Assembly: GCA_965202805.1 (NCBI GenBank)
Contig: OZ241869.1
Span: 3,264,001 to 3,328,000, forward strand
Source: Longimicrobiales bacterium
Lineage (GTDB): Bacteria; Gemmatimonadota; Gemmatimonadetes; Longimicrobiales; Gaopeijiaceae
Length of the DNA stretch: 64,000 nt
Direction of reading: 5' to 3'
Part shown: positions 1 through 64,000 of the stretch, one piece after another
Position numbering within the stretch: the stretch's first letter is position 1
Layout: each line of letters opens with the position of its first letter
The notes under the pieces: model-generated
The model's database searches: none
Seen by the model: only the letters and a program-made list of their open reading frames with translations
What the model was told of the DNA's origin: nothing
Made by a program: the position numbers and the translations under genes

Positions 1-402
1 GGCGGGGCACGGGTACGTGATCACCGACTGCGGGCTGGCGGGATCCGAGATGTCCCAGATCTGGATGCCGTCGTAGTTGCCCTGGATGACGTAGTTGCCG
101 GTGAACGCAAGATCGGAATTCGTCTGGCCGATGAAGCGTTCGGTGGGCGGCGTGGTCGAGATCAGGCGCAGGTTCCAGGCGGCCTCCCCGGCGTCGAAGA
201 GTCCGGGTGCCAGGCCGACGCGCGGGTCGGGCGTGGGCGGGTTCACGCGCAGGGGCGCGAGACCGGCGGGAGCCATTCCCGTGTCCGGAGCCGAGTAGGC
301 GGAACAGGCGGGCAGCACCAGGAGCAGCGCCACGCAGGAGAGGAGCGCACCGAGGCGCGCCGGGGCGGTGACGCGGTTCCGCGTCGATCGGAGACAGGTC
401 AT
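1..402 (-). CDS. LVIVD-repeat lipoprotein, N-terminal part (runs off left edge); close paralog of 1128..3128
   Basis: Minus-strand translation from ATG 402 (MTCLRSTRNR...LLVLPACSAYSAPDTG...DPRVGLAPGLFDAGEAAWNL...NSDLAFTGNYVIQGNYDGIQIWDISDP) is nearly identical to the N-terminus of the 1128..3128 protein. Not in the ORF track because no stop lies in the window. Confidence 0.85.
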   Translation of the reverse strand, partial: MTCLRSTRNRVTAPARLGALLSCVALLLVLPACSAYSAPDTGMAPAGLAPLRVNPPTPDPRVGLAPGLFDAGEAAWNLRLISTTPPTERFIGQTNSDLAFTGNYVIQGNYDGIQIWDISDPASPQSVITYPCPA

Positions 403-436
403 GTCACACTTCCTCGGGTGGGGTGGGTACTGCGGG

Positions 437-1120
437 TCAGTCCTGGAGGCCGGGCCCGGCCATCTGCTCGAGCATCAGCTCCATGCGGGCGATTTCGGTG
501 GCCTGATCGACCTGGATGTCGGAGGCCATCTTGAAGATGAAGTCGTCCTGGGCGGCTCCGTCTGTGGCGAAGAGTTCGTGCACCATGGTGACGGCGCCCT
601 CGTGGTGCTGGATCATGTAGGTGAGAAAGAGGCGGTCGAAGTCCGGGCCCCGGGCCAGCTCCAGCTCGCGCAGCTGCTCGGGGGAGAGCATCCCCGGCAT
701 GTGCATCGCGTGCTCCGGGCCGTGGAGCATCAGCATCGCGCCCTCGATATGGAACTCGGGCACCGGAAGGCCGCGCTCGCGGAGCCAGCGCTGCATGATG
801 GCGATCTCGTCGCTCTGGGCGTTGATGATGCGCGCGCAGAGGACCTGGACCGAGGGGCTGGCGCCATTTTCGGGGGCGAAGCCCGCCATGACCAGCGCCT
901 GGGCGTGGTGCCCGATCATGCCGGTCATGAAGTGCACGTCGGCCTCGTGCGGGTTGAGAAGGAGGCTGTCGGCGCGCGCCTCGTAGATCGCCTCGAGCTG
1001 CGCGATGCGGTCGGCATCGGGACGCGCGGCGGGCGGGGGAGCGCCGGGTCCGGCGCCCGCGCACGCCTGGGTGGCCGCGAGCAATGCGAAAAGCAGGAAA
1101 CGATGAGTGTTCATGGGCAT
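437..1120 (-). CDS. DUF305 (ferritin-like/CopM-type) domain lipoprotein
   Basis: ADVHFMTGMIGHHAQAL, MPGM and FLTYMIQHHEGAVTM motifs typical of DUF305; signal peptide with Cys. Start 1114 or 1120. Confidence 0.88.
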   Translation of the reverse strand: MPMNTHRFLLFALLAATQACAGAGPGAPPPAARPDADRIAQLEAIYEARADSLLLNPHEADVHFMTGMIGHHAQALVMAGFAPENGASPSVQVLCARIINAQSDEIAIMQRWLRERGLPVPEFHIEGAMLMLHGPEHAMHMPGMLSPEQLRELELARGPDFDRLFLTYMIQHHEGAVTMVHELFATDGAAQDDFIFKMASDIQVDQATEIARMELMLEQMAGPGLQD

Positions 1121-1127
1121 CAACATA

Positions 1128-3128
1128 CTACATGTCCGCCAGATCCCGCACGGCATCAGCCAGCTTTCCGACCTTGGCGGAATCCGCCGATCCGCGGGCG
1201 TCGGAGGCGAGCGCGTCCGCCAGCGAGCGCAGCGCGGACGCCCGCCCCGATCCCGTCATCCCCTCGGCGGCGCTCAACTCGCTCCGCGCGGACGCGATGC
1301 GGGCCTCGGCGAGCCCGCGGTGCCGCTCCAGCTGGTCCAGATAGGCCCGCGCCAGCGCGAAGGTCGCCGGCCACTCGAAGATGGGCTGCCCCTGCGAGTT
1401 GAGGTGCGTCAGTTCGACGGAATTCGCGGCGTCGATCTCGTTCTGCGTCATCGCCTCGCTCGGAACGAGCTCGAGGATGTCCAGCCCGCGGGCGATCTCG
1501 GAGTTGACGATCACGCCGTTGTACCAGTAGACCGACCAGCTGCCGCCCATGCGCATCACCTCGCCGTCGACGGGGCCGCGGTCGAAGTACGCGATCTCGA
1601 CGGGATTTGTCGGGTCGGTCCAGTCGATCAGGGAGATGCCGCCCTGGTACCATCCCTGGATCATGATGTCGCGGCCGGGAATGGGGATGAGCGAGCCGTT
1701 GTGCGCGACGCAGTTCTCCTGCGGCGTTTGCGGCGCGGGCAGCTTGTAGTAGCTCGTAAACACCATCTCGCCGTCCTCGACGGTGAAAATGGCGTTGGCG
1801 CCCCACTCCACCGGGTCCGAGGCACGGCACTTGGGCGATCCGCCGCCGCCCCATTCGTCGGTGAACATGATGGCGGTGCCGTCGTTGTTGAAGGTCGCCG
1901 AGTGCCAGTAGGAGAAGTTGGAGTCGGCCACTTCCGAGAGCCGCACCGGGTTCTCCGGGTCGCTGATGTCGATCAGCATCCCGTACCCCTCGCATGCGCC
2001 GCCCGCGAGTCCGATGGCCGGATACACGGTGATGTCGTGGCACTGGGTGGGGCCGGTCTCCTCGCCCCCGGGCATCTGCGCGGCAACCATCGCCGGGAGC
2101 ATCTCGCGCAGCATGGCGCTGTCCGCCGCAGTGGGCGGGCCTTCGCCGCCACGCTCCTCCACGACCTGCGCGAGTATCTGCTCAGCCGCAAAATCGGGCA
2201 CCACCATCTCCTGTCCCATCACTTCCACGACGAAGGCGCCGCGCTCCCGGGCCGCCTCCACCTCGGCGATGTCGTCGGGCGCCGGCCCGTGCGTGGGCGG
2301 AGCCATAAGGTCCTCGAAAATGCGGGGCGAGCTCACGATCGCGGCGCTGGCGGGATCGGCCAGGGGGACCTTGATGACCTCGATGCGGAAGAGGGCCGTG
2401 TTGGGATCCTCCTCGGGGGGTGCGCCGGAGCAGCCGGGGAGCTCTTCGGCGGGCCGGACCGGGGCCGAGCCGGATACGTAGACGTAGACGTTCTCGTCGT
2501 CGCCGGGATGTTCGAGCACCGTGTGGGTGTGGGAGCCGCGGCAGGTCTGCACGTTGGCCACGTATTCCGGCGCGGTGATGTCCGAGATGTCGAAGATGCG
2601 GATGCCGCGCAGGCGGTCATGGCTTACGGCTTCCTCGATTCCTTCGTCGCCGCAGTCCAGCCGCCCGCCGAATCCCTCGCCCGACACGAAGAGCAGATGC
2701 TCGTACACGGAGACGTCGCTCTGCGAGGCGGGGCACACGTAGGTGATCACCGACTCGGGGTTGGCCGGATCGGAGATGTCCCAGATCTGGATGCCGTCGT
2801 AGTTGCCCTGGATGGCATAGGGGCCGGTGAAGGCGAGGTCCGAGTTGGTCTGGCCCACGAAGGGCTCGGTCGGAGGCGTGGCGGAAACCAGTTGCAGGTT
2901 CCAGATGGCCTCTCCGGCGTCGAACAGTCCCGGGGCCAGCCCGACGCGCGGGTCCGGCGTGGGCGGGTTCACGCTCAGGGGGACGAGGCTGGCGGGCGTC
3001 ATTCCCGTGTCGGGGGCGGTGTAGCCGGAGCAGGCGGGCAGCACCACAAGCAGCGCCGCGCAGGAAAGGATGGCGAGCGCGCGTGTCGGGGTCGGGACGC
3101 GGTCACACGTCGGTCGAACGGAGGTCAT
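1128..3128 (-). CDS. LVIVD-repeat secreted lipoprotein
   Basis: IQIWDISDP, IRIFDISD and LIDISDPENP repeats; CHDITV, WHSATFNNDG and ENCVAHNG motifs; lipobox LPAC. Confidence 0.85.
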   Translation of the reverse strand: MTSVRPTCDRVPTPTRALAILSCAALLVVLPACSGYTAPDTGMTPASLVPLSVNPPTPDPRVGLAPGLFDAGEAIWNLQLVSATPPTEPFVGQTNSDLAFTGPYAIQGNYDGIQIWDISDPANPESVITYVCPASQSDVSVYEHLLFVSGEGFGGRLDCGDEGIEEAVSHDRLRGIRIFDISDITAPEYVANVQTCRGSHTHTVLEHPGDDENVYVYVSGSAPVRPAEELPGCSGAPPEEDPNTALFRIEVIKVPLADPASAAIVSSPRIFEDLMAPPTHGPAPDDIAEVEAARERGAFVVEVMGQEMVVPDFAAEQILAQVVEERGGEGPPTAADSAMLREMLPAMVAAQMPGGEETGPTQCHDITVYPAIGLAGGACEGYGMLIDISDPENPVRLSEVADSNFSYWHSATFNNDGTAIMFTDEWGGGGSPKCRASDPVEWGANAIFTVEDGEMVFTSYYKLPAPQTPQENCVAHNGSLIPIPGRDIMIQGWYQGGISLIDWTDPTNPVEIAYFDRGPVDGEVMRMGGSWSVYWYNGVIVNSEIARGLDILELVPSEAMTQNEIDAANSVELTHLNSQGQPIFEWPATFALARAYLDQLERHRGLAEARIASARSELSAAEGMTGSGRASALRSLADALASDARGSADSAKVGKLADAVRDLADM

Positions 3129-3253
3129 GTCGGGGTCCTCGGTTGGAATGGTATGGCGGGACATGGGGCGGGCATGCCGAGGCGGCTTCTCCTGGCCCCA
3201 ACATACAAGGTTTCGGGCCGGTGTGTTTCCGGTGGCTATTCCACGTCCACGTC

Positions 3254-4390
3254 CTACCAGGCCACCGTCCCCAGTTCCCGCCAGGGGATCAGCCTGCCCG
3301 CCGTGCGGTGCTGACGACTCTCACCTCCGTAGACCACCGTCACGTCGAGCGCCGTGCCGTGCGGAAAGTGCTTCCTGACGCGCTCGACCCCCCGATACAG
3401 GGTCGCGGACGGCGTCGCTGTCGACTTGGCTTCGAGCAGCGTGAGACCGTCGGGCCGCTCAATCACGAGATCGACCTCGGCTCCATTGCGATCGCGGTAG
3501 AACGAAAGACCTCGGCCCTCGCCGCGGTTCGCGCGTTGCTTGACGATTTCCGAGACTGCCCAGGTCTCGAATATGGGGCCCCGCAGCGGATGCGAGCGCA
3601 GGTGCGCGGGTTCGCGGATGCCCAGTAGCCAGCAGGCGAGCCCGGTGTCGTGGAAATACAGTTTGGGCATCTTGACGAGCCGCTTGCGCAGGTTGGCGTG
3701 GAACGCGGGCAGCCGGAATGCGATGAAGCCGGTTTCCAGAATGCTCAACCAGGCTTTGGCGGTGGGCTGTGAGATGCCGCAATCACCGGCCAGGGCGGAG
3801 TAGTTGAGGAGCTGCCCTGTGCGTCCGGCGCAAAGCTGCACGAATCGCTGGAACGCTGCCAGGTCGCCGACGTTGCTGATGGTGCGCACGTCGCGCTCGA
3901 TATACGTGGCGACGTACGAGCGGAGCCATCGCGCCGGGTCGAGCATCCGGTCGAAGATGCGCGGATAGCTGCCGGAGAACAGAGCCTCGTCGAGGCACCG
4001 GGGGTGACGGTCGAAGCGCCGGATCTCGCTCCAGGTCAGGGGCAGCAGATGGAGGACCTGGGTCCGCCCGGCGAGCGACTGGCTGACCGACGCGAGGAGC
4101 GAGAGGTTCTGGGAACCGGTCAGGATCCAGCGTCCGGGGCGGGGATCTGCGTCGATGACGCCTTGCAGGTAGGAGAGCAGATCCGGAACGCGCTGCACCT
4201 CGTCGATGATGGCGGCTTCGGGTAGTTCCGCCAGGAACGCCCGTGGGTCCTCCCTCGCGAACACGCGAGTGTCGGGGGCCTCGAGCGTACGGTACGCGTG
4301 GTTGGGGAAGAGAGCTCGGCACAGCGTGGTCTTGCCGCTCTGGCGGGGGCCGGTGAGCGTGACGGCGGGGGCCTGGTTGGCTGCTGCCAG
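3254..4390 (-). CDS. AAA_14/DUF4143 ATP-binding protein; 5' end lacks a canonical start (possible pseudogene or CTG start)
   Basis: In-frame Walker A (TGPRQSGKTT) lies upstream of the first GTG at 4264. IIDEVQ, LTGSQ, KLYFHDTGL and FYRDRNGAEVDLV motifs. Confidence 0.85.
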   Translation of the reverse strand: MAAANQAPAVTLTGPRQSGKTTLCRALFPNHAYRTLEAPDTRVFAREDPRAFLAELPEAAIIDEVQRVPDLLSYLQGVIDADPRPGRWILTGSQNLSLLASVSQSLAGRTQVLHLLPLTWSEIRRFDRHPRCLDEALFSGSYPRIFDRMLDPARWLRSYVATYIERDVRTISNVGDLAAFQRFVQLCAGRTGQLLNYSALAGDCGISQPTAKAWLSILETGFIAFRLPAFHANLRKRLVKMPKLYFHDTGLACWLLGIREPAHLRSHPLRGPIFETWAVSEIVKQRANRGEGRGLSFYRDRNGAEVDLVIERPDGLTLLEAKSTATPSATLYRGVERVRKHFPHGTALDVTVVYGGESRQHRTAGRLIPWRELGTVAW

Positions 4391-4403
4391 GCCCTGCCCG
4401 TTC

Positions 4404-6083
4404 CTAGCGCCCCACTCCTTTGCGCGGGATGCGCGCGTCCGCGATGGCGGCGTGATAGACGAAGGACGCCATGATGACGGCGTTCTTGATGAGGTCGTCG
4501 ATGGGCAGGGTGTCGTAGAAGTCGAGGTTGGTGTGGCCTCCGGTGCCGCCCACGCGCGCCTGCAGGAACTGGAAGGCGGGCAGGCCGGCGCGGTCGAAGG
4601 GGACGTGGTCGGTGCTGCCCACGCCCTGGGGCGCGAGCGTGGTCATGCCCATGTCGCGCAGGGGCTCCATCCAGGCTTCGAAGATGGGGCGCACGTGCTC
4701 GTTCTCCTGCAGCCAGACGCCCCGGTACTGGCCCGGGCCGTAGTCCTGGTTGAAGTAGACGGAGAAGTTTTCGTAGTCGGGCCGGGTGCCGGAGGACGGG
4801 TAGCCGAAGTGCCGGCGCACGTATTCGGTGGAGCCGAACAGCCCCTGCTCCTCGCCGGACCAGAGCGCCACCCGGATGGTGCGCCGCGGCCGCGCCCCGA
4901 TGGCGTTCAGGATGCGCGCGGCCTCGAGCATGACAGCCACCCCGGAGGTGTTGTCGCTCGCGTTCGGGCTCGCATGCCAGGTGTCGAAGTGGGCGCCCAG
5001 CATGACCACCTCGTGGGCCAGGTCGGTGCCGGGGATCTCACCCACCACGTTGCGCGCCTCGGTGACCGACTCGCCGTGCCGGTTGCGCACCTCGGCCTCG
5101 ACGGTCACCGGGATGCCGCGGCGCAGGATGCGGTACATGCGGTTGTAGTGCTCGGGGGTGACCGCCACCACCGGCACCGAGGCCAAGGTGGCGTCGCGCG
5201 ACCAGCGATCGACGCGGGCTCCGGCGCGGGCGAACCCGCGCACCGCTCCCGGCCAGCCGCTGTTGGATTCGAGCACCAGCGCGACGCCCTCCTCGACGTA
5301 GAAGGCGAGCCGCTCGGCCGCGGTGAGGATGTCCAGGTTGGCGGGCTCATCGGGGTAGAGGCGCGAGAAGTAGGTGTCGGGCCCGGGTGGGATCGGGATA
5401 ACGTCCTCGGCGAGCGCGCGCATCTCCTCGTCGGTGCGGCGCGGGGTGCCGGTCGCGAACCGGGTCAGGTCGATGGCGGGGGGCGGGGTGGAGAGCACGG
5501 CCTTGCCGCGCAGCGTGCCCCTGAGCGAGGCCAGGCCGGTCCAGGTGCGCACGTCGGCGATGACCACGTCCAGTTCGAGCTTGCCGTCCGTGCCCGGAGT
5601 GTGGGCGATCGGGTAGGCCACCAGGGGCTGGTAGGCCGGGGCGGTCATATGTACCGATACGTACTCGTTGTCCCAGCTGACCCCGTAGGGCATGAAGGGC
5701 TCGCGCGCGATGTTCACCAGCCCGATGCGCTCCATCTCCCCGACCACCCAGCGCTGCGCGCGGTCCATGGCGTCCGAATTGGTCAGGCGACCGCCCAGCA
5801 CGTCGGTCATGTAGGAGAGGGTGTTGGGGAGCTGCGAGCGCTTGAGGCCTTCTTCGCGTATGCGTGCGACCATTGCCCGGTCGACGGGGAAGGCGGCGGC
5901 GGGGTCGGCGGGGAACGTCTTCTGGGTTGCCCCGGGCGCCGGGATGGCCAGAAGGGCCAGCAGCAGTGCGCACCGTGGCACGCGCGCGGGCGTCGGAGCG
6001 GCCTGGGCCCCGCGCGCCGGTGCCCCTCGTGCGACCGGGCGCGGGCGCCCGGATGCCGTCAGGGGACTGTTCCTGCCGCTCAC
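4404..6083 (-). CDS. M28 family metallopeptidase (carboxypeptidase Q-like), secreted
   Basis: GAHFDTW, ASDNTSG, WSGEEQGLFGS and STDHVPF motifs; GTGA overlap with the upstream stop. Confidence 0.88.
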   Translation of the reverse strand: MSGRNSPLTASGRPRPVARGAPARGAQAAPTPARVPRCALLLALLAIPAPGATQKTFPADPAAAFPVDRAMVARIREEGLKRSQLPNTLSYMTDVLGGRLTNSDAMDRAQRWVVGEMERIGLVNIAREPFMPYGVSWDNEYVSVHMTAPAYQPLVAYPIAHTPGTDGKLELDVVIADVRTWTGLASLRGTLRGKAVLSTPPPAIDLTRFATGTPRRTDEEMRALAEDVIPIPPGPDTYFSRLYPDEPANLDILTAAERLAFYVEEGVALVLESNSGWPGAVRGFARAGARVDRWSRDATLASVPVVAVTPEHYNRMYRILRRGIPVTVEAEVRNRHGESVTEARNVVGEIPGTDLAHEVVMLGAHFDTWHASPNASDNTSGVAVMLEAARILNAIGARPRRTIRVALWSGEEQGLFGSTEYVRRHFGYPSSGTRPDYENFSVYFNQDYGPGQYRGVWLQENEHVRPIFEAWMEPLRDMGMTTLAPQGVGSTDHVPFDRAGLPAFQFLQARVGGTGGHTNLDFYDTLPIDDLIKNAVIMASFVYHAAIADARIPRKGVGR

Positions 6084-7558
6084 ATCCCCGCCGGGCGCAC
6101 GCTGTAGTTGTCGTTGCGCCACATGTGCATGCTCCCGTCGGGCATCTCCTCGAAGATGAACTCCTCGCCCAGGTCGTCGTTGTCGCGCACGCGGCGGAAG
6201 GTGCCGTCCTCGATGTGGCGAAGCCGGGTCAGCGAGTTGAGCGGGTTGCCGGTGGGCAGCGACAGCACGTGCAGGTCGCCCTCCCGGATCAGCACCGCGC
6301 TCTCCCCGCCGAGGGGCCGCTGGTAGGTGCCGGTGAAGCGCTCCAGTTCCGCCCCGACTTCACCCGTGGCCGGATCGCCCTCGGAGCCCTTCGCCGCCCT
6401 GCGCAGCGCGGGCGCGACGATGTCGAAAGCGGTCTGGGCAAACTGGCGCGAGTTCACACCCTGGCCGTTTGTCATGAAGGCCGTGGCGACCTTGTCCTGC
6501 GGGCGGAGCAGCAGGTGGCTGCGGTATCCGGGGCACGAGCCGCCGTGGCCCACGAAGGTGTCGTCGTCCGACTTCCAAACCGAGAAGCCCAGCCCGTAGG
6601 TGGTGTTGCCGTCGGGCTCCGACCAGTGCACGCGGTGCATCTCGCGCAGGGTGTTGCGGTCGAGCAGGCCGTCCTCGCCCTCGAGCACCCGGAACTGCCA
6701 CGAGGCGAAGCGCCCCAGATCCTCCACCGTCGAAATGAAGCCGGCGGCGGGGCTGATGCCGCGCACCCAGTAATCCGGGATCACATGACGCTTGCCGTCT
6801 CTCCCGCGTGCCGTATAGCCCGTCGCGAGCCTGTTGCCGCGGAAGCGGTCTTCCAGGTCGGTGAAGGTGCTCGACATCCCCAGCGGATCCAGGATGTTGG
6901 CGCGGACGTAGTCGTCGTAGCTCTGACCGGACGCCTCGGCCACGATCTCGCCCGCCAGGGTGAGCGCCAGATTCGAGTACTGGAAGTACGTCCGCGGGGG
7001 ATAGAGCATCGTCTGCGTGGGCAGCGTCTCGACGATCTTCTCGTGGGTCGGGAAGGGGTAGTCGGGGCCGGTCCAGTACGGCACGCCCGCCTCGCGCGGG
7101 AGCCCCGAGCTGTGCGTGAGCAGGCCTTCGATGTCGACCGGGCCCGCCTCCGGGAAGTCGTCCTGGATGTTGAACCAGTCCAGGTGCTTCGCCACTGCGT
7201 CGTTCAGCGCGAGCTTGCCCTGGTCGCGCAGCTGCAGCGCACCGACTGCGGTGAAGAGCTTGGAGATGGAGCAGATCGAGTACATGGTCGAGGGGGTCGC
7301 GGGCTCTTCGCTCTCCACATGCGCGAATCCATATCCCTTCGCCCACACGAGCTCCTGGTCATGCACCACCGAGAGGGAGGCGCCGGGGATGCCCCCGTAG
7401 GCCTGGGCCGCGTCCATCCAGATGTCCAGGAGATGGAGGGCTTCGGCGACTCCGGGGTCGTCCGCGAGCGGCTGCTGGGCTGCCGATGGAGGCGCGGAGA
7501 GGAGGAGAAGCGCAAGGGCGGTGACGCCGATACGGTTGCGGATCCTGGGGTGGCTCAT
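6080..7558 (-). CDS. Serine hydrolase, beta-lactamase/PBP family
   Basis: SISK (SxxK), LLTHSSG, YSN and GHGG motifs; signal peptide. Confidence 0.88.
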   Translation of the reverse strand: MSHPRIRNRIGVTALALLLLSAPPSAAQQPLADDPGVAEALHLLDIWMDAAQAYGGIPGASLSVVHDQELVWAKGYGFAHVESEEPATPSTMYSICSISKLFTAVGALQLRDQGKLALNDAVAKHLDWFNIQDDFPEAGPVDIEGLLTHSSGLPREAGVPYWTGPDYPFPTHEKIVETLPTQTMLYPPRTYFQYSNLALTLAGEIVAEASGQSYDDYVRANILDPLGMSSTFTDLEDRFRGNRLATGYTARGRDGKRHVIPDYWVRGISPAAGFISTVEDLGRFASWQFRVLEGEDGLLDRNTLREMHRVHWSEPDGNTTYGLGFSVWKSDDDTFVGHGGSCPGYRSHLLLRPQDKVATAFMTNGQGVNSRQFAQTAFDIVAPALRRAAKGSEGDPATGEVGAELERFTGTYQRPLGGESAVLIREGDLHVLSLPTGNPLNSLTRLRHIEDGTFRRVRDNDDLGEEFIFEEMPDGSMHMWRNDNYSVRPAGM

Positions 7559-7859
7559 CGGGGCATCCTCCTTGAGATACTGCGGAGTTGGCTTCGCAGA
7601 CGGGCAGCGCGCGGAGACGCGAAATCGCATGTCCGCGTCCCGGACACGGTACAGTGTAGTGCGTGCCGTCGGACGGGAACACCGGTGGCTTCCGCTCCGG
7701 CGCGCGATGGGACGAGGGCCGGCGGGAGGAGCAGGCCAGGCCCATGGCCGGCCGGGACTCGGGAGACGGAACCGCAGCCAGCAGACAGGCTCCCGCCACG
7801 CCCGGCGCGGGCGTAGAATGTGGGTTCGAGCGAGATCCGTTCCCGACGAGGAGACGACC

Positions 7860-10800
7860 ATGAACTCCCATCAGTGGCGCCGTGCGATGTTGACCTGGAT
7901 GGCTTTGGCCATCGCACTGATCCCGGCGTGGCCCGCGGATGCCTCCGCCCAGACCGATGCGGCGCGCGTCGAGGCCGCGGTCGCCAACCTGGAGTGGCGA
8001 AACATTGGTCCGACGATCATGGGCGGACGGGTATCCGACCTGGCCGTGGTGGAGTCGGATCCGTCCACCTTCTACGTGGGGACCGCCACCGGCGGCGTGT
8101 GGAAGACCGTCAACCACGGCACCACCTTCGAGCCGGTCTTCGATGACCAGCCGACCACCTCGGTAGGGGACGTCACGGTGGCGCCCTCCAACCCCAACGT
8201 GGTGTGGGTGGGGAGCGGCGAGCCGCAGAACCGCCAGAGTTCGCCGTGGGGGAACGGCGTGTACAAGTCCACGGATGCAGGGCGCTCGTGGAGTCACATG
8301 GGGCTGGATGAGACGCACCACATCTCCCGCATCCGCATCCATCCGCGCGACCCCTCCATCGTGTACGTGGCGGCGGTCGGGCGGCTGTGGGGCGCCAACC
8401 CCGAGCGGGGCATCTACAAGACGACGGACGGCGGGGAGAGCTGGGAGCTGGTGCTTTTCGTGGACGAGGACACCGGGGCCATCGACCTTGCGATGGATCC
8501 GGGCGATCCCGAGACGCTCTTCGCCGCCATGTACCAGCGCCGGCGCACCGCGTGGGGCTTCAACGGGGGCGGGCCCGGGAGCGGCATCCACCGCACCACC
8601 GACGGCGGAGCTTCCTGGGTGGAGCTCACCGATGGGCTTCCCGATGGCGACATGGGACGCATCGGGCTGGACATCCATCGGGGCGACGGCAACCTGGTGT
8701 TCGCCATCGTGGAGGCCGACAAGCGCACGCCCGGGCAGGGCTTCGGTGGAGGCGGGGGCGGTTCGTCGCGCAACGGCGTGTACCGCTCCACCGACCGCGG
8801 CGAGAGCTGGGAGCAGATCAGCACGACCAACAACCGGCCCATGTACTACAGCCAGATCTGGGTGGATCCCGGGGACCCGGAGCGCATCTACACGGCCGGG
8901 TCGAGCCTGTACAAGTCGCTCGACGGGGGCAACAACTTCACCCCCGACGCCGCCAGCGAAGTGCACCCCGACCATCACGCGATGTGGATCAACCCGGACA
9001 ACTCCGATCACATCGTCCTGGGCGGGGACGGCGGCGTCGCGATCAGCTGGGACCGCTCACGGACCTGGCGCCAGCTGACCAACATCCCCCTGGCGCAGTT
9101 CTACGAGATCGGCGTGGACATGCGCGATCCCTATCACGTGTGCGGCGGACTTCAGGACAACGGTTCCTGGTGCGCCCCCAGCGACACCTGGTCAAACCAG
9201 GGCATCCGCACCCGCGACTGGTACAACGTGGGAGGGGGCGACGGCTTCTACACGGTCATGCACCCGACCAACCCGCGCGTGATGTTCTCGGAGTCGCAGG
9301 GCGGCAACCTGATGCGCGTGGACCTGGTGACCATGGAGCGCACACGGATGAGGCCCGTGGGGCGTCCGCTGGAAGATGGGGAGGAGAGGGAGCTGCGCTG
9401 GAACTGGGACACGCCCGTGTTCCTGTCGCAGCACGATGAGACCACCGTCTACGTCGGGAGCAACGTCCTCTTCCGCTCGCGCGATCTGGGGATGACCTGG
9501 GAGGAGATCAGCCCGGATCTCACCCACGCCATCGACCGCACCGGCCTGGAGATCATGGGCGTGGCCGGTTCCGAGCCCCAGATGTCCGCAAACGACGGGC
9601 AGGCGTCCTACGGCAACCTGGAGACGATCGCGGAGTCGCCGTTCGACGCGGGGCTGCTCTATGTCGGCAGCGACGATGGGAAGGTGCACGTGACGCGTGA
9701 CGACGGGGCCTCATGGACGGACGTCACCGACGACATCCCCGGGCTCCCCGAGCGCACCTACGTGAGCCGGGTGGTGGCTTCGGCGCACGATCAGGCCACC
9801 GTGTACGCCACCTTCGACGGTCACCGCAACAACGACTTCGCCGCACACGTCTACGTGAGCACCGATTACGGCGAGAGCTGGCGGCGTATCGCCGACGGGC
9901 TGCCGGCGACCTCCGTCAACGTCATCGCCGAACACCATCGCACCGAGGGACTGCTCTTCGTGGGGAACGAGGTGGGGGTGTTTTTCTCCGTGGACGGCGG
10001 CGAGCAGTGGGTCGCCCTCGACAACGGCCTGCCCGCGGTTCCGGTGGACGACATCAGGATCCACCCGCGCGAGAACGACCTGGTGCTGGGCACGCACGGG
10101 CGCGGAGTCTACATCATGGAGGACATCGCGCCGCTGGAGGGCCTGACCGCGGAGGTGCTGGCGGCCGGGGCGCACCTGTTCCCCGTGCGGCGCGCCACGC
10201 TGTACAACCCGTACACGCCGCAGGGATGGACGCCGGGGGTGTACGTGTCGCCCAACCCGCCGGCCGGGGCGCTGATCCGGTACTACGTCGGCGAGGCCGG
10301 CGCGGGGGGTGGTGTGGTGGCCGCGTCGCCGGACGGGAACGGGGGCGACGGCGACGCCGATGGCGAGGGAGCGCCCGCAGACGGCTCCGGCCAGCCGAAG
10401 ATCACGATCCTTGACGACGGCGGCGAGGTGGTGCGCGAACTTGCCGGGCCGGGGGCCGCGGGCATCCAGCAGGTGAGGTGGGATCTTCGCATCGAACCGC
10501 CCTACACGCCCTCAGGCCCCCCGCAGCAGTTCGGCGGAGGCTTCGGGGGTGGCCAGGCGCGCGGCCCGCGCGTGCTGCCCGGCACCTACACGGTGCGGCT
10601 GGAGGCTGCCGGCCGGACGCAGGAGGAAGAGGTGGTGGTGCGCCTGGATCCGCGGGTAGACATGAGTCGGGCCGACCTGGAGGCGCGCCAGGCCGCCCTC
10701 ATGAGCGCCTGGGACCTTGCCGGTCCCGTCTACGAGGCCGGCCGGGCCGTTCAGCGCGTCACCACCCGGCTCATGGAGGTCAGCGCCCTGCTGCGAGAGC

Positions 10801-11114
10801 AGGAGGAGTCGCCCGAGGAGTTGAGCGAAGATGTGAGCGGCCTGCTCGAGGAAGCGCGCGAGCTGGGACGCGACATCAACCAGGCGGCTGCAGGCGCACG
10901 GGGCGCCAACGCCATCGGGTCATCCAGCACCCGCCCCACCGCCGACCAGCTCTGGCAGCTCGACCAGGCCTGGGAGAAGGTGCCTCCGCTGATCGAGAGG
11001 CTGAACGAGATCGTCGCCGACGAGATGCCGGCGCTCTACCGGCAACTGGACGAGCAGGGCATCCGCCCCGACCCGGGCGAGACGGTGACGATGCCGGTGC
11101 GGCGGGGCGGCTAG
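7860..11114 (+). CDS. VPS10/sortilin-like BNR-repeat glycosyl hydrolase-like protein
   Basis: WRNIGPTIMGGR start; many S/T-x-D-G-G-x-S/T-W Asp boxes; GGLQDNGSW; signal peptide; RBS GGAG before ATG 7860. Confidence 0.85.
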   Translation: MNSHQWRRAMLTWMALAIALIPAWPADASAQTDAARVEAAVANLEWRNIGPTIMGGRVSDLAVVESDPSTFYVGTATGGVWKTVNHGTTFEPVFDDQPTTSVGDVTVAPSNPNVVWVGSGEPQNRQSSPWGNGVYKSTDAGRSWSHMGLDETHHISRIRIHPRDPSIVYVAAVGRLWGANPERGIYKTTDGGESWELVLFVDEDTGAIDLAMDPGDPETLFAAMYQRRRTAWGFNGGGPGSGIHRTTDGGASWVELTDGLPDGDMGRIGLDIHRGDGNLVFAIVEADKRTPGQGFGGGGGGSSRNGVYRSTDRGESWEQISTTNNRPMYYSQIWVDPGDPERIYTAGSSLYKSLDGGNNFTPDAASEVHPDHHAMWINPDNSDHIVLGGDGGVAISWDRSRTWRQLTNIPLAQFYEIGVDMRDPYHVCGGLQDNGSWCAPSDTWSNQGIRTRDWYNVGGGDGFYTVMHPTNPRVMFSESQGGNLMRVDLVTMERTRMRPVGRPLEDGEERELRWNWDTPVFLSQHDETTVYVGSNVLFRSRDLGMTWEEISPDLTHAIDRTGLEIMGVAGSEPQMSANDGQASYGNLETIAESPFDAGLLYVGSDDGKVHVTRDDGASWTDVTDDIPGLPERTYVSRVVASAHDQATVYATFDGHRNNDFAAHVYVSTDYGESWRRIADGLPATSVNVIAEHHRTEGLLFVGNEVGVFFSVDGGEQWVALDNGLPAVPVDDIRIHPRENDLVLGTHGRGVYIMEDIAPLEGLTAEVLAAGAHLFPVRRATLYNPYTPQGWTPGVYVSPNPPAGALIRYYVGEAGAGGGVVAASPDGNGGDGDADGEGAPADGSGQPKITILDDGGEVVRELAGPGAAGIQQVRWDLRIEPPYTPSGPPQQFGGGFGGGQARGPRVLPGTYTVRLEAAGRTQEEEVVVRLDPRVDMSRADLEARQAALMSAWDLAGPVYEAGRAVQRVTTRLMEVSALLREQEESPEELSEDVSGLLEEARELGRDINQAAAGARGANAIGSSSTRPTADQLWQLDQAWEKVPPLIERLNEIVADEMPALYRQLDEQGIRPDPGETVTMPVRRGG

Positions 11115-11236
11115 AGGACCGGTTTCGCCCGGGCTGGTTCGGCCAGCCGCGTCCGACCCGGCGTGCGCGCCGCCGACCCATGAATCGGCGGCGCGCGGCC
11201 GGGCCGCATCAGGCCGGCAAGCCCCCAACCCTGACG

Positions 11237-11971
11237 TTACGTCAGCCTTCGCGCGATCCACACCGTGCGGAAGACGGCGGTCGCCACCGTGCCCGCTGCG
11301 GTCACCACCAGCACCGCCAGCAGGACCGTGCCCGGGTCGCGCCCCAGCAGCGCGGAGCCGGTGCCGTCCAAGATCGCGCCGAACCCGATCAGCAGGAGCC
11401 GCTCCGCGCGTTGCATGACGCCCGCCGTGCACAGAACGCCCTGACTCTCGCCGCGCGCGCGTGTGTAGCTGACCAGTAGCGAACCCCCGAGCGCCGCGGC
11501 CACCACCGCGAGAGCGGCGCCGGAGTCCCGAAACGCCACCGCCAGCCCCACGAATGCGGCTACCTCGGCGAACCGGTCGATGGTCGAGTCCAGGAACGCC
11601 CCGCGCGGCGAGGCCAGCCCGCGCGCCCGAGCGATCCGTCCGTCCATGGCATCCGCGACGCCGCTGAGCAGCACCGCCCAGCCGGCCGTGGCGAACCGCC
11701 CCGAAGCGAAGAGCCAGCCCGCCACCGCGCCGAAGGCGAACCCGAGCAGGTTGTAGAAGAGGGGAGACAGCCCGAGGCGGAGCGACGCCCGCTCGACGGG
11801 CCACACAAACCAGTAGAACCAGCGGCGCACGAAGGAGCCGAGCACGAACTTGCCCCGGGTGGACGACTCGAGCGCATCCACCGCGCGGCTCGCCGCACTC
11901 AGCGCGAAGATCGGCATGGTGGCGAGCGCGAACCCCACGACCACGACCAGCGCCGTAAGCTCCGGCCTCAT
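11237..11971 (-). CDS. CDP-alcohol phosphatidyltransferase family protein
   Basis: Signature DAMDGRIAR...GAFLDSTIDR; VSYTRARGE and RAER motifs as in PgsA/PIP-synthase-like proteins; hydrophobic. Confidence 0.9.
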   Translation of the reverse strand: MRPELTALVVVVGFALATMPIFALSAASRAVDALESSTRGKFVLGSFVRRWFYWFVWPVERASLRLGLSPLFYNLLGFAFGAVAGWLFASGRFATAGWAVLLSGVADAMDGRIARARGLASPRGAFLDSTIDRFAEVAAFVGLAVAFRDSGAALAVVAAALGGSLLVSYTRARGESQGVLCTAGVMQRAERLLLIGFGAILDGTGSALLGRDPGTVLLAVLVVTAAGTVATAVFRTVWIARRLT

Positions 11972-12987
11972 GGTGTCCCGGCTTCCCGCGCTCGGGCCGC
12001 CTGCCGCCCCCGGCCGTCCCGCGATGCCCGGTTCTCCGGCGGTTCCCGGTTCTCGGGCGATTCCGCGCGTCCGGAGCGCAACACGCGAAACGCCTTGGGA
12101 AGCAGAAGCGGGAAGGGGAAACGCCGCTCCAGAGGCGTGATCTCCACCGTCATCCCGGTGCGCCGTTCCACCTTGCGCACGATGTAGGGGAACCAGCGGT
12201 CGAACGTGAGCATGTGCTTGACCCAGCGGGTGGTGGCGCGCGCCTTGCTGATGCCGAAGTACGCGTTCAGCCTGAGCTGGGCCGCGGCCGACGCGGGATG
12301 AGTTGCCCGGTACTCCCCCTTCGATCGCTCGAGCACGCCGGACGCCACCCCGGCCTCCAGGATGGGGGTGTAGATGCCTCGCAGCATCTCCCGCTGGGCC
12401 TCGTAGACGGCGCTCACCCGGCCTCCGCGTTCCGGCCGGATCTCCCCGGCGTACGAGATCTCCAGCATGCGCCGGCAGAAGTCGTCCACGGAAAACGAGC
12501 CCTCCAGGAACGGAAGGGTCCAATCGAGGACCATCCGCCTCGCGCCGGCGACCAGTTCCTCGACCCATGCGGCCGTCTCCGGGTCGCGCGCATGCACGAC
12601 CGAGATGTGATGCGCGATCCGGCCCAGGCAGAAATGGTCGAGGCGGCGCGGCCCCAGTTCCCGCTCGAAGTCGGCGCGCGAAAGCACGAGACACTTGGCC
12701 AGCGGCCCATCCGGCGGCGCGGGCCAGAAGGCGATGACGGTCGGAGCCAGCACGCGGCTGACGGTCGCCAGCAACCCCGCGTTGCGCGCCGTGTACCCGC
12801 TGTCGGACAGGGCGCGGTAGAACGCCCGGTAGTCTTCGACCACGACGACCAGGTCGTAGGCGCTGTGCCGGTCCGGGCTTGCCGACACAAGCCGCGAGCC
12901 GTACGCCAGCACGGCAAGCAGGCCGTCGCCGCCGGTCTCCCGCAGCCTGGAGACCAGGTGCCCGATGGGTGCCTCCACTCCCGTCAT
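11968..12987 (-). CDS. Putative Tam41/Mmp37-like nucleotidyltransferase (phosphatidate cytidylyltransferase-like)
   Basis: Nucleotidyltransferase motif LAYGS...YDLVVVV; later GR and ISYAGEIR-E resemble Tam41 GRL and SYxGD(F/I)R; ATGA-coupled to both neighbours. Confidence 0.6.
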   Translation of the reverse strand: MTGVEAPIGHLVSRLRETGGDGLLAVLAYGSRLVSASPDRHSAYDLVVVVEDYRAFYRALSDSGYTARNAGLLATVSRVLAPTVIAFWPAPPDGPLAKCLVLSRADFERELGPRRLDHFCLGRIAHHISVVHARDPETAAWVEELVAGARRMVLDWTLPFLEGSFSVDDFCRRMLEISYAGEIRPERGGRVSAVYEAQREMLRGIYTPILEAGVASGVLERSKGEYRATHPASAAAQLRLNAYFGISKARATTRWVKHMLTFDRWFPYIVRKVERRTGMTVEITPLERRFPFPLLLPKAFRVLRSGRAESPENREPPENRASRDGRGRQAARAREAGTP

Positions 12988-13754
12988 GCGGGCTCCGCCG
13001 CCGTGGGGGCGCCCCGCATTTCGTCGAGCATTCCGGTCATGACGCCCCGCATCTCCATGATGAACCCATCCAGATCGGCATCCGCCGCCGGCGACTCGAA
13101 GGGTCCCCGGCACTCGACGCGGGTGCGCATCCGCGGTAGGTTTCCGAAGAAGTCCTTGAGTCGCGTCCACTTCCACAGCCCGTCCGCCACCACGACGTAC
13201 ACGCTCCAGCGGCGTGCCGCCAGAATGGTCGTCAGCCCCAGCGTCTTGAAGGGGCCGATGCGACCCGTCCTGCTCCGGGTTCCCTCCGGGTAGATGATGA
13301 GGGGGTGCGTGGAGGCGGCCGCTTTCCTGCGAAGCCGCTTCAGCTCACCGCGCAGGGTTGCTCTCGCATCTACCAAGGGGTATCGGTACAGCCTTGTCAT
13401 GTGGGATATTAGGGGCACGCCGCGGGCGTACCGCCGGCGCGTCACGATGCGGGGGTAGGTGCCTTGCATCGACGCGACGACGAGCGGGATGTCGAGGAGC
13501 GACTGGTGGTTCATGAGCACCAGCACGCCGGGGGTTGCCGGGATGTCCGGCAACTCGCCGAAACGGACTCCGCCCATATGGCGAAGGAAAAAGATGACCA
13601 CGTGGGCCGTGAAGCGCTGCCACTCGGTGAGCAGGGCGTCGCGGTTCCCCGGCAGCAGTCGCGCCATGGGCGCGATCAGGAGGCGCTGAATCAGATCGCA
13701 GGCCAGTAGCGCCGCGCCGAGCGCGGTGAGAGTCAAGGCTCCGCGGAGGTCCAA
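12984..13754 (-). CDS. Lysophospholipid acyltransferase (PlsC family)
   Basis: NHQSLLD (HX4D) and IYPEGTRS motifs. Start TTG 13754 or ATG 13808. Confidence 0.9.
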   Translation of the reverse strand: MDLRGALTLTALGAALLACDLIQRLLIAPMARLLPGNRDALLTEWQRFTAHVVIFFLRHMGGVRFGELPDIPATPGVLVLMNHQSLLDIPLVVASMQGTYPRIVTRRRYARGVPLISHMTRLYRYPLVDARATLRGELKRLRRKAAASTHPLIIYPEGTRSRTGRIGPFKTLGLTTILAARRWSVYVVVADGLWKWTRLKDFFGNLPRMRTRVECRGPFESPAADADLDGFIMEMRGVMTGMLDEMRGAPTAAEPA

Positions 13755-13808
13755 TGACGTGTCCTGAGAGGCGGGTGTGGTCCGATCGGAAGAACATCGG
13801 GCAAACAT

Positions 13809-15218
13809 ATGAGTGACATGCGAAACGCTAGCAGGAAATCCGCTTCGGCGTCAACGCGGCAGACGGCCGCCGACGGGGCCGGGGATGCCGTTGCCGCCGA
13901 GTCCGACGGGAGGATGACCGTCGCCCCGGCGCGCCCCGCACCGGGGGATGAGCGACCGCCGCTGCGCGGACTGAGCGACTACGACTACACCAACTTCTAC
14001 TTCGCGGCGGGCACGGATCCGTTCGGAATCCTCGGGCCTTTCGGCGAATGGTGGAAGGACGCCGAGTTCGTCGGAGGCTACTACCTCTACGGGTTGCCCA
14101 TGGGCTCCGCGCCCGCCACGCGGGTCCGGATCGGCGATCCCAAGACCCGCGAGACGCTCGAGGGTCTGATCAACTTCGCGTCCTACAACTACCTCGGTCT
14201 TTCCTACCGCCCCGAAGTGATCGAGGCGATCTGCGACGCGGTTCGCAAGTACGGTGCAGGGGCCTCGGGATCGCCGGTGCTGTCGGGCACCATGGACCTT
14301 CACAAGCGCCTGGCGACGGAGATGGCCGCCTTCAAGGGAAAGGACGGGGCCCTCATCTTCCCGACCGGATACAGCGCCAACGTGGGGCTCATCTCGGGGC
14401 TCATGCGCCCCGGCGATCTGATCGTCGCCGACAAGCTCGCCCACGCGAGCATCGTCGACGGCATGATTCTGTCGAAGGCGACCTCACGCTTCTTCAAGCA
14501 CAACAACCCCGAGGATCTCGACCGCAAGCTGCGCGGGTTCAAGGGCAAGAAGCTGGTGGTCGTCGAAGGCGTCTACTCGATGGACGGCGACGTGGCCAGG
14601 CTGCCCGAAATCGTCGAGGTCTGTCGCAGGCACGGTGCGCGCCTTCTCATCGACGAGGCGCATTCCACCTTCGTCTACGGCCCCAACGGGCGAGGCGTCG
14701 CGGAGCACTTCGGACTGGACGACGAGGTCGACATCCACCTGGGCACGTTCTCGAAGAGCCTTGGAGGCCTGGGCGGATTCGTCGCGGGCTCGGCGGAACT
14801 CATCTACTACCTGCGCGGCTTCGCGCGTTCGCGGGTGTTCTCGTGCGCGCTTCCGCCTCCGGTTACGGCCGGGTTGCTGAAGGCGCTCGAAATCGCAAGA
14901 GCGGAGCCGGAGCTGCGTGACAGGCTGTGGGACAACGCCCGCTACATGCACGGTATCCTGGGCGAGGCGGGCGTGGACGTGGGCGACTCCACCTCCCAGG
15001 TGATCTCGATCATGATCCGCGACGACGCCGGGATCTTCCAGATCGCCGAGGATCTGCTGCACGAGGGCGTCTACATCAACCCCGTCCGCTTTCCCGCGGT
15101 GGGCAAGCACAAGTCCCGCTTCCGCATGTCGATCTCGGCGGCGCACACCCGGTCCGAACTGGAGGAAGGCGCCGAGATCATCATCTCCATCCTCAAGAAA
15201 TACGGAAAATGCCCCTGA
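13809..15218 (+). CDS. PLP-dependent alpha-oxoamine synthase, serine palmitoyltransferase-like
   Basis: NFASYNYLGL, HASIVDG, EGVYSMDGD, DEAH and GTFSKS motifs. GTFSKS is the SPT-type PLP-lysine motif; BioF/KBL usually have T(L/F)GKA. Start uncertain (13809, 13818 or 13914). Confidence 0.8.
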   Translation: MSDMRNASRKSASASTRQTAADGAGDAVAAESDGRMTVAPARPAPGDERPPLRGLSDYDYTNFYFAAGTDPFGILGPFGEWWKDAEFVGGYYLYGLPMGSAPATRVRIGDPKTRETLEGLINFASYNYLGLSYRPEVIEAICDAVRKYGAGASGSPVLSGTMDLHKRLATEMAAFKGKDGALIFPTGYSANVGLISGLMRPGDLIVADKLAHASIVDGMILSKATSRFFKHNNPEDLDRKLRGFKGKKLVVVEGVYSMDGDVARLPEIVEVCRRHGARLLIDEAHSTFVYGPNGRGVAEHFGLDDEVDIHLGTFSKSLGGLGGFVAGSAELIYYLRGFARSRVFSCALPPPVTAGLLKALEIARAEPELRDRLWDNARYMHGILGEAGVDVGDSTSQVISIMIRDDAGIFQIAEDLLHEGVYINPVRFPAVGKHKSRFRMSISAAHTRSELEEGAEIIISILKKYGKCP

Positions 15219-15871
15219 CCCGGTATCATTATTCCCAGGCCGTCAGCGCCTTCTTCGAAATCGCCACCTCCGATGCCCGCCGCATCCTTCCCCCGCACCT
15301 GCAGCCGCTCGAAGTGCAGCACGAGGCCAGCATCCTCGCCGTCACGGCCTTCGACTTCACCGGCAGCATGGTCGGTACCTATCAGGAGATCGTGCTCTCG
15401 GTGATCGTCCCGCCCCTGATGACCCCGGGCCAGGGCATGGCGAAATCGGCCTTCTATCCCTTCCTCGTGGGGACGAGCACGGAGGCGTCGCGCGAGCACG
15501 CGATCGAGCGCTGGCACCTTCCGCACTACATGAAGGACCTCGACATCCGCTTCCTGCCTTCGGACGGGCGCATGCGCGTGGAGGTGCGCGAGGGCGATAG
15601 GCCGATCCTGGACTTCGAGGTGGCGGACCACCATTCGGCGCCGGTCGATCACCTGTACCAGTCGTTCATGATCAACGGCGATGACCGCTTCAAGGTGGAC
15701 ATCCACATGCGGGGGCCGCACAGCGAGCACGAGGAGGAAGCCGGGTCGCTGAAGCTCCACGAGCATCCCATGACCTCCCAGTTGACGCTGGACCTGGTGG
15801 CCACCTGTCCGTTCCGCGAGCAGTGGATGACGAACGGGGTCCAGGTTTTCGAGGAGCTGGAGCGCATCTGA
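15209..15871 (+). CDS. Acetoacetate decarboxylase-like fold protein
   Basis: ARRILPPHLQP, AFDF...VGTYQE and HAIERWHLPH align by eye with the ADC-family pattern (..LP..L.P, GxYxE, GREIWGxPK); overlaps the SPT-like stop. Confidence 0.65.
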   Translation: MPLTRYHYSQAVSAFFEIATSDARRILPPHLQPLEVQHEASILAVTAFDFTGSMVGTYQEIVLSVIVPPLMTPGQGMAKSAFYPFLVGTSTEASREHAIERWHLPHYMKDLDIRFLPSDGRMRVEVREGDRPILDFEVADHHSAPVDHLYQSFMINGDDRFKVDIHMRGPHSEHEEEAGSLKLHEHPMTSQLTLDLVATCPFREQWMTNGVQVFEELERI

Positions 15872-16830
15872 GCGGCGGAGCGCGCACCTTCGTCATCTTC
15901 AACCCGGCTTCCGGGCACGGGCGGGGCGCGCGCCGGATCCCCCTCTACCGCGGGCTGCTCGACAAGCACTTCGATTCCTGGGAGTGGGCGTCGACCACGG
16001 CGCCGGGCGAGGAAGCCGAACTCGCGGGCCGGGCCATCGCCGGCGGAGCGAAGCTGATCGTGGCCGTGGGCGGCGACGGCACCTGGAGCCAGGTGGCCGA
16101 CCGGATGGTGGCATCCGGGCGCCCGGATGTGGTGCTGGGACTGCTGGCCTCGGGAACCGGCAACGACTTCGCCAGGAGCCTCGGGCTCAGCTACGGCGAC
16201 CCGGAGCAGGCGGTGGCGGCGCTGGCGGCGGGCCGGACCCGCCGCATCGATGTGGGGCGGGTGGTGTCGGAGTGGCGTCCGGCGCCCTACCCGGAGGTGG
16301 CATCCGACGCAGCCTGGCGCAATGCCCCGCGCCACTTCCTGAACCTGGTGGGTTTCGGCTTCGACATCGCCGTCATCGACGCCAGCCTGAGGGCGCGCTT
16401 CCTGCGGGGGGCGGTGCTGTACAAGCTCACGGCGCTGCAGCAGTTGTTCCTGTACCGGAGTCCGCGGCTGCGCCTGTCGGACGGCGGTGGATGGAGCACC
16501 GACGGGCGGCACCTCATCCTCACCATTTCGAACGGACGCATCTTCGGCGGCGGATTCCCGATCGCCCCGGATGCCGATCTGCAGGATGGGCGTCTGGACG
16601 CGTGCGCGATCGCCGATTCCTCGCCGCTGGGACGCGCGCGCCTGTTCAGCCTGGCGGAGAAGGGCCGCCACCTGGGCGCGAAGGAGGTCTCCATGCGCCA
16701 GGATCGCGCTTTTGCCGTGCGGTTCGACGAGCGAGTACGTTACGAGGTCGACGGCGACGTGCATCAGTCGCGCACGGGCGAGGTGCGCGTGGATGTCGTC
16801 CCCTCGGCGCTCTCGGTGATCGTGCCGTGA
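15868..16830 (+). CDS. Diacylglycerol/sphingosine kinase family lipid kinase (YegS/DgkB-like)
   Basis: [32 protein letters not shown] and DGD motifs. Start uncertain (CTG 15868 overlapping the upstream stop, or 15823). Confidence 0.9.
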
Positions 16831-16840
16831 AGGAGGCTGG

Positions 16841-19800
16841 ATGGATCGCCTTGCTGCCGCCCCGCCGCGTACCGCGCAGCCCATCCGGGTAGTCACGGCG
16901 GCGTCGCTCTTCGACGGACACGACGCTGCAATCAACGTGATGCGCCGGATCCTCCAGGATTCGGGCGCGGAAGTCATCCACCTGGGGCACAACCGCTCCG
17001 CCCTCGAGATCGTCGAGTGTGCGATCCAGGAGGACGCGCACGCCATCGCGATCAGCTCGTATCAGGGCGGGCACATGGAGTTCTTCACCTACGTGCGCGA
17101 CCTGCTGCGCGAGCGGGGCGCGGAGATCCGCATCTTCGGGGGCGGGGGCGGGACCATTCTGCCCGCGGAGGCCGAGGAGCTGCACCGGCGCGGCATCGAC
17201 CGGGTGTTCTCTCCCGACGACGGGCGGGCGATGGGCCTGCAGGGGATGATCGACGAAGTGCTGGAGGGTGCACGTCGCTCGGTCCGATCGTCGCTCGCGG
17301 ATCCGGAGGCCGAGGTTCGGGCGCTCCGCCAGGGAGACGCGGGAGCGGTGGCGCGCCTGATCTCGGCGGTCGAGAACGGCCACGCGGGCGCGGACGACGC
17401 GATGGAGGTCGTGGCGGAGATGGCGGCGGTCCGGCGGGTGCCGGTGCTGGGCATCACGGGCACGGGCGGCTCGGGCAAGTCGTCGCTGGTGGACGAGCTG
17501 GTGCGGCGCTATCTGTCCGGCACCGCCGACGGCCGGGTCGCGATCATCTCGGTGGATCCGTCCAGGCGCCGCACCGGGGGCGCGCTGCTGGGCGACCGCA
17601 TCCGCGTCAACGCCGCGAGCAGCCCCCGCGTCTACATGCGCTCGCTGGCCACCCGCGCCTCCACGGTCGGGCTGTCGCCGCACGCGCGCCAGGCAGTGGA
17701 GATCTGCAAGGCCGCCGGCCACGACCTGGTCATCATCGAGACGCCCGGGATCGGTCAGTTCGGCGCCGAGGTGGTGGGGCACTCGGATGTGTCGCTGTAC
17801 GTGATGACGGCCGAGTACGGCGCCGCCAGCCAGCTCGAGAAGATCGACATGCTGGACTACGCGGACGTGGTCGCCATCAACAAGTTCGACCGCCCGGGGG
17901 CGCTCGATGCGCTCCGCGACGTGCGCAAGCAGTACCGGCGCAACCACCGCCTGTGGAGCGTCCCCGACGAGGCGCTCCCGGTGTACGGGACCGTGGCTTC
18001 ACGCTTCAACGACGCGGGCGTCAACCGCCTGTACCTGGCGCTCCTCGACCAGTTGCGGCGCACGACCGGCGCGCCCCTCGCTACCGAAAGCGACCCGATC
18101 GACGACGACCGTGCCGAGCACACGCCGATTCCCCCGGAACGCACCCGCTACCTGGCGGAGATCGTGGAGGCGGGCCGCGACTACGACCGCGGCGCCGAGG
18201 AGCAGGCGGCCCTGGCCGGCCAGCTCTACCAGCTGCACGGAGCGATCCGACTGCTGCGGGAGGGGGAAGAGAGCGTCGGCATGGCGGCTCCGGCCTCGCC
18301 CCCGCGCGGCACCGCGGGCGAGGCCGCGCCCGCCGGCGCGCCCGCCACATCCGGCGGCCGGCCGGAAGAGATCGCACCCGAATTGCACGCCGCGGCCAGC
18401 GAGGGCGAACCGCTCGCCCGGCTGGTCGACCTCTACCGGCAGACGCGCGCGCGGCTCGACGAACGCAGCCTGGCCCTGCTCGAGGAATGGCCGGCCGTTA
18501 CGCGCCGCTACCGGGCCGACACCTACGCCTACCAGGTGCGTGGCCGCGAGGTGGAGCGGAACCTCTTCAGCGAATCGCTCGCGGGCTCGCGCATCCCGCG
18601 AGTGGTGCTGCCCCGCTTCAGGGACTGGGGCGAGGTGCTGCGCTGGCGCCTCACCGAGAACGTCCCCGGCGCGTTTCCCTACACTGCCGCGGTCTTCCCC
18701 CTGAGGCGGCTGGAGGAGCATCCGCAGCGCATGTTCGCGGGCGAGGGCGGCCCCGAGCGCACCAACCGGCGCTTCCACTTCCTCAGCCGGGCCAGCATGG
18801 CCAACCGCCTCTCGACCGCCTTCGACTCGGTGACGCTCTACGGCGAAGATCCGGACGAGCGCATGGACATCTACGGGAAGGTCGGCAACTCCGGTGTGAG
18901 CGTGGCCTCGGTCGACGACGCCAAGAAGCTCTACTCCGGCTTCAACCTGGCCGACCCGTCCACCAGCGTGTCGATGACCATCAACGGGCCCGCGCCCATG
19001 CTGCTCGGCTTCTTCCTGAACGCCGCCATCGACCAGCAGTGCGAGCTGCACATCCGCGAAAACGGGCTCGACGCCGAGGTCGAGGAGCGCATCGACGCGC
19101 TCTATCGCGAGCGCGGAATGGAGCGGCCCCGCTACCAGGGCGCGCTTCCGGAGGGGAACGACGGTCTCGGCCTGATGCTGCTCGGCGTGAGCGGCGACGA
19201 GGTAATCCCGCGCGAGGTCTACGAGCGCATCCGCCGCGAAACCCTGGCCGTGGTCAGAGGCACCGTGCAGGCCGACATCCTCAAGGAGGACCAGGCCCAG
19301 AACACCTGCATCTTCTCCATCGAGCTGGCGCTCCGCCTGATGGGGGACATCCAGCAGTACTTCATCGACGAAGGGGTGCGGAACTTCTATTCGGTGTCCA
19401 TCTCCGGATACCACATCGCGGAGGCCGGCGCCAACCCCGTCACCCAGCTCGCGCTCACGCTCGCCAACGGCTTCACCTACGTCGAGTACTACCGCTCGCG
19501 CGGGATGCGCGTCGACGACTTCGCGCCCAACCTGTCGTTCTTCTTCTCCAACGGCATGGACCCGGAATACGTGGTGCTGGGTCGGGTCGCGCGCCGCATC
19601 TGGGCGAAGGCGATGAGGCACGTATACGGCGCAAACGCCCGCTCGCAGAGGCTCAAGTACCACATCCAGACCTCGGGACGCAGCCTGCACGCGCAGGAGA
19701 TCGCCTTCAACGACATCCGCACCACGCTGCAGGCCCTCTACGCGCTGTGCGACAACTGCAACTCGCTGCACACCAACGCCTACGACGAGGCCATCACCAC

Positions 19801-20356
19801 CCCCACCGAGGAGAGCGTGCGCCGGGCCCTGGCGATTCAGCTGGTCATCAGCAGGGAGCTGGGGCTTTCGCGCAACGAGAACCCTCTGCAGGGCTCGTTC
19901 ATCATCGAGGAGCTGACGGACCTGGTGGAGGAAGCGGTGATGCGCGAATTCCTGCGGCTCTCGGAGCGCGGAGGCGTGCTCGGGGCCATGGAGCGCATGT
20001 ACCAGCGGGGCCGCATCCAGGACGAGTCGCTCGAGTACGAGTCGCGCAAGCACAGCGGGGAGCTGCCCATCGTGGGGGTGAACACCTTCCTGGGGCCGGA
20101 GGGATCGCCCACGCGGGTGCCCGAGGAGGTGATCCGCGCCAACCGCGAGGAGAAGGACTACGCCATCGCGTCGAACAGGGCATTCAGGGCGCGCAACCAG
20201 GGCCGCGCGGAAGCCGTGCTCGGGGAGCTGAGGCGGGTGGCGCTGGCAGGCGGCAACACCTTCGTCGCGCTCATGGAGGCGTGCAAGGTGTGCACGCTGG
20301 GGCAGATCACGTCGGTGCTCTACGAGGTGGGGGGGCAGTACCGGAGGAACATGTAG
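16841..20356 (+). CDS. icmF: Fused isobutyryl-CoA mutase / MeaB-like GTPase (B12-dependent)
   Basis: N-terminal B12-binding [16 protein letters not shown]; GTPase [12 protein letters not shown] and NKFD; mutase [19 protein letters not shown] and HIQTSGRSL; ends GGQYRRNM. Confidence 0.95.
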
Positions 20357-20384
20357 GGACCGTGCACGGACTCCCGGAATCCGC

Positions 20385-21215
20385 ATGAAGGTCTTCCTGA
20401 AACGTTTCGCGGGACGTTTCGCGCTCACCTTGACGCTGGTCGTTCTGGAGGCGGCCGGGTGGGTCCTCTTTCCGCTCGTCATCGGCCGCGCCATCGACAG
20501 CGTTCTCGCCAGTTCGGCCCGGGGACTTTACGAACTCGCGATCCTCGGCGTCGCCACCATGGGGATCGCAGTGGTCCGCCGCCTGGTGGACAGCCGGGCC
20601 TACGGGGGCATCTACGCCACGCTGGGCGAAGAGATGGTGGAGGCCGCCGAGGGCACCAGTACCTCGACCCGGACCGCGCGCCTGGGGATGCTCAGGGAGA
20701 TCGTGGAGTTCTTCGAGAATTCCATGCCCGGGCTCATCAACAGCATGCTCGGGTTGGTGGGCACCGTAGTGATCGTTGCGACTCTGAACTTTCGGGTCTT
20801 CCTGGGCTGTCTCGCGGCGGCCGCCGCAACCGTCACCCTCTACGCCCTCACCAGCAGGCTGACCACCCGGTACAACCAGGGGCTCAACGACGAGCACGAA
20901 CGGCAGGTTGACGCCGTCGGCAGCGGCGATCCCGCCCGGCTGGGCAGGCACCTGCGCGCCATGATGCGCTGGAACATCCGTCTCTCCGACCTGGAAGCGG
21001 CCAACTTCGGAATCAACTGGGTGTTCATGATCGCCCTGCTGGTCTTCGCGGTGAGCACCGCGGTGACGGAGGCGCCGGAGTACGGCGCGGTCTTCGCCCT
21101 CGTCATGTACGTGTTCCAGTTCATGGAATCCGTGATGATGCTGCCGCTCTTCTACCAGCAATGGCTGCGGCTTCGAGAGATCTCCGGGAGGCTGGCGAGC
21201 GCGGTTGGGTCGTAG
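20385..21215 (+). CDS. ABC transporter six-transmembrane-domain protein (no NBD)
   Basis: Six hydrophobic segments; PLVIGRAID, RRLVDSRAY and REIVEFFE motifs. Confidence 0.7.
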   Translation: MKVFLKRFAGRFALTLTLVVLEAAGWVLFPLVIGRAIDSVLASSARGLYELAILGVATMGIAVVRRLVDSRAYGGIYATLGEEMVEAAEGTSTSTRTARLGMLREIVEFFENSMPGLINSMLGLVGTVVIVATLNFRVFLGCLAAAAATVTLYALTSRLTTRYNQGLNDEHERQVDAVGSGDPARLGRHLRAMMRWNIRLSDLEAANFGINWVFMIALLVFAVSTAVTEAPEYGAVFALVMYVFQFMESVMMLPLFYQQWLRLREISGRLASAVGS

Positions 21216-21295
21216 GGGCCGGCTGCGGGTGGCGGGTACGCAACGCACCTAACTCGCTTTGTCTGCGGCCCCCGGTCAGGGCGGCGATTCGCCCT

Positions 21296-21310
21296 TTACG
21301 GAATCCGTAA
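21296..21310. promoter_or_regulatory. Palindromic operator upstream of higBA
   Basis: TTACGGA-A-TCCGTAA perfect inverted repeat about 20 bp before the higB ATG. Confidence 0.6.
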
Positions 21311-21331
21311 CACGGCGTAAATTCGGGTCAC

Positions 21332-21610
21332 ATGATACGAAGCTTCAAGGACCGCAGAACGAGGCGTTTCTTCGAGGGGCAGCGTATCCCGGCGTTTCAC
21401 GGGTTCTCCGATCAGGCCGTACGGCGGCTGACTCTGCTGGACAGCGCGGAGACGCTGGGCGACCTTGCCGCGCTGCCGAGCAACCGGTTGGAGGTACTCC
21501 GGGGCGACCGTGTCGGGCAGCACAGCATTCGGATCAACACGCAGTGGCGTATCTGCTTCCGCTGGACCGACCAAGGGCCGAGCGAGGTCGAGATCGTGGA
21601 CTATCACTGA
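21332..21610 (+). CDS. higB: HigB-type (RelE/ParE family) toxin
   Basis: MIRSFKD...PSNRLEVLRGDRVGQHSIRINTQWRICFRW...VEIVDYH. Confidence 0.93.
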   Translation: MIRSFKDRRTRRFFEGQRIPAFHGFSDQAVRRLTLLDSAETLGDLAALPSNRLEVLRGDRVGQHSIRINTQWRICFRWTDQGPSEVEIVDYH

Positions 21611-21621
21611 GGGAGCTTGGC

Positions 21622-21927
21622 ATGAATGCGAAGAACGGCATGAGGCCGGTGCATCCGGGCGAAATCCTGCGTGAGGAACTCCACGAACTCGGATTGTCGG
21701 CCAATGCGTTGTCGAAGGCGCTTGGTGTGCCGGTCAACCGGGTGACGATGATTCTGAACGGCCAGCGGGGCGTGACCGCCGACACGGCGTTGCGGCTGGC
21801 GAGGTATTTCGGGACGACTCCGCAACTCTGGTTGAATCTGCAGAAAACCTGGGAGCTTCGCCGAACGGAGATCGAGGCGGGTCACAAGATCGCCGAGCAG
21901 GTCACGCCCCGGCACGCGGTCGTCTAG
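21622..21927 (+). CDS. higA: HigA family antitoxin (HTH_XRE)
   Basis: MRPVHPGEILREE...GVTADTALRLARYFGTTPQLWLNLQ. Confidence 0.93.
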   Translation: MNAKNGMRPVHPGEILREELHELGLSANALSKALGVPVNRVTMILNGQRGVTADTALRLARYFGTTPQLWLNLQKTWELRRTEIEAGHKIAEQVTPRHAVV

Positions 21928-21948
21928 ATGAGACCAGCCGATCGGCTA

Positions 21949-24900
21949 ATGGCCACAACAACTTACGGGATGGCATCCGCGGTCGTCCTGAGCGCCGCCC
22001 TGACCGCCGCCTCGTGCGCGCCTCCCGGGCCCCGCGCCCGGATCTCCGAGGAGGTGCGCGTCCTCGACACCTATCCGTTCTCCGACCCGAATCCCGTGCC
22101 GGTGCTCGCCACGGACCGCAGGCTGTACCCGTACCACACGTTCGAGGGATACGCCGCGACATCTGAGCCGAGGGAATGGAGGGTCGTGCGCATGGAGAAC
22201 GATCTCGTCGAGGTCTTCGTCCTTCCCGAAGTGGGCGGCAAGGTGTGGGGCGCGGTGGTGAAGGCGACCGGCCACGAATTCATCTACCGGAACGAAGTCA
22301 TGAAATTCCGGGACATCGCCTTGCGCGGGCCGTGGACCTCGGGCGGGATCGAATTCAACTTCGGCGTGATCGGGCACACGCCGGCCACCGCCACCCCCGT
22401 CGACTACGACCTGCGGGAGAACGCGGACGGCAGCGTGAGCGCCATCGTTGGCGCCATGGACCTGCCGTCGCGCACCCCGTGGCGCGTCGAGATCCGCCTG
22501 CCCCCGGATCGGGCCGCCTTCGAGACGCGCGTGCTGTGGCATAATCCGACCTCGCTGGAGCAGCCCTACTACAACTGGATGACGGCGGCGGCCTTCGCGC
22601 AGGACGACCTGGAGTTGTTCGTGCCCGGCAACGCCTACCTGGAGCACTCCGGGCGGGTGCGTCCCTGGCCCGCGGACGAGGATGGGCGCTTCCTGCCTCT
22701 CTACCGCAACAACGCGTTCGGGGGAAGCAAGTCGTACCACGTGGTGGGCGCGCTGAACGACTTCTTCGGCGGCTACTATCACGACGATGGCTACGGCTGG
22801 GGACACTGGGCGCCGCATGAAGAGATGCCCGGGCGCAAGATGTGGCTCTGGGCGCTGTCGCGCGAAGGCGGGATCTGGGAGGACCTCCTCACCGACACGG
22901 ACGGACAGTACGTCGAGTTCCAGGCGGGCCGGCTGCACGTGCAGTACCAGCCGGGGGCGGATCGCAACCCCATCTCGCAGGCCGGGTTCGAGCCGCTCTC
23001 GGCCAGCCGCTGGACCGAGGTATGGTTTCCGCTGGAGGGGACGGGGGGTCTCACGGATGCTTCGCCGCTCGGCGCCCTGCACGTCGAGCAGGAGGATGGC
23101 CGCCTTCGGGTGGTCGTGCAGGCGTTCGGGGCCGCTGCCGACACCGTGAAGGCATGGTCCGGCGGTGAGCAGGTCGCGGCGCGCGCGGTGGCGCTCGAGC
23201 CCCTCCAGCCGGTAGTGGTCGAGTTCGACGTCGCGCCCGATGGCCCGTGGCGGGTTTCGCTGCCCGGACTGGGTCTGGAGGGATGCTCGAATCCGGGCGA
23301 GGCCGGTCTCGGTGGTATTTGCGGACTTGATGGCGACCGCGCGGTGTCCCGGCCGTTTGCGACGAACGCCGAGGCGTGGGATGCCCTCCCGGAAGCGGGT
23401 CGCCTCGTGTTCGAGGCACGGGAGCTGGCGCGTGGCCGCCGCTACCCTGAAGCGCGGGCGCTCTACGAACGGGCGCTCGCAACCGAACCGTGGAACCGGG
23501 AGGCGCTGCTGGGCCTCGGCGCGCTGGCTCTGAGGTCGGCCCGCTACGAGGAGGGCCTCGTGCACGCGCGGCGTGCGCTCCAGCTCGACACGTATGATCC
23601 GGAGGCCAACTTCCTCGCCGGCAACCTGTACCGCGCCCTGGGGCGCCGCGCCGACGCGTACGATTCGTTCGGATGGGCTGCCCGCTCGGTGGCCTTCCGG
23701 GCCGCGTCGCGGATTCGGCTGGCGGAGATGGCGCTCGACGGCGGGGACCTGGCCGAGGCACGCCGCCACGCCGCGCTGGCGCTAGAACACGATCAGGCAA
23801 GCATTCCGGCGCGGGAGGTGCTGGCGATCGCGTCGCGTCTGGCGGGGGACGGGATCGGGGCGGCGCGCGTGCTCGCGGAGTTGCTCGAGTTCGATCCGCT
23901 CAACCATTTCTTCCTGGCCGAACGGTACCTCGCGGCGCGTGACGACCGATACGGAGAGTCCGCGGACGGGGCCGCCGCCCGCCTCGCGGCATCGATGCGG
24001 AGCGAGTATCCGGAGCAGACGCTGCTGGAACTCGCCGTGGGCTACGCGAACCGCGGGCTGCCGGACGATGCTGCGCACCTGCTGGAGCTGGCGGACGAGG
24101 TCGGCGGCGGCCCGGTGGCCATGGCGTGGCGCGCCTTCCTGGCTGACGATGCCGGCATGCTGGGCGCGGGGGTCGATCCGGCTTTCGCCTTCCCCCACCG
24201 GCCCGAGACCTTGCCGGTCCTGCGCTGGGCGGCTGCCGAAGACCCGCACTGGGCCTGGCGCTATCTGCTGGGCCTGAACCTGTGGGCGCTCGACCGCGAC
24301 GCCGAAGCGGCGGACGTGCTGGCAGCCCTCGGCGACGAACCCGACTACGGACCCGCATACGCGGCGCGCGCGCACCTGGCGGAGGCGATGGGCGGCGACC
24401 CGGGGCCGGACTTCCGGCGCGCGGTGGCCGTGGATCCCGGCAGCCGCCTCCTGCACGTCGCCCTCGTCCGGCACCTGCAGGAAGCGGGACACCGGGCGGA
24501 GGCGCTGGACGCGTCCGGTCGAGGCCGGGAACTCTTCCCGGACGACTTCAACCTCGACCTCCTCCATGTGCGCGGGCTCCTCCAGGCGGGCGACCACGGC
24601 GAGGCGATCCGGATTCTGGCGGACACGCATGTCCTTCCCTCGGAGAACGCCCGCGAGAGCCATCGCCTGTACGAGTTCGCGCACGTCGGGGCCGCGCTGG
24701 ACGCACTCGATGCCGGGAATCGCGAGGCCGCCCGCGGCCACCTCGAAACCGCGCTCGAGTGGCCGGAATCGCTCGGTCAGGGCAGACCCTTCGACCCGGA
24801 CGAGCGGCTGGTGCGGTTCCTGCTCGGGGTTGTTGGGGAGGGAGCCGGCGGTGGGCCCGACGCCGAGCCCGTCAGCGCCGAAGCGGTCGCCTCACTGCGC

Positions 24901-25008
24901 GCCCGCGCCGATTCGCTCGCCGGCGCGGCGTCTCCCATTGAAGGGATCGAGCAGGCCCTCATCCGGCGGGCGCTTGCTGCGGCGGCGCGGCGTCTCGCTG
25001 GCGGTTAA
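21949..25008 (+). CDS. DUF5107 domain + TPR-repeat lipoprotein
   Basis: MENDLVEVFVLPEVGGKVW, WTSGGIEFNF and YVEFQAGR motifs; Ala-rich TPR helices in the C-terminal half. Confidence 0.8.
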   Translation: MATTTYGMASAVVLSAALTAASCAPPGPRARISEEVRVLDTYPFSDPNPVPVLATDRRLYPYHTFEGYAATSEPREWRVVRMENDLVEVFVLPEVGGKVWGAVVKATGHEFIYRNEVMKFRDIALRGPWTSGGIEFNFGVIGHTPATATPVDYDLRENADGSVSAIVGAMDLPSRTPWRVEIRLPPDRAAFETRVLWHNPTSLEQPYYNWMTAAAFAQDDLELFVPGNAYLEHSGRVRPWPADEDGRFLPLYRNNAFGGSKSYHVVGALNDFFGGYYHDDGYGWGHWAPHEEMPGRKMWLWALSREGGIWEDLLTDTDGQYVEFQAGRLHVQYQPGADRNPISQAGFEPLSASRWTEVWFPLEGTGGLTDASPLGALHVEQEDGRLRVVVQAFGAAADTVKAWSGGEQVAARAVALEPLQPVVVEFDVAPDGPWRVSLPGLGLEGCSNPGEAGLGGICGLDGDRAVSRPFATNAEAWDALPEAGRLVFEARELARGRRYPEARALYERALATEPWNREALLGLGALALRSARYEEGLVHARRALQLDTYDPEANFLAGNLYRALGRRADAYDSFGWAARSVAFRAASRIRLAEMALDGGDLAEARRHAALALEHDQASIPAREVLAIASRLAGDGIGAARVLAELLEFDPLNHFFLAERYLAARDDRYGESADGAAARLAASMRSEYPEQTLLELAVGYANRGLPDDAAHLLELADEVGGGPVAMAWRAFLADDAGMLGAGVDPAFAFPHRPETLPVLRWAAAEDPHWAWRYLLGLNLWALDRDAEAADVLAALGDEPDYGPAYAARAHLAEAMGGDPGPDFRRAVAVDPGSRLLHVALVRHLQEAGHRAEALDASGRGRELFPDDFNLDLLHVRGLLQAGDHGEAIRILADTHVLPSENARESHRLYEFAHVGAALDALDAGNREAARGHLETALEWPESLGQGRPFDPDERLVRFLLGVVGEGAGGGPDAEPVSAEAVASLRARADSLAGAASPIEGIEQALIRRALAAAARRLAGG

Positions 25009-25088
25009 TGCTGGGGGAATAGAGGCGGACAGGGAGTCGCATGGCGTCGATCGCCAAGGCCGAAACGAATGACTGATGAGGACTCGAA

Positions 25089-25691
25089 GTGAGCGCGCAC
25101 ACACCCGAAGCCCGGTCTTCCACAGCCCTCAGGATCGACCCCGTCTCCGCCGGGGAAGGCATGGGCCGCATAGGAATCACGCTTTGCCCGGGCAAGACCG
25201 ACCGACGCGGAATGACCCGGGCGTGGAAGCGCGACCTGGAGGAGGATCTCGAAGTGATCCACCGCTGGGGGACATCGGCCGTTGTCACCTTGATCACGCA
25301 GAAGGAGATGGAGGACCTCAAGGTGCCGGGTCTCGGTGAGGGCGTTCGCAGCAAAGGGATGGAGTGGTGGCACCTTCCCATTCCGGACGGCCATGTGCCG
25401 GATGAAGACTTCGAAGCGCGGTGGGTGAAGGCGGGGAGGGCGATCCGGAGGCACCTGCGGTGCGGCTGCGATGTCCTGGTTCACTGCAAGGGTGGGCTGG
25501 GTCGGGCGGGGACCATTGCCGCGCGGCTCATGGTGGAACTCGGCACGCCGCCTGAGGATGCCATCAGGCTCGTGCGCGATGCGCGGTCTTGCAAGGCTAT
25601 CGAGACGCCGGAGCAGAAAGCGCACGTAATGGATTGCCGGACGCTGGAAGCTGACTGCGCGGACGCCGCGGCAGACCGCGGTTCAGTGTAG
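25089..25691 (+). CDS. CDKN3-like dual-specificity/tyrosine phosphatase
   Basis: IGITLCPGK, RDLEEDL, HLPIPD, catalytic HCKGGLGRAG and AIET motifs. Confidence 0.88.
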   Translation: MSAHTPEARSSTALRIDPVSAGEGMGRIGITLCPGKTDRRGMTRAWKRDLEEDLEVIHRWGTSAVVTLITQKEMEDLKVPGLGEGVRSKGMEWWHLPIPDGHVPDEDFEARWVKAGRAIRRHLRCGCDVLVHCKGGLGRAGTIAARLMVELGTPPEDAIRLVRDARSCKAIETPEQKAHVMDCRTLEADCADAAADRGSV

Positions 25692-25740
25692 CAATCCGGT
25701 CCACACCCTCGAGGACGGATTGCGTCCAAGGCTGGCTTCG

Positions 25741-25822
25741 TTGCGAAACCACGGTTGATGCGGTTGCAAACACACGGTCAAAAGAATTGCAAAAACACGA
25801 CTGGATTCGTTGCAAAACCACG
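25741..25822 (+). repeat. Four 13-bp direct repeats TTGC(A/G)AA(A/C)(A/C)CACG at exact 23-bp period
   Basis: Copies start at 25741, 25764, 25787 and 25810, immediately upstream of the AAA-DUF4143 gene. Confidence 0.85.
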
Positions 25823-25845
25823 AGCGCTCTGCCATACTTCCAATC

Positions 25846-27123
25846 ATGACACCCGATTCCCCATCGGCATCCGGCTATCGTCCCCGAATCGCCGACCGTG
25901 AACTGACCGAGAGGCTCTCTGCAGCCGGAGCCGTCGTGATCGAAGGGCCGAGGGTCTGCGGCAAGACCACGACGGCCAGGCAGGCGGCGGTGAGCGAAGT
26001 GCTCATGGACGCCGATCCCGCCGTGCGGCAGACGATGGCGGTCGATCCGAGGCTGCTCCTGGAAGGCGCGACTCCGCGACTGATCGATGAGTGGCAGGCC
26101 GAGCCCGACATCTGGAACTACGTGCGGCGCGCCGTCGATGACCGCCCAGGTCTGGGCCACTTCATCCTCACCGGCTCCGCCGTTCCGCCCGACGACATCA
26201 CGCGACATACGGGAGCCGGCCGGATGAGCCGCCTTCGGCTCCGCCCCATGTCGCTGTTCGAACTCGGACGCGCGACGGGGCGGGTTTCCCTGAAGCGAGT
26301 CCTCCACGGAGAGCCCGTGCCGAGCCTGGTTCAGAACCTGCCTCTTCGGGATCTGGCCACGCTGGTTTGCGTCGGTGGCTGGCCCGGGCACTTTCGGCGG
26401 AAGTCCGAAGACCATGCAATGCTGGCCAACCGCGACTACCTGGACGAAATCCGCCGGGTGGACATTCGGCGCGTGGACGGGATCGGCAGGGACCCGGACA
26501 GGGTTGGCCGGTTCCTCCAGGCGCTGGCGCGAAACACGGCTACCTGCGCGTCCCTCGCGACCCTGGCGAGAGACGCGGGCGGTGCGGACCATTCGCTCTC
26601 GGAAGAGACCGCCCGCTCCTACCTTGTTGCCCTCGAACGCCTCATGGTGGTGGAGCACCAGCCACCGTGGGCCCCGCATCTACGGTCTCGATCGCGCCTC
26701 AGGCACGCTCCGAAACGGCACTTCACGGATCCTTCGCTTGCGACCGCGGCGCTGAATGCCCGACCCGGCAACCTCATGAAGGACATCCCGTGGTTCGGAT
26801 TGCTCTTCGAATCAATGGTCGTTCGAGACCTGCGTGCGTACGCTCAGGCGATGGACGCGCGCGTCTACCACTATCGCGACAACACGGGCCTGGAGGTCGA
26901 CGCGATCGTGGATGCCGGTCCCGGCCGATGGGCCGCGTTCGAGGTGAAGCTGGGCCAGGGACGAATCGACGAAGCGGCTGCCGCGCTTCTAACGTTTGCA
27001 GACCGTGTGGACACGGCTCGAAGCGGTCGGCCGGCGGCGCTCGCGATCATCACCGGCAGCGGCTACGGATACCAGCGGCCGGATGGCGTGGGCGTGATTC
27101 CCGTGGGGGCGCTGGGGCCGTGA
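25846..27123 (+). CDS. AAA_14/DUF4143 ATP-binding protein
   Basis: YRPRIAD, IEGPRVCGKTT, LIDEWQ, LTGSA, HTGAGR and YHYRDNTGLEVDAIV motifs. Confidence 0.9.
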   Translation: MTPDSPSASGYRPRIADRELTERLSAAGAVVIEGPRVCGKTTTARQAAVSEVLMDADPAVRQTMAVDPRLLLEGATPRLIDEWQAEPDIWNYVRRAVDDRPGLGHFILTGSAVPPDDITRHTGAGRMSRLRLRPMSLFELGRATGRVSLKRVLHGEPVPSLVQNLPLRDLATLVCVGGWPGHFRRKSEDHAMLANRDYLDEIRRVDIRRVDGIGRDPDRVGRFLQALARNTATCASLATLARDAGGADHSLSEETARSYLVALERLMVVEHQPPWAPHLRSRSRLRHAPKRHFTDPSLATAALNARPGNLMKDIPWFGLLFESMVVRDLRAYAQAMDARVYHYRDNTGLEVDAIVDAGPGRWAAFEVKLGQGRIDEAAAALLTFADRVDTARSGRPAALAIITGSGYGYQRPDGVGVIPVGALGP

Positions 27124-27152
27124 GGAAGAGGTCGGCCCACTACCTGCTGGCG

Positions 27153-29195
27153 CTATCCCCCCACCGGCTCCGGCACCCGCGCCAGCGCGCGCGCCTTCGC
27201 CACCACAGCCTCCGCCGTGATCCCGAACTTCTCGAACAGCACGGCGCCCGGAGCCGACGCCCCGAAATGGTCGATGCCGACCGAGGCGCCCCGGTCGCCG
27301 GTCCAGCGAGGCCAGCTCGCGGTGCTCCCGGCTTCCACCGAAACGCGGGCCGTGACTTCGGGCGGTAGCACCGCGGCCCGGTAACTCCGCAGCTGGCGGG
27401 CGAACAGGAACCAGCTGGGTAGCGAGACCACCCGGGTCGGCACGCCTTCCGCCTGCAGCACCGCCCGCGCCTGCACCGCCACCCCCACCTCCGAGCCGCT
27501 TGCGATGAGGATCACTTCCGGGTCGCCGCCGTCGGCCTCAAGCAGAACGTAGCCGCCCCGGTGCAGCCCGCTTGCGGGTGCGGCCACGTCGCGGTCGATG
27601 GTCGCCACCGCCTGGCGGGTGAGCGCGAGGAAGCTCGGCCCTTCGGTGTAGGCGAGGGCCGCGCGCCACGCCTCGGCCGTCTCGGGCCCGTCGCCGGGGC
27701 GCAGGTCGAGCACGCCCGGGATGGCGCGCAGGGACGCCAGCTGCTCGATGGGCTGGTGGGTGGGGCCGTCCTCACCCACGCCGATGCTGTCGTGGGTGAA
27801 CACGTAGGTGGCGGGCACGCGCATGAGCGCCGCCAGCCGGATCGACGGCCGCATGTAGTCCGAGAAGATCAGGAAGGTGCCCCCGTACGGACGCACGCCC
27901 CCGTGGAGCGCCATCCCGTTCAGGATGCCCCCCATGGCGTGCTCGCGGACGCCGAAGTGGATTGTGCGCCCGCCCGGCGTCCCGGGCAGAAGGTTGTCCT
28001 CCCAGGGCAGGGTCGTCTTGTTGGAGCCGGCCAGGTCGGCCGAGCCGCCCAGCAGGTTGGGGATGCGCCGCCCCAGCCCCTGGAGCACCTGCCCGGAGTA
28101 CACGCGGGTCGCGAGCGGCTTCGGCGGCGCGCTCAGCTCGGGGATGTCCGCGTCCCATCCGGCCGGCAACTCGCCCGCCAGCGCCGTGCGCAACTCCTCG
28201 GCCGCGGCGGGATGCGCCGCCCGGTAGGCCGTCCACCGCGCCCGCCACGCCTCCTCCAGCCCCGCCCCCCGCGCCGCCGTCTCCCGCCAGTGCGCCAGCG
28301 CTTCCGGCTCCACGTGGAAGGGGTCGGCCGACGGGTAGTCCAGGTTGCGCTTGGTCGCGTCCACCTCCTCCACCCCCAGCGGCGCTCCGTGCGACGACGA
28401 CGACCCCGCCTTGCCGGGGCTGCCGTACCCGATGGTGGTGCGCACGATCACCAGCGACGGCCGCTCCACCTCCGCGCGCGCCCCCGCCAGCGCCGCGTCC
28501 AGCGCGGCCAGGTCGGTGCCGTCCTCCACGCGGCGCACGTCCCACCCGTACGCCCGGAAGCGCTGTTCGTGGTCGGTGGAGCACGAGAGGTCCGTCCCGC
28601 CGTCGATGGTGACGTGGTTGTCGTCGAACACCCAGATCAGCTTGCCCAGCCGCTGGTGGCCCGCGAACTCGGCCGCCTCGTGCGAGATGCCCTCCATGAG
28701 ATCGCCGTCCGAGCACAGCGCCCAGGTGTGATGGTCCACCACCGCGTGCCCGGGGCGGTTGAACCGGTGCGCCAGCCAGCGTTCCGCGAGCGCCATCCCC
28801 ACGGAATTGGCGACCCCCTGACCCAGCGGGCCGGTCGTGGTTTCGACTCCCGCCGTGTGCCCGTACTCCGGATGCCCGGGCGTCCGCGATCCCCACTGCC
28901 GGAAGTTCCGGATCTCCTCCAGCGGCAGGTCGTACCCGGTCAGGTGCAGGAGCGAGTAGATGAGCATGGAGGCGTGCCCGGCAGACAGCACGAAGCGGTC
29001 CCGGTTGCTCCACTCCGGGTTCGCCGGGTTGTGGTGCAAATGCCGCGTCCACAGCAGGTAGCCGACGGGTGCCAGCCCCATGGGTGCCCCCGGATGCCCG
29101 GAGTTGGCCTCCTGAACGGCATCCATGGAGAGCACGCGCACGGCGTCGACCGCCAGGCGCGAGAGTGCGGGGTCCGGAAGCGGGGAAGCGGGCAT
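27153..29195 (-). CDS. tkt: Transketolase
   Basis: [35 protein letters not shown] and [16 protein letters not shown] motifs. Confidence 0.97.
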
Positions 29196-29233
29196 TTCAG
29201 CCTTTCCTCAGGGTGCGGGAGCGGGCGGGGGAG

Positions 29234-29278
29234 ACGCGAAATACGCAAAATGCGTAAATTGTGTAAAATGCGTAATCG
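29234..29278. repeat. Degenerate 9-bp AT-rich tandem repeat (x5) upstream of tkt
   Basis: ACGCGAAAT ACGCAAAAT GCGTAAATT GTGTAAAAT GCGTAATCG. Confidence 0.7.
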
Positions 29279-29359
29279 ACGGATGGCGCCGTGGTGGCGG
29301 GTCGAATCGGCAGACGAGGGTTCGCGCGGCGCGGCCGCGTGTCGGGGAGGAAACCAACC

Positions 29360-31810
29360 TCACGCGACCACGAGGTTGATCAGCCGCCCGGGCACGTAGA
29401 TCACGCGGCGCACGGCTCCGTTCTCGAGGAAGCGCGCGACGTTCTCCTGCTCGCGCGCGAGCGCCACCGCCTCTTCCCGGCTCATCTCCGAAGGACCCTC
29501 GATGGTGCCGCGCACCTTGCCGTTGACCTGCACCGCGAGGGTCACGATGCGCCTCTTCGCCTTTTCCGGGTCGTACTCGGGCCAGCGGGCGCGCCCGAAC
29601 ACGCCGCCCTCGTGCCCGAGGCGTTCCCACAGCTCCTCGGCGATGTGCGGCGCGAACGGCGCCACCAGCAGCACCACGGGCTCGATCTCCGCCCGCGCCG
29701 GCGTCCGGCCTCCCGCGCGCACCGCGTTCAGGTACTCCATCATCCCCGAGATGCAGGTGTTGTACTGGAGATCCGCGATCTGGCGCGTGACCTGTTCGAT
29801 GGTTCGGTGCAGCTGCCCCTCGAGGCGGGAATCCGGCTCCGCGTCGTTGTCCGCGGCGCGCAGCACGGCGTCCCAGAGCCTCCTCAGGAAGCCGAGCGGT
29901 CCCCGGATGCCGTCGTCGCGGTAATCCCCGCCCTCGGTGAAGGGCCCCAGGAACATCAGGTACAGGCGGAAGGTGTCGGCGCCGAACTCCTCGATGACCG
30001 GATCGGGCGTGACCACGTTGCCCTTCGTCTTCGACATCTTGCGCCCGTCCTTGACGATGATGCCGTGGGCTCGGAAGCGGGTGAAGGGCTCCTCGAAGTC
30101 CAGCAGCCCGATGTCGTGCAGCGCCATGGTGATGAAGCGCGCGTACATCAGATGCAGCACCGCGTGCTCGTTGCCGCCGATGTAGCTGTCCACCGGGAGC
30201 CAGCGCCGGGTGATGTCCGGGTCGAAGGCGATGTCGTCGCATCCGACCGAGGGATAGCGCAGGAAGTACCAGGAGCTGTCCAGGAAGGTGTCCGAGACGT
30301 CGGTCTCGCGGCGCGCGGCGCTCCCGCACCCTGGACAGTCCACGCTGTACCACGACTCGACGCGCGCGAGGGGGCTCACGCCGTCGTCGTCGGGCTTGAA
30401 GTCCTCGATGCGGGGCAGGATCACCGGCAGCTCGCTCTCGGGAACCGGGACCGCGCCGCAGGTCGTGCAGTACACGATGGGGATGGGCGGGCCCCAGTAG
30501 CGCTGACGCGAGATGCACCAGTCGCGCAGCTGGTAGTTGACCTGCTTCTCGCCCAGCCCGCGCTCCTCGAGGGCGGCGGTGATGGCGGCCTTGCCCTCCG
30601 CCACGCTGAGCCCGTCGAAGCGCCCCGAGTTGACCATGCGCCCGGCGGCGTTGTCGGTGTACGCCTCCTCGAGCGGGGTGTCGGCGCCGTCCCCGGGCCC
30701 CGCCACCACCCGCACCACGGGCAGCCCGAACTCGTTCGCGAACTCGAAGTCGCGCTCGTCGTGGCCGGGCACCGCCATGATCGCCCCGGTGCCGTACCCC
30801 GCGAGCACGTAGTCCGCGACCCAGACCGGAATCTCCGCGCCGGTGGCGGGATTCACGCAGTACCCTCCGGTGAAGACGCCGGTCTTCTCGCCGGCCGTCT
30901 TCTGGCGGCTGACCACGTCCATGGCCGCCACCCGGTCGACGTAGGCGCGCACCTGGTCGCGATGGGACGGGGCGGTGATGCCGTCCACCAGCGGGTGCTC
31001 GGGAGCCAGCACCATGTAGGTCGCGCCGAAGATCGTGTCCGGGCGGGTCGTGAAGACCTCGATCACGTCGTCCGAGCCGGCCACCGGGAAGACCAGGCGG
31101 GCGCCCTCGCTGCGGCCGATCCAGTTCGCCTGCGCCTTGCGCGTCGACTCCGACCAGTCGATGTGCTCCAGATTGTCGAGCAGGCGCTGCGAGTAGTCGC
31201 TGATGCGGAAGAACCACTGCGCGATCACGCGCTGTTCGACGGTGGCGTCGCAGCGCTCGCACAGGCCGTCCTCGACCTGCTCGTTGGCCAGCACGGTCAT
31301 GCACGAAGGGCACCAGTTGACGGGCGCCTTCTTGCGCTCGGCGAGCCCCGCCTCGAAGAGCTTCAGGAAGATCCACTGGGTCCAGCGGTAGTAGTCGGGG
31401 GAGGTGGTGTCCACTGCGTGATCCCAGTCGAACATCCCCCCGATGCGGCGCAGCTGGCGCGTGAAGTTGGCGACGTTCGCCGGGATCAGATCCATCGGAT
31501 GGGTCCCGTGCTTCAGCGCGAAGTTCTCGGAGTGGATGCCGAAGGCGTCGAAGCCGATGGGCTCGAAGACGTCGTGGCCGCGCAGCCGCTGGAAGCGCCC
31601 GTGGATGTCCGCCCCGGTGAAGGCGTAGATGTTGCCCACGTGCAGCCCCTCCGCGGAGGGGTACGGGAACATCATCAGGTTGAAGTAGGGCGACCGGGAG
31701 GCGCGAAGCTCCTCTGCCGAAAAGGAGTTGGCGCCGCGTTCCTCCCAGATCCGCTGCCACTTCGCTTCGACCTGGGAGGGGGAGTAGCTCGGGTGGGACC
31801 TCTCTTCCAT
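29360..31810 (-). CDS. leuS: Leucine--tRNA ligase
   Basis: MFPYPSAEGLHVGN (HIGH), FTTRPDT, GTGAIMAVPGHD, DWCISRQRYWG, KMSKT and VQVNGKVRG motifs. Confidence 0.97.
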   Translation of the reverse strand: MEERSHPSYSPSQVEAKWQRIWEERGANSFSAEELRASRSPYFNLMMFPYPSAEGLHVGNIYAFTGADIHGRFQRLRGHDVFEPIGFDAFGIHSENFALKHGTHPMDLIPANVANFTRQLRRIGGMFDWDHAVDTTSPDYYRWTQWIFLKLFEAGLAERKKAPVNWCPSCMTVLANEQVEDGLCERCDATVEQRVIAQWFFRISDYSQRLLDNLEHIDWSESTRKAQANWIGRSEGARLVFPVAGSDDVIEVFTTRPDTIFGATYMVLAPEHPLVDGITAPSHRDQVRAYVDRVAAMDVVSRQKTAGEKTGVFTGGYCVNPATGAEIPVWVADYVLAGYGTGAIMAVPGHDERDFEFANEFGLPVVRVVAGPGDGADTPLEEAYTDNAAGRMVNSGRFDGLSVAEGKAAITAALEERGLGEKQVNYQLRDWCISRQRYWGPPIPIVYCTTCGAVPVPESELPVILPRIEDFKPDDDGVSPLARVESWYSVDCPGCGSAARRETDVSDTFLDSSWYFLRYPSVGCDDIAFDPDITRRWLPVDSYIGGNEHAVLHLMYARFITMALHDIGLLDFEEPFTRFRAHGIIVKDGRKMSKTKGNVVTPDPVIEEFGADTFRLYLMFLGPFTEGGDYRDDGIRGPLGFLRRLWDAVLRAADNDAEPDSRLEGQLHRTIEQVTRQIADLQYNTCISGMMEYLNAVRAGGRTPARAEIEPVVLLVAPFAPHIAEELWERLGHEGGVFGRARWPEYDPEKAKRRIVTLAVQVNGKVRGTIEGPSEMSREEAVALAREQENVARFLENGAVRRVIYVPGRLINLVVA

Positions 31811-31986
31811 ACCCCTACGTTCGCGCCGGGAACAGCCTCTCGCAACCTCCGCGCCGGCTCGCGGCGCTGCCCTTCCGGGGGACATCATGCCGTGATTGTC
31901 ATGGCCCCCGCGGTCAGGTGTCCGGAGGGTGACCGCGCGCCGCTACCCGCCTCCGCCGCTTCCCGGGGTGGAACCTCGATGTGGTG

Positions 31987-33009
31987 CTACTCGCGGGGAT
32001 CGGTGCCCAGGAAGCGGATCAGCTCGGCGTTGACGATGTCCGGCGCCTCCTCGTGGGGGTTGTGGCCGATGTTCGGGATGAGAAAGACCTCCCCGTTGGG
32101 CAGGATCCCGGCGGCCCGGCGGGCGTTGGCGGGAAAGTCCGGTCCGTCGATCTCGCCGCCGAGGATCAGCGCCTTCGTCCTGATGTGCGGCCAGTCGTCC
32201 ACCACGGTGTCCATCGAGCGCAGGTTGCCGCCGAGCCGGCGCACGTACGCGAGCCGGGGCCAGTCCCCGCTCAGCCGCTGGCCGTGCCGGATGCGCAGGT
32301 GGTCCAGGAACTCCGGCTTCCACTCCACGTAGCGGCGCGTGTCGGTCCGCACGTCCGCCTCGTAGGCGCGCTGGAGGTCCGGGTCGGCGTCGATCTCGCC
32401 ATCGAACGGACGAAACCCGCGCCCGGCGCGGTTGTCGGTCAGACCGATCTGGTTAATGGTGACCAGATGCGTCGTCTTCTCCGGATACAGGAAGGCGAAA
32501 CGGGTCGCCATCATCCCGCCCATGGAGTGTCCGATGACGGCGGCCTCGGAGATGCCGAGGTGTTCCATCAGCCGGGCCGTGTTCGAGGCGTGCAGGCTCA
32601 TGCTGTACGGCAGAATCGGCTTGGACGATTTCCCCCAGCCGAGCCGGTCCTTCACAACGACCCGGTACCCCTCGTTGGCGAGGGCCTCGATCTGGCGCTC
32701 CCAGTACCAGCCGTAGTAGCTGCCTCCGTGGTGGAAGACCGCGGCGCGACCGTTCGCGGGCCCGACCGGAGCGATGTCCATGTAGGCGATCCGCACATCC
32801 TGGCCGTAGACGCGCAGGTTCATGAACTCGACCGGATGCGGGTACTCGAAGTCCTCCAGGTTGATCGAGATCGGCCCCCACTCGGCGGGCGGCTGGGCGG
32901 GCGGGTGATGGGACTGCGCCGCGCCCGGATGCGGCGGCGCGAGGGCCAGCAGCGCGGCGAGTGACAGCGCGGCGCACATGTGCGTCGTGGGGGATACGGT
33001 GGTGGTCAT
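31987..33009 (-). CDS. Secreted alpha/beta hydrolase
   Basis: GHSMGG nucleophile elbow; DRLGWGKS; GHNPH; signal peptide. Confidence 0.88.
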   Translation of the reverse strand: MTTTVSPTTHMCAALSLAALLALAPPHPGAAQSHHPPAQPPAEWGPISINLEDFEYPHPVEFMNLRVYGQDVRIAYMDIAPVGPANGRAAVFHHGGSYYGWYWERQIEALANEGYRVVVKDRLGWGKSSKPILPYSMSLHASNTARLMEHLGISEAAVIGHSMGGMMATRFAFLYPEKTTHLVTINQIGLTDNRAGRGFRPFDGEIDADPDLQRAYEADVRTDTRRYVEWKPEFLDHLRIRHGQRLSGDWPRLAYVRRLGGNLRSMDTVVDDWPHIRTKALILGGEIDGPDFPANARRAAGILPNGEVFLIPNIGHNPHEEAPDIVNAELIRFLGTDPRE

Positions 33010-33076
33010 TGGTCTTCTCCTGTCGCTGCATGTCCACTGCCGGGGTCGGTTGGGGCGAATCCCGTCCATTGTACGT

Positions 33077-34240
33077 CTATCCCGGGTTGCCGAGCACCTC
33101 GAACGGGTCCCCGGCTTCCTCGGTCCCTGCCTTGATCGCCGCGATGGCCGAGCCCAGATCGCCGCCGTGCTCATCGAGCAGCGCCTGGAAGTCGGGCAGC
33201 CGGTGGTAGTAGCGCATGCGCGCGAGCAGCGTGGCGTTGTTGAGCGGGGTGTTCACGAAGCCCGCGTAGCTGCTCGCTTCGAAGGTCGGCTGCACTTCGG
33301 CGACGAAGCGCTCCAGCGCCTCGGCGAAGATCCGTTCACGCGCCGCCAGGCGCTCCTCCCGGGTCAGCGCGGCATCGCCGTAGATGCGCTCCAGGTCCGC
33401 CACCAGACCGTCCAGGAATACCGAGAACTTCATCGCATCGCCCCACCGCTGGCGCGCGCGCGTGCAGCGCACGGTCGGGATCTCGCCCGAATCGGCGCAG
33501 AAGAACGCGGCCGCGCCGGCATCGCCCACGAAGGTAGCGAAGCTCTCGTTGAAGCGGACGCTGCCCGCCACCCACAGGTGGGCGTGCGAGACTTCGTGCA
33601 GGAGGGTCTGGACCACCCCGATCTCGTCCTGGCGCAGCACCGTGGACATCAGCGGGTCCGCGAACCATCCCAGGGTGCTGAAGGCGGAGGTGGGGCGCAG
33701 CCAGGTGTCGAATCCCTCCTCTTCCAGCTTGCGCTGTTCGTCCAGGGCGTCGTCCAGGTCGAAGAACCCCCGGTAGGGGACCCGGCCCACCACCGGGAAC
33801 CACCAGGTCCTCGCCGCCAGGCGGTCCTTTTCGGCCGCGGACAGCACCATCGCCAGGGTGTCGCGGTCGAGACGGGTGTAGGTGGTGTAGGAGTCGCCGA
33901 CGTCGAGCCCCAGCTCCTCGATGGCGAAGGTGCGCGCCAGACGGGCGAAGGTGAGCTTGCCGCGCGTGCGTTCGTCGGTGTCCGGATCCACGATGACGTC
34001 CTCGATGGGCCGGCGGGCGGTCAGGATGCGGGCCTCCTCCCATCCCGCGCGAAGGACGTAGAGGGGTGAGCAGGACGCCGCCAGCGCGGTCAGCCCGAGC
34101 GCCGCAACTCCCAGCAGCCCGTGGACGAATCCACGCGAGCGGCGGGAGCGGAGAGGCGCGGAGCCGGCACCGCGCTCTGAAGGCCGCGCACCCCGCGGTC
34201 GCGCGCCGTCGCTGCTGGACTCCGGCCCGGGCCCGGCCAT
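33077..34240 (-). CDS. Putative zinc aminopeptidase (Aminopep/DUF2265-like)
   Basis: WWFPVVGRVPYRGFF, AFSTLGWFADP, HEVSH zinc motif, FNESFA and LNNA motifs. Confidence 0.85.
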   Translation of the reverse strand: MAGPGPESSSDGARPRGARPSERGAGSAPLRSRRSRGFVHGLLGVAALGLTALAASCSPLYVLRAGWEEARILTARRPIEDVIVDPDTDERTRGKLTFARLARTFAIEELGLDVGDSYTTYTRLDRDTLAMVLSAAEKDRLAARTWWFPVVGRVPYRGFFDLDDALDEQRKLEEEGFDTWLRPTSAFSTLGWFADPLMSTVLRQDEIGVVQTLLHEVSHAHLWVAGSVRFNESFATFVGDAGAAAFFCADSGEIPTVRCTRARQRWGDAMKFSVFLDGLVADLERIYGDAALTREERLAARERIFAEALERFVAEVQPTFEASSYAGFVNTPLNNATLLARMRYYHRLPDFQALLDEHGGDLGSAIAAIKAGTEEAGDPFEVLGNPG

Positions 34241-34245
34241 CGCCC

Positions 34246-35139
34246 CTAGTTCCCGCCTCCAAGCGAGCGCATCAGGGGGATCCCGCCCTCGGTGGGCACG
34301 TACACCACCGAACCCGCGGGCAGCTCGCCCAGCTTCTCGATGTAGTGGAACGTCAGGTACTCGGGCGTAAGCCCCTCGGAGATGATCCGCTGGGCCTCGG
34401 CGATGCCCCGCGCCTCCTCGATCTGCTGGCGGGCGCGCTCCTGGATGATCTCGGTCTGGAAGCGCTCCTGGGCGACCTGCTGTTCGCGCTGCTGGCGCTC
34501 CTCAATGGCCTGGCGCACGCCCTCGGGGGCCTGGATGTCGCGCACGAACGCCTGCACCACGTTGATGCGGTCCTCCGCGCTGGCCTGGATCGCGGCCTCG
34601 ATGTTGTCGGAGAGCTCGGCGCGGTCGGGGGAGAAGATCTCGTTGATGGAGCGCGTGGCGACCGCGTCGCGGACTCCGTTCCGCACGGAGTTGAGCACGA
34701 TGGCGGCGGTGATCTGCCGTTCCGTTCCCAGCTCCTGGAAGAGGGAAGGGGTGCGACTCGGTTCGATCTGGTAGAGCACCGAAACCTCGAGCGTCACGTT
34801 GAGCTGCTCGCTGGTCTGCGCCTCGATGCGCTCGACCGTTCCCCCCGTCGGGAAGCTCTGCTCGCGCACCGACATCTTCTCGATGCTCGCGAAGGGATTG
34901 ACGACGTGTACGCCTTGCGCGTGAGCACGCGGGGTGACGCGGCCCAGAAAGTGTTCCACCCCCACCTCGCCGACATCGATCAGGATCACGGAGTTCATCG
35001 CCAGGAGGGCGACGCCCGCCGTCATCACCCCGTAGGAGATGAGCCGGGTCATGCCGGGGTTACGGCCGGTGGTGGTGGAGAACGCGCGGATGAGCCCGCC
35101 AACGGCAATGGTGATACAGGCAAGCAGTGCGGAAGTCAT
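34246..35139 (-). CDS. SPFH/prohibitin (band 7) family protein
   Basis: N-terminal TM segments; GEVGV, GVHVVNPF and AIEERQ...EARGIAEAQRII coiled coil. Confidence 0.85.
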   Translation of the reverse strand: MTSALLACITIAVGGLIRAFSTTTGRNPGMTRLISYGVMTAGVALLAMNSVILIDVGEVGVEHFLGRVTPRAHAQGVHVVNPFASIEKMSVREQSFPTGGTVERIEAQTSEQLNVTLEVSVLYQIEPSRTPSLFQELGTERQITAAIVLNSVRNGVRDAVATRSINEIFSPDRAELSDNIEAAIQASAEDRINVVQAFVRDIQAPEGVRQAIEERQQREQQVAQERFQTEIIQERARQQIEEARGIAEAQRIISEGLTPEYLTFHYIEKLGELPAGSVVYVPTEGGIPLMRSLGGGN

Positions 35140-35143
35140 GCGT

Positions 35144-35902
35144 TTATTCCTCCGTTCGAGGTGGATCGTCGCCCGAGCGGCGGGCGAGCTCGGCGCCGAC
35201 GGTGTGGAGCGAGACGCCCGCGCCCAGCAGCGCGACCATCAGGTGGTACAGGAGGTCGGCTGCCTCCTCGGTAATTGCTACGGGGTCACGCCGGGTCAGT
35301 GCGACGGTCAGCTCCACCAGCTCCTCGCCCAGCTTCTTCAGCCGGAGATTCCCGTCCGCGAGCAGGTGCGCGGTATTGCTGCCGGCCGGCATTTCCTTGG
35401 CGCGTGAGCGCAGCGTGACCCAGAGGTTGTCCAGCACCTCGCCTCCGCGGAAGGTGGACCGTCCCCCGGAATGGTCTTCCGCGGCAACGGCGACGGCCGG
35501 CTTCGGTTCATCGGTCCCGGGTTCGACGAAGCAGGTGCGCGTCCCCATGTGGCACGCGGGACCGGCCGGGCGCACCTTCGCCAGCACCGCGTCCGCGTCG
35601 CAATCCAGGTGCAGCGATACCAGCGACAACACGTTCCCGGAGGTCGCGCCCTTGCGCCAGATTTCCTTTCTGGACCGCGACCAGTAGTACATCTGGCCCG
35701 TATCCAGGGTCAGGGCGAGAGTCGTGCGGTTGGAGTACGCCAGCATGAGGACTTCATCGGTCCTGGCGTCCTGGGTGATCACGGGAACGAGGCCGTCGGC
35801 GCGGAAGCTCACGTAGCTCAGATCGCGCGTGTGCAGAATGCGCCGGCCCGGAAGCGTGTCCGGCGGCCCGTCGCTGGCCAGTGCATCAGGTGGGACGGTC
35901 AT
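35144..35902 (-). CDS. hisIE: Bifunctional phosphoribosyl-AMP cyclohydrolase / phosphoribosyl-ATP pyrophosphatase
   Basis: [35 protein letters not shown]...CF, KKLGEE and EAADLLYH motifs. Confidence 0.95.
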
Positions 35903-36684
35903 CCTGAGTTGCTCCTTCCGGCGCCGTTCGATGCCCGCATCGAGATCCCTCGCGCCGCGAGTACGGATTTTATGTTCGTCACGGTGGTCACCCCGTCGTG
36001 CAGAATGCCGGCCAGCAGCGCGGCTGATGCCCTCCCGCGGGTCAGCACTTCCAGCACGTCCTCCGCCGAACCGCCGCCGCCGGAGGCCACTACCGGTACC
36101 GATACCCGCGATGCCACCCGCCGGGTCAACTCCAGATCGTAACCGATGCGGGAGCCGTCCCGGTCGATGCTCGTGAGCAGGATCTCGCCCGCCCCCCGCC
36201 GCGCGCACTCGGCGGCCCACTCGACGGCGTCCAGGTCCTTTGGCAACCTGCCCCCGTGCGTGTACACGCGCCATCCATCCCCCTCGCGGGCCGCATCGAT
36301 GCTGGCGACCAGACACTGGCTGCCGTAGCGTGCCGCGCACTCGGCGGCGAGTTCCGGCTGGCGGGCCAGGGCGGAGTTCACGCTCACCTTGTCGGCGCCC
36401 GCCCGCAGCAGCGCGCCCAGGTCATCCACGGTCCGGACCCCGCCCCCGACGGTCAGCGGGATGAAGAGCGCTTCGGCCGTCCTGCGGACCGTATCGAGCA
36501 GCGTGGCGCGACCCTCGTGGGACGCGGTGATGTCCAGGAAGACCACCTCGTCGGCCCCGTCGGCCTCGTAGCGGCCGGCCAGCTCCACCGGGTCCCCCAC
36601 GTCGCGCAGGTTCACGAAGCGGGTTCCCTTCACCACGCGTCCATCCCGGACATCCAGGCAGACGACGATTCGAGGTCGCAACAT
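35899..36684 (-). CDS. hisF: Imidazole glycerol phosphate synthase cyclase subunit
   Basis: [26 protein letters not shown] and [12 protein letters not shown] motifs. Confidence 0.97.
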
Positions 36685-36692
36685 GGCCCGAT

Positions 36693-37244
36693 CTAGCTGC
36701 CGGGAGCGGGATCGCGCGTCACCCGCACCGCGCCCTTGGTGCTGAAGACGCCCTCACCCTCCTCGAGCGCCTGGCGCAGGGCGAGTCCCGTCGCCTTCAC
36801 CGCGGCCTCGATCACGTGATGGCGGTTGCGGCCCCGGACGACGCGGATGTGCAGGGTCGCGGCGAGATGCGTGGACAGGCTCTGGAAGAAGTGATCGGCG
36901 AGGCTGGTGGGCAGATCGCCGACGTAATACGCGCGCCCACCGGTGTCGATCGCGGTCTGGACCAGCGCTTCGTCCATCGGCACCGTCGCCCACCCGTAGC
37001 GCGCCGCATGCTCCGGGACGATGTCGGCCAGCGCCATCCCCAGGGCGATCGCCACATCCTCCACGAGATGGTGGTGCAGATCACCGCGCGCCTCGACCGC
37101 GAGCTCGAGCCCGGAGTAGCGGGCGAAGGTCACCAGCATGTGATCGAGAAAGCCGTCGCCGGTGTCGATGCGGGGGGACCCGTCGCCCCGCTTCACCTCG
37201 ACGCGCACCCGCGTCTCCCCGGTCTCGCGCAGGATCCGGCCCAT
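36693..37244 (-). CDS. hisB: Imidazoleglycerol-phosphate dehydratase
   Basis: [31 protein letters not shown] and STKG motifs. Confidence 0.95.
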
Positions 37245-37272
37245 CGTCACAGCTCCCTGGCTCTGGTTTGCA

Positions 37273-37986
37273 TCATCCACCGAACTCGCGGGCCACCGCC
37301 TCGACGGGCAGGGTGCCGTCGTAGAGGGCCATACCCAGGACCGCTCCCGCGGCTCCCGCCCTCCCCAGGCGCCGCAGCTCCTCCAGGGCGCTGATGCCCC
37401 CGGACATCCATACGGGATGCGACGACGCCCGGATGACCGTGCCGGCCCGCTCCAGGTCGCTGCCCTGCACCCGGCCCTCGCGGGCCACGTCCGTGCACAG
37501 TACGCCCGCAAGAGGAAGATCGTCCAACGCCGCCAGAAAGTCCTCGACGGTGGTGCCGCTGCTCCGGGTCCAGCCGCGGCGCAGCACCTTGCCGTCGCGC
37601 ATGTCGGCGGCGACCAGGATCCGGTCGGGGAATGCGGCCGCCGCGCGGGCGAGCCACGCGGAGTCCTCCACGGCCCTCGTGCCCACGATGACGCGGTCCG
37701 CGCCGGCCGCGAGCGCCCGTTCGATGCCCGCGCGGTCCCGCACCCCGCCCCCGAACTGGGTGACCGCGTCCGTGCAGGTGATCAGGTCGCGCACCACGGC
37801 GCGGTTGTGGCCCCTGCCCAGCGCGGCATCCAGGTCCACGACGTGCAGGGTGCGAAAGCCGTTGCGCCACCAGCGCGCGGCCACCGCCGCGGGGTCCGGG
37901 AGGGAGACCCGCTCGGTCTCGGGTAGCCCGCCCACCCACTGCACGCAGCGTCCTCCGCTGACGTCGACCGCGGGGACGGCGATCAC
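37273..37986 (-). CDS. hisA: ProFAR isomerase
   Basis: PAVDVSGGRCV, LHVVDLDAA, QFGGGVR, TDVAREG and SGGI motifs. Confidence 0.95.
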   Translation of the reverse strand: MIAVPAVDVSGGRCVQWVGGLPETERVSLPDPAAVAARWWRNGFRTLHVVDLDAALGRGHNRAVVRDLITCTDAVTQFGGGVRDRAGIERALAAGADRVIVGTRAVEDSAWLARAAAAFPDRILVAADMRDGKVLRRGWTRSSGTTVEDFLAALDDLPLAGVLCTDVAREGRVQGSDLERAGTVIRASSHPVWMSGGISALEELRRLGRAGAAGAVLGMALYDGTLPVEAVAREFGG

Positions 37987-37996
37987 GGGCGGGGGT

Positions 37997-38599
37997 TCAC
38001 CGCGCCGCCTCCGCCAGGAAGTTGGCGATGATGCGCAGTCCGGGCCGGGAGCTCTTTTCCGGGTGGAACTGGGTCCCCCAGCAGCGTTCGCGGCGTACTG
38101 CGGCCGCGAACCGGTCGCCCTGGTACTCGGTCCAGGCGGTGACCGCGCCCTCGTCGCGGGGGCGGCAGACGTAGCTGTTGGCGTAGTAGGCGACCAGATC
38201 CCGCGTGTCCGCGAAGAGCGGATCGTCCTCCGTGGCCACGTCGTTCCACCCCATGTGGGGCACGATCCCGCCCCGCAGCCGCTCCACGCGTCCGGGCAGG
38301 AAGCCGATGCCCGGGCCGCCGCCCTCGTCGCTCTCGTCGAAGAGGACCTGCATGCCGAGGCAGATGCCCAGGCACGGAAGGCCCTCTTCCAGCGCCTCCC
38401 TCACATCGTCTCCGGCGCCGTCGAGAGCGCGTGCGGCGGTCGCGAAGGACCCCACCCCGGGAAGAACCAGCGCGTCCGCCGAGAGCGCCTCCCGGCAGTC
38501 GGTGAAGACCTCCGTGGACGCGCCCGAGACCTCGATCGCCTTGACGAGGGAATGAAGGTTGCCCGCGCCGTAGTCGAAGACGCCGACGCGCAAGGTCAT
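37997..38599 (-). CDS. hisH: Imidazole glycerol phosphate synthase glutaminase subunit
   Basis: DYGAGNLHS, LPGVG, GICLGMQ, PHMGWN and QFHPEKS motifs. Confidence 0.96.
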   Translation of the reverse strand: MTLRVGVFDYGAGNLHSLVKAIEVSGASTEVFTDCREALSADALVLPGVGSFATAARALDGAGDDVREALEEGLPCLGICLGMQVLFDESDEGGGPGIGFLPGRVERLRGGIVPHMGWNDVATEDDPLFADTRDLVAYYANSYVCRPRDEGAVTAWTEYQGDRFAAAVRRERCWGTQFHPEKSSRPGLRIIANFLAEAAR

Positions 38600-39723
38600 C
38601 CGGCGGTCTCGGCGGCGGCCGCCTTCCGGCTCGCACCCCGGGTGGCCGGGCCGCAGATCTCCTCCCACGCCTCGATGAAGCGCTCGATGACCGGTGGGGG
38701 ACCTACCGTCACGCGCAGCGCCTCGCCCGCCCCGGGCACGCCGGGGAAGGGACGCACCGCGATGCCCCGGGCGATCATCTCGCGGGTCACTTCGACGGCG
38801 GGAGCCGGCACCGGCAGCATGATGAAGTTCGCGGAAGAGGGCAGGGGGTCGCCGCCGCGCCGCCGCAGTTCGGTCACCAGGAGCTCCCGGCAGGCGACGA
38901 TTTCGCGCACGGTGGGCTCGAGCCAGCCCGACCGGTCGCGCAGCGCCGCCGCCGCCGCCCGCTCGGCGAGCAGACCGACCTTGAAGGGACCGCGGGCCTT
39001 TTCGACTTCGCCCAGCAGATCGGGGTGTGCGATGCCGAACCCGGCCCGCAGCCCGGCGAGCCCGTACGCCTTCGAGAAGGTGCGCGCGATCATGATGCGC
39101 GGCACCGCGAGCGCGCGTTCGACAAGCGACTCCTCACTCGGATCGTAGCCGGCGGACGCCACCGCGAACTCGTAATACGCCTCGTCGAGGATGACCACCG
39201 GACCCGTGGATCCCACTCCGTCCAGGAGCTCGTCGATCCAGGCCCGGGAGAGGGCGGTCCCGGTGGGGTTGTTGGGCGTGCAGACGTAGATCAGGTCCGC
39301 ATCGGCGTCCAGCAGCTGCCGTGGCGAGGGTGGCCGGCGCGCGTCTCCCAGCGGGATGCCCCGAAGGCCGTTGACGACCAGCAGGTGCGGGATCATCAGG
39401 AAGGTGGGGTCGGGAAACGCCACCCGGGAACCCGGTCCGCACACCGCCCGGAAGGTCGAGTCCAGGACGTCGTCGGAGCCGCATCCGGTGATGACGCAAT
39501 CGGCGGGGACGTCGAACTTCCCGGCGACCGCGTCGCGCAGGTCGCTCGAGTAGGCCTGCGGGTAGTTGGAGATGTCGCCGGCGCCTGCACCGCGCATCAC
39601 CGAAAGGGCGTCGGGATGGCAGCCCCAGAGGTTGGTGTTGTCGGAGAGTTCGATCTCGACGGGATCCTCGATCGGCGTGTAGCGCTTGAGCGCGCGGAAG
39701 CTTTCGCGGGGGAACGGGCTCAT
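38596..39723 (-). CDS. hisC: Histidinol-phosphate aminotransferase
   Basis: GSDD, PNNPTG, DEAYYEF and RTFSKAYGLAGLR motifs; operon context. Confidence 0.93.
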   Translation of the reverse strand: MSPFPRESFRALKRYTPIEDPVEIELSDNTNLWGCHPDALSVMRGAGAGDISNYPQAYSSDLRDAVAGKFDVPADCVITGCGSDDVLDSTFRAVCGPGSRVAFPDPTFLMIPHLLVVNGLRGIPLGDARRPPSPRQLLDADADLIYVCTPNNPTGTALSRAWIDELLDGVGSTGPVVILDEAYYEFAVASAGYDPSEESLVERALAVPRIMIARTFSKAYGLAGLRAGFGIAHPDLLGEVEKARGPFKVGLLAERAAAAALRDRSGWLEPTVREIVACRELLVTELRRRGGDPLPSSANFIMLPVPAPAVEVTREMIARGIAVRPFPGVPGAGEALRVTVGPPPVIERFIEAWEEICGPATRGASRKAAAAETAG

Positions 39724-41012
39724 GGGGTCATCCTTGCAAGAGCGGTCTCGGCGTGACCGGGGAGTCCCTCCAGGCGGGCCAGGCGGGCCACCGGCGGCGC
39801 GAGCGACGCGGCCGCCTCCGGAAGAATGCGCTGCCACGTGTACGCGCGCACGAAGTGGTCGGTGGACAGGCCCGAATACGACCGGGAAAGACCGGCCGTG
39901 GGAAGGACATGGTTGGCGCCGGTCATGTAGTCTCCGAAGGCGACCGAACTCGACGCCCCCAGGAAAACCGTGCCCGCGGTGGGGACCTGTTCCATGGCGG
40001 CGTCCGGGTCGGCGACGTAGAGGGCGAGGTGTTCGGGGGCGTACGCGCGGGCGAAGCCGGTGGCCTGGTCGAGCGAGCGCGTCAGGACGATCGCGCCGCG
40101 GGTGGCCAGCGCCTCGCTGACCACCCGCCGCCGCGCCGCCCCGGCCACGATCACGCCCAGTTCCCGCCGCGCCTCCTCGGCGAGGCGGGCGCTGGGCGTG
40201 ATCAGCACGGCCGATGCGTCGGGGTCGTGCTCGGCCTGGGCGACCATCTCGAGCGCGACCAGCCGGGCGGGCGCGGTGTCGTCCGCGACCACCGCGATCT
40301 CGGAGGGGCCGGCGGGCGCGTCGATGACCACGTCGCCCGCCACCTGCCGCTTGGCTTCGGTGACCCAGCGGTTCCCCGGCCCCACCACCGCGTCGACCGC
40401 GGGCACCGACGCGGTGCCGTAGGCCATGGCCGCCACGGCCCCCGCCCCCCCCACCGCGAACAGCCGGGTGGCGCCCGCCAGCGCGCACGCCGCCATGACC
40501 GCCCCGGGGGGTTCGCCTTCCGGCCCGGGCGGGGAGCACACCACCACCTCGCCGACCCCGGCCTCGCGTGCGGGAATCACCCCCATCAGGACGCTCGACG
40601 GATAGGCGGCCAGGCCGCCCGGCGCGTATACTCCGGCGGCGGCGAGCGGCACCCGGCGGCGCCCGACCACCACCCCCGGCTCGGTCTCCATATGCCAGTC
40701 GGCGGGGAGCTGAGCCCGGTGGAAGGCGGCGATGTTGGCCGCGGCGCGCTCGAGCGCCGCGGTCACATCGGCGGGCAGCCGCCGCGCCGCCTCCCTCCAC
40801 CGCCGGCGCGGAACCTCCAGGGCGTCCAGTTCTACCCGGTCGTGCTCGCGCGCCAGTTCGCGCAGGGCGTCGTCCCCCCGCGCGCGCACGTCCGCGAGGA
40901 TCGCGGCAACCGCCTCGCGCACGCCCGCCTCTTCGGGGGGGCGCCGCTCCAGCAGCAGCCGGCGTTCATCCGCACTCATCGCCTCCAGCGGCGCGTCGAA
41001 GGCCAGCTTCAA
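39720..41012 (-). CDS. hisD: Histidinol dehydrogenase
   Basis: YAPGG..AYPSSVLM, VGPGN, PAGPSE, QAEHD, APEHL and GANHVLPT motifs; TTGA overlap with the hisG stop. Confidence 0.96.
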   Translation of the reverse strand: MKLAFDAPLEAMSADERRLLLERRPPEEAGVREAVAAILADVRARGDDALRELAREHDRVELDALEVPRRRWREAARRLPADVTAALERAAANIAAFHRAQLPADWHMETEPGVVVGRRRVPLAAAGVYAPGGLAAYPSSVLMGVIPAREAGVGEVVVCSPPGPEGEPPGAVMAACALAGATRLFAVGGAGAVAAMAYGTASVPAVDAVVGPGNRWVTEAKRQVAGDVVIDAPAGPSEIAVVADDTAPARLVALEMVAQAEHDPDASAVLITPSARLAEEARRELGVIVAGAARRRVVSEALATRGAIVLTRSLDQATGFARAYAPEHLALYVADPDAAMEQVPTAGTVFLGASSSVAFGDYMTGANHVLPTAGLSRSYSGLSTDHFVRAYTWQRILPEAAASLAPPVARLARLEGLPGHAETALARMTP

Positions 41013-41878
41013 GGCATCAGCCTCTCGATCGCGGTGACCAGGATGCCCTCCGCCCCGAGCTTCTTCAGCCGCGGAATCGTGCTCGACAGGCAATCGGCGT
41101 CGACCACCGCGTGCGCCGCGACCCAGGGACCCCCGCCCATGACTTCCACGATGGTCGGCCCCGAGATGCCGGGAATCACCTTCCGGACCTCATCCAGCCG
41201 GTCGCGGGGCACGTTGGCCATCAGATATCTTTTCTCGCGCGCGAGACGAACCGACTCGAGCGCCAGACAGAGCTCCGAGATCCTGTTGCCGAAGTCGGCC
41301 CGGTCCAGCACGGCCTCGCTCGCGATCAGGCGGGCCGTGGACTCCAGGAGGGTTTCGACTTCCCGCATCCCGTTCACGCGCAGCGTGGAGCCGGTCGCCG
41401 TGAGGTCCACGATGATCTCGGCCACCCCCAGGTGGGGCGCAATCTCGGCGGCGCCCGACACGGACGCGATCTCGACCGCGATCCCGAGCCTGTCGAAATA
41501 CGATCGCGTCAGCCGCGGAAACGCGGTGGCCACGCGCGTGCCGGCGGGGATGTCGGTGATGCCGCGGATGTTGCTCTCGTCCTGCACCGCCACCACCAGC
41601 CGGCACCGGCCGAACTCCAGGTCCGCCAGTTCCCGCACCTCGCAGCCGCTCTCGGCGACCAGGTCCGCGCCCGTCACTCCGACCTCCGCCGCTCCGTCCG
41701 CCACCAGTTCGGGGATGTCGGCCGCCCGCAGGAAGATGGCCTGGTGGTCGTTGCCGAGCGGTGCCGTGAGCGAACGGTTGCTTCGCATCTGCGCGCGAAG
41801 CCCGGCTTTGCGCAGCAGCGCGAGGGCGCTCTCCGACAGGCGGCCCTTGTTGGGCAGCGCGATTCTCAGGGGCGGCAC
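41009..41878 (-). CDS. hisG: ATP phosphoribosyltransferase (long form)
   Basis: IALPNKGRL, RAADIP, FGRCRL and IVDLTATGSTL motifs; C-terminal regulatory domain. Confidence 0.96.
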   Translation of the reverse strand: MPPLRIALPNKGRLSESALALLRKAGLRAQMRSNRSLTAPLGNDHQAIFLRAADIPELVADGAAEVGVTGADLVAESGCEVRELADLEFGRCRLVVAVQDESNIRGITDIPAGTRVATAFPRLTRSYFDRLGIAVEIASVSGAAEIAPHLGVAEIIVDLTATGSTLRVNGMREVETLLESTARLIASEAVLDRADFGNRISELCLALESVRLAREKRYLMANVPRDRLDEVRKVIPGISGPTIVEVMGGGPWVAAHAVVDADCLSSTIPRLKKLGAEGILVTAIERLMP

Positions 41879-41911
41879 GCGGTTCTCCCCGTCCGGGTCC
41901 GGAGGAAGCTT

Positions 41912-42250
41912 CTAGCGGGGAAGGGTGGCGAGGGCGTCCGCCCGGGAGGCCGCAACCGGGATGATTCTGTCGAAGCCGCTGATCTGGAAGACTTCGGAAA
42001 TCATGGGGGACAGCGAGCAGACCACGAACGGGACATGCTTCTGGTCGAGATGCCGGGTGACCCGGAGCAGGACGCGCAGCCCCGCGCTGCTCACGTAGCT
42101 GAGTTCCTCGCAGTCGAGGATCACGCCCCTGCCTCCCTTGTCGAGCACGCCGTCCATGCCGGACTGGAAGTCGCGCGCGTTGCCGGAGTCGATGCGGCCG
42201 CTCACGCTGACGACGAGTGCCCGCTCCTGGTGTTCGGTCCGGATCTTCAT
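41912..42250 (-). CDS. STAS domain anti-sigma factor antagonist
   Basis: SGRID, LSYVSSAGLRVLL and EVFQISGF motifs. Confidence 0.9.
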   Translation of the reverse strand: MKIRTEHQERALVVSVSGRIDSGNARDFQSGMDGVLDKGGRGVILDCEELSYVSSAGLRVLLRVTRHLDQKHVPFVVCSLSPMISEVFQISGFDRIIPVAASRADALATLPR

Positions 42251-43071
42251 TCTGGCGTCTCTCCCTGGATGGTTACGCGGTATCCCGACCGGGTGGCGGG
42301 CCAGTAGTCCCAGATCGCGTGGTGCTGCGTGCAGCGGTTGTCCCACATCGCCACCGAATTGCGCCGCCAGCGGAACCGGCACTGGAAGTGCGGGCGGCTG
42401 ACGTGCTCGAACAGGAAGTCGAGAAGGGCCCGGCTTTCGCCGGCGGGAATGCCGGTGATGTACTGGGTGAACAGCTTGTTGACGAAGAGCGCCTTGCGGC
42501 CCGTGACCGGATGGGTGCGAATCACCGGATGCTCCGCGCGCGGGTAGGTGCGGCCTCCGTCGTCGCGGTCGAGCAGCCGGTTCACACGCTGGTAGTACGG
42601 CGCGCCGTCGTGCACCGCCCGCAGCCCGTCGAGCAGCGCCCGCATCCGCTCGGAGAGGGCCTCGTACGCGGCGTACATGCAGGCGAACAGGGTGTCCCCG
42701 CCGGTATCCGGGACGGTGTGCATGCGCACAATGGAGCCCATGGGCGGCAGCGGATCGCACGACACGTCCGAATGCCACTCCTCTCCGGTCGCGCGCACCG
42801 AGTTCTCGTCCGCGTGGATCGGCATGACCTCGGGATGACCGTCCACCCCCGGGTCGTTGGGGTGCGCGACCAGCTTGCCGAAGCGCTGGCCGAGCAGCTT
42901 CTGGCTCTCGATGGAGATGTCCTGGTCGCGGAAGAAGAGGGCCCCGTGGGCCATGAGGCCGCCGTACAGGACGGCGAACGCGGAATCGGAGAGGTTGCCG
43001 AGGTCGATCCCGTCGACGCTGGCGCCGATTACGGGGGTCACCGGCGTGATGGTGATGGCGTTTCGACTCAT
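42247..43071 (-). CDS. tauD: TauD/TfdA family alpha-ketoglutarate-dependent dioxygenase (taurine dioxygenase-like)
   Basis: FFRDQ, WHSDV (HxD), GGDT, HPVIRTHPVTGRK and WDNRCTQH motifs. Confidence 0.85.
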   Translation of the reverse strand: MSRNAITITPVTPVIGASVDGIDLGNLSDSAFAVLYGGLMAHGALFFRDQDISIESQKLLGQRFGKLVAHPNDPGVDGHPEVMPIHADENSVRATGEEWHSDVSCDPLPPMGSIVRMHTVPDTGGDTLFACMYAAYEALSERMRALLDGLRAVHDGAPYYQRVNRLLDRDDGGRTYPRAEHPVIRTHPVTGRKALFVNKLFTQYITGIPAGESRALLDFLFEHVSRPHFQCRFRWRRNSVAMWDNRCTQHHAIWDYWPATRSGYRVTIQGETPE

Positions 43072-43308
43072 GGCGGAATCCGGTGTCGACGGCGGAATCA
43101 TCCGGGGCAAACGTGGTTTGTCCCGCTCATCGGGTGGTGTTACGGTCTCCGAAGTATGCCGGAATCAGGATCAGGTTCCGGCTCCGGCCCGCGCGCGGGA
43201 CCGGATACGCCGGGGTGCCGGACCAACTTTGGCACGAACGGCGGACAGGAGCAACCAACCGGGCCGGGAGCGGGCATGCTGCGAGACCAGAGGAACCGGA
43301 ATGGAGCC

Positions 43309-45240
43309 ATGTCCGCGAGGGGTCTGACGGTCGCGGCCGTCCTTCTCTTCCCGCTCGCCTGGGGGGCGTGCAGCGGCCCCGCCGTCGGGGACGCGAACGG
43401 CGGAAACTTCACCGACCGCACCCGCGAGGCGCCCCACGGCGGAGACGCCGCCCACCTCGCGTGGCTCGAGGCCAGCTACGGGAAGACCTCGCACATGGTG
43501 CCCATGCGGGACGGCGTCGAGCTCTTCACCATCGTCTACAGGCCGCGCGAGATCAGCGGGCCGCTCCCGGTCATGCTCTTCCGCACGCCATACTCGGTCG
43601 GGCCCTACGAGCCCGGCGCGTACCGCAACCCCCTGGGCCCGTCCGCCGAGTTCGACCGCGCCGGCTACATCTTCGTCTTCCAGGACGTGCGCGGACAGTT
43701 CATGTCCGAGGGCGACTTCGAGGTGATCCGGCCGCTGGCGCCCACGCCGAAGGGGCCGGCGACCGCCGACGAGAGCACCGACAACTACGACACCATCGAG
43801 TGGATCCTCGCCAACGTGGAGGGCCACAACGGCAGGGTCGGGCAGTGGGGCATCTCCTACCCGGGATGGCAGACCGTGATGGGCATGGTCGACGCGCACC
43901 CGGCGCTCGCGGCGTCCTCCCCGCAGGCCTCTCCCGCGGACATGTTCATCGGCGACGACTGGCACCACAACGGCGCCTTCCGGATCATGTACGCCTTCTC
44001 CTGGCTCGCCGGAAACGCGCGCCGCCGCGACGGACCGACCGATGCCCGGGGGCAGGCCTTCGACTACGGAACCGACTCCGGCTACGACTTCTTCCTCGAG
44101 GCGGGCGCGGCGTCCAACATCGACGACCTCTACTTCCATGAAGAAGTCCCGGCCTGGAACGACTTCATGGAGCACGACACCTACGACGACTACTGGCAGA
44201 ACCAGAACGCGCTCGCGCACCTCGGCGGCATCGGCCACCCCATCCTGAACGTCGCGGGATGGTTCGACACCGAGGACTTCTACGGCCCGATGTCGATCTA
44301 CCGGACCATCGAGGCCGAGAATCCCGGCACAGAGAACACGCTGGCCGCAGGGCCCTGGCTGCACGGCGGATGGCGGCGCATGCTGGGCGACCACCTGGGG
44401 TGCATCGAGTTCGATGATCAGACGTCGATCACCTTCCAGCGCGAGGTGCAGTTCCCCTTCTTCGAGCACCACCTGCGCGGGACGGAGGGCTGGACCCCGC
44501 ACGAGGCCGTCGTCTTCGAGACCGGGACGAATGTCTGGCGCCGGCACGAGAGCTGGCCGCCCGCCGGGGTCGAGCCTGTGGCGCTGTATCTGCGGGAAGA
44601 CGGGATGCTCGCGTTCGAGGCGCCCTCGCAGCCCGGCGGTGCCGACAGTTACGTCAGCGACCCGGACGAACCGGTGCCGTTCTCCGCGGAGGAGCGGACC
44701 ACGCTCGGCCATCTGTGGAAGGTGGAGGACCAGCGCTTCGCGTCGGCGCGCCCGGACGTGCTGGTCTACCAGTCCGAGCCGCTCGATGAGGACATGACCA
44801 TCGCCGGGCCCATCCTCGCGGACATCTTCGTGTCCACCACGGGCACCGACTCCGACTGGATCGTGAAGGTGATCGACGTTCACCCGGACGACGCGCCGGA
44901 TTCACCCTTCTGCGACGTGCCCATGGGCGGCTACCAGATGCATCTGGCGGGCGAGATCATGCGCGGCCGCTTCCGCGAGAGCTTCGAGGACCCGGCGGCG
45001 ATGGTCCCCGGCGAGGTGACCCCCATCCACATCGACCTGCGAGACCGCTACCACACCTTCCGGGCCGGCCACCGCATCATGGTGCACGTGCAGAGCTCGT
45101 GGTTCCCCGCCTACGACCGCAACCCGCAGCAGTTCGTCGACACCTACCGGGCCACCCCGGACCAGTACATCACGGCCGAGCAGACGGTGTACCGCTCACG
45201 GGAATACCCGTCGCGGGTGACGCTGGGGGTGGTGCGGTGA
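43309..45240 (+). CDS. CocE/NonD family hydrolase (X-Pro dipeptidyl-peptidase/amino-acid ester hydrolase-like), lipoprotein
   Basis: PMRDGVELFT, RTPY, QDVRG, GISYPG, GWFD and GPWLHG motifs. Confidence 0.9.
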   Translation: MSARGLTVAAVLLFPLAWGACSGPAVGDANGGNFTDRTREAPHGGDAAHLAWLEASYGKTSHMVPMRDGVELFTIVYRPREISGPLPVMLFRTPYSVGPYEPGAYRNPLGPSAEFDRAGYIFVFQDVRGQFMSEGDFEVIRPLAPTPKGPATADESTDNYDTIEWILANVEGHNGRVGQWGISYPGWQTVMGMVDAHPALAASSPQASPADMFIGDDWHHNGAFRIMYAFSWLAGNARRRDGPTDARGQAFDYGTDSGYDFFLEAGAASNIDDLYFHEEVPAWNDFMEHDTYDDYWQNQNALAHLGGIGHPILNVAGWFDTEDFYGPMSIYRTIEAENPGTENTLAAGPWLHGGWRRMLGDHLGCIEFDDQTSITFQREVQFPFFEHHLRGTEGWTPHEAVVFETGTNVWRRHESWPPAGVEPVALYLREDGMLAFEAPSQPGGADSYVSDPDEPVPFSAEERTTLGHLWKVEDQRFASARPDVLVYQSEPLDEDMTIAGPILADIFVSTTGTDSDWIVKVIDVHPDDAPDSPFCDVPMGGYQMHLAGEIMRGRFRESFEDPAAMVPGEVTPIHIDLRDRYHTFRAGHRIMVHVQSSWFPAYDRNPQQFVDTYRATPDQYITAEQTVYRSREYPSRVTLGVVR

Positions 45241-45941
45241 CAAGACCCGCCCCGCTGATTCTCGCTGCGATGTGCGCCGTCCTGCTGGCGCCGATGCCGT
45301 CGTTCGCCCAGTCCGCGCTGTCCTTGCGCGTGGCGCCCGAGGCGGGCCGGTTGTCCGTCGAGCACATCAAGAAGGTGACCATTGGCGGTGGATCCAGCTC
45401 GAGCGCGTCATCCGCTTCGGGACCGAGGCTGGGCGCCAACCTGACCGCCGGCATCCGTCGGGGATTGCCCGGGAACTGGCTGCTGGGGGCCGACTTCGAG
45501 GGCACGATCTTCGTCCGCCGTGCGATCGAGGGCACGATCCAGCCGACTCCAGCCGGCAACGTCCACGACGTCTGGCCGGGCAGCTGGGACTACCGCGACC
45601 GGTACGGCATCGGCCTCAGCCTCGTGGCCGGCCGCCGGTTCGGAGGCGGAGGCTCGCGCGGCTACGTCTTCGGCGGACCACGCCGGACGTGGAGCGAGTT
45701 CGCCACCGGAGGGGTCAATCCCGCAAACGGCGAAGCCGGCGAAGACCGCGACAGGTTCGCGACGATACCCTGGACCGTGGGCATCGGCGCCACCCTCGAC
45801 GGGGCGTGGCCCGTCGACATCCGGGTTCGCTACTCGCGGTCCTACCTCGACTGGATCATCGAGCAGGGCTCGCTGAGGCTCGACTACAGGTACAACGTCA
45901 GCGGGGTGTCGGTCTCGGTGGGGGTGGGGTTGGCCGGTTGA
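45237..45941 (+). CDS. Hypothetical exported protein, probable small outer-membrane beta-barrel
   Basis: Signal peptide (..SFA-Q); alternating amphipathic strands; GTGA overlap with the upstream stop. Confidence 0.55.
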   Translation: MTRPAPLILAAMCAVLLAPMPSFAQSALSLRVAPEAGRLSVEHIKKVTIGGGSSSSASSASGPRLGANLTAGIRRGLPGNWLLGADFEGTIFVRRAIEGTIQPTPAGNVHDVWPGSWDYRDRYGIGLSLVAGRRFGGGGSRGYVFGGPRRTWSEFATGGVNPANGEAGEDRDRFATIPWTVGIGATLDGAWPVDIRVRYSRSYLDWIIEQGSLRLDYRYNVSGVSVSVGVGLAG

Positions 45942-45947
45942 GGCCGC

Positions 45948-47723
45948 TTATTCGGGTTCCGCAGCGGGACTCGCACTCTCCGCCACGGCCGCAATGGCGT
46001 CCAGCTTTTCCATTATCTCCGGGTCGATCTCGTCATCCGGTAGGTACTGCACGAGCTGATGGTAGTTCTTCTTGGCCATCAGGTTCGGCAAGTCCAGCTT
46101 TCGGAAGTACTCTGCGAAGAGGGGGGCCAGGAAGTCATCGCTGGCCTTCACATCGCCGTCCCACGGAGATCCCTTGCCGAGTTTTGTCATCGCTGACTCG
46201 ATTTCGGTAATCGAATCGCGCATGGCTTGCACGCGTTGGTCTCTTTCCGCCGTTGTAGAGCCGGACCCAGGTGCGTCTCCGGGTGCCGGGGCCGCTGCGT
46301 ACGCTTCGAGTGTGGCTCGCGAGCAGACGTAGTTCTCGAGTTCCCTGCGTTGCCACATCAGGAGCTTCGCCGGGGATATGTCTCGGGGGTCCCTGCCGAG
46401 GCGGTCGAACAGAGCGACTCCGCGCACGCCGGGGATTGCCTCGCGCAAACCGTGGTAGTGCCGCTGAACCGCCGTGACTTGGTTCGCGACATAACGAACG
46501 GCCGGTCGCTCAAGCGCTTCCTGCGCCGACTCGTGCTCCAGCCGCCTGGCGAAAGCCTGCAGCATCGACAGATCGGTCGAACCCTCAAGATAGAGTACCC
46601 ATCCTTGCTGCTCGGCTTGGAAATAGTCGTCAAACGGGATCTCCTTCAACGCCTTCAGGACCTGGCTGCCACGCTTCACGGAATGCGGTCTGCCGACAAA
46701 CGCGACGACCACGTCCTGACGCGCGGCTTCGTCCAGCAGCACCTCGGAGTGACTCGCGGCGATGACTTGGCTGCCGGTCTCGTCCGCCACTGCGGTGAGC
46801 AAGCGGTAGGTTTGACGTTGGCGGAGGGTCTCGAGGTGCGCGTCGGGCTCGTCCAGCAGGAGGACGGCACCGGGATTCGCGTACATGTAAGCCAGGAGGA
46901 GCATGGTTTGTTGGAGACCCCGCCCCGACGCCGACAGGTCGAATTGCGTTTCCCGCTCCCGGTAGGTCATCGCGATTTCGCCCCGCTCCCTGATGTACTG
47001 CGGCGTGCCGAGTTGAACCCGGAACAGTTTGTGAATGCGCTTGACGATCTCCTCCCACTGCGAGCGCTGATTCTCATGCACGCGGAAGCAGAGATTGCGG
47101 AGTACTTCGGCGGTCCGTCCCTCTCCGATGCGGACGTTGACGGCACCTCGGTCGAGCCGGGTTTCTGTGGCCGCCAGCCCCGACATCGGGGGAAGAAAGG
47201 CGACTCGTACGCTGGCCGCTTCCTCGGGGACAGGCATCCGCTCTGAGTTTCCCTCCTCAGCCAGTCGTGGTCGACAATAGACGGACTCCTCGTTCGCGTG
47301 CTCGAACTCCAGCCCACAGGTCCAGCGCCGGCCATGGGTGACACCCTCTACCGTGAGGTCGATGTAGACGCGACGGAACTCGGACGTAATCCCAACCAGG
47401 TGAGAACGATAGGTCCTCAGTTCGCGCCACAAGAGGCGGGCCTGCGGGACCGGAATGGCAACGAGATCGCGCCGATTGATCGTCGCACGCCAGGAGTCGT
47501 CCGGCCTCGCCAGCAGGCCTGCTCGTATCCCGCGAGGCGGCAGCAACTGGCGCCGGGACCGCTGTTCCCTCCAACGCCTGAGACCGATGTCCCATAACGC
47601 CAGTGCCTGCATGGCCGACGTCTTCCCGGAGTTGTTCGGGCCTATGAAGACGACGGGACTTCCCAACTCGATTTCAACTTCGTCGAACCGCTTGAAGTTG
47701 CGGATGGTAAGCTTGGTCAGCAT
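45948..47723 (-). CDS. ABC/AAA_21-type ATPase with C-terminal TOPRIM-like region (OLD-family-like)
   Basis: LTIRNFKRF, IGPNNSGKTS, signature SGRG, LLDEPDAHL and ASHS motifs; then LYLEGSTD, ALFD and RRELENY. Confidence 0.8.
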   Translation of the reverse strand: MLTKLTIRNFKRFDEVEIELGSPVVFIGPNNSGKTSAMQALALWDIGLRRWREQRSRRQLLPPRGIRAGLLARPDDSWRATINRRDLVAIPVPQARLLWRELRTYRSHLVGITSEFRRVYIDLTVEGVTHGRRWTCGLEFEHANEESVYCRPRLAEEGNSERMPVPEEAASVRVAFLPPMSGLAATETRLDRGAVNVRIGEGRTAEVLRNLCFRVHENQRSQWEEIVKRIHKLFRVQLGTPQYIRERGEIAMTYRERETQFDLSASGRGLQQTMLLLAYMYANPGAVLLLDEPDAHLETLRQRQTYRLLTAVADETGSQVIAASHSEVLLDEAARQDVVVAFVGRPHSVKRGSQVLKALKEIPFDDYFQAEQQGWVLYLEGSTDLSMLQAFARRLEHESAQEALERPAVRYVANQVTAVQRHYHGLREAIPGVRGVALFDRLGRDPRDISPAKLLMWQRRELENYVCSRATLEAYAAAPAPGDAPGSGSTTAERDQRVQAMRDSITEIESAMTKLGKGSPWDGDVKASDDFLAPLFAEYFRKLDLPNLMAKKNYHQLVQYLPDDEIDPEIMEKLDAIAAVAESASPAAEPE

Positions 47724-47902
47724 CAACGAACCTCTTGCATCATGGCGTTGGTGACCTGTGTCCTTGTTGCAGCCCAACGAGCAGCGGCCCCGGACCACGG
47801 CCGGGATGAAGGCATCAGCGGTGCCAGCGACCCGGGACCGACCCGTCCATGATCGAACGGTGGACCGGCGCGCCCAAGAGGTCAAGGTGCCCGGTCTGGG
47901 GT

Positions 47903-47948
47903 CTGCCATTTTGGCAGACTTGTCCCTGCGGAGTCTGCCATTTTGGCG
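47903..47948. repeat. Paired palindrome CTGCCATTTTGGCAG (copy 1; second unit imperfect)
   Basis: Units at 47903 and 47935, 32-bp period. Confidence 0.85.
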
Positions 47949-47973
47949 CCCCCCTACCCGTCGTGTGTTCCCC

Positions 47974-48073
47974 ATGGACCATCCGATTCGCCTGCGGGGG
48001 CGCGAGCCAGCACAACCTGGCGAACCTGGATCCCGACATCCCGAGGCGGACCTTCACGGTGATCACCGGGCCG
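47974..48073 (+). pseudogene. uvrA: Frameshifted duplicate of the first 33 codons of uvrA
   Basis: Matches 56787..56885 (MDHPIRLRG ASQHNLANLD.DIPRRTFTVITGP) with one extra G in the G-run near 47996-48000; the match stops after ACCGGGCCG. Confidence 0.9.
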
Positions 48074-48118
48074 ATGTGATCGCGGCGGCTGAGTCGGACG
48101 GTGGGCTGGCAGTCGTCT

Positions 48119-48523
48119 TCAGGAACAGAGGTTGTCCATGAAGTCACGGGGGCGAATCACAATCACGTTGCGGTAGGGAGAGGTGGTCAGAAGAGCGCGG
48201 TCTCCGCTCACGACGTACCCGGCTCCCGCAGCCACCGCACAGGCGATAAACTTGTGGTCATCCCCGTCTGCACAAACCGGTTCGGAAAGCGGGGACGCCG
48301 AGACCAGGGTGGCGGAGGCGGCGACCAGTTGCAGCGCGGGTTCAAGGTCCGCGCCGGGAAAGCGCGTCGACAGTCGCTCGCCGACCCGAACGTACTCCTC
48401 GATGATCTCGCGGGACACCACGAACTCGATTCTCTCGTCGCGCCAGGCCGCAAGCACCTCGCCCGGAGGTCCACCGAAGAACACACCTGAGACGAAGACG
48501 TTGGTGTCGATTACGACCTTCAC
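48119..48523 (-). CDS. PIN-domain toxin (PIN_3 family)
   Basis: VVIDTNVFVS, EEY, DGDDHKFIACAV and VSGDRALL motifs. Confidence 0.9.
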   Translation of the reverse strand: MKVVIDTNVFVSGVFFGGPPGEVLAAWRDERIEFVVSREIIEEYVRVGERLSTRFPGADLEPALQLVAASATLVSASPLSEPVCADGDDHKFIACAVAAGAGYVVSGDRALLTTSPYRNVIVIRPRDFMDNLCS

Positions 48524-48780
48524 GCCGACCGGACCGCGCGGATTGCCTCCCCGATGTCGGATCTGTGCATTCCAGCACGCCGCGCGCCCTTTCGCGCCCT
48601 CGCGACGATCTCATCGAAGTCCCGCATGGAGGGCGCCTCGATCACCTTGAGCACAACCGTACCGTCTTCGCCGAAGACCACGAACTCCGTGCCGGCATCG
48701 AGCCCAAGGCTCCGCCGAATCGGCTCGGGAATAACGACCTGCCCCTTTGATGACAGCCTGGTTGTCGCGAAGTTGTCCAT
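48520..48780 (-). CDS. AbrB/MazE/SpoVT family antitoxin
   Basis: TRLSSKGQVVIPEPIRRSLGL; GTGA-coupled to the PIN gene. Confidence 0.9.
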   Translation of the reverse strand: MDNFATTRLSSKGQVVIPEPIRRSLGLDAGTEFVVFGEDGTVVLKVIEAPSMRDFDEIVARARKGARRAGMHRSDIGEAIRAVRSA

Positions 48781-48788
48781 GACATCGA

Positions 48789-48802
48789 TCTTACCGGTAA
48801 GA
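48789..48802. promoter_or_regulatory. Perfect 14-bp palindrome, probable autoregulatory operator of the AbrB-PIN pair
   Basis: TCTTACCGGTAAGA, 8 bp upstream of the antitoxin ATG. Confidence 0.6.
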
Positions 48803-48913
48803 CGAGGCTCGCGTCAACCCCCTCCCGGGGACAGTCGGAGCCTTTCGCGGACCGCATCGCGTGTCATCTGCGCCGCGTGTCTCGGGCCTGCATGTCCACC
48901 GATCTCCAACCCT

Positions 48914-49102
48914 CTGCCATTTTGGCAGACATGCCCTGCGACCCTCTGCCATTTTGGCAGAGTGCACAAGATCTGAATCATGGCAAGGAAACACATAAGT
49001 TGAAACAGGACTGCACGATCTGCGCTACTTGCCGATAGATTATGCCGGATTCGACCGAACTGAAATGGCGGGGGAACCGCATCAATTGGCGGGAATCGGG
49101 GG
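48914..49102 (+). repeat. Left arm of a degenerate inverted repeat (paired palindrome copy 2 plus about 140 bp)
   Basis: Palindromes at 48914 and 48946. The following blocks AATCA, GCAAG, CATAAGTT, TGCACGATCTGC, TACTTGCCG and GGCGGGAATC are colinear with the reverse complement of 56565..56693. Confidence 0.75.
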
Positions 49103-49726
49103 TCACCTCTCCGACGGGAAGGCGCCCTCCATCATGCGAACCCCGTCGATGTAGACCAGCGGGTGGCTGGACAGGATCATGCTGCCGTTGCCCCGCAGCC
49201 GGATCTGCTTGCCCTGGCCCGCCTCTGCGCTGCCGCCCGTGACCTCCACGCCGACGGCACTGCCCCGCAGAAAGTCCGACAGGGTCGGCGGGCGGTCCAG
49301 CACTTCATCGATCTCAAGCCGGGCCACGGTATTGCCGACCTCGCGCCCCCGCCGGCTCCCCGCCTCGCTCGTGACGACGATCTCGTCCATCGCGACCGGC
49401 TCCGGCGTCAGCGCGAAGTCCACGACCACGGCGCTGCCCGTCGGCACGCTCACCGTCCGCCGAAGCGGGCGGTACCCGATGAACTCGACCCGGAGGACAT
49501 GGTCGCCGGACGGCACCGCAAGGAGCATGAACCGTCCGTCGTCCCCGGAAAGGCCCGCTTCGGCCGCGCCTTCCAGGATCAGTGCGGCACCGGGGAGCGC
49601 CGCCTCGGACTGGACGTCGCTCACGCTACCCATGACGGTCCCGGTCTGGGCGGAGAGGCCCGGGACGAAGCTCACGGCCAGAAGCAGCGCCGAGGCCGTC
49701 GGAGCGCGAGAACGCTGGCCGTTCAT
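49103..49726 (-). pseudogene. Truncated SusC-like TonB-dependent receptor (signal peptide, carboxypeptidase-regulatory-like domain, partial plug)
   Basis: QTGTVMGSVSD...DGRF...FIGY...MDEIVVT...IRLRG...PLVYIDGV, then a stop after about 207 aa; no barrel follows. Confidence 0.85.
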
Positions 49727-51303
49727 TCGCCCGCCCGCCCGGAATTGGCTTGGTTGCCGCGCTGCGTCGGCCACGGCGAGCCTGCATAACCACCGTTCGT
49801 CGACTCCGTCTCGACGATCCCGTGTATGGTGCCCCCGTCCCGATCAAAGAAGGAGGTGGCGATGATCGTGCCATCGATACCGATGGCGGGCGATGCGGAG
49901 ATGCGGCCACCCGGGTGGTAATCCCACAGGAGCTTGCCCTGGGCGTCGAGCGCCGTGACGGCACGGCCCGCGGCGATATAGACGTTGCCGTCCACCCCCA
50001 AGAGCGGCGTGGTCCTGGACCCGGACGTCCCTGAATCGAAGTGCCAGCGAATCGAGCCGCCAGGATTGATGGCGAACACGCCCTCGCCCAGGACATAGAT
50101 CGCGCCATCCGGACCGATGGAGGGCGGCGACTGGATACTTTGGAACGAAGCCCCCCCGCGCCTCACCACGACGCTCCATCGCTCGCTCCCCTCCGGGTCA
50201 ACCGCGTAGAGCCGACCGTCGTAGGAGGCGACGTAGATCGTGCCGTCCGCGCCGATCGATGGCGGTGCCCCGATCAGGTCCCCCGTCTTGAACGTCCACC
50301 GCGGCGAGCCATCGTGGTTGATCGCATGCAAGGCTTGATCGTTCCCGCCGACGTAGATCGTGCCGTCGCCCGCGATTGCCGGCGAGGAACGGCTGAAGGT
50401 TCTGCCGGGGGTTTCGTAGGTCCAATGGATCTCGCCTTGGGGATCGACCGCGTGGACGTGGCGGCCGCCGGCCACGTAGATGGTGCCGTCGGGCGCGAGA
50501 GCCGGAGACGACCAGATCGCATCGAGGCCGTCCAGTATCCACCGAATGGACCCGCCGGGATCCACGGCGATGAGGCTGCCGGCAGTGCCGCTGTCGGACC
50601 AGGAGCCGAGATACAGCGTCCCGTCGGCCCCGATGGCGGGCGTCGAAGAGCCGGTACGAGGTAGGATCAAGGTCCAGAGAACGCCGCCCTGTGGCGAGAG
50701 GGCGGACCAATGACTTCGTTGGCCAACGTTGTCATTCCACCCGACGTAGATCGTGCCGTCGGCTCCGATCGCGACGCCGGCCCTGATCGATCCTGTCCCT
50801 GCCCCTTCCGCAAAAGACCATTCGAGCGGAACGGACCAGTCGACGCGCGCCCGTTCCCGAACGGTGACCATGATGTCGCCCGACACCCCCTGACTGGTCG
50901 CAGTGATGGTCGCAGTGCCATCGCTCAAACCGGTTACAACACGGATGGCGCCACCGTGGCCCAGAATGGTGTCCCCGCTCACGCCCGCGATCTCGGGCGA
51001 GGAGGACGACCACGCAAAACGGCCGGGATCCCACGCCATGCTGTATAACTCGGTCCCGTCCGCCCTCAGTGCCGATGCCGATGCGTAGAACCGGGTGCCG
51101 AGGAAGCCGATGGTTCGTTCCGATGGCAGTACCCAGATCGACGCAACGACCGTGTCGGCGGCCGGAGGAGCGACAGTGTCCGGGGCTGAGGGAGCGGCCG
51201 GGGTGGCGCGGTCTCCGCCGCACCCGCCGATGGCCAGCGACAGAAACGCGCTCGCCGCAGGCAAGGCCCCCGCCCTGCGGGGCAGGATGACATCTACAAC
51301 CAT
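49723..51303 (-). CDS. Lipoprotein with Ig-like (Big_2) domain and PQQ-like beta-propeller (copy A)
   Basis: Lipobox IGGC; WSSSSPEIA...GTATITATSQG (Big_2); repeated S(S/T)PAIG.DGTIYV blades. Confidence 0.85.
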   Translation of the reverse strand: MVVDVILPRRAGALPAASAFLSLAIGGCGGDRATPAAPSAPDTVAPPAADTVVASIWVLPSERTIGFLGTRFYASASALRADGTELYSMAWDPGRFAWSSSSPEIAGVSGDTILGHGGAIRVVTGLSDGTATITATSQGVSGDIMVTVRERARVDWSVPLEWSFAEGAGTGSIRAGVAIGADGTIYVGWNDNVGQRSHWSALSPQGGVLWTLILPRTGSSTPAIGADGTLYLGSWSDSGTAGSLIAVDPGGSIRWILDGLDAIWSSPALAPDGTIYVAGGRHVHAVDPQGEIHWTYETPGRTFSRSSPAIAGDGTIYVGGNDQALHAINHDGSPRWTFKTGDLIGAPPSIGADGTIYVASYDGRLYAVDPEGSERWSVVVRRGGASFQSIQSPPSIGPDGAIYVLGEGVFAINPGGSIRWHFDSGTSGSRTTPLLGVDGNVYIAAGRAVTALDAQGKLLWDYHPGGRISASPAIGIDGTIIATSFFDRDGGTIHGIVETESTNGGYAGSPWPTQRGNQANSGRAGE

Positions 51304-51371
51304 TGGATCCTCCAGCTTCGGCAGCCGAGCTTCATCTTCCGTCCTCCTTGCTCAGAAAGCCCGCGAAGGTT

Positions 51372-51515
51372 GGAAGCCGATGGTTCGTTCGGATGGCGTT
51401 ATCCGGATCGACGCGACAACCGGGCGGACGCTGAGGGAGCGGCGTGGCCCGGGACGAAGCTCGCGGCCAGCAGCAGCGCCGAGGCCGCCGGGGCAGAGAA
51501 ACGCCGGCCGTTCAA
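51372..51515 (-). pseudogene. Chimeric stub: SusC-like signal peptide fused to a piece of the propeller-gene N-terminus
   Basis: LNGRRFSAPAASALLLAASFVPG (as in the start of the 49726 gene) followed, with a frameshift, by VVASIRITPSERTIGF. Confidence 0.75.
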
Positions 51516-53092
51516 CCCCCTGCCCGCCCGGCATTGGCTGGATTGCCGCGCTCCGTCGGCCAGGGCGAGCCGGCGTAGCCGCCGTTCGCCGACTCCGTCT
51601 CGACGATCCCGTGTATGGTGCCCCCGTCCGAGTAGGAGAAGGAGGTCGCGATGATCGTGCCATCGACACCGATGGCGGGCGATCCGTGGACCCTGACATC
51701 CGAAAGGACATCGCCGCCCGGCTGGTATTCCCAAAGGAGCCTGCCCTGAGCGTCGAGCGCCGTGACGGCGAAGCCCACGCCGATATAGACGTTGCCGTTC
51801 GCCCCCAGGATCGGCGTCGTCCTGTACCCGGACGTCCGTGAATGGAAGTGCCAGCGAATCGAGCCGTCGGGATTGATGGCGAACAGGCCCGTGCCCAGGA
51901 CATGGATCGCGCCGTCGGGGCCGATCGACGGCGCCGACTGGACCCTTACGTGACTCACCGAGACGCTCCATCGCTCGCTCCCGTCGGGATTCACCGCGTA
52001 GAGCAGCCCGTCGAACGTACCGAAATAGATCGTGCCGTCCGGGCCGATCGACGATGGCGACCAGACCCGGTCTGACGCCTTGAACGTCCACTTCAGTGAG
52101 CCGTCACGGTCGATCGCGTACAGGCGCTCGTCAATCCCGCCGACGTAGATCGTGCCGTCGCTCGCGACTGCCGGCGAGGAAAAGCCGAAGGTGTCGTCGG
52201 AGGTCTCGTAGATCCACTGGATCTCGCCCCGGGGATCGACCGCGTGGACGTGGTGGCCGCCGGCCACGTGGATGGTCCCGTCCGGCCCGATGGCCGGAGA
52301 CGACGTGATTCCGTCGAGCCCGTCCAGTACCCACTGTACGAACCCGGCCGGATCCACGGCGACCAGGCTGCCGGGCGCGCGGATTCCGGACCCGAGATAA
52401 AGCGCCCCGTCGGCCCCGATGGCGGGCGTCGACCAGCTCATGTTGGGAAGCTCCAAGGTCCAAAGCATGCCTCCCTGCGGCGAGAGGGCATGCCAACGGC
52501 TTCGTTCCGCATGGTCGTCATTCCATCCGACGTAGATCGTCCCGTCGGCTCCGATCGTGACGCCGGCCTTGATCGATCCTCCCCCTCTCCCTTCCGCAAA
52601 GGACCATTCGAGCGGAACGGACCAGTCGACGCGCGCCCGTTCCCGAACGGTGACCGTCAGCCTCCCCGTCACCCCCTGACTGGTCGCCGTGATCGTCGCC
52701 GTGCCGTCGCTCAACCCCGTGACAAAACGAGTGGACCCGCCGGTGCTCAGAATGCTGTCCCCGCTCATGGACGCGATCTCGGGCGCGGAGGACGACCACG
52801 CAAAACGGCCGGGATCACGGGCCGTACGGTAAAGCGTGGTGCCGTCCGCGGCCAGCGCCTCTGCATATGGGCGGAACCGGGTGCCGAGGAAGCCGATGGT
52901 TCGTTCGGATGGCGTGATCCGGATCGACGCGACGACCGTGTCCGGGCCGGACGGAGCGACTGTGTCCGGGGCCGAGGGACCGGCCGGCGCGGCGCGCTCT
53001 CCGCCGCACCCGCCAAGAACCAGCCACAGGCACGCGCTAGCGGTTGGCGGGATCCCCGCCCCGCGCAGCCGGATCAACCGGTGTACCGTCAT
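51512..53092 (-). CDS. Lipoprotein with Ig-like (Big_2) domain and PQQ-like beta-propeller (copy B)
   Basis: Lipobox LGGC; same architecture as copy A with long identical stretches. Confidence 0.85.
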   Translation of the reverse strand: MTVHRLIRLRGAGIPPTASACLWLVLGGCGGERAAPAGPSAPDTVAPSGPDTVVASIRITPSERTIGFLGTRFRPYAEALAADGTTLYRTARDPGRFAWSSSAPEIASMSGDSILSTGGSTRFVTGLSDGTATITATSQGVTGRLTVTVRERARVDWSVPLEWSFAEGRGGGSIKAGVTIGADGTIYVGWNDDHAERSRWHALSPQGGMLWTLELPNMSWSTPAIGADGALYLGSGIRAPGSLVAVDPAGFVQWVLDGLDGITSSPAIGPDGTIHVAGGHHVHAVDPRGEIQWIYETSDDTFGFSSPAVASDGTIYVGGIDERLYAIDRDGSLKWTFKASDRVWSPSSIGPDGTIYFGTFDGLLYAVNPDGSERWSVSVSHVRVQSAPSIGPDGAIHVLGTGLFAINPDGSIRWHFHSRTSGYRTTPILGANGNVYIGVGFAVTALDAQGRLLWEYQPGGDVLSDVRVHGSPAIGVDGTIIATSFSYSDGGTIHGIVETESANGGYAGSPWPTERGNPANAGRAGG

Positions 53093-53244
53093 CGGATCCC
53101 CCAGGTGCGGCAGTTGAGCTTCATGTTTCTTCTACCCCAGCTGACGAGCCCGTGATCGCCGGCAAAGCGTAGGCCAGCAACCCGCTGGACGACGAGATGC
53201 GCGCATAAGAGAGGACCTGTGGAAGGTAACCGAACTCTCACACA

Positions 53245-53300
53245 CCCCGGAACCCGAGGGCTGGTTGCTAGCCGTTGCAACCAGCCCTCGGACTCCGGGG
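53245..53300 (-). terminator. Strong hairpin downstream of the 53335..53799 gene (terminator-like or RNA-stabilising)
   Basis: CCGAGGGCTGGTTGC (53254-53268) pairs with GCAACCAGCCCTCGG (53277-53291), extended by CCCCGGA/TCCGGGG; no clear U-tract. Confidence 0.5.
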
Positions 53301-53334
53301 GCAACCCTGTCGCCCTCAACGACAAGGGCTTCAA

Positions 53335-53799
53335 CTACGCTTCGCAATCAGGATTGTACTCATCCTGCTCTATATATTCGAGAGTGATTGAGGTCGACTC
53401 ACTGTCGGCATCTGTGACCCACAATTCCAGTTCTCCGGGGGCGGAGACGTAGCCGCTGGCGATCTGGTTCGGCCCCAACGGACCGTCCTCCGCATCGGCA
53501 TCGCTGAGCTCTCCTCCCCAGGAGAACTCGTAGGGCGCTGTGCCGCCCGACGCGATGCCATACGCCACGCAGTACTGCCCATCCTGCACCACAGCCGGAA
53601 AGTTGATGTCGATACTCAAGGCCCCGTCGGCATTGGCGTCCGGGACGATCTCCGCCGGCGCGTGGACCGGGCCGACGGGGACTCGTTCCATCTGAGCGCC
53701 CGACGGCAGAATCCACGCGCCGATGACCAGCGCCGTCACGGCGACGCCGATGACCTTGAGCCCCATCGCCCCTCTGTTCTGCTCGGTGACCGTTTTCAT
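53335..53799 (-). CDS. Hypothetical exported protein with Ig/PKD-like motif
   Basis: RBS GGAGG before ATG 53799; N-terminal hydrophobic segment; ASGGTAPYEFSW...LWVTDA. Confidence 0.65.
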   Translation of the reverse strand: MKTVTEQNRGAMGLKVIGVAVTALVIGAWILPSGAQMERVPVGPVHAPAEIVPDANADGALSIDINFPAVVQDGQYCVAYGIASGGTAPYEFSWGGELSDADAEDGPLGPNQIASGYVSAPGELELWVTDADSESTSITLEYIEQDEYNPDCEA

Positions 53800-53916
53800 G
53801 GTCCGCCTCCTTTTTCTGGGCCGATTCCCTATGAAGCGGCCCGTGTTCGGTTGGCCGAACCGGCTCGTCCGATCCGACAATCCCAGTATTCGCAGCACAT
53901 GTGAGCGCTCCATAGA

Positions 53917-53972
53917 GGGAAAACCCTGAACTCAATAGGGGGAAAACCCTGAATCTCGTGAGGGGAAAATCC
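53917..53972. repeat. Three GGGAAAA(C/T)CC boxes at 23-bp period
   Basis: Copies start at 53917, 53940 and 53963, upstream of the minus-strand gene starting at 53799. Confidence 0.7.
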
Positions 53973-54058
53973 CCTCAAGCGACGAAGATGAATCCCTGCG
54001 GCCGGACCGCGAGCGTGAACGCCCTGAATCGGCCAACCCAACAAGTCGAGGCGCACCG

Positions 54059-54613
54059 TTGTGGAAGCATTCCGGGAAGACGCACGGCCACCGTGTGAAC
54101 CGCAAGGGGTCGAAGCGGTTGCACCGCCTATGGAATCTGCCGCACTACGGCGCGCGGGCGAATCTGTTGTCGAGACGCGACAAGGCGGAGATCGGAGTTC
54201 TGGAGGTCCTTTACACGGACTTCACTGAACTCCACTTCGCTGGCGGCGTCCGGAAGGCATGGCTGATTCCGCTCCTCGACCCGCGACCCGCTATGTCCCG
54301 GGCTTCGCGGTTGGGGAACGGGCAAACAAACTCCCCGGATTGGCACTGGATGCCTGGGGCGCGGCGGAGCGGACCCTGACACGCTACCGCGACTCCGCTC
54401 GAAGGCGTGATCGTTGACCAGGACCGGGACTCCGTGTTCACCGGCTACGCGTGGACCGACCGGCTCCTGGGGGCGCGGGTGCGGCTCTCCTACGCGCTCC
54501 GAGGGCCCAAGGACAACCCGGAGATGGAGACTTCTTCGGTCGCTTCAAGGTGGAGAACCGATCGCTGATCCTCGATGCCCGAGTCCCTCGAGGAACTCCA
54601 GACCATCGTCGGA
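54059..54613 (+). mobile_element. Degenerate IS3-family transposase fragment (rve integrase core)
   Basis: Across frameshifts: VNRK..KRL, LYTDFTEL, IVDQDRDSVFTGYAW, RLSYALRGPKDNPEME and FFGRFKVEN; no intact ORF or IS ends. Confidence 0.75.
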
Positions 54614-54758
54614 GGAAGCCGATGGTTCGTTCGGGTGGCGTTATCCAGATCGACGCGACAACCGGAGCGGAGGCTGAGGGAGTGGCGTGGCCCGGGACGA
54701 AGCTTGCCGCCGGAAGCAACGCCGAGGCCATCGAGGCGGCGAAACGCCAGCCGTTCAT
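54614..54758 (-). pseudogene. Chimeric stub: SusC-like signal peptide fused to a piece of the propeller-gene N-terminus (second copy)
   Basis: MNGWRFAASMASALLPAASFVPGHATPSASAPVVASIWITPPERTIGF; homologous to 51372..51515. Confidence 0.75.
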
Positions 54759-56362
54759 CCGCCCGCCCGCCCGGTATTGGATCGGTCGCCGCGCTGCGTC
54801 GGCCAGGGCGAGCCGGCGTAGCCGCCGTTCGTCGACTCGGTTTCGACGATCCCGTGTATCGTGCCCCCGTCGGTGTGGGAGACGGAGGTCGCGATGATCG
54901 TGCCATCGACACCGATGGCGGGCGACGCGCGGACGCGGATATTCGAGATGGCGTCGCCACCGGGCTGGTAGCTCCACAGGTGCCTGCCCTGGGCGTCGAG
55001 CGCCGTGACGCCGGGGCCCGCGCCGATATAGACGTTGCCGTCCGCCCCCAGGATCGGCGTGCTCCTTACCCCGGATCCTGAACCGAAGTGCCAGCGAATC
55101 GAGCCGTCCGGATTGATGGCGAACACGCCCCTGCCGAGGACATAGATCGCGCCGTCCGGCCCGATCGAAGGCGGCGAGTTGACCTGTGTAGAGGAGCCCT
55201 CGAAGCCCTCGACAGGGCGTATCACCACGACGCTCCATCGCTCGCTGCCGTCGGGGTCCACGGCGTAGAGCCGACCGTCGTAGGAGGGGACGTAGATCGT
55301 GCCGTCCGCGCCGATTGAAGGCGCCGTCCTGATCAGGTCCCCCGTCTTGAACGTCCACCGCGGCGAGCCGTCGCGGTCGATCGCATGCAAGGCATGATCG
55401 TCCCCGCCGACGTAGATCGTGCCGTCGCTCGCGACTGCGGGCGAGGAAAAGGTGAAGTTTCTGATGGGGGTCTCGTAAGTCCACCGGATCCCACCTTGGG
55501 GATCGACCGCGTGGACTTGGCGCCCGCCGGCCACGTGGATGGTCCCGTTCGGCCCCAGGGCCGGAGACGAACTGATCGCATCGAGGTCGTCGAGTATCCA
55601 CCGAATGGACCCGCCGGGATTCACGGCGACCAGAATGCCCCGGGAGCCTCTTTCGGAGCCGAAGTACAGCGTCCCGTCGGCCCCGATGGCGGGCATCCCA
55701 AAGTCGGTGAGCCCAGGCACGTCCACAGTCCAGAGAATGGCTCCCTGAGGCGAGAGGGCGTACCAATGGCTTGTTTGCGCGGGTTTGTCAATCCATCCGA
55801 CGTAGATCGTGCCGTCGGCTCCTATCGCGGCACCGGCGCCGATCAATATCAGCCCCCCCGCATTCGGAAAAGACCATTCGAGCGGAACGGACCATGCAAC
55901 GCGCGCCCGCTCCCGAACCGTGACCGTCAGCCTGCCCGTCACCCCCCGGCTGGTCGCGGTGATGATCGCCGTGCCGTCGCTCAAGCCCGTGACGGTACGA
56001 GTGGCCAGGCCGTTGCTCCGGATGCTGTCCCCGCTCACGGCCGCGATCTCGGGCGCGGAGGACGACCACGCGAAAAGGCCGGGATCGTCACCCGAGTCGT
56101 ACAGCGTGGTGCCGTCCGCGGCCAGCGCCGCCGCTCCCGTGTGGAACCGGGTGCCGAGGAAGCCGATGGTGCGTTCGGATGGCGTGATCCGGATCGACGC
56201 GACGACCGTGTTAGGCGCCGTGGGACCGACCGTGTCGGGGGCCGAGGGAGCGACCGGCGCGGCGCGATCTTCGCCGCATCCGCCGAGAACCAGCCACAGG
56301 CACGCGCTCGCGGTTGGCGGGATACCCGCCCCGCACCGCCGGATCATCCGGTGTACCGTCAT
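54755..56362 (-). CDS. Lipoprotein with Ig-like (Big_2) domain and PQQ-like beta-propeller (copy C)
   Basis: Lipobox LGGC; same architecture as copies A and B. Confidence 0.85.
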   Translation of the reverse strand: MTVHRMIRRCGAGIPPTASACLWLVLGGCGEDRAAPVAPSAPDTVGPTAPNTVVASIRITPSERTIGFLGTRFHTGAAALAADGTTLYDSGDDPGLFAWSSSAPEIAAVSGDSIRSNGLATRTVTGLSDGTAIITATSRGVTGRLTVTVRERARVAWSVPLEWSFPNAGGLILIGAGAAIGADGTIYVGWIDKPAQTSHWYALSPQGAILWTVDVPGLTDFGMPAIGADGTLYFGSERGSRGILVAVNPGGSIRWILDDLDAISSSPALGPNGTIHVAGGRQVHAVDPQGGIRWTYETPIRNFTFSSPAVASDGTIYVGGDDHALHAIDRDGSPRWTFKTGDLIRTAPSIGADGTIYVPSYDGRLYAVDPDGSERWSVVVIRPVEGFEGSSTQVNSPPSIGPDGAIYVLGRGVFAINPDGSIRWHFGSGSGVRSTPILGADGNVYIGAGPGVTALDAQGRHLWSYQPGGDAISNIRVRASPAIGVDGTIIATSVSHTDGGTIHGIVETESTNGGYAGSPWPTQRGDRSNTGRAGG

Positions 56363-56564
56363 CGGGTCCTCCAGGTGCGGCAGTTGAGCTTCATGTTTCT
56401 TCTACCCCAGCTGACGAGCCCGTGATCGCCGGCAATGTCCAGGCCAGCAACCCGCTGGACCTAAGCGAAGGATCGCTTGAACAGGCTCCAACGTGTCTTG
56501 GTGCCGGTGGTATTCACGTCGCCCATGACCACTCCAGGGGTCTCTTGGGTGAGAGACGGCAAGA

Positions 56565-56756
56565 CCCGGATTCCCGCCATTGGTTGCCGTCTTCCCCGTC
56601 ATTGCGGGATGGCAGAACCATACACGACGTAACGGCAAGTACGGCAGATCGTGCAAGTCCCAATTGAACTTATGCAACTTCTTGCACGTGATTTTGCGCA
56701 ACCCCGATCCTGCCATTTTGGCAGACTTGCCCCCGCGAAACCTGCCATTTTGGCAG
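56565..56756 (-). repeat. Right arm of the degenerate inverted repeat, ending in paired palindrome copy 3 at the uvrA promoter
   Basis: Palindromes at 56710 and 56742; 56565..56693 is reverse-complement similar to 48976..49102; candidate -10 TAGTAT at 56772. Confidence 0.75.
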
Positions 56757-56786
56757 ACGCCCCCCAACCCGTAGTATGTTTTTCGC

Positions 56787-59630
56787 ATGGACCATCCGAT
56801 TCGCCTGAGGGGCGCGAGCCAGCACAACCTGGCGAACCTGGATCTGGACATCCCGCGGCGGACCTTCACGGTGATCACCGGGCCGTCGGGATCGGGGAAG
56901 TCCTCCCTGGCGCTGGACACGCTCTTCGCCGAGGGCCAGCGCCGTTACGTCGAGTCGCTCTCCACCTACGCCAAGCAGTTCCTCGACCGCATGCGCAAGC
57001 CGCGGGTCGAGTCGGTGGAGGGGATCCCGCCCGCCGTGGCGATCGAGCAGAAGAACCCGACCCGGTCCAGCCGCTCGACGGTGGGCACCGCGACCGAGGT
57101 CTACGACTACCTGCGGCTGCTGTGGGCGCGCGTCGGGCACACGCACTGCCCGCGCTGCAGCCGCCGGATCCGCCGGGACACGGTCTCCGGGGCGGTGGAC
57201 GGCGTGCTTTCGCTGCCGGACGGCGAGCGCATCATGGTGGCGTTTCCGCTCCAGGCCAGCGGGCGCGCCACGCACGCCCAGGTGGTTGAGACCCTCCGCG
57301 CCGCCGGCTTCCTGCGGGTCATGGCGGACGGCGCGGTGATCGACCTGGCCGCGTCGGGCTCGGGTGATCCCGCCCGCGCGGGCGCCGACCTGACGGTTGC
57401 GCGCGAAGCTCTGGTGGTCGTCGATCGGCTCTCGGTTCATCCCAACGTCCGCGACCGCCTGGCCGACTCCCTCGGCGTGGCCTTCGTCCAGGGCCTGGGC
57501 GAAGCCGTCATCGTGCGCCCGTCCGCGGCCCCCGGCGAAGCCCGCCTGCGCTTCACCGAGCGCTTCCGCTGCCCGCTCCATCCCGAGATCGAGTTCCCCG
57601 ACCCGACCCCGAAGCTCTTCTCCTTCAACAGCCCCTACGGCTCCTGCACCACCTGCACCGGCTTCGGCGCAACCCTCGAATACGACGAGGAGCTTATCGT
57701 GCCCAACGAGGGACGCTCGCTGGCGGGCGGCGCGGTGGACCCGTGGGAGAAACCGCGATATGTGCGCGAGCGCGCCCGGCTGCGAGAGTTCGCCCGCAAG
57801 CGCGGGGTGAGCGAGCATGAGCCCTGGAACGAGCTCCCCGGGTTCTTCCGCGAGGAGGTGCTGCGCGGCTCCCCCGACTTCATCGGCATCATCCCCTTCC
57901 TGCGCTCGCGCGAGCGGCAGCGCCGCAAGCAGTTCATCCGCGTCTTTCTGCGCCGCTACCAGAGCGCGGTTCCCTGCGCGAGCTGCGGCGGGGCCCGCAT
58001 CCGCGCCGAGGCCCTCAACGTGCGCGTGGGCGGCCGCACCCTCCCCGAGGTCTGCGCCTTCCCCATGGACGAGCTGCTGCCCTGGATCGACGGGCTGGAG
58101 CTCTCCGGAATGGAGGAGGACATCGCGGAAACCATCCTCAGGGAAATCCGGGACCGGCTCGGCTTTCTCGTGGATGTGGGGCTCGGGTACCTGACGCTCT
58201 CGCGCCAGACGCGCACCCTCTCGGGAGGGGAGGCGCAGCGCATCAACCTGGCCAACGCGCTCGGCTCGCGGCTGGTGGACACGCTGTACGTGCTGGACGA
58301 GCCCACCGTGGGGCTCCACCCGCGCGACACGGCGGCCATGCTGGCGCTGCTCCGCCGCCTCTCGCGCGCGGGAAACACGGTCGTGGTGGTCGAGCACGAC
58401 CCCCAGGTCATCGTCGCCGCCGACCACGTCATCGAGCTCGGTCCCGAGTCGGGCGAGAAGGGGGGGCGCCTGGTCTTCGAGGGTCCGCCCGCCGGGCTCG
58501 TGGACGCCGACACCGCCACCGGGCGCCTGATCGCCGGCTCGGCCGATCCCTCTCTCCCCCGCAGACGCGGCCCTCCGGGCGGCCGCATCGAATTGCGCGG
58601 AGCCCGCCTGCACAACCTGAGGGACGTCGACATCGATGTCCCGCTGCGCTCGCTCACCGTGGTGACCGGGGTGTCCGGCTCGGGAAAGTCCACGCTCGTC
58701 AACGACGTGCTCTACCGTGCCCTGGAGCGCGAGATGAACGACGGCGAAACCAGCGCCCGCCTGCACATGGGCGAGTTCGTCGGGGAATATCGCTCCATCG
58801 CCAACGCCTCCCACCTGGCCGGCGTGGCGCGCATCGACCAGTCGCCCATCGGGCGCACGCCGCGCTCGAACTCGGTGACCTACATCAAGGCGTGGGACGA
58901 GGTGCGCAAGCTCTTCGCCGCCCAGCCGCTCGCGCGCAAGAAGCGGTATCAGGCGCGCCACTTCTCGTTCAACGTGGCCGCCGGCCGCTGCGAAGCCTGC
59001 AAGGGCGCCGGCCAGGTCGAGATCGAGATGATCTTCATGGCGGACGTCTACGTGCCCTGCGACGTCTGCCGGGGCACCCGCTTCAAGCGCGAGATCCTGG
59101 ACGTGAAGTACAAGGGGCTCGACATCGCCCAGGTGCTGGAGCTCACCGTCGATCAGGCCATCCGCTTCTTCATCAGGCAGAGGCGCCTGGGGAAGATCCT
59201 CTGGCATCTGCAGGATGTCGGCCTCGGGTACCTCAGGCTCGGCCAGCCCGCCCCCACCCTCTCCGGGGGCGAAGCCCAGCGGCTCAAGATCGCCCGGGAG
59301 CTCTCGGGCGCGTCCGGGCGCCGGGGCAGCAAACTCTACATCCTGGACGAGCCCACCACCGGCCTTTCCGGCAACGAAGTGGCGAAGCTCCTGCGGGTGC
59401 TGATGCGCTTGATCGACGCCGGAAACACGGTCATTGTCATCGAACACAACCTGGATGTGATGCGCGCCGCGGACTGGATCATCGATCTGGGGCCCGGCGC
59501 CGGAGCCCGCGGAGGACGGGTGGTCGCCATGGGCCGCCCGCACGAGGTGATGGCCGAGCGCGCGAGCGTGACCGGAGCATGCCTCGCCCGCCTCCCGGAG
59601 CCGATCCTGCAACGGACGAGGCTGACGTGA
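56787..59630 (+). CDS. uvrA: Excinuclease ABC subunit A
   Basis: TGPSGSGKSSLA, EGQRRYVESLS, FSFNSPYG.C, two LSGGEAQR signatures, TGVSGSGKSTL and DQSPIGRTPRSN motifs. Confidence 0.97.
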   Translation: MDHPIRLRGASQHNLANLDLDIPRRTFTVITGPSGSGKSSLALDTLFAEGQRRYVESLSTYAKQFLDRMRKPRVESVEGIPPAVAIEQKNPTRSSRSTVGTATEVYDYLRLLWARVGHTHCPRCSRRIRRDTVSGAVDGVLSLPDGERIMVAFPLQASGRATHAQVVETLRAAGFLRVMADGAVIDLAASGSGDPARAGADLTVAREALVVVDRLSVHPNVRDRLADSLGVAFVQGLGEAVIVRPSAAPGEARLRFTERFRCPLHPEIEFPDPTPKLFSFNSPYGSCTTCTGFGATLEYDEELIVPNEGRSLAGGAVDPWEKPRYVRERARLREFARKRGVSEHEPWNELPGFFREEVLRGSPDFIGIIPFLRSRERQRRKQFIRVFLRRYQSAVPCASCGGARIRAEALNVRVGGRTLPEVCAFPMDELLPWIDGLELSGMEEDIAETILREIRDRLGFLVDVGLGYLTLSRQTRTLSGGEAQRINLANALGSRLVDTLYVLDEPTVGLHPRDTAAMLALLRRLSRAGNTVVVVEHDPQVIVAADHVIELGPESGEKGGRLVFEGPPAGLVDADTATGRLIAGSADPSLPRRRGPPGGRIELRGARLHNLRDVDIDVPLRSLTVVTGVSGSGKSTLVNDVLYRALEREMNDGETSARLHMGEFVGEYRSIANASHLAGVARIDQSPIGRTPRSNSVTYIKAWDEVRKLFAAQPLARKKRYQARHFSFNVAAGRCEACKGAGQVEIEMIFMADVYVPCDVCRGTRFKREILDVKYKGLDIAQVLELTVDQAIRFFIRQRRLGKILWHLQDVGLGYLRLGQPAPTLSGGEAQRLKIARELSGASGRRGSKLYILDEPTTGLSGNEVAKLLRVLMRLIDAGNTVIVIEHNLDVMRAADWIIDLGPGAGARGGRVVAMGRPHEVMAERASVTGACLARLPEPILQRTRLT

Positions 59631-61015
59631 ACACAAAGCGAATCGGCGCGCGGGCGCTCCCACCGTGCGGAGCCGCGGTCCTGGCATGCCTGGCGCTGGT
59701 CTGGGCCGCCTCGGCCGGGCCGGCGCACGGGCAGGCCTTCGAACTGCCCCCGATCCCCATCGACACCTTCTCGCTCGACAACGGACTGCGCGTGATCGTG
59801 AGCGAGGACCACTCGGCGCCGGTGGTGGCGGTCCACATGTGGTACCATGTCGGCAGCGCGCACGAGGTTCCGGGGAGGACCGGGTTCGCGCACTTCTTCG
59901 AGCACCTGGTTTTCGAGGAAACCGAGAACCTGGGCAACGGCGACTTCGCCCGGCTGGTCAACAACGCCGGCGGCACGTACAACGGCACCACCTCGACCGA
60001 CCGCACGGCATACTTCGAGACCCTCCCCTCCAACCGGGTCAACCTGTCCTTCTGGCTGCACGCGGAGCGCATGGCGCGCCTGGTGGTGAGCGAACGCGGC
60101 TTCGAGAACCAGCGCGAAGTGGTGAAGGAGGAGCGCCGCCTGCGCATCGACAACCAGCCGTACGCGCAGGCGAACATCGTCCTGGATTCGCTCTCCACCG
60201 ACTACGAGCCCTACCGGCATACGCCGATCGGTTCCATGGAGGATCTCGACGCGGCCACCACCGACGACGTGAAGGACTTCTACGAGCGCTACTACGTGCC
60301 CAACAACGCGACCCTGGCGGTGGTCGGTGCGGTGACCACCGACCAGATCCGCGCGCTGGCGGAGGAGTATTTCGGCGCGATTCCCCGGGGGGAGGACGTG
60401 CCGCCGCTTCCCGACCCGCCGGTCACGCCCCGCACCGACGGGGAACGCACGGCTTCGGTCAGCGACGAGCACGCGCAGCTGCCGTTCCTCTACATGGGGT
60501 ACAACGTACCCGAGGCCGGCCACCCGGACGTATTCCCGCTCGCGGTGCTTTCCCAGGTGTTCAGCGCGGGCGAGAGCAGCCGCCTGCACCGGCGCCTGGT
60601 CAAGGAGGACGAACTGGCTCCGGCCGTCATCTCGGGGCTGCAGCAGCGGCTGGGATCCGGGCTCATGCTGTTCGGAAGCCTGCCGCACGCCGGCGGCAAT
60701 ATCGAAGAGATCCGCGCCGTCATCGAGGAGGAGATCGAGAAGCTCAAGGCCGACGGCATCACCGAGCGCGAGCTGGAGAAGGCGCTCAACCAGCAGCGCG
60801 CCGCTCAGGTCGCGAGCCGCATGACGGTCAATGCCAAGGCGAACATCCTCCAGTCCTTCGCGCTCACCTGGGGCGATCCCTTCGAGGTCAACAACGTGCT
60901 CGCGCACTACGAGGCCGTGACCCTCGACGACGTCCTGAACGTCGCGCGCAAATACCTCGTTGCCGAGAATCGAACCGTGGTCGTCGCCCGGCCCACCGGA
61001 GGAGTGATCCCATGA
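59627..61015 (+). CDS. M16 (insulinase/pitrilysin) family zinc peptidase, catalytic subunit
   Basis: LDNGLRV, GFAHFFEH (HxxEH), VVKEERR and YYVPNNA motifs; signal peptide. Confidence 0.92.
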   Translation: MNTKRIGARALPPCGAAVLACLALVWAASAGPAHGQAFELPPIPIDTFSLDNGLRVIVSEDHSAPVVAVHMWYHVGSAHEVPGRTGFAHFFEHLVFEETENLGNGDFARLVNNAGGTYNGTTSTDRTAYFETLPSNRVNLSFWLHAERMARLVVSERGFENQREVVKEERRLRIDNQPYAQANIVLDSLSTDYEPYRHTPIGSMEDLDAATTDDVKDFYERYYVPNNATLAVVGAVTTDQIRALAEEYFGAIPRGEDVPPLPDPPVTPRTDGERTASVSDEHAQLPFLYMGYNVPEAGHPDVFPLAVLSQVFSAGESSRLHRRLVKEDELAPAVISGLQQRLGSGLMLFGSLPHAGGNIEEIRAVIEEEIEKLKADGITERELEKALNQQRAAQVASRMTVNAKANILQSFALTWGDPFEVNNVLAHYEAVTLDDVLNVARKYLVAENRTVVVARPTGGVIP

Positions 61016-63144
61016 ACGCACATCGCCTGAACGCGCGCCGCACGAGGTCCCGTGGGCGCCGGACGAGGCACCGTGTGCTGGTCCCGGCGCTCCTGATGCT
61101 GGCGAGCCCCGGAATCGCCGCCGCGCAGCAGGGTCCTCCCGAGCCCCTGCCGCTCGACGACATCCCGTTCCCGGCGTTCGAGGAGCGTCTGCTCTCCAAC
61201 GGCGCCGACCTGATCGTGGTGCCCCACGACGAGCAGCCGTACGTCACCGTGAACCTCGTGGTGCGGGCGGGCAACGCGGCCGATCCCCGCAACCGCGCGG
61301 GCGTGGCGGCGATGGTCGCCAGCCTGCTCAACAAGGGCACGGACACCCGGACGGCGCTGGAGATCGCCGACGCCACCGACCACATCGGCGCCAACCTCTC
61401 CGCGGGCGCGGGAGACGACTGGACGAACGTGGTTCTCGGCGTCGTGACCTCCCAGCTCGACGCCGGCCTCGAGCTCCTGGGCGACATCGTCGTCAACCCG
61501 AGCTTCCCCGATGAGGAGATGGACCTGTACCGCCAGCAGACGGTCACGGGCCTGCAGGTGCAGCTCGGCTCGCCCGGGTTCCTGGCCAGCCGCGAGTTCC
61601 AGCAGGCGGTGTATGGACGTCATCCCTACGGCCTGCTCCCGACGCCGGAGAGCATCGAGAGAATCCGGCGTTCCGACCTGATCGCCTTCCACCTGCGCCA
61701 CTACAAGCCCACCAACTCGCTCGTGGTGGTCGCGGGCGACGTGACCGTCGACGACATCGAAGCCCGCCTCAACGCGGCGCTGGCCGACTGGGAGCCCGGA
61801 CCCTCGCGGCCGCCCACCTATTTCGACATTCCCGCGCGCGAGGAAAAGGAGATCATTCTGGTGCACCGGCCGGAATCGGTGCAGTCGACCATCCTGGTCG
61901 GACAGTCCGCCATGAAGGGAGACCACGAGGACTGGATGCCGCTCAGCCTGGGCAGCCGCGTACTGGGCGGCTCCAGCACGGGCCGCCTCTTCCAGGTGCT
62001 GCGCGAGGACAAGGGCTGGACGTACGGATCCTACACGTCCGCCGTGCGCAAGCGGGATCTGGGCTACTTCCTCGCCAACGCCGAGGTGCGCAGCGAGGTC
62101 ACCGACAGCGCCCTCGCGGAGCTGCTCAACCAGGTCGACCTCATCCGATCCGAGCCGGTTCCCGACGAGGAGCTGTCGGATGTGCAGGACTTTCTCATCG
62201 GGTCGTTCCCGCGGACCATCGAGACGCCGCAGGCGATCGCCAACCAGGTCGCGACCTATCGGTTGCGGGGCCGCTCCACCGAGGAGCTGGAGGCGTACCG
62301 CGACCGGGTCGCCGCGGTCGTGCCCGAGGACATCCAGGGCGCTCTCGTGGAGCACTTCGACCCGGAGCGGGCCGTGGTCGTGGTGGTGGGCGACGCCACG
62401 CAGATCCGTTCGAACCTCACGCGCTTCGGCCGCGTGCGCATGGTCGACGCCGAGGGCAACCGGCTCACCATCGACGACGTGGAGGTAAGGGACTCCGACA
62501 TCGCCTACGACCCTTCGGTGCTCGAGCCCGGAATCTGGCGCTATCGATTGATGGTGCGGAATCGCCAGGTCGCGGACATGGAGCGGGTGCTGGGCTTCGC
62601 CACCCGCAACGACGAGCGCACCATGTCGCTCACCAGCACGGTGCGGGCCAACAACATCACACAGGTCTCGGAGGTGTTCTTCTCTCCGCGCAGCTTCCGG
62701 CCGGTCGCCAGCACCTTCCGGCTCGTCACCGCCGAGGGACAGGCGAACTGGGAGCTGGAGATGGATGGGGAGCGCGTCACCGGCCGCGCGACGGCGACCG
62801 GGCGGGACGCGAGCGAGATCGAGCGGGAAGTGGTGCGCGGGGCCTTGCTGGGCGAGATGGATGAGCTGGTGGCGTGGATCTCGGAGCTGGAGGAAGGGCT
62901 GGAACTGCGCTATCCGGTTGTCCAGCCCCAGAGCGGCCGGGCGCGCACGGTAACCCTGCGGGTCCGCGGCAACACGGAGATCACCGTCCCGGGGGGGACC
63001 TTCGACGTCATCGAGGTGAGCTTCAGCGGCGGGGAGGGCAACCAGCGGGCGTACTTTACGGCTGAGCGGCCCCATGTGCTGGTTCGCGCCGAGTCCACCG
63101 GATCCCCGGTCGTCCTGGAGCTCACCGAGATCCCCGGCGGGTAG
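61012..63144 (+). CDS. M16 family peptidase, non-catalytic partner subunit with C-terminal extension
   Basis: LSNG, HPYG and RLFQVLREDKGWTYG (R/Y pair); no HxxEH; about 200 extra C-terminal residues. Confidence 0.88.
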   Translation: MNAHRLNARRTRSRGRRTRHRVLVPALLMLASPGIAAAQQGPPEPLPLDDIPFPAFEERLLSNGADLIVVPHDEQPYVTVNLVVRAGNAADPRNRAGVAAMVASLLNKGTDTRTALEIADATDHIGANLSAGAGDDWTNVVLGVVTSQLDAGLELLGDIVVNPSFPDEEMDLYRQQTVTGLQVQLGSPGFLASREFQQAVYGRHPYGLLPTPESIERIRRSDLIAFHLRHYKPTNSLVVVAGDVTVDDIEARLNAALADWEPGPSRPPTYFDIPAREEKEIILVHRPESVQSTILVGQSAMKGDHEDWMPLSLGSRVLGGSSTGRLFQVLREDKGWTYGSYTSAVRKRDLGYFLANAEVRSEVTDSALAELLNQVDLIRSEPVPDEELSDVQDFLIGSFPRTIETPQAIANQVATYRLRGRSTEELEAYRDRVAAVVPEDIQGALVEHFDPERAVVVVVGDATQIRSNLTRFGRVRMVDAEGNRLTIDDVEVRDSDIAYDPSVLEPGIWRYRLMVRNRQVADMERVLGFATRNDERTMSLTSTVRANNITQVSEVFFSPRSFRPVASTFRLVTAEGQANWELEMDGERVTGRATATGRDASEIEREVVRGALLGEMDELVAWISELEEGLELRYPVVQPQSGRARTVTLRVRGNTEITVPGGTFDVIEVSFSGGEGNQRAYFTAERPHVLVRAESTGSPVVLELTEIPGG

Positions 63145-63386
63145 ACACCTCGACTCCGACCTCTTCCGCGGCGACGGCGACGCCAAGCCCCGTCCGCGTG
63201 CTGCAGGAACGCAGAATGCAACACCGCCCGGAGGGCCGCCCATGGCAGGCAACGCCGGTCTCCGCGGCGCCGGTTTCGAGGCGCCGCAAACGTAGCTCTG
63301 CCCTACGTTTTCTGTTAGTTTCAAGGGTTCCGCAGGACCGCCGAAACATCGGCCCCAACTGGTTTTCATCTCACGAGGAGAAGGGG

Positions 63387-63743
63387 ATGAGGAAAGCTCT
63401 CGCCATTCTCGCTCTCTCCGGAGTCCTGGCGGCGTGCGCCGGCGTGCAGCTGCCCCCCAAGGCGGGCCCGGAAGAAGTCGAAGTCATCGTTCCCGCGATG
63501 GGCCAGGCAGCCCGCGAAGGCTATCGGACGATCGGTCCGGTCACGGCCCGCGCCCCCCTGGGCACCTCGAACGAGGACATGCTGCTCCTGCTTCGGACCG
63601 AAGCCGCGGAGCTGGGCGCGGATGCGATCATCTTCGAGCGCATCGAAGACACCACGCGCAGCCAGGCGGCCGCCGACATCGGCCGCAACCAGGGACTCAT
63701 CGGCCACGCGCTCGCCATCTACTATCCGGCACCGGGCACCTGA
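63387..63743 (+). CDS. Hypothetical lipoprotein
   Basis: RBS-like GAGGAG upstream; lipobox LAAC; YRTIGPV...EAAELGADAII resembles YbjQ/DUF4156-like small lipoproteins. Confidence 0.7.
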   Translation: MRKALAILALSGVLAACAGVQLPPKAGPEEVEVIVPAMGQAAREGYRTIGPVTARAPLGTSNEDMLLLLRTEAAELGADAIIFERIEDTTRSQAAADIGRNQGLIGHALAIYYPAPGT

Positions 63744-63894
63744 GGCCCATCACGAGAAGTTCGTCCCGTCTTCGTCGCAGGTGAGGACGGTGGCGGCCGG
63801 TAGCGCGTCTCTGCTGTCCGGATCAGGAAGTCGGGCCCGGACACCGGTCTGTCCGTAGCTGCCCCCACGAGCGTAAACCCCACGAGGCATCTGC

Positions 63895-64000
63895 ATGGAT
63901 TCCGCCCCCGGAGAACGGATACTCGCGCGGCTGCTTGAAGACGAAATGCGGGAGTCGTTCATCGATTATTCGATGAGCGTCATCGTCCGCCGCGCGCTTC
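63895..64000 (+). CDS. gyrA: DNA gyrase subunit A, N-terminus (runs off right edge)
   Basis: MDSAPGERILARLLEDEMRESFIDYSMSVIVRRAL matches the GyrA EM..S(Y/F).DY.MSVIV.RAL start. Confidence 0.9.
   Translation, partial: MDSAPGERILARLLEDEMRESFIDYSMSVIVRRAL

Follow-up and report, generated by a model that had tools for sequence, protein, structure and literature searches.

A divergent six-gene cluster of Gemmatimonadota as a candidate route to an inositol-phosphate lipid without bCerS and CerR

The Caulobacter/Rhodobacteria locus contains spt together with the genes of the kinase CpgB (CC_1160), CpgC (CC_1161) and CpgA (CC_1159) (PMC11324152, PMC12275187). CC_1161 has a Tam41 domain and is required for ceramide phosphoglycerate (PMC11324152), and the mechanism of CpgC has been termed unidentified (PMC12275187). 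Bacteroides thetaiotaomicron has the MIPS BT_1526, the PIPS BT_1523 and the AUR1-like PI-DHC synthase BT_1522; PI is first built on DAG, after which the AUR1-like enzyme transfers its head group to ceramide (PMC9246714). SgaB of Pseudomonas is a non-canonical alpha-oxoamine synthase (AOS) with SPT activity outside the usual spt-bCerS-cerR setting (PMC12134224). Surveys of bacterial sphingolipid producers depend on Spt, bCerS and CerR. One survey drops those AOS homologues that lie beyond its Spt-like clade, and considers it possible that non-homologous enzymes act as replacements (PMC11334938).

The window, a stretch of 64,000 nucleotides from a Longimicrobiales bacterium, contains six ORFs in two divergent groups. 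They had been reported in a sequence-only reading, and all six are present and intact.

11237..11971, minus strand: CDP-alcohol phosphotransferase, PIPS type, 244 aa (PF01066, 44.1 bits)
11968..12987, minus strand: putative Tam41-fold cytidylyltransferase, 339 aa (PF09139, 19.7 bits, cut-off 24; AlphaFold/Foldseek)
12984..13754, minus strand: PlsC/LPLAT-family acyltransferase, 256 aa (PF01553, 48.7 bits)
13755..13913, no strand: presumed bidirectional promoter region, 159 bp between the divergent groups (start-codon survey and sequence)
13914..15218, plus strand: PLP-dependent AOS, 434 aa (PF00155; GTFSKS present)
15209..15871, plus strand: acetoacetate-decarboxylase (ADC)-fold protein, 220 aa (PF06314, 25.2 bits, cut-off 29.8; fold)
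15868 (CTG) or 15823 (GTG)..16830, plus strand: DAGK/YegS/sphingosine-kinase-family lipid kinase (PF00781, PF19279)

The leftward genes overlap by ATGA at 12984-12987 and 11968-11971, also as reported, and TTG at 13754 is the likely start codon of the plsC-type gene. For the AOS, the start given before, 13809, is replaced by 13914, which has a GGGAGG ribosome site; 13809 is disfavoured because it lies directly against the longest plsC ORF, with no room for a promoter. CTG at 15868 is the more likely start of the kinase. The whole stretch lies within one contig of one sequencing run with no indel listed, and this run may be the source of the DNA. Some contigs from RNA libraries of relatives (share of words 0.05-0.08) span parts of the genes, which cannot show transcription.

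Most of the phylum uses the canonical spt-bCerS-cerR-(AUR1-like) operon. We give about an even chance to the reading that this cluster takes its place and leads, without bCerS or CerR, to an inositol-phosphate lipid with a sphingoid-type backbone, and we infer all steps of this route from gene content, folds, motifs and co-occurrence. The AOS would join a long-chain acyl thioester and serine into a 3-ketosphinganine-type aminoketone, which would be bound or processed by the ADC-fold partner. The PlsC-type enzyme would add the second chain, here as an amide, and the kinase would phosphorylate C1. The Tam41/CpgC-type enzyme would then make the CDP-lipid, and the PIPS-type enzyme would move it onto inositol-1-phosphate supplied by Ino1. 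The 3-keto group would be retained, or reduced by an unlinked enzyme; the cluster itself contains no reductase, which speaks against this route. Of the complete phospho-sphingolipid pathway proposed from the sequence, the resemblance of the kinase/Tam41/CDP-transferase trio to the Caulobacter-type locus is supported, but the route cannot be called complete, since no ketoreductase could be assigned.

All six genes occur in 35 of the 80 loci that were collected via the ADC-fold gene. The divergent order is kept in 67 of the 68 related loci holding the CDP-alcohol phosphotransferase, Tam41, PlsC and ADC genes, which is far beyond chance. Genomes labelled Krumholzibacteria and Eiseniibacteriota share the co-conserved neighbourhood with Gemmatimonadota, in support of the sequence-only reading. 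Where the AOS gene is missing from the cluster, it sits elsewhere beside a second ADC-fold copy (30/30 displaced loci fetched). An AOS orthologue (at least 59% identity) and the ADC-fold gene are found in the identical 13 of 151 phylum genomes, which favours one route, although such counts are not independent because the genomes are related. Four longer ‘AOS-ADC(-kinase) fusions’ looked like frameshifted read-throughs and were dismissed as fusions. Against one route, the modules are separable: G122 and G150 carry AOS-ADC-kinase without Tam41/PIPS, and G162 carries Tam41-PIPS without AOS/ADC.

The absence of bCerS and CerR from the cluster was confirmed, and the genome-wide search gave a divided answer. 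At a distance of 46 kb from the cluster there is an orphan bCerS homologue (G000:C1:3228508-3229638). It is 72% identical to the bCerS of a canonical operon and 34% identical to YghO of E. coli BL21, which we take to be a bCerS. CerR was not found in this genome with two queries: the E. coli candidate gave a best E of 1e-6, and the phylum CerR query gave none at 1e-35 and matched 4/4 controls. Another SDR could act in place of CerR. An ordinary ceramide, with the divergent AOS as SPT, N-acylation by the orphan bCerS, reduction by an unlinked SDR and a third, O-linked chain from PlsC, would fit the presence of the bCerS homologue here and in 11 of the 15 genomes of the genus. We consider it very unlikely, since no bCerS turned up in 10 of the 13 cluster genomes sampled, among them the single-contig G002, G007 and G009 (96-100% completeness), in 30 of 66 further ones, or in any of the eight cluster genomes of a second phylum. 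The bCerS-independent route is also favoured by the distribution of the other canonical genes. A CerR-like gene is present in 13 of 76 non-control genomes (75 of them with the cluster), in none of the 15 of the genus and in all four controls. The pair of canonical-type SPT (E <=1e-75) and bCerS occurs in 0/13 AOS/ADC genomes versus 89/138 others, and AUR1-like PAP2 in 2/24 cluster genomes versus 10/10 with the canonical operon. The cluster and the canonical spt-bCerS-cerR operon are thus nearly mutually exclusive; the exclusivity is not absolute, because some cluster genomes have other spt-cerR-bCerS loci. In addition, 39 of the 138 non-cluster genomes have neither system, which weakens the idea of a replacement.

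H177, D247, H250, K281 and R404 of the AOS are conserved in aligned relatives; with regard to SPT membership, the catalytic residues and the GTFSKS-type PLP-lysine motif are present, and the top solved-structure match is an SPT (3A2B, 294 bits). On the other side, the AOS is under every NCBIfam SPT cut-off (365.5/640, 347.5/500 and 279.3/670). Canonical SPTs of Gemmatimonadota are also below the CFB cut-off, yet they reach 502-547. The scores against SPT, BioF and Kbl-related models are near-equal (365.5, 365.2 and 366.4 bits, all under cut-off), and in place of the GSR and F(S/T)AS/AA of SPT-locus enzymes the AOS carries GSP and FSCAL. In the careful tree, made from 60 of the 205 aligned rows and leaving out ALAS, CqsA, SgaB and the Sphingomonas, Sphingobacterium and Caulobacter SPTs, the AOS forms its own clade with FAAL-ACP-AOS fusions (support 100/98), outside the bacterial SPT clade (100/99). 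A 99/96 branch parts it from BioF/KBL, whose model cut-offs are also missed, and a sister relation of the AOS and SPT clades was not rejected (AU p 0.36). PKS-linked AOS sequences are a weakly supported sister group (81/90), and four sister-group rows are presumably ‘eukaryotic LCB2-like’, a label given from their motifs. The earlier assignment as an SPT-like enzyme thus stands in so far as the AOS does not group with BioF/KBL, but it is not a member of the clade of known bacterial SPTs and stays below all SPT cut-offs. Serine is therefore a candidate substrate: the AOS is proposed to condense a long-chain acyl group with an amino acid, most likely serine. In its nearest outside relatives (52-56% identity) the AOS is joined to a fatty acyl-AMP ligase and an ACP, which counts in favour of the sphingoid-type route. 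Scanning metagenomes with the FAAL-ACP-AOS fusion recovered FAAL loci for the most part, with ADC-fold or Tam41 matches in 0/80. The top plasmid matches of the AOS were prodigiosin-type PigH loci and were set apart as a separate clade in the tree. The other AOS of the same genome is KBL-like.

The ADC-fold protein was modelled with a pLDDT of 94 and aligned to 3BH2 with a VIA Z of 22.1 (rmsd 2.6, 199 aligned). The ADC fold and the Glu76 equivalent are present, with E60 at this position invariant in 104/104 sequences. In the register that fits the secondary structure, the equivalent of the Schiff-base Lys115 is H106 (H 89, Y 13, C 2, K 0; rank 2/192), whereas the MAFFT register places K79 there (K in 91/104; rank 85/192). 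When the family was compared by hhalign with the ADC of C. acetobutylicum as a single sequence, the alignment was confined to the Glu76 region. The protein therefore probably lacks the Schiff-base Lys and keeps the catalytic Glu, and so a carrier or an acid-base isomerase is likelier than decarboxylation. For the pair of AOS and ADC-fold protein, complex prediction scored 0.20 (mark 0.32), which speaks neither for nor against a complex.

Acyl-alkanediol phosphoinositols are known from Thermomicrobia. A similar product on a non-sphingoid, glycerol-free backbone would arise if the AOS used serine or glycine and its aminoketone were rearranged or deaminated by the ADC-fold protein, giving a hydroxy or diol backbone, PlsC O-acylated it, and the kinase, Tam41 and PIPS enzymes added phosphoinositol. 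Such a pathway would account for the invariant Glu, the tight AOS-ADC pairing in displaced loci and in the same 13 genomes, the acyltransferase of PlsC rather than GNAT type, and the missing CerR with a divergent AOS. We think it unlikely: the literature matches listed hold no precedent for this ADC-fold chemistry, a reduction step is still required, CpgC-type enzymes are otherwise found in sphingolipid loci, and ADC-family matches on plasmid records were zero.

The cluster kinase is the sole DAGK in the genome, scores above the TIGR00147 cut-off (124.2 bits versus 118.65) and conserves GGDGT and GTGNDF; it is proposed to be a 1-O-kinase, although its similarity to the Roseomonas CpgB-position kinase is weak (E 3.8e-6). 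The AlphaFold model of the Tam41-like protein (pLDDT 87) has 7ECD as its top Foldseek match (E 2e-9), followed by 6IG4/6IG2. The Pfam Tam41 family search was uninformative, since it gave zero matches even for controls. In support of the sphingoid-type route, hhalign relates this protein to Roseomonas WP_019463181.1 of an acp-spt-DAGK-CDP-APT locus (probability 99.75, 29% identity); the comparison with CpgC was made through such CpgC-position genes. We propose that the enzyme converts the lipid-1-phosphate to the CDP-lipid. The CDP-alcohol transferase missed the cut-offs of its best NCBIfam models, AIPS (121 bits, cut-off 180) and PIPS (94.8 bits, cut-off 170). The five solved structures that match it best are all PI/PIP synthases, the CDP-AP signature is present, and D107, D110, G111, D128, D132 and SY-RARGE are conserved in 62 aligned sequences. 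The genome has no second PIPS-like gene. PIPS homologues adjoin ino1 in non-cluster relatives, and the eight cluster genomes of the family to which this genome belongs have the cluster copy only, which fits the proposed function. ino1 is present in this genome, but it does not discriminate, as it is found in 142 of 151 phylum genomes. We propose that the transferase acts on inositol-1-phosphate, and inositol phosphate is the most likely head group.

H83-x4-D88 and PEG-R of the PlsC-type enzyme, which has one N-terminal hydrophobic helix, are conserved in 58 aligned sequences. The PlsC family is known for O-acylation and is not known for established N-acylation, which speaks against an amide; the enzyme is proposed to acylate the AOS product at N or O. 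A second, separate PlsC is encoded elsewhere in the genome, as are CdsA, PgsA-like and PssA-like proteins, and the cluster is therefore not needed for bulk glycerophospholipids.

These four families would also suit two co-regulated but separate modules, in which PlsC, kinase, Tam41 and PIPS form a glycerol PIP line (lyso-PA or DAG to PA, CDP-DAG and PIP) and the AOS and ADC-fold protein make an unrelated aminoketone metabolite. Each family has precisely that textbook activity, the ino1-linked PIPS is replaced by the cluster PIPS in this bacterial family, the AOS is physically apart in 37/80 loci, and the modules occur singly in G122, G150 and G162. We nevertheless hold this to be quite improbable. 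CDP-DAG is already supplied by CdsA and the other PlsC, the kinase accompanies AOS-ADC in 11/30 displaced loci, PlsC-Tam41-PIPS genes whose AOS has moved elsewhere keep an ADC-fold copy beside them, and Tam41 is found in 11/13 AOS genomes versus 1/138 others. The exclusion of spt-cerR-AUR1 would also be left unexplained.

The cluster supplies concrete candidates for replacement in lineages mostly without the canonical operon, and suggests a separately assembled route to sphingolipid-like inositol lipids in uncultured Gemmatimonadota and related bacteria. It is possible, at somewhat less than even chances, that it represents an independent inositol-phosphate amino-lipid or glycerol-free lipid route of a class undescribed in bacteria. 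Such a route would combine a new AOS clade, probably lysine-free ADC-fold chemistry on a long-chain aminoketone, a PlsC-family ceramide synthase or diol acyltransferase and direct Tam41-fold CDP activation. As a compact, expressible six-gene system it bears on three questions: possible CDP-ceramide formation by CpgC/Tam41-type enzymes, the capacity of the PlsC family for ceramide synthesis, and the role of an ADC-fold protein that accompanies an AOS.

Among known systems, the ADC-like superfamily (ADC, MppR, Sbi00515, Swit_4259) shares the fold (Z 19-22) and the conserved Glu76 equivalent with the cluster protein, but identity is 10-15%, and the cluster protein probably has His for Lys and is paired with a lipid AOS. 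SgaB is a precedent for SPT activity in an atypical AOS, and PKS-linked AOSs form the weak sister group in a tree without SgaB; unlike that system, the cluster has no PKS, and its closest AOS relatives are FAAL-ACP-AOS fusions. The B. thetaiotaomicron route, which resembles the canonical Gemmatimonadota gene set, also uses Ino1 and a PIPS-type enzyme, and an inositol-phospho-ceramide-like product is predicted here. However, AUR1-like genes were mostly not found in the cluster genomes, for which we predict a direct kinase-CDP route instead. The Caulobacter/Rhodobacteria locus likewise has an AOS adjoining a DAGK-family kinase, a Tam41-domain protein and a CDP-alcohol transferase. In contrast to that locus, the cluster has no aasR, acpR, cerR or cerS, its AOS belongs to another clade, its transferase is of PIPS type, and PlsC and ADC-fold genes are added.

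The six open reading frames of the cluster lie where the sequence-only reading had placed them, with slightly corrected starts, and the family assignments by Pfam and NCBIfam agree.

Genes of the cluster (window positions, direction, assignment)
13754-12984, leftward: PlsC-type acyltransferase, Pfam/NCBIfam family match
12987-11968, leftward: Tam41-like protein, family match under the cut-off, confirmed by fold
11971-11237, leftward: CDP-alcohol transferase, Pfam/NCBIfam family match
13914-15218, rightward: alpha-oxoamine synthase (AOS), Pfam/NCBIfam family match
15209-15871, rightward: acetoacetate-decarboxylase-fold (ADC-fold) protein, family match under the cut-off, confirmed by fold
ending at 16830, rightward: DAGK-family kinase, Pfam/NCBIfam family match

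ATGA overlaps join the three leftward genes. For the kinase, the probable start is a CTG that overlaps the ADC stop codon (CTGA, 15868-15871) and is preceded by a GGAG site; in several relatives, the stretch from this point to the conserved first strand contains no ATG, GTG or TTG. A fused B12-binding/MeaB/methylmalonyl-CoA-mutase gene (16841-20356) follows 10 bp past the kinase and is probably unrelated to the cluster, because it adjoins the cluster only in close relatives. Two small genes at 21332-21927 resemble a toxin-antitoxin pair, presumably of the HigB/HigA type. Elsewhere in the genome, a gene for a 2401-aa polyketide synthase-like protein lies next to a reductase-like gene (G000:C1:1478185-1485390).

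A scan of a genome collection with the ADC alignment gave 221 relatives, and the best 80 were analysed, some of which run off contig edges; the titles of related loci assign them to Gemmatimonadota, mostly Longimicrobiales. The neighbourhood proved to be conserved: all six genes occur in 35 of these best 80 of 221 loci, with Tam41 in 74, PlsC in 73, the CDP-alcohol transferase in 70, the kinase in 66 and AOS in 43, and the divergent order is kept in 67 of the 68 that hold the four testable genes. Among the 53 more distant of these 80 loci (ADC 56-66% identical), 12 have all six genes and 23 lack only AOS. An AOS orthologue of 65-70% identity (frameshifted in three cases) is found elsewhere in 31 of 32 genomes with an AOS-less locus, and a second ADC-fold copy lies directly downstream in all 30 displaced loci fetched, 11 of which also have the kinase. 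Many relatives have two ADC-fold paralogues, one with plsC-tam41-pips (pips, the phosphatidylinositol-phosphate synthase gene) and one that has moved with AOS (loci L111-L140, L022 and L024), hinting at two roles. The modules also occur apart in genomes G122, G150 and G162. Two separate modules, one for ordinary PI(P) and the other for something else, are a doubtful alternative to a single route. No further neighbour conserved across lineages was found beside the cluster loci. Downstream of the kinase in 23-24 of 57 distant loci (L060-L103) are genes for an unknown protein, a winged-helix regulator and an undecaprenyl-diphosphate-synthase-like protein; genes for a thioesterase (in 16) and a phosphopantetheinyl transferase (in 12) are frequent nearby in the same 57.

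AOS retains the PLP-binding and catalytic residues in the alignment. Its best solved relative is the serine palmitoyltransferase (SPT) 3A2B with 294 bits, compared with 198 for BioF and 232 for the top entry that carries the KBL name alone; no NCBIfam model passed for AOS. In an IQ-TREE phylogeny of 60 rows picked from 205, a 99/96 branch separates AOS from BioF/KBL, in line with the sequence-only reading. The SPT-like identity that it had also assigned did not hold as clade membership, since AOS falls outside the 100/99 clade of E. coli, Roseomonas, Prevotella and canonical Gemmatimonadota SPTs. Cluster AOS and two FAAL-ACP-AOS fusion proteins (52-56% identity) form one clade (100/98), the sister group of which includes PKS-linked AOS sequences (81/90, unstarred); forcing AOS together with the SPT clade was not rejected (AU p 0.36). 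From its position outside both SPT and BioF/KBL, AOS is, as judged by sequence, a separate AOS lineage. It likely uses long acyl chains, and serine is the inferred substrate because a C1 hydroxyl is needed downstream and AOS has an SPT-like motif. Excerpts of one report describe SgaB, an AOS that has SPT activity even though its setting is not the canonical one (PMC12134224). A lipid backbone free of both nitrogen and glycerol is one rival reading, and we regard it as unlikely.

The phylum sample comprised 151 genomes at least 90% complete, our own and 150 others. The ADC-fold gene is present in 13, and AOS orthologues (at least 59% identity) in those same 13; 11 of them have Tam41, as does one of the other 138. 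A 39-49% identical AOS and a bCerS homologue occur together in 89 of these 138 and are both missing from 39; no cluster genome among the 13 has the pair. The E. coli BL21 query proteins are recorded as YghO and an epimerase/dehydratase, to which we apply the names bCerS and CerR; BL21 has an spt locus. Of 14 AOS-bCerS loci fetched, 13 were spt-bCerS-cerR operons or similar groups and one (L187) was bio-like; six further regions were cluster or orphan-bCerS loci. A PAP2_3 (AUR1-like) gene follows several of the spt-bCerS-cerR loci, and AUR1-like genes occur in all 10 canonical genomes, in 2 of 24 with the cluster and in none of three with neither system. All 4 controls have a CerR-like gene, as do 13 of the 76 non-control genomes; it was found in none of the 15 genomes of the own genus. 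bCerS of any kind is present in 36 of 66 cluster genomes, and the phylum type (at least 45%) in only three outside the own genus among these 66. Of 12 genomes in a second phylum, eight have the ADC-fold gene, all of them without bCerS; the other four lack both systems. Because the surveyed genomes are kin, these counts should be read as a pattern rather than as a statistical test. As exceptions to the exclusion, some cluster genomes hold other spt-cerR-bCerS loci; of the extra spt loci (L147, L149, L150 and L151), one is of proteobacterial type, one is PKS-linked, and two have genes for CerR, an ACP and a ketosynthase.

The bCerS search of the remaining genome that the sequence-only reading had proposed gave a divided result: one homologue lies about 46 kb from the cluster, outside the window (G000:C1:3228508-3229638, L144), and neither spt nor cerR adjoins it. 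It shares 72% identity with the bCerS from a canonical operon of another family. Eleven of the 15 genomes in the genus carry it, and three of the four in which it was not found are single-contig. It resembles a remnant or an acquired gene, and the cluster can persist without it. Canonical N-acylation through this orphan is the reading we consider least probable.

The ADC fold is unambiguous in comparison of the predicted model (Z 22.1), and Glu60, the equivalent of catalytic Glu76, is invariant. The Schiff-base lysine position most plausibly corresponds to His106, because this gapless register agrees with the strand-helix pattern of the prediction (rank 2 of 192); position 106 is never Lys in 104 sequences. 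The automatic alignment instead places it at the well-conserved Lys79 (rank 85 of 192). Its constant pairing with AOS suggests that the ADC-fold protein may act on or carry the AOS product. The predicted model of the Tam41-like protein best matches bacterial and yeast Tam41, and its profile matches, with 99.75% probability, a Roseomonas gene of an acp-spt locus that adjoins a kinase and a CDP-transferase. The protein also matched 14 plasmid records, all from Roseomonas or Pseudomonas. The nearest kin of the CDP-alcohol transferase are PIP synthases. Of the 151 genomes, 146 have homologues, which adjoin ino1 in the non-cluster genomes compared by eye (e.g. G145, G192, G125 and G164); in the eight cluster genomes of the own family, the cluster copy is the sole homologue of this type. 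Our genome has ino1, and also separate CdsA, PgsA-like, PssA-like and PlsC genes. The PIP-synthase kinship, the ino1 adjacency in relatives and ino1 in our genome make inositol phosphate the best-supported candidate for the head group.

Most Gemmatimonadota have the canonical operon, in many cases accompanied by an AUR1-like PAP2 gene, and PIPS-ino1 elsewhere (L168-L181, e.g. G164:C3:2632801-2636949), a gene content from which inositol phospho-dihydroceramide is predicted throughout the phylum. In the cluster lineages this set is mostly missing, and AOS, ADC-fold, PlsC, kinase, CpgC-type and PIPS-type genes are present instead. In the simplest reading, to which we give an even chance, the cluster would take the place of the canonical set and lead directly to a similar lipid. 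The main gap is a reductase, absent from this proposed route. A zinc-dependent alcohol dehydrogenase gene after AOS-ADC-kinase in two Gemmatimonadota genomes (L183:5057-6325 and L185:5762-6982) is a candidate ketoreductase there, and is not present downstream of the kinase in our cluster.

The best-ranked literature results included no paper on the six-gene combination or on Gemmatimonadota sphingolipid genes. From the cultured Gaopeijia maritima, a major aminolipid without an assigned identity is reported in PMC11651109. The cluster is compact and testable, a candidate for making either an inositol sphingolipid independently of bCerS or a lipid of a new class. Excerpts of PMC11334938 state that bCerS and CerR may have non-homologous substitutes in some phyla. 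Every part of the cluster belongs to a known family. The canonical gene set of Gemmatimonadota is also that of Bacteroides, in which it yields inositol phospho-dihydroceramide (part of PMC9246714). The Caulobacter locus parallels half of the cluster route: CC_1161/CpgC, the mechanism of which is unidentified according to a passage of PMC12275187, contains a Tam41 domain and is needed to make ceramide phosphoglycerate; the authors suggest NDP-activated ceramide as its product (excerpts of PMC11324152).
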